In this document: piece by piece, positions 1 to 13,650 of the stretch
How positions within the stretch are numbered: the stretch's first letter is position 1
Layout of the letters: each line of letters opens with the position of its first letter
Source of the DNA: a bacterium
Lineage (GTDB): Bacteria; Electryoneota; Electryoneia; Electryoneales; Electryoneaceae
Reading direction: 5' to 3'
DNA: 13,650 nt
NCBI GenBank assembly: GCA_043801585.1
Contig: JAZDLX010000051.1
Location: 1 to 13,650 of the forward strand
Translations under genes and position numbers: made by a program
Notes under the pieces: generated by a model
What the model was told of the DNA's origin: nothing
Seen by the model: only the letters and a program-made list of their open reading frames with translations
Databases searched by the model: none

Positions 1-129
1 GGCGGAACGTGTGTCTGATGGTTGTCGAACGTCGGACGAAGGGAGTGGAACGATCTCTGGCGTCTTGTCCAGAGCGTATCCAACCCCCACCGCGAGGGAG
101 AGTGCTGCAACGAAAAGGATTCGTTTCAT
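1..129 (-). CDS. N-terminus of a secreted protein (runs off the left edge of the window)
   Basis: Not in the ORF track. Manual translation from ATG at 129 gives MKRILFVAALSLAVGVGYA|LDKTPEIVPLPSSDVRQPSDTRSA..., open to position 1. It has a basic-hydrophobic-GYA Sec signal peptide and a G-rich RBS (GGGGGGACTTA-ATG). Confidence 0.75.
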   Translation of the reverse strand, partial: MKRILFVAALSLAVGVGYALDKTPEIVPLPSSDVRQPSDTRSA

Positions 130-339
130 TAAGTCCCCCCACCTATAAATGAACATTGAACAGGGGCGTTTATAAGCTTCAAGACAAGATAATCACACAA
201 CAGCGCGGGGAACACGTTGATCGTGATAAAATGAATTTGACTGGAAATTGGGGAGATGGAAAGGCCGGTTTCGTGAGATCTCTTGCGAGGGCAGCTCTCG
301 GGCAGGGACACCCGCGCCGCAGGAACAGGATGACTTGAG

Positions 340-385
340 GAATTAGAATAAACCCTGTTTGCTCGCTGCGCCAGGCAAACAGGGC
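340..385. repeat. REP-like repeat family A, copy 1 (long-loop variant)
   Basis: GAATTAGAATAAA tail, then stem CCCTGTTTGC (353-362), 12-nt loop TCGCTGCGCCAG, GCAAACAGGG (375-384). Tail and stem are identical to the copies at 3847 and 5133. Confidence 0.9.
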
Positions 386-633
386 CAGATACGCTCACTG
401 TCCGACAGTGGGTGAGGAAGAAAGGCCCGCCGACGGGTAGTCATGCCCGCTGTGGTTTTTCCGCACGAACAGATTTGAAATATATCTCTGCACCCAGAAG
501 TGTATTGGGAGGGATGGTGTGGGACAGAGGTTTGTTTTTCTGTTGAGTTAGTGCATTGCAGCAGGTCCCCCAACAGCCCCATATTTAAAAACACGAAGAA
601 GACCGATTTTCACGTGCCCGATTTGGGGGTGTA

Positions 634-1047
634 ATGGCTGCAAAAGCCGAAAAAACGGTAGTTTCTCGCAGAGTCCTGGTTGTCGATGATGACCCGATGA
701 TTCGGGAATTGCTCAGCCAGGCGCTGAGTTCGAATGGGTATGAGGTTGTTCAGGCGGAGAGCGGGGAAGAGGCCTTAAGAATCATCGAAAACGAGAAAAT
801 CTTTGTCCAAATCTTCGACATGCAGCTTCCCGGAATCAACGGCGTTGACCTTTGCAGAAAATCGTGCGAGATGAACCCTGTTGCTGTGCGCTTTGCAATG
901 ACAGGGTATATATCGGTGTTCAACCTCCTCGAAGCGCGGGAGGCTGGATTTGACGACTACTTCGTCAAGCCATTCTCCGTGGATTCCATTCTCAAACACA
1001 TCGAGGACGCCTTCGAAAAAGTGGAACGCTGGAGACGGGGCAAATAG
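634..1047 (+). CDS. Stand-alone CheY-like response regulator (receiver domain only)
   Basis: RVLVVDDD acidic pocket, phosphoacceptor in IFDMQLPGING, MTG and VKPF motifs; no output domain; GGGGG upstream of the ATG. Confidence 0.92.
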   Translation: MAAKAEKTVVSRRVLVVDDDPMIRELLSQALSSNGYEVVQAESGEEALRIIENEKIFVQIFDMQLPGINGVDLCRKSCEMNPVAVRFAMTGYISVFNLLEAREAGFDDYFVKPFSVDSILKHIEDAFEKVERWRRGK

Positions 1048-1152
1048 GCTGGACACTACGGGAACGGCAACTTTCATTCAGTGGGATCCGTTTAAATGGT
1101 GAAGCAGGTTAATTGAACAAAGCAAACGGTTCCCGAATTTTGTGAGACCCGA

Positions 1153-1527
1153 TTGACAGACAGACTCATTCCAAACATCGGTCCCCTTGAGATTCGCAAA
1201 CGGAAAGCGGTTGGATTCGCGGTGCTTGCATTAGCCGTGGCTGCGCTCGGTGCGATGGTGCTCGGTGGAGCACCGGTGGTCACCCGCCTTATCCTGGCGC
1301 CTTTCTGGTGGCTCGGCTCCCTCGGTCTTTTGCAGGCGCGGCAGCAGACCTGCGTGGCGCTTGCGGCCCAGGGGGTGTGCAACATGGACGACGGTCCGGA
1401 ACCGATCCAGGATCCCGATACCTTCGCGGCCATCCAGCGGCAGGCGCGAAAGGTGCACCGTTGGAGCCTGATCGTCGCTGCAGTGCTGACCGCGCTGTCC
1501 ATCCTTCCGTACGTTCCCGCGAACTGA
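1153..1527 (+). CDS. Small hypothetical membrane protein (about 3 TM segments)
   Basis: Hydrophobic stretches AVGFAVLALAVAALGAMVLGG, LILAPFWWLGSLGLL and WSLIVAAVLTALSILPYV; GC-rich codon usage. The TTG start is uncertain. Confidence 0.75.
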   Translation: MTDRLIPNIGPLEIRKRKAVGFAVLALAVAALGAMVLGGAPVVTRLILAPFWWLGSLGLLQARQQTCVALAAQGVCNMDDGPEPIQDPDTFAAIQRQARKVHRWSLIVAAVLTALSILPYVPAN

Positions 1528-1623
1528 CACTGGCCGGGTAGGCCCGAAGAACGGCATTGTTACAACTCTATTCGAAAAGGACACATGGACCGTTCGAGTG
1601 AATCAGTGAGTGCTTCCGGAGAG

Positions 1624-1707
1624 CAGGAAAATGTACCAGGTACCTTTTCATACGCGGAGTCGAACAAGGATGCTGAACAGGAAGAAAGTACCTGGTACAT
1701 TTTCCTG
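1624..1707. repeat. Repeat family B, REPIN-like inverted doublet 1
   Basis: Perfect 20-bp inverted repeat CAGGAAAATGTACCAGGTAC (1624-1643) / GTACCTGGTACATTTTCCTG (1688-1707) with a 44-nt spacer. Each arm contains the quasi-palindrome GTACC-W-GGTAC. Confidence 0.9.
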
Positions 1708-1800
1708 TGACGAGAGACGCTGCCCGTCAATTCATCTGAGTTCATCCACCAGGTGTGACGCTGGACTTTCGATCATTCTCTTGAAACTTCGATTCACGCC

Positions 1801-3750
1801 ATGAGCATTGTCACCCTCAACGCAGTCGAACAGAGTTTTGGCGCACAGCAGGTATTGCTGCCGGTGTCGATAAAGATCAACTCCGGGGCGAAGATTGGGC
1901 TGGTGGGGCGCAACGGGGTTGGCAAGACAACCCTGCTGAAGATCATCGCGGGGCTGCAACAGCCCAGCGGTGGTCATGTCGTCCATGCGTCCGAACTCCG
2001 CATCGGCTTCCTCGAACAGGATCCTCACTATCCCGAAGGCCACACGCTCTATGCGGAGGTGCGAGAGGGGATCGCCGCGGTGGACGAGCTGGAGGCCGAG
2101 CTTCGCCACCTCGAGGAACTGCTCGCGGAGCTATCGCTGAAGGATGATCCCGAGACTCAACAGCGGCTGCTGGACCGCTACGCGAGGACACAGGAGAAAT
2201 TCGAGGGTCGAGGAGGCTGGCAGGCGGACGCCCGTGTCGGGGCGGTGCTGCTCGGCCTCGGCGTCGCGGAGCAGGACTGGTACCGCGAGGCGAAGACCTT
2301 TTCCGGCGGTGAACGCAATATCATCGGTCTCGCTAAAATTTTCGTGCAGGACCCGGATCTGACGCTGCTCGACGAGCCGGGAAATCACCTTGACTTCGAG
2401 GGACTCGACTGGCTCGAACAGGAACTCCGACGGTACCGGGGGGCGCTGCTGCTCGTCAGCCACAACCGCTATCTGCTTGACACCGTGACCAACACGACCT
2501 GGGAGCTCGAGCGCGGAAAAATTGAACTGTTCAGCGGGAATTATTCGTTCTATCGGGCCGAAAAACTGCTGCGCCAGGAGAAAGCGGAGATGGTGGCAAA
2601 ACGGGCCGAACGGGATATCAACCGGCTCCGTTTCCAGATCCAGCGGCTGAAAAGCTGGGCAAGCGTGTATGACAATCCGAAGTTGGCGCGGACGGCGAAA
2701 CGGTTCGAGCGGCGTGTCGAGGAGCTGAAGGAAGATACCAAGGTCACCCGTGAGGACACCCGCCGGTTGGGGCTTCGCCTTGCCGGTTCCGCGACGAAAG
2801 GGGATATCGCCCTCGACGTGGTGGATTATTCGCGGCGGCACGGCGACGGCGGCGCTCTTTTCAAACACATCTCCTTTCGCATCGGACAGGGGAATCGGGT
2901 GGCGCTGGTCGGACCCAACGGCTCGGGCAAAACGACATTCCTGCGTGACGTGGTCCGCGAGGGGCGTTGGGAGAGTGACAGGCTTCGTGTTGGGCGGGCA
3001 ATGAAAATTGGATATCTCTCTCAGACGGGAGAGGAATTGAACCGTGACAACCCCCTGACCGACGAACTGATGCACCTTGCGGGATTGCGCCGCGGCGAGG
3101 CGGAGGCGCTGCTCTACCGTTTTCTGTTCGCCCACGATGACCTGGACAAACCGGTGTCAGTGCTTTCGGGTGGAGAGCGGGTTCGCCTTCAGCTCGCGGC
3201 GTTGATGGCGGGCGGATCGAACTTCCTGCTGCTCGACGAGCCGACGAACCACCTCGACGTGTTCTCGCGCGAGGCGGTGGAGGACGCCCTCGAGGATTTC
3301 GCCGGAACGATCCTTGTCGTCAGCCATGACCGCTATTTCCTCGACAAGATCGCCGAACGTGTGATCGCGGTGAAAACGCCAACGATCGAGAGTTATGACG
3401 GCAACTTCTCCGAGTTCTGGGAGGCGTACAAGCGGCTCCGTGAACAAGCGGCGGAGGAGGTTGTGGAGAAAAGACGCGCCGCGAAAGAGACCAGGAAACA
3501 GAAACGGCTCGAGCGGTTTAAGAAAATGAAGTTCAACGCCGAACGGTTCAAGTGGCTGGAACAGGAGATCGCGCGCCTCGACCAACGGCGTCAACGGCTC
3601 GAGGGTGAGATCGTCCGCGAACGGGAGAAGGGCAACCGTAAGCGCGAGGCCGCCAAACGGGAGAAGCTCGAGAAGACGCGGGATCAACTCGAGCTGGTCT
3701 GGGCGGAGTGGACCGCGATGGGTAACCGCAAAGCGGATTACGGACTGTGA
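1801..3750 (+). CDS. ABC-F family ATP-binding protein (tandem ABC domains, C-terminal coiled coil)
   Basis: Two Walker A motifs (GRNGVGKT, GPNGSGKT), signatures FSGGE and LSGGE, Walker B LDEPGNHLD and LDEPTNHLD, switch SHNRY and SHDRY; no TM segments; charged helical tail. Confidence 0.95.
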   Translation: MSIVTLNAVEQSFGAQQVLLPVSIKINSGAKIGLVGRNGVGKTTLLKIIAGLQQPSGGHVVHASELRIGFLEQDPHYPEGHTLYAEVREGIAAVDELEAELRHLEELLAELSLKDDPETQQRLLDRYARTQEKFEGRGGWQADARVGAVLLGLGVAEQDWYREAKTFSGGERNIIGLAKIFVQDPDLTLLDEPGNHLDFEGLDWLEQELRRYRGALLLVSHNRYLLDTVTNTTWELERGKIELFSGNYSFYRAEKLLRQEKAEMVAKRAERDINRLRFQIQRLKSWASVYDNPKLARTAKRFERRVEELKEDTKVTREDTRRLGLRLAGSATKGDIALDVVDYSRRHGDGGALFKHISFRIGQGNRVALVGPNGSGKTTFLRDVVREGRWESDRLRVGRAMKIGYLSQTGEELNRDNPLTDELMHLAGLRRGEAEALLYRFLFAHDDLDKPVSVLSGGERVRLQLAALMAGGSNFLLLDEPTNHLDVFSREAVEDALEDFAGTILVVSHDRYFLDKIAERVIAVKTPTIESYDGNFSEFWEAYKRLREQAAEEVVEKRRAAKETRKQKRLERFKKMKFNAERFKWLEQEIARLDQRRQRLEGEIVREREKGNRKREAAKREKLEKTRDQLELVWAEWTAMGNRKADYGL

Positions 3751-3846
3751 GCCGCCAGCGAAGTCGCTGGAGCCAAGTGCCGCCCCAAGGCTTCGCGGGT
3801 CGGCGAAAGATCAATCATGGCGGGGACTGCCAATACCTTGAAAGAA

Positions 3847-3890
3847 ACGAATTAGAATAAACCCTGTTTGCAAGCAAACAGGGGCACATA
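3847..3890. repeat. REP-like repeat family A, copy 2
   Basis: ACGAATTAGAATAAACCCTGTTTGCAAGCAAACAGGGGCACATA; 10-bp palindrome arms at 3862-3871 and 3874-3883; identical to 5133-5176. Confidence 0.95.
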
Positions 3891-3913
3891 TCGATTGAAC
3901 ATTTCAACTCGAC

Positions 3914-4357
3914 TCAAAACCAAGGGTGGCTAGAATAATACTCCGGACCGAAAGGTCTATTCTCTTGTCTCCAGAATTCAGTTGCCTCGGGAGATAGTTG
4001 CTCGCCACTCCAAGAGTTGTGGAGCATGCATACTAAAATGCATTCGGTCAAAATATACATGGCATTGCCAATACCTCTGTGCCTGTGTTTGGAATCAACT
4101 GCGGAATTCTGGCAATACCCAATAGGTTTATAATCAAATTCAGGACAACTATCAGCGAGATTAAAACCGGCATCCCCAACGGTTTCCCCGCTAAACAGAA
4201 CTCTAATGAAAACACTATGCATCGGATCATCTTGAGGGAGACGATACCGAATCTCATAACCCTGATTTGTAACTCTATCAATGTAGCTTTGTCTGTCATC
4301 AAGGTTCACGCCTTCAATACTATTCCACATCACCTCGCTTACGTGCCGTTTGCCCAT
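3914..4357 (-). CDS. Putative GNAT-family N-acetyltransferase (147 aa)
   Basis: VDSKHRHRGIGNAMY matches the GNAT acetyl-CoA-binding motif A (R/Q-x-x-G-x-G/A), followed by SPEATEFW. Start placed at ATG 4357, which has GGGGA upstream; the longer 4459 start overlaps a repeat. AT-rich. Confidence 0.7.
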   Translation of the reverse strand: MGKRHVSEVMWNSIEGVNLDDRQSYIDRVTNQGYEIRYRLPQDDPMHSVFIRVLFSGETVGDAGFNLADSCPEFDYKPIGYCQNSAVDSKHRHRGIGNAMYILTECILVCMLHNSWSGEQLSPEATEFWRQENRPFGPEYYSSHPWF

Positions 4358-4457
4358 AGTATCCCCATTATTGTTAATGCATATCGGATTAGTAAGTGAA
4401 CCGCTCCCATAGACAATGTACTGTCGGTCATTTTGAAAAAAACATTTACTAAAAATC

Positions 4458-4497
4458 ATGTGCCCCTGTTTGCTTGCAAACAGGGTTTACTCTAATT
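4458..4497. repeat. REP-like repeat family A, copy 3 (inverted relative to copies 1, 2, 4, 5)
   Basis: ATGTGCCCCTGTTTGCTTGCAAACAGGGTTTACTCTAATT is the reverse complement of the 40-bp core with one mismatch. Confidence 0.95.
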
Positions 4498-4532
4498 TTC
4501 AAATCATCCACCAATGGAAAAAATCGTCAACT

Positions 4533-5093
4533 ATGTCTCATTTTGTCCATGAAGAAGGGCACGCCCATTTCATCACCTTTTCGACCGCGGGGAAGAAGTG
4601 GTTGTTCAAAAGCCCCGCCCTTTACCAACTGTTCGTTGAACATCTTGATCGCGCGCGGGAGAAGCACCAGTTCTATCTCTTCGCCTATGTTGTTATGCCG
4701 AACCATGTTCATTTGTTGATCTTTCCCAAAGGGACAGAAAACATCCCAAACATTCTGCGTACCATCAAACGACCATTCGCATACCACGCTTTGCAGATTC
4801 TTCGTAAAAGCGATCCAGACTTGGTGAAATCACAGGAAGTCAATCACGGAAACCGGACCGTGACTCGGTTCTGGCAACCGGGCGGAGGACTCGACAGGAA
4901 CATTACCAATCCTGAACGCGTCAGACGGGCGATTGAATACATGCACGGGAATCCTGTACGACGTGGTCTCGTTGAAAAACCGACGGATTGGACCTGGTCG
5001 AGTGCGCGGTTCTGGGAAAACGGAACAACTAATCCGATTCGGATGGATGTACCTGAATGGTTGGGACGTGATCCATCGAAAGAGCAGCAATAG
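4533..5093 (+). CDS. rayT: REP-associated tyrosine transposase (RAYT / TnpA-REP, Y1 HUH family)
   Basis: HFITF, AYVVMPNHVHLL (HUH), FWQ...DRNI, and IEYMHGNPVRRGLV...DWTWSS (catalytic Tyr plus the RAYT-type C-terminal motif). Start set at ATG 4533 because ATG 4458 lies inside the repeat. Confidence 0.92.
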   Translation: MSHFVHEEGHAHFITFSTAGKKWLFKSPALYQLFVEHLDRAREKHQFYLFAYVVMPNHVHLLIFPKGTENIPNILRTIKRPFAYHALQILRKSDPDLVKSQEVNHGNRTVTRFWQPGGGLDRNITNPERVRRAIEYMHGNPVRRGLVEKPTDWTWSSARFWENGTTNPIRMDVPEWLGRDPSKEQQ

Positions 5094-5132
5094 TACTCTT
5101 TCGACTCAACGGATATAATAGACGGAACAGAT

Positions 5133-5176
5133 ACGAATTAGAATAAACCCTGTTTGCAAGCAAACAGGGGCACATA
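5133..5176. repeat. REP-like repeat family A, copy 4
   Basis: 44/44 identical to 3847-3890; followed by a tandem duplication of GCACATA (5170-5176, 5177-5183). Confidence 0.95.
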
Positions 5177-5184
5177 GCACATAG

Positions 5185-5373
5185 CTGCGTCTCTCCGGGG
5201 ACCTGCCGATGGTGATCGAGGCGGTGGACATTCACGAGTGCATTGACAAGGTGCTGCCGAGGATCGACGAACTGCTCGAGGAAGGCCTGGTCACGCAGGA
5301 GAAGGTTCGTGTTCTCCATTACGCACCGACCAAAGAAAGAGAAGTAACGTTTCGATCCGTCACGGTTTCCTGA
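5185..5373 (+). pseudogene. 5'-truncated DUF190 (PII-like) gene remnant
   Basis: Manual translation LRLSGDLPMVIEAVDIHECIDKVLPRIDELLEEGLVTQEKVRVLHY...* matches the DUF190 C-terminal pattern as I recall it (LRLSxDLPxVIExVD...LPxLDE...GLVTxEKV). It is preceded by an in-frame TAG, so the N-terminal half is missing. Confidence 0.8.
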
Positions 5374-5659
5374 TCGGTTTCCCGTCCGGTCCGAGAGCTT
5401 TGCGGTTCATCTGCTGTTGCAGGATGTACTCCTGCGTCCGCTCCCAGTCGTGCATGTAATACTCGTTCCAACAGTTGGCGTCTCCGAAACGTGCCCGTTC
5501 GAGCAGAATCCACGGGCGTTGGGGTGCCGTGTCGCCGGACAGGTTGGTGCGTCTCCCGCGATCGATCTCTCCTCCGTTCTCCTCATCGATCAGTCTCACC
5601 TCCATCCACTTGCTGGAGTAGGATGACATGCTAATCGTCGCGAACGTCACAACGTAGGT
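5360..5659 (-). pseudogene. In-frame continuation of the 5660-6352 gene after a premature TGA; probably chimeric
   Basis: Same frame as 5660-6352. EVRLIDEENGGEIDR aligns with WVRTIDKGTGIESNR of the upstream ORF, so it begins a second repeat unit, and the similarity then ends. Confidence 0.6.
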
Positions 5660-6352
5660 TCAATCCAGCTCCTCGAAGATCGCGGTGTGCGCGAAGGAAA
5701 GGGACGCATCCCCGCTGGTACTTGTCACTTCGCGGACCCAGGAATGATCGGTCGATGAGCCGTCATAGGCGTCGTTGCCGTTTCCATCCGCGAAGAGTTC
5801 AACCCAGTAGCTGTGTCCGGGGAGCAGTGCAGCAAAGCCGACGTTGAAGGGAACACTCGCCGGAATGGTCATCGACGTTCTGTTGCTCTCGATGCCGGTC
5901 CCCTTGTCGATCGTACGCACCCAGAGTGTCTGTCCGGCGTGGGGGCCTTCATCGGTGACCGTAAGAGTCAGCGTCCCCCAGGGTGCGGATCTGGACTCAC
6001 CCGGCAGGCGCACAAAAGAGGAGTTGCCGGGACTGGGATCGCCGACGAACCACTCGCCGTAAGGGTCCTGGAGTTCCTCACCGTTGGCCACGCCGTCATG
6101 GTCAGCATCGAGCTGGGCGAGGTAGGGATTCCAGACGACATTTCCCGTTGCGCCGGGAGTGTCGAGGAAGAACTTCTCCACCAGCTTGCCGAAATCATTC
6201 CGCGCCCCTCCCCCTGCCGGGTTGACATGGCAATTGGCGCAGGAATTGACGGAACCGTTGGGAAGCTGCGCGGGGCGGAACGGGCGTGCTGCTGCGGGCG
6301 ATGCAAAGGCGAGGACAAAAAGGTACAGCCCGACAGTTCGAAGCCTGATCAT
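5660..6352 (-). CDS. Secreted protein with a temptin-like N-terminal domain bearing CxxCH, plus a beta-rich repeat unit; probably truncated
   Basis: Signal peptide ending SPAAA|RPF; motifs LPNG, CANCH, GGGARNDFG, W...LDADHDGVANGEELQDP, LPG; then a PHAGQ...DGNGNDAYD...DHSW unit with Dx[DN]xDG-like loops. Confidence 0.8.
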   Translation of the reverse strand: MIRLRTVGLYLFVLAFASPAAARPFRPAQLPNGSVNSCANCHVNPAGGGARNDFGKLVEKFFLDTPGATGNVVWNPYLAQLDADHDGVANGEELQDPYGEWFVGDPSPGNSSFVRLPGESRSAPWGTLTLTVTDEGPHAGQTLWVRTIDKGTGIESNRTSMTIPASVPFNVGFAALLPGHSYWVELFADGNGNDAYDGSSTDHSWVREVTSTSGDASLSFAHTAIFEELD

Positions 6353-6528
6353 TCGGTCTTCAGGTTTGTTTGAACTCCACGGCGGGGCGATCGGATCGAA
6401 GAAGCGCTGAGTTAATAGTCCCTAATTTTTACAGGATAGCTCAACATTGGACGATTCAGGCAAGGATCAAGGATGGATTTCCTGTCGAAAACAGAGCTTC
6501 TTGGCAGATAAGTATCGACTCTCAGATT

Positions 6529-6615
6529 AAATGTACCAGGTACAATTATTTTACACCACAATTTGCTGTATAATATATTGAATTAAATAAATATAAAATT
6601 GTACCTGGTACATTT
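6529..6615. repeat. Repeat family B, REPIN-like inverted doublet 2
   Basis: Perfect 19-bp inverted repeat AAATGTACCAGGTACAATT (6529-6547) / AATTGTACCTGGTACATTT (6597-6615) with a 49-nt, very AT-rich spacer. Shares AAATGTACCAGGTAC with the doublet at 1624. Confidence 0.9.
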
Positions 6616-6621
6616 TTTCTC

Positions 6622-6649
6622 AAAAAGAAAACCCGCCGAAAGGCGGGTT
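6622..6649 (-). terminator. Rho-independent terminator of nnr
   Basis: 8-bp stem AACCCGCC / GGCGGGTT with a 4-nt loop, followed by TTCTTTTT on the minus strand, 25 nt after the nnr stop. Confidence 0.88.
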
Positions 6650-6674
6650 GTCAGCAATAAAAACGTATGTCGAT

Positions 6675-8336
6675 TCAATTGTGATGATGTCCGCAATTAC
6701 AGGAACCGCCCTCGTCGTCGCAATTACAGTCTCCACCATTCTCGCCACAGGAGCAATCGCCCTGTCCCTTTGACTGGGGATAGGAGGCGCGCCCGGCAAC
6801 GATGTCCTGGGCGAGCGGGAGTTTTTCAACGACATCTCCCGCCACAATCCCGGTGCTGCCCACCTCATCGGCTGCGAGGTTGCCCGCGAGGCCGTGCACG
6901 GTGACCGCCGCGATGGAGGCTTCCTGCGGGTTCAGTCCCTGGGCGAGGAATCCGGCGATCACGCCGGTGAGCACATCGCCCATGCCTGCGGTGGCCATGC
7001 CGGGGTTTCCGGCGAGCACCGCGTAGACGGGACCGCTTGGCCCGGCGATCAATGTCGGAACGCCCTTGAGGACGACCGTCACATTCGCCTGCTCCGCGAA
7101 TTGGCGAAGGCTGTTGAGACGGTCGGCGGCGATGTCGGCGCTGGGCTTGCCGGCGAGCCGGGCGAACTCGCCGAGGTGAGGGGTCAGCACGACATTCTTT
7201 CCCGCCAATCCCTTCAACGCGCCGGGAAGCTGCGCGAGGGCGTTGAGGCCGTCGGCGTCGATTACCGTGGGGAGGGGAAGGTCATCGACGTGCCCCTCGA
7301 ACCACTTGATCGTTTCGGGGTTCAGCGACAGGCCCGGTCCGATCACCTCGACGTCCGCCCATTTGCGCGCCTCGTCGATGGTCGTTTCCGCCTCTGCGGC
7401 GATGGAGCCGGTTTCGGTATCGGCGACGGGTATCGTCATCACCTCGGCGGACCGTCCCGCGAGAATCGCTTGGGCGCTTTTTGCGGTGGCAACCTTGACC
7501 ATCCCAGCGCCGGTGCGCAGAATGGCCTTGGCTGCCAACTCGGCGGCGCCGGTCATTCCCACCGATCCGGCGACGACGAGCACCTTGCCGTTGTCACCTT
7601 TGTGTTGGGTGAGACGGCGGTCGGGGAGCATGTCGCACACATCGGCGGGTTCCACGAGGTACATCGGTACTTCGATCTCCATCACATACTTCGGAGGGAT
7701 CTGGATGTCCACGCGGCTGATCCGGCCCGCATGGTCGATTCCCGGGCTGACAATGTGGCCGACCTTGATCTCGCCGAAGGTGGCGGTGAGGTCGGCACGG
7801 ACCGCCACGCCCGCGACGTGACCTGTGGAGCCGTCCACGCCCGAGGGGATATCCACGCTGACCACGGAAGCCTGGGAGATGTTGATCGCCTCGATGGCGT
7901 CGGCGATCAGCCCGTCCGCCCCGCCGCGCAATCCGGTGCCGAGCAGGGCATCCACGATCACGTCAGCGGGTGGAATCTTCTCCAGGTCCTTGCGGCTTTT
8001 CACCTCGATGACCTTGCCGCCGAGGTTTTCATAGACCTTCAGATTGGTCAGAGCGTCCCCGGAGATCTTGCTCCGTTCGGCGACGAGATAAACAGTAACC
8101 TCGGCCCCGAAATTGAGCAGCCGACGGGCGACAGCGAAACCGTCGCCGCCGTTGTTTCCGCCACCGCAGAACACCAGCGCACGGGCGCCGGGCACCCGTC
8201 CGCCGAGTAGAGTGTCGACCTCGAGCATCACACCACGAGCGGCAAGTTCCATCAAAACAATGCCTGGGAGTCCCGCCTCCTCGATGGTTCGCCGGTCCAG
8301 TTCACGCATCTGTTCGGGAGTAAGGATGGGTCGCAT
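6675..8336 (-). CDS. nnr: Bifunctional NAD(P)H-hydrate epimerase/dehydratase (YjeF_N + carbohydrate kinase domain)
   Basis: LMELAA, CGGGNNGGDG, VDALLGTG, SVDIPSG, HKGDNGKV, GPGL, IDADGLN, LTPHLGEF, LKG, GMATAGMGDVLTG. Start ATG 8336 has an AAGGAG RBS. Confidence 0.96.
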   Translation of the reverse strand: MRPILTPEQMRELDRRTIEEAGLPGIVLMELAARGVMLEVDTLLGGRVPGARALVFCGGGNNGGDGFAVARRLLNFGAEVTVYLVAERSKISGDALTNLKVYENLGGKVIEVKSRKDLEKIPPADVIVDALLGTGLRGGADGLIADAIEAINISQASVVSVDIPSGVDGSTGHVAGVAVRADLTATFGEIKVGHIVSPGIDHAGRISRVDIQIPPKYVMEIEVPMYLVEPADVCDMLPDRRLTQHKGDNGKVLVVAGSVGMTGAAELAAKAILRTGAGMVKVATAKSAQAILAGRSAEVMTIPVADTETGSIAAEAETTIDEARKWADVEVIGPGLSLNPETIKWFEGHVDDLPLPTVIDADGLNALAQLPGALKGLAGKNVVLTPHLGEFARLAGKPSADIAADRLNSLRQFAEQANVTVVLKGVPTLIAGPSGPVYAVLAGNPGMATAGMGDVLTGVIAGFLAQGLNPQEASIAAVTVHGLAGNLAADEVGSTGIVAGDVVEKLPLAQDIVAGRASYPQSKGQGDCSCGENGGDCNCDDEGGSCNCGHHHN

Positions 8337-8388
8337 ATCGTCAAGCTCCTTATGGGTCAATGGAAGAACACGAAAGTTAGACGCCATT

Positions 8389-8417
8389 AACGTACAAATC
8401 CGAAAAGCCAGAGACAA
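8389..8417 (-). promoter_or_regulatory. Candidate sigma70-type promoter for nnr
   Basis: TTGTCT-N17-TACGTT on the minus strand, about 50 nt upstream of the ATG; consensus match only. Confidence 0.3.
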
Positions 8418-8546
8418 GATGTTTCCGTCGAGTGCGAGGTGCGAACGGTGTGCGGTGGTTCATTGTTGTGGCAGATTCTTGGTGCAACGGAGACACGCCA
8501 CATACTGCCGCCGGGACTCCTCGCGGCGCACAGAACGACAACTGAC

Positions 8547-8680
8547 TGGAACAGGGTATACAGGATGATTCGGGATTTACAGGAAAAGAACGAACGTAAA
8601 ATCCGTTTGAGCTTTTTCACTCAATCGATTTTATTCATCATGTCCATCCTGCCGGTTTTTATCCTGTTCATCCTGTTCCA
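8547..8680. repeat. Repeat family C: inverted arrays of ~9-nt CAGGAT/ATCCTG units
   Basis: Left TGGAACAGGGTATACAGGATGATTCGGGATTTACAGGA; right ATCATGTCCATCCTG...ATCCTGTTCATCCTGTTCCA. The outer 20 nt pair at 17/20. Confidence 0.8.
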
Positions 8681-8698
8681 CTAATCCGGCTTCTGCCG

Positions 8699-10270
8699 TT
8701 ACCCCTTCTTCGGGAACAGGTCCATGAAGTATTCCGCGAGGGCGGTGATCGTCAGGCTCGGGTTGACGCCGAGGTTGACCGGCACCACCGAACCGTCGAT
8801 GACGTAGAGGTCGTCGTAGCCGTGCACCTTTCCGGAGAAGTCCACCACGCCCTCCCGGGCGGAATGTGACATGATGCAGCCGCCGAGGATATGCGCTGTG
8901 GACGAGGTGTCAAAGAACACCTCGGGCAGGACGCTCATCGGCCTGCCACCGATTTTCTTCGCCATTGTTTTCGCGTACTGGTTGGCCACCGGGATGTACG
9001 AGGGAACTCGTTTGTCAGTGTGCCAGTTGGAGGTGATTCCCTGCTGTCCAAGTTTCCACCATTTCTTCACGTACTCGAAGCGCAGGTAGTTGTCGATCTT
9101 CTGCATCACCAGCAGGATCGTCATGCGCTGCGCCCAGTTGCGCGGGAGGATGCTGCGCACGAACCGTATCGGGTGGAGCAACAGGGTTGCAAGGAAACGC
9201 AGGGGCCGAGGCCAGAATTCACCGCCGCCGACGAGCACCGTGGCGATCATCGACATCGCGTCATTTCCCTTGCCGTAACGGACTGTTTCGATGTGGGTGT
9301 TGTCGTCGGGATAGACGCCGGAGGTGATGGCGATGCCCTCGGAGTAATCGACGTCCATCTTGTCGGCGAGCACGCCGACGAGTGCTTCGCTGTTGGTGCG
9401 GACGACATTCCCGAGCTGATGCGAGAGATTCGGCAGCGAGCCGCGATGTTTGCATTTCAGCAGCAGCGGCACGGTGCCCATGACGCCACCCGCGAAAACG
9501 ACGCCCTTTGCACGAACCTGTTTCCGGGGTTTGATCAGGCCGCCGAGTTTTTCCATGTGGACGATGTAGCCGCCCTTTTTCGCCGGACGCACGTCAATCG
9601 CGCGGGTGCGGGGGATGATCTGCACCCCAAGCCGCTCCGCAAGGTGGAGGTAGTTCATGTCGAGGGTGTTCTTCGAGCCGTAACGGCAGCCGGTCATGCA
9701 GGCTCCGCATTTAATGCAGCCGGTACGGTCTGGACCCGCGCCGCCGAAGTAGGGGTCCGGCACGGTGACATCCTCTTCGCCGAAGTAGACACCAACGTCG
9801 TTGATGTGAAAGGTGTCGCCACGCCCCTGTTCCTCTGCGCACTCCTTCAACAATTCATCGGCGCGGGTGATCGACACACTGGGGGTGGCGCCGAGCATTG
9901 TCCGGGCGCGCTGGTAGTAGGTGTCCATCTTCTCTTTCCATCCGGGACCGCCCCAGATGGGGTCCTCGAAGATCGGATCGGGAGGGGTCAACAGGTTGTT
10001 CGCGTAAACGAGACTTCCACCGCCGACACCCGCACCGTGGAGAATGAAGACATCTTTCATCAGGGTCATCGCCTGGATGCCGTGGAGGCCCAGGGCGGGA
10101 AGCCAGAAGGCTTTCGGGAGGTTCCAGTTGCTCTTTGCGTAGTCCTGCGGACGGAAACGGCGTCCCTGTTCGAGGACGGTTACGCTGTAGCCCTTTTCCG
10201 CCAGCCGCAGCGCGGAGACCGATCCGCCAAAGCCAGAGCCGATAATCAGGTAATCGCAATCATAGTGCAC
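8699..10270 (-). CDS. GMC-family FAD oxidoreductase, cholesterol oxidase (ChoD)-like
   Basis: IIGSGFGGSVSALRLAEKGY (FAD binding), GAGVGGGSLVYAN, CIKCGACMTGC, KNTLDMNYL, TAHILGG, GVNPSLTITALAE. Start GTG 10270 after GGGGGG (alternative ATG 10294). The longer ORF-track N-terminus is translated repeat sequence. Confidence 0.92.
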   Translation of the reverse strand: MHYDCDYLIIGSGFGGSVSALRLAEKGYSVTVLEQGRRFRPQDYAKSNWNLPKAFWLPALGLHGIQAMTLMKDVFILHGAGVGGGSLVYANNLLTPPDPIFEDPIWGGPGWKEKMDTYYQRARTMLGATPSVSITRADELLKECAEEQGRGDTFHINDVGVYFGEEDVTVPDPYFGGAGPDRTGCIKCGACMTGCRYGSKNTLDMNYLHLAERLGVQIIPRTRAIDVRPAKKGGYIVHMEKLGGLIKPRKQVRAKGVVFAGGVMGTVPLLLKCKHRGSLPNLSHQLGNVVRTNSEALVGVLADKMDVDYSEGIAITSGVYPDDNTHIETVRYGKGNDAMSMIATVLVGGGEFWPRPLRFLATLLLHPIRFVRSILPRNWAQRMTILLVMQKIDNYLRFEYVKKWWKLGQQGITSNWHTDKRVPSYIPVANQYAKTMAKKIGGRPMSVLPEVFFDTSSTAHILGGCIMSHSAREGVVDFSGKVHGYDDLYVIDGSVVPVNLGVNPSLTITALAEYFMDLFPKKG

Positions 10271-10338
10271 GGGACCCCCCTGGTGAATGATCATGAATGT
10301 ACTGCGGGAAAAGGAGGTGACTGAAACCCTGTCGATCA

Positions 10339-10456
10339 GAAACAGGATAAACAGGATGTTCAGGGAAATCAGGAACTGCCTTGAACAGGATCGACAGGAT
10401 GCTTCAGGATGCACAGGATGGGCAAGATGCTTGACTCATCCTGTACATCTTGTTTC
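10339..10456. repeat. Repeat family C: inverted arrays of ~9-nt CAGGAT/ATCCTG units
   Basis: GAAACAGGATAAACAGGATG ... GAACAGGAT CGACAGGAT GCTTCAGGAT GCACAGGAT GGGCAAGAT ... CATCCTGTACATCTTGTTTC. The outer 20 nt pair at 17/20. Confidence 0.85.
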
Positions 10457-10535
10457 ATTCGCTTTTCATTGGAAGGTTTATGGCGTACGCGATCTTGGGA
10501 ATGCTTTCCGGCTTTTTCTGAACTCCGGCGTCTCC

Positions 10536-10547
10536 TATATTGCCGCC
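10536..10547 (+). promoter_or_regulatory. Candidate -10 element for a leaderless ruvC transcript
   Basis: TATATT lies 6 nt before the ATG at 10548, and there is no Shine-Dalgarno sequence. Confidence 0.4.
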
Positions 10548-11147
10548 ATGCCGAAACACGCTGGCGAGATCATCCTCGGCTTCGATCCCGGAACGCAGGT
10601 GACCGGGTGGGGAGCCGTCCAGAACGGGCGGCCGCTCCGGATGCTCGGAGTTGGCATCGTGCGTCCGAAACGGGGCGAACCGCTCGAGTTGCGGCTGAAG
10701 ACCATTTACGACGAAGCGTTGCTGCTGATCGACCGGCACAAACCGTCCGTGGTGGTAGTGGAGGACCCCTTCGTTGGCAAGTCGGTCTCCAGCGCGCTGG
10801 CGTTGGGGCAGGCTCGCGGAGTTCTACTGCTGGCTGCGGCGCAACGGAATCTCCCAGTTGTCAGTTATTCGCCGCGCTCTATCAAGGCGGCAGTGGTCGG
10901 ACGCGGTTCGGCGAGCAAGGAGCAGGTGGCGTTCATGGTGCGAACGCTGCTCGGGCTTCGTGAAGCGCCGCAGCCTCTGGATGCCAGCGATGCGCTGGCG
11001 GTGGCGCTCTGCCATCTGAACAAAGGAACCGCCATGAATACGGGAGGATCACGGGAGCCGGTGGACATCGCCCGACTTGTGAAGAATCCGCAGGACCTCG
11101 AGGCGGTGCAGCGCTGGAAGAGTGGAAAAGGGAGGAAAGCGCGGTGA
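10548..11147 (+). CDS. ruvC: Holliday junction resolvase RuvC
   Basis: ILGFDPG, VVVEDPF, LGQARG, YSPRSIKAAVVGRGSASKEQV, DASDALAVALCH; basic C-terminal extension. Confidence 0.96.
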   Translation: MPKHAGEIILGFDPGTQVTGWGAVQNGRPLRMLGVGIVRPKRGEPLELRLKTIYDEALLLIDRHKPSVVVVEDPFVGKSVSSALALGQARGVLLLAAAQRNLPVVSYSPRSIKAAVVGRGSASKEQVAFMVRTLLGLREAPQPLDASDALAVALCHLNKGTAMNTGGSREPVDIARLVKNPQDLEAVQRWKSGKGRKAR

Positions 11148-11737
11148 TCGACCGAATCGAAGGCGAGATTATAGCGCTGGAGCCGACGAACGTTGTTGTC
11201 GATGTCGGCGGGGTAGGATTTTTTCTTTCGATCAGCCTCCAGACCTACGAGCGGATCGGCACGGCGAAACGATTCGCGTTTTTCACTCACCTCCATGTAC
11301 GTGAAGACATTCTCGCCCTGTACGGTTTTGCGGACGCTGCGGAACGCCAGGCGTTCCGCATCCTGATCGGAATCAGTGGAGTCGGCCCACGCGTCGCTCA
11401 GGCGATCCTCTCGTCGGTGACCGTCGAAACACTCCGTGAAGCCATCGCCGCAGGAGACTGGAAACGGCTGACCGCCGCGCCGGGAATCGGCCGAAAACTG
11501 GCGGAACGGATGACGGTGGAACTGCGCGGGAAATTCGGAGAACCGCCCGGAGGTTTGGAGGCCGGGACGCCGTCGGGCTATTCCGGCGAGACGGGCACTA
11601 TTTACGAGGCGGTGCAGGCGTTGATCGCCCTCGGGCACAATCCCACCAATGCGGAGAAACTCGCCCGTGACGCGGCGAAAAGGGCAGGCGAAGGGGCGAC
11701 GGTGCAGGACCTGATCCGCGCAGCATTAAAGCCCTAG
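11144..11737 (+). CDS. ruvA: Holliday junction branch migration protein RuvA
   Basis: VVVDVGGVGF, THLHVRED..LYGF, HhH motifs ISGVGPRVA and PGIGRKLAERM, AVQALIALG. The GTG start overlaps the ruvC stop (GTGA). Confidence 0.96.
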   Translation: MIDRIEGEIIALEPTNVVVDVGGVGFFLSISLQTYERIGTAKRFAFFTHLHVREDILALYGFADAAERQAFRILIGISGVGPRVAQAILSSVTVETLREAIAAGDWKRLTAAPGIGRKLAERMTVELRGKFGEPPGGLEAGTPSGYSGETGTIYEAVQALIALGHNPTNAEKLARDAAKRAGEGATVQDLIRAALKP

Positions 11738-11778
11738 AGTGAAATTGAATAAGTATATAAAAAATATAGATGATTCCA

Positions 11779-11811
11779 AGTGACTCTTCACCCTTGGGGT
11801 GAAGAGTCACT
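11779..11811. promoter_or_regulatory. Perfect 15-bp inverted repeat, candidate HigA operator (or ruvA-transcript hairpin)
   Basis: AGTGACTCTTCACCC-TTG-GGGTGAAGAGTCACT, ending 18 nt before the higB ATG. Confidence 0.6.
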
Positions 11812-11829
11812 CTTGCGCGAGAGGAAAAT

Positions 11830-12168
11830 ATGATCGATATTGGCTATGCGTCCGCAAAATGGGAGAAGGTATGCACCAACGAGAATGCGGCGCGAAAAAT
11901 ACTTGGAGACCCAAACCTGTTTGAATTACTAGTGGAACGTCTTGAACATATTAGTGCACATAATTCGGTCGCTGAAATTCCGCTAGGGGGAACTAAGGAT
12001 TGGCATCCTCTGAAGGGTGACCGAAAAAACCAATGGTCAATAACAATAAGAAAACCATATGTAATCTGTCTTGCAGCAGCAGGCGAATTTGAGACTGACG
12101 AAAATGAATCGGTTAAGCCTAATACTGTGACAGCTTTAGAAGTAGTATTTGTTGGCGATTATCATTAG
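11830..12168 (+). CDS. higB: HigB-like (RelE/ParE superfamily) toxin
   Basis: 112 aa; HPLKGDRKNQWSI and C-terminal DYH; GAGGA RBS; lies upstream of an Xre antitoxin (toxin-first order). Confidence 0.85.
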   Translation: MIDIGYASAKWEKVCTNENAARKILGDPNLFELLVERLEHISAHNSVAEIPLGGTKDWHPLKGDRKNQWSITIRKPYVICLAAAGEFETDENESVKPNTVTALEVVFVGDYH

Positions 12169-12189
12169 GGAGTTGACCTAGGAGGAAAA

Positions 12190-13308
12190 ATGAGCAACAG
12201 AGTTATACCCAAACGCTACGAAGCTCCCATTGCTATATCTCCTGGATTCACAATTCGTGAAATGCTTGACGATTTGAATATGACACAGTCTGACCTAGCA
12301 CTTCGTATGGGGAGGCCAGAACAAGCAATAAGCGAGATAGCCCAAGGCAAGAAGGCAATCACGGCCGAGACAGCTTCTGAGCTAGAATCGGTATTAGGAA
12401 ACTCTCAACAGTATTGGCTGAATCGAGAAGCAAACTTCCAGGCTGCAAAAGATCGCATTAGACAGGAGAATACGATAGCAAGAGATACCGAGAGGTTGAG
12501 TGCATTTCCTTACAAGGAGTTAGTAGACAGAGGATTTGTGCATGAAGCAAATCGCCAAAGCAATGCTGGAAAACGCGAGCAGGTTCTCAGTTTACGAAAG
12601 TTCTTAAGGGTTGCAGATTTTGACGCGTTGGATAGGTATGTCAACAAATATGCTATTGCCTCTAGGTTGGCAAATACTACTCCGCTCTCAACAGAAAAAC
12701 TTGCTGTTTGGCTTCGACTCGGGGAGATTCAGGCAGAAAACGAAGATTGGCAGGCCAGTACGTTTAAAAAAACACTTCTAGAAAAATCCTTGTCAGAGCT
12801 TAGAAATCTTTCAATGGAGAAAGACATTAATCAATTAATGATCAAATTAAGAACCATTGGTGAAAAAGCAGGCGTAGTATTTCTGTTCGTTCGTGAGTTT
12901 AAAGGATTTCCTACTAAAGGTATGACGGTTTGGAAAAACCAGCAACCATTCATAATGCTAACCTTGCATGGCAAGCGGTGGGACATGTTATGGTTTACTC
13001 TGTTTCATGAAATAGGGCATATTTTGCTCCACGATAGAAAAATATTTATTGAAGGGAAAGGGATTCAGACGGTTGGGCCAGAGGAAGAAAAAGCGAATGA
13101 ATTTGCTAGAGACACTCTTATTCCCCTAGAACAATACATGCAATTCTGTAGCGATGGTCGCTTTTCAGTTCAGTCAATAATTGATTTTGCTGAAGAACAG
13201 GGTGTCGATCCATCAATTGTGGTCGGAAGACTTATGTATGAAGGAAGGGTTAGAAACGATAATCCCAACCTTCAAAAATTATTTAGACGAGTAAGTTGGA
13301 TTAGTTGA
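12190..13308 (+). CDS. higA: HigA-type Xre HTH antitoxin fused to an ImmA/IrrE (peptidase M78) zinc-metallopeptidase domain
   Basis: N-terminal SPG..IREML...MTQSDLALRMG....ISEI..GKKAITAETA..LE.VLG....YWLN; C-terminal FTLFHEIGH...EEKANEFA (HExxH...E); AGGAGG RBS. Confidence 0.9.
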   Translation: MSNRVIPKRYEAPIAISPGFTIREMLDDLNMTQSDLALRMGRPEQAISEIAQGKKAITAETASELESVLGNSQQYWLNREANFQAAKDRIRQENTIARDTERLSAFPYKELVDRGFVHEANRQSNAGKREQVLSLRKFLRVADFDALDRYVNKYAIASRLANTTPLSTEKLAVWLRLGEIQAENEDWQASTFKKTLLEKSLSELRNLSMEKDINQLMIKLRTIGEKAGVVFLFVREFKGFPTKGMTVWKNQQPFIMLTLHGKRWDMLWFTLFHEIGHILLHDRKIFIEGKGIQTVGPEEEKANEFARDTLIPLEQYMQFCSDGRFSVQSIIDFAEEQGVDPSIVVGRLMYEGRVRNDNPNLQKLFRRVSWIS

Positions 13309-13378
13309 CAGAGTATTTTTGGATACATTTGGCGGTTCAACGAGGGCGAGGATCCATTTTTATACGAGTGAATCGAGC

Positions 13379-13424
13379 GAATTGGTATAGATCCTGTTGG
13401 CTCGCTGCACCAAACAATCAGGGC
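13379..13424. repeat. REP-like repeat family A, copy 5 (degenerate long-loop variant)
   Basis: GAATTGGTATAGATCCTGTTGGCTCGCTGCACCAAACAATCAGGGC aligns without gaps to copy 1 (340-385) at 37/46. Confidence 0.82.
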
Positions 13425-13552
13425 ATATCAATTCGACTCCTGAGGCAATCCACCCTTGTAGGAATCCAACCCTGATACTCCAACACCAAGTAAAATTTGA
13501 AATTATTACGGGATTTTCCGCGTTCAGGCGAGAGAGGAGCGTGACGCGCGGC

Positions 13553-13581
13553 TTGCGGGAGGTGGGGTTGGGGCGTATTTT
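13553..13581 (+). promoter_or_regulatory. Candidate sigma70-type promoter for a gene beyond the window
   Basis: TTGCGG-N17-TATTTT; consensus match only. Confidence 0.35.
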
Positions 13582-13650
13582 TGCTCCGCCTTTACGGAGG
13601 CAGTTTCGCGGCAGGGAACGCAGCAATAAAAACAACTCAAAACGATAGAT

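Follow-up and report, generated by a model that had tools for sequence, protein, structure and literature searches.

The 13,650-nt stretch of bacterial DNA analysed here (the window) carries a REPtron, REP2-rayT-REP3 with its tags outward, together with a foreign gene, and this unit of about 1.4 kb has replaced crcB and half of a DUF190 gene, about 830 bp of host sequence, with one junction at the tag end of REP3. We place at about one half the probability that the REPtron came as a RAYT-made circle with a captured gene of predicted GNAT fold and entered at a REP already in place, REP1 and REP3 then being the direct repeats left behind. The best evidence for this reading comes from related loci and not from the window itself, the strongest lead being the permuted order of a rayT and its cargo in two genomes of another family, G038 and G047. 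In window coordinates, the locus comprises:

1801 to 3750, plus strand: host ABC-F ATPase gene, the left flank (NF000355 above cut-off), conserved in the sister species G001
3755 to 3808, no strand: a copy from a different small repeat family, lying between ABC-F and REP1, with similar copies on 4–5 further contigs
3847 to 3890, minus strand: REP1, a direct copy of REP3; tag GTGC at 3887-3884 toward the cargo, hairpin at 3862-3883
3914 to 4357, minus strand: cargo gene for a 147-aa protein of predicted GNAT fold, from a small family whose end, W-x-Q-x-N-R-P-F-G, is conserved
4458 to 4497, plus strand: REP2, the upstream REPtron end, one base off REP1/REP3; tag GTGC at 4460-4463, hairpin at 4464-4485
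4533 to 5093, plus strand: rayT (TnpA-REP), 186 aa, with HUH (H58, H60) and Y136 intact
5133 to 5176, minus strand: REP3, the downstream REPtron end; tag at 5173-5170 outward, hairpin at 5148-5169
5170 to 5184, no strand: right junction, where the end of the REP is duplicated in tandem over 7 nt, with host homology back at 5184
5185 to 5373, plus strand: 3' half of the DUF190 gene, covering Pfam profile positions 55-97 only, with the 5' half missing

An earlier note on this DNA had described three near-identical repeats around an intact RAYT gene, and both descriptions are borne out. Positions 3843-3890 and 5129-5176 match at 47 of 48 sites and, within them, 3847-3890 and 5133-5176 are identical (44/44), while the inverted copy REP2 matches REP1/REP3 at 39/40; each of the three folds, as DNA, into a hairpin of 9 bp (z −3.2 to −5.1 relative to shuffled sequences). 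The rayT product, for which 4533 is the likely start, reaches 99.8 bits with the NCBIfam model NF047646, whose cut-off is 80, carries the motifs HVH, FWQ and YxxxNP, and has a single match among PDB sequences, E. coli TnpA-REP 4ER8. The HUH motif and the tyrosine in YxxxNP, the inverted flanking hairpins of REP2 and REP3 and the dispersed intergenic repeat are all those of a RAYT/REPtron. An IS200/IS605 element is not indicated, the protein scoring 18.7 bits against the IS200 TnpA model NF033573 (cut-off 55) and having no near-identical copy in its own genome (G000), where the further RAYT-like genes are at most 57% identical to it. One RAYT homologue, 57% identical, is labelled at source as Candidatus Electryonea clarkiae, and scans of the genome collection for rayT found nothing.

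The orientation of the repeats was read against 58 mapped RAYT loci (53 from relatives, four others of G000, and the window), an inverted repeat surrounding rayT in 50 of them. The outer repeat end is GTGG (26) or GTGC (8) in 34 of the 50 seeded loci; one G038 locus, L192, where the tags nearest rayT face rayT, was misfiled in this scripted count. The GTGC tag of the window repeats lies at the end that had previously been read as 3'. GTGC probably represents a variant of the tag, differing from the GT[AG]G consensus of known REPs, and GTGG is the commoner form among relatives. Because GTGC marks the tag end, REP2 and REP3 form the usual tag-out pair and the tags of REP1 and REP2 point at the cargo, an arrangement that corresponds to 'TT' in the terms used in the accessible text of PMC3733652. 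Whether a third REP is inward or direct does not discriminate between readings, the two being near even in a hand count of the mapped loci.

The window REP belongs to a genome-wide family, for which a profile search of G000 kept 40 copies, nearly all intergenic. Same-contig neighbour pairs are direct in 12 of 15 cases and inverted in three, two of which are the window locus and the third of which spans 10.7 kb. REP1 and REP2 are thus the sole close inverted pair around a passenger gene among the 40 copies and, for that reason, not a genome-wide cassette type. This bears on the model of the earlier note, which takes REP1-GNAT-REP2 for a cassette of REPIN-like, non-autonomous kind that is swapped in and out at a rayT platform fixed in place. 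The gene does neatly fill the REP1-REP2 interval, and a filled tag-out pair exists in G038 and G047; however, the tags in the window point inward, the genome-wide search with the repeat disclosed no population of cassettes, and G001 has no rayT at this site, so that the platform is not fixed. As described in the part of PMC3116915 available, REPINs are non-coding doublets of about 100 bp with one hairpin and, like the window locus, place two inverted REPs beside rayT, whereas the window pair has inward tags and encloses 568 nt with a gene; it therefore has no short non-coding spacer, and doublets are not the usual form of this family. We regard the cassette model as very improbable. Its companion claim, that near-identity of the repeats implies recent activity, does not stand either: the cores of REP1 and REP2 recur without mismatch over 39 nt in G001 (a genome about 80% identical), so that the near-identity gives no date for the event. 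A cleavage-site signature at the tag ends was also considered and rejected, since the window junction reads CT on the REP strand but the bases flanking the tags of the 40 copies vary. A singlet long-loop variant of the same REP family lies at 340-387 of the window, and a degenerate copy at 13379-13424 follows an AT-rich HigB-like and HigA/IrrE-like pair (11830-13308) whose upstream side is without a visible REP.

The cargo, with 4357 as its likely start (147 aa), lies about 24 nt from REP1 and 100 nt from REP2. It is taken as a real gene because an exhaustive protein search found 99 relatives at E≤0.001 (a word-indexed protein search found none), its structure is predicted with confidence (pLDDT 92) and its top fold matches are mostly GNATs (E 3.5e-4, TM about 0.5). 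The matching GNAT structures are 13–18% identical and point to no particular substrate, and Pfam PF00583 is below cut-off; the predicted model is that of a GNAT fold, in agreement with the GNAT-like, AT-richer gene first reported. Aminoglycoside resistance was considered as its function and rejected, the aminoglycoside-acetyltransferase fold matches being generic GNAT likeness; PADLOC gave no match. The gene has a GC content of 0.44 and a GC3 of 0.42, compared with 0.61 and 0.75 for ABC-F and a genome GC of 0.56, and no full-length match was found in the 78 other genomes of the phylum, so that it is foreign and lineage-specific. None of 44 loci of the cargo family (43 viral, one bacterial) has rayT or the window REP, and the family is consequently not a habitual RAYT cargo; a scan of the genome collection for the family gave one locus, which is unrelated. 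Relatives of the cargo are common in viral contigs, where the REP pattern was not found, and the domain also occurs as repeats in very long proteins of 700–2500 aa (P0002, P0026, P0039, P0077 and others).

Comparison with G001, which is of the same genus but a different species, defines the replacement. The ABC-F flank is 82.5% identical in nucleotide sequence up to 3748, homology ending at the ABC-F stop; G001 continues with crcB and a whole DUF190 gene and has no rayT there. In the window, host homology resumes inside DUF190, about 10 nt past the REP3 tag, and neither crcB nor the 5' half of DUF190 was found anywhere in G000 (assembly 92% complete). The earlier expectation that cargo breakpoints would lie at the repeats thus holds for one breakpoint, about 10 nt from the REP end. 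Alignment of 22 REP regions of G001 to G000 revealed no gene between inverted REPs in G001, and one REP site with 1.9 kb extra in G000. At another spot, two host-like sugar-nucleotide genes lie beside a variant REP in G001 (L073:4450-6750); these are missing at the corresponding spot on contig C150 of G000, which has instead a pile of repeats of several families.

The permutation is seen in G038 and G047, which belong to one genus and have in common a rayT (80% nucleotide identity) and two AT-rich cargo genes (75%), the cargo match beginning and ending at GTGTGG tags. With arrowheads for REP direction, the order in G038 (L192 / L225) is host1, REP>, the two cargo genes, REP<, rayT, REP>, spacer, REP<; in G047 (L185 / L237, L226) it is REP>, spacer, REP<, rayT, REP>, the same two genes, REP<, SPFH gene. 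The units are therefore circularly permuted, and the host1 site in G047 is empty, holding small REPs only (an empty small REP pair). The SPFH site in G038 holds a deletion remnant of the other order, in which the first ~26 nt of rayT run straight into the last part of cargo gene two. A single circle that enters a small REP pair through one or the other of its REPs would be expected to produce these two orders; for a circle of rayT-REP>-cargo-REP<, entry through REP> yields precisely the order seen in G038. It should be kept in mind, and was counted against the circle model, that these RAYTs are of another family and 43% identical to that of the window. The suggestion that the locus acquires genes is therefore upheld in part: RAYT-plus-cargo units recur and relocate in relatives, but the unit that moves seems to include rayT.

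Such circles could also form and integrate by host recombination between direct repeats of 36–44 bp, with rayT as a passenger supplying the repeats. This would be consistent with the two REP variants of G038 and G047, which differ and of which every exchange joins like with like, and with the deletion junction of the G038 remnant, which is inside genes and not at a REP. It is, however, at odds with the junctions of tag end to mid-gene in the window and on contig C208 of G000, which are without long homology and are placed as the action of an HUH enzyme would lead one to expect, and we consider it improbable.

The C208 locus (L296:7386-10115) contains a second rayT, for which there is a separate REP family. 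Its downstream tag adjoins, to within about 2 nt, the last 134 bp of an HTH gene, 87% identical to the full copy 2 kb upstream, the differences being mostly synonymous in a by-eye reading; at the equivalent site, a single HTH gene and then a single REP are found in G001. Such an arrangement is compatible with capture, by a circle, of DNA upstream of the REPtron and later entry at a single REP. On the upstream side of this rayT there are AT-rich DNA and one copy of the window REP. Junctions of this kind are rare, which was counted against the circle model, since none of the 146 outward-reading frames at the relatives' tag ends is truncated in mid-domain; the scan covered outward frames and left aside 118 inward ones.

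In the circle model, RAYT would bind the REP hairpin on single-stranded DNA and cut one REP at its tag end; this end would be joined to a site beyond the other REP to give a circle of REP, rayT, REP and flanking DNA. The circle would then return to the chromosome through an exchange within a REP of like kind, mediated by RAYT or by host recombination; the crcB/DUF190 deletion may reflect an earlier tag-end joining event or be part of the same event. The model predicts strand, junction and target exactly. The chemistry is proposed by analogy with E. coli TnpA-REP and a Marinomonas enzyme: in the accessible text of PMC3333891, the former cleaves on the 5' or the 3' side of the REP, even at distances beyond 400 nt, and is capable of strand transfer, and its authors proposed BIME circles, while guide-directed site choice is described for the latter in the available part of PMC8266576. 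Against the model, neither a circle junction nor an empty allele was seen for the window locus, G001 being another species, and circular rayT DNA was not detected in E. coli, according to the portion of 10.1101/2024.07.17.603846 available.

A further reading is that the REPtron and the foreign gene entered a variable site independently, and that a single REP later spread next door and was kept, perhaps as a terminator for the cargo. REPs multiply near their tnpA-REP gene (PMC8266576, as far as its available text goes), REP1 is terminator-like on the cargo sense strand, and the REP1/REP3 variant occurs also on contig C106 of G000 and in G001. The neighbours of rayT point the same way in part, 11 of 16 REP-bracketed ones being host-like in GC (mgtE and an ABC transporter, for example), which was counted against the circle model. 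Low-GC neighbours make up 5/16 of the bracketed and 6/71 of the unbracketed (Fisher p 0.026, at a post hoc threshold), an excess that was counted for the circle model, although AT-rich genes are found without brackets too, and a GC rank test of the two groups is not significant (p 0.098). These counts include the window, treat non-independent kin as separate, probably contain some spurious ORFs, and drop four loci without a seed as well as unbracketed sides with less than 2.7 kb of flank. Some rayT sites are moreover common to several relatives, which fits vertical descent and was likewise held against the circle model. Independent entry nonetheless leaves unexplained the permuted order and empty site of G038 and G047, the captured HTH end on C208 and the mid-gene junction at the REP3 tag, and we judge it unlikely, though the most probable of the rival readings.

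Among known systems, IS200/IS605 and ISCR/IS91 resemble the window unit in combining HUH chemistry on single-stranded DNA with circular intermediates, capture of flanking DNA and homology-based entry. The window unit differs from both in being single-copy, with inverted and not asymmetric ends, a small Y1 enzyme and entry apparently at resident REPs.

The likeness to REPtrons is closer, and includes a Class-2 HUH Y1 protein with YxxxNP, inverted tagged hairpins and a dispersed cognate repeat; relative to the REPtrons in the accessible parts of PMC3333891, PMC6006769 and PMC8266576, the window unit differs in its GTGC (not GT[AG]G) tag, its mostly singlet repeats, the foreign gene and the apparent relocation. 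With TIRtrons (PMC3733652) it shares RAYT-like genes flanked by inverted repeats, moderately abundant repeat families and several such genes per genome, but passenger genes or permuted relocation were not found in the part of that description available. In the portions accessible, the REPtrons of E. coli are said to stay fixed and not to be true transposons, with one site holding hicAB in some strains (PMC3333891), there is said to be no evidence of self-transposition of RAYTs (10.1101/2021.07.10.451892), and RAYTs emerge as mostly vertical and non-jumping across PMC6006769, PMC3733652, PMC3333891, PMC8266576, PMC5581495, PMC3116915, PMC9727169, 10.1101/2021.07.10.451892 and 10.1101/2024.07.17.603846. 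The apparent movement of cargo departs from this view of RAYTs as domesticated. The parts are known, and what seems to be new is that rayT apparently moves, together with captured DNA, into REPs already present, of which no report was found in the literature searched (titles and the starts of abstracts, with supplements and most subscription journals outside it).

Taken together, the permuted orders, the empty site, the remnant and the two gene-truncating tag-end junctions in one genome suggest that some RAYTs move and carry genes. A tentative extension, which we hold to be possible but doubtful, is that RAYTs of the GTGG/GTGC-REP clade are autonomous gene-capture systems that circularise their own gene with adjacent DNA and re-integrate at any resident cognate REP, accessory genes, some of them defence-like (FRG, macro, Nmad3, P-loop ATPase, GNAT), then having the dispersed REPs to land on. 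Should RAYT units move in this manner, integration sites for such genes would be provided by REP families, and under the wider reading RAYT-REP systems would gain the benefit to the host that they were thought to need.

Most RAYT loci are plain REPtrons without cargo, a further point against the circle model. Among 80 metagenome RAYT loci, 56 have a repeat and about three bracket a sizeable gene (our own reading; many contigs are short). The window order (REP<, AT-rich gene, REP>, rayT, REP<) recurs in G019, a point in favour of the circle model, the gene there having a GC content of 0.37 and encoding a 535-aa ATPase-domain protein; an empty site for this locus was looked for and not recovered. 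Among the genes bracketed outside the window are those for two FRG proteins (PADLOC PDC-S15), for Nmad3 and for proteins with a macro or an ATPase domain. In G005, two rayT loci (L174:6365-8863 and L207:4286-5783) have AT-rich FRG-domain and macro-domain genes between REPs, and one of the REP families has about 90 genomic matches. Relative to these two loci, G012 has the host gene of one side without adjacent REP or rayT, the other flank not having been found or the contig ending there. At the metagenome loci L099, L127 and L165, distant RAYTs accompany a gene that lies between additional copies of the RAYT's own repeat; in two cases this gene is AT-rich.

REP copies lie inside the rayT coding sequence at L176 and L189, as described for subclass 2.4 in the accessible text of PMC6006769. 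At L166, L167, L169 and L189, from four genomes and two families, rayT is beside or near a kbl-like gene, which suggests that this site is old or repeatedly used. Two intergenic inverted repeats of the window, at 1624-1707 and 6524-6620, have a common core, GTACC(A/T)GGTAC, and are perhaps regulator binding sites or another small element.
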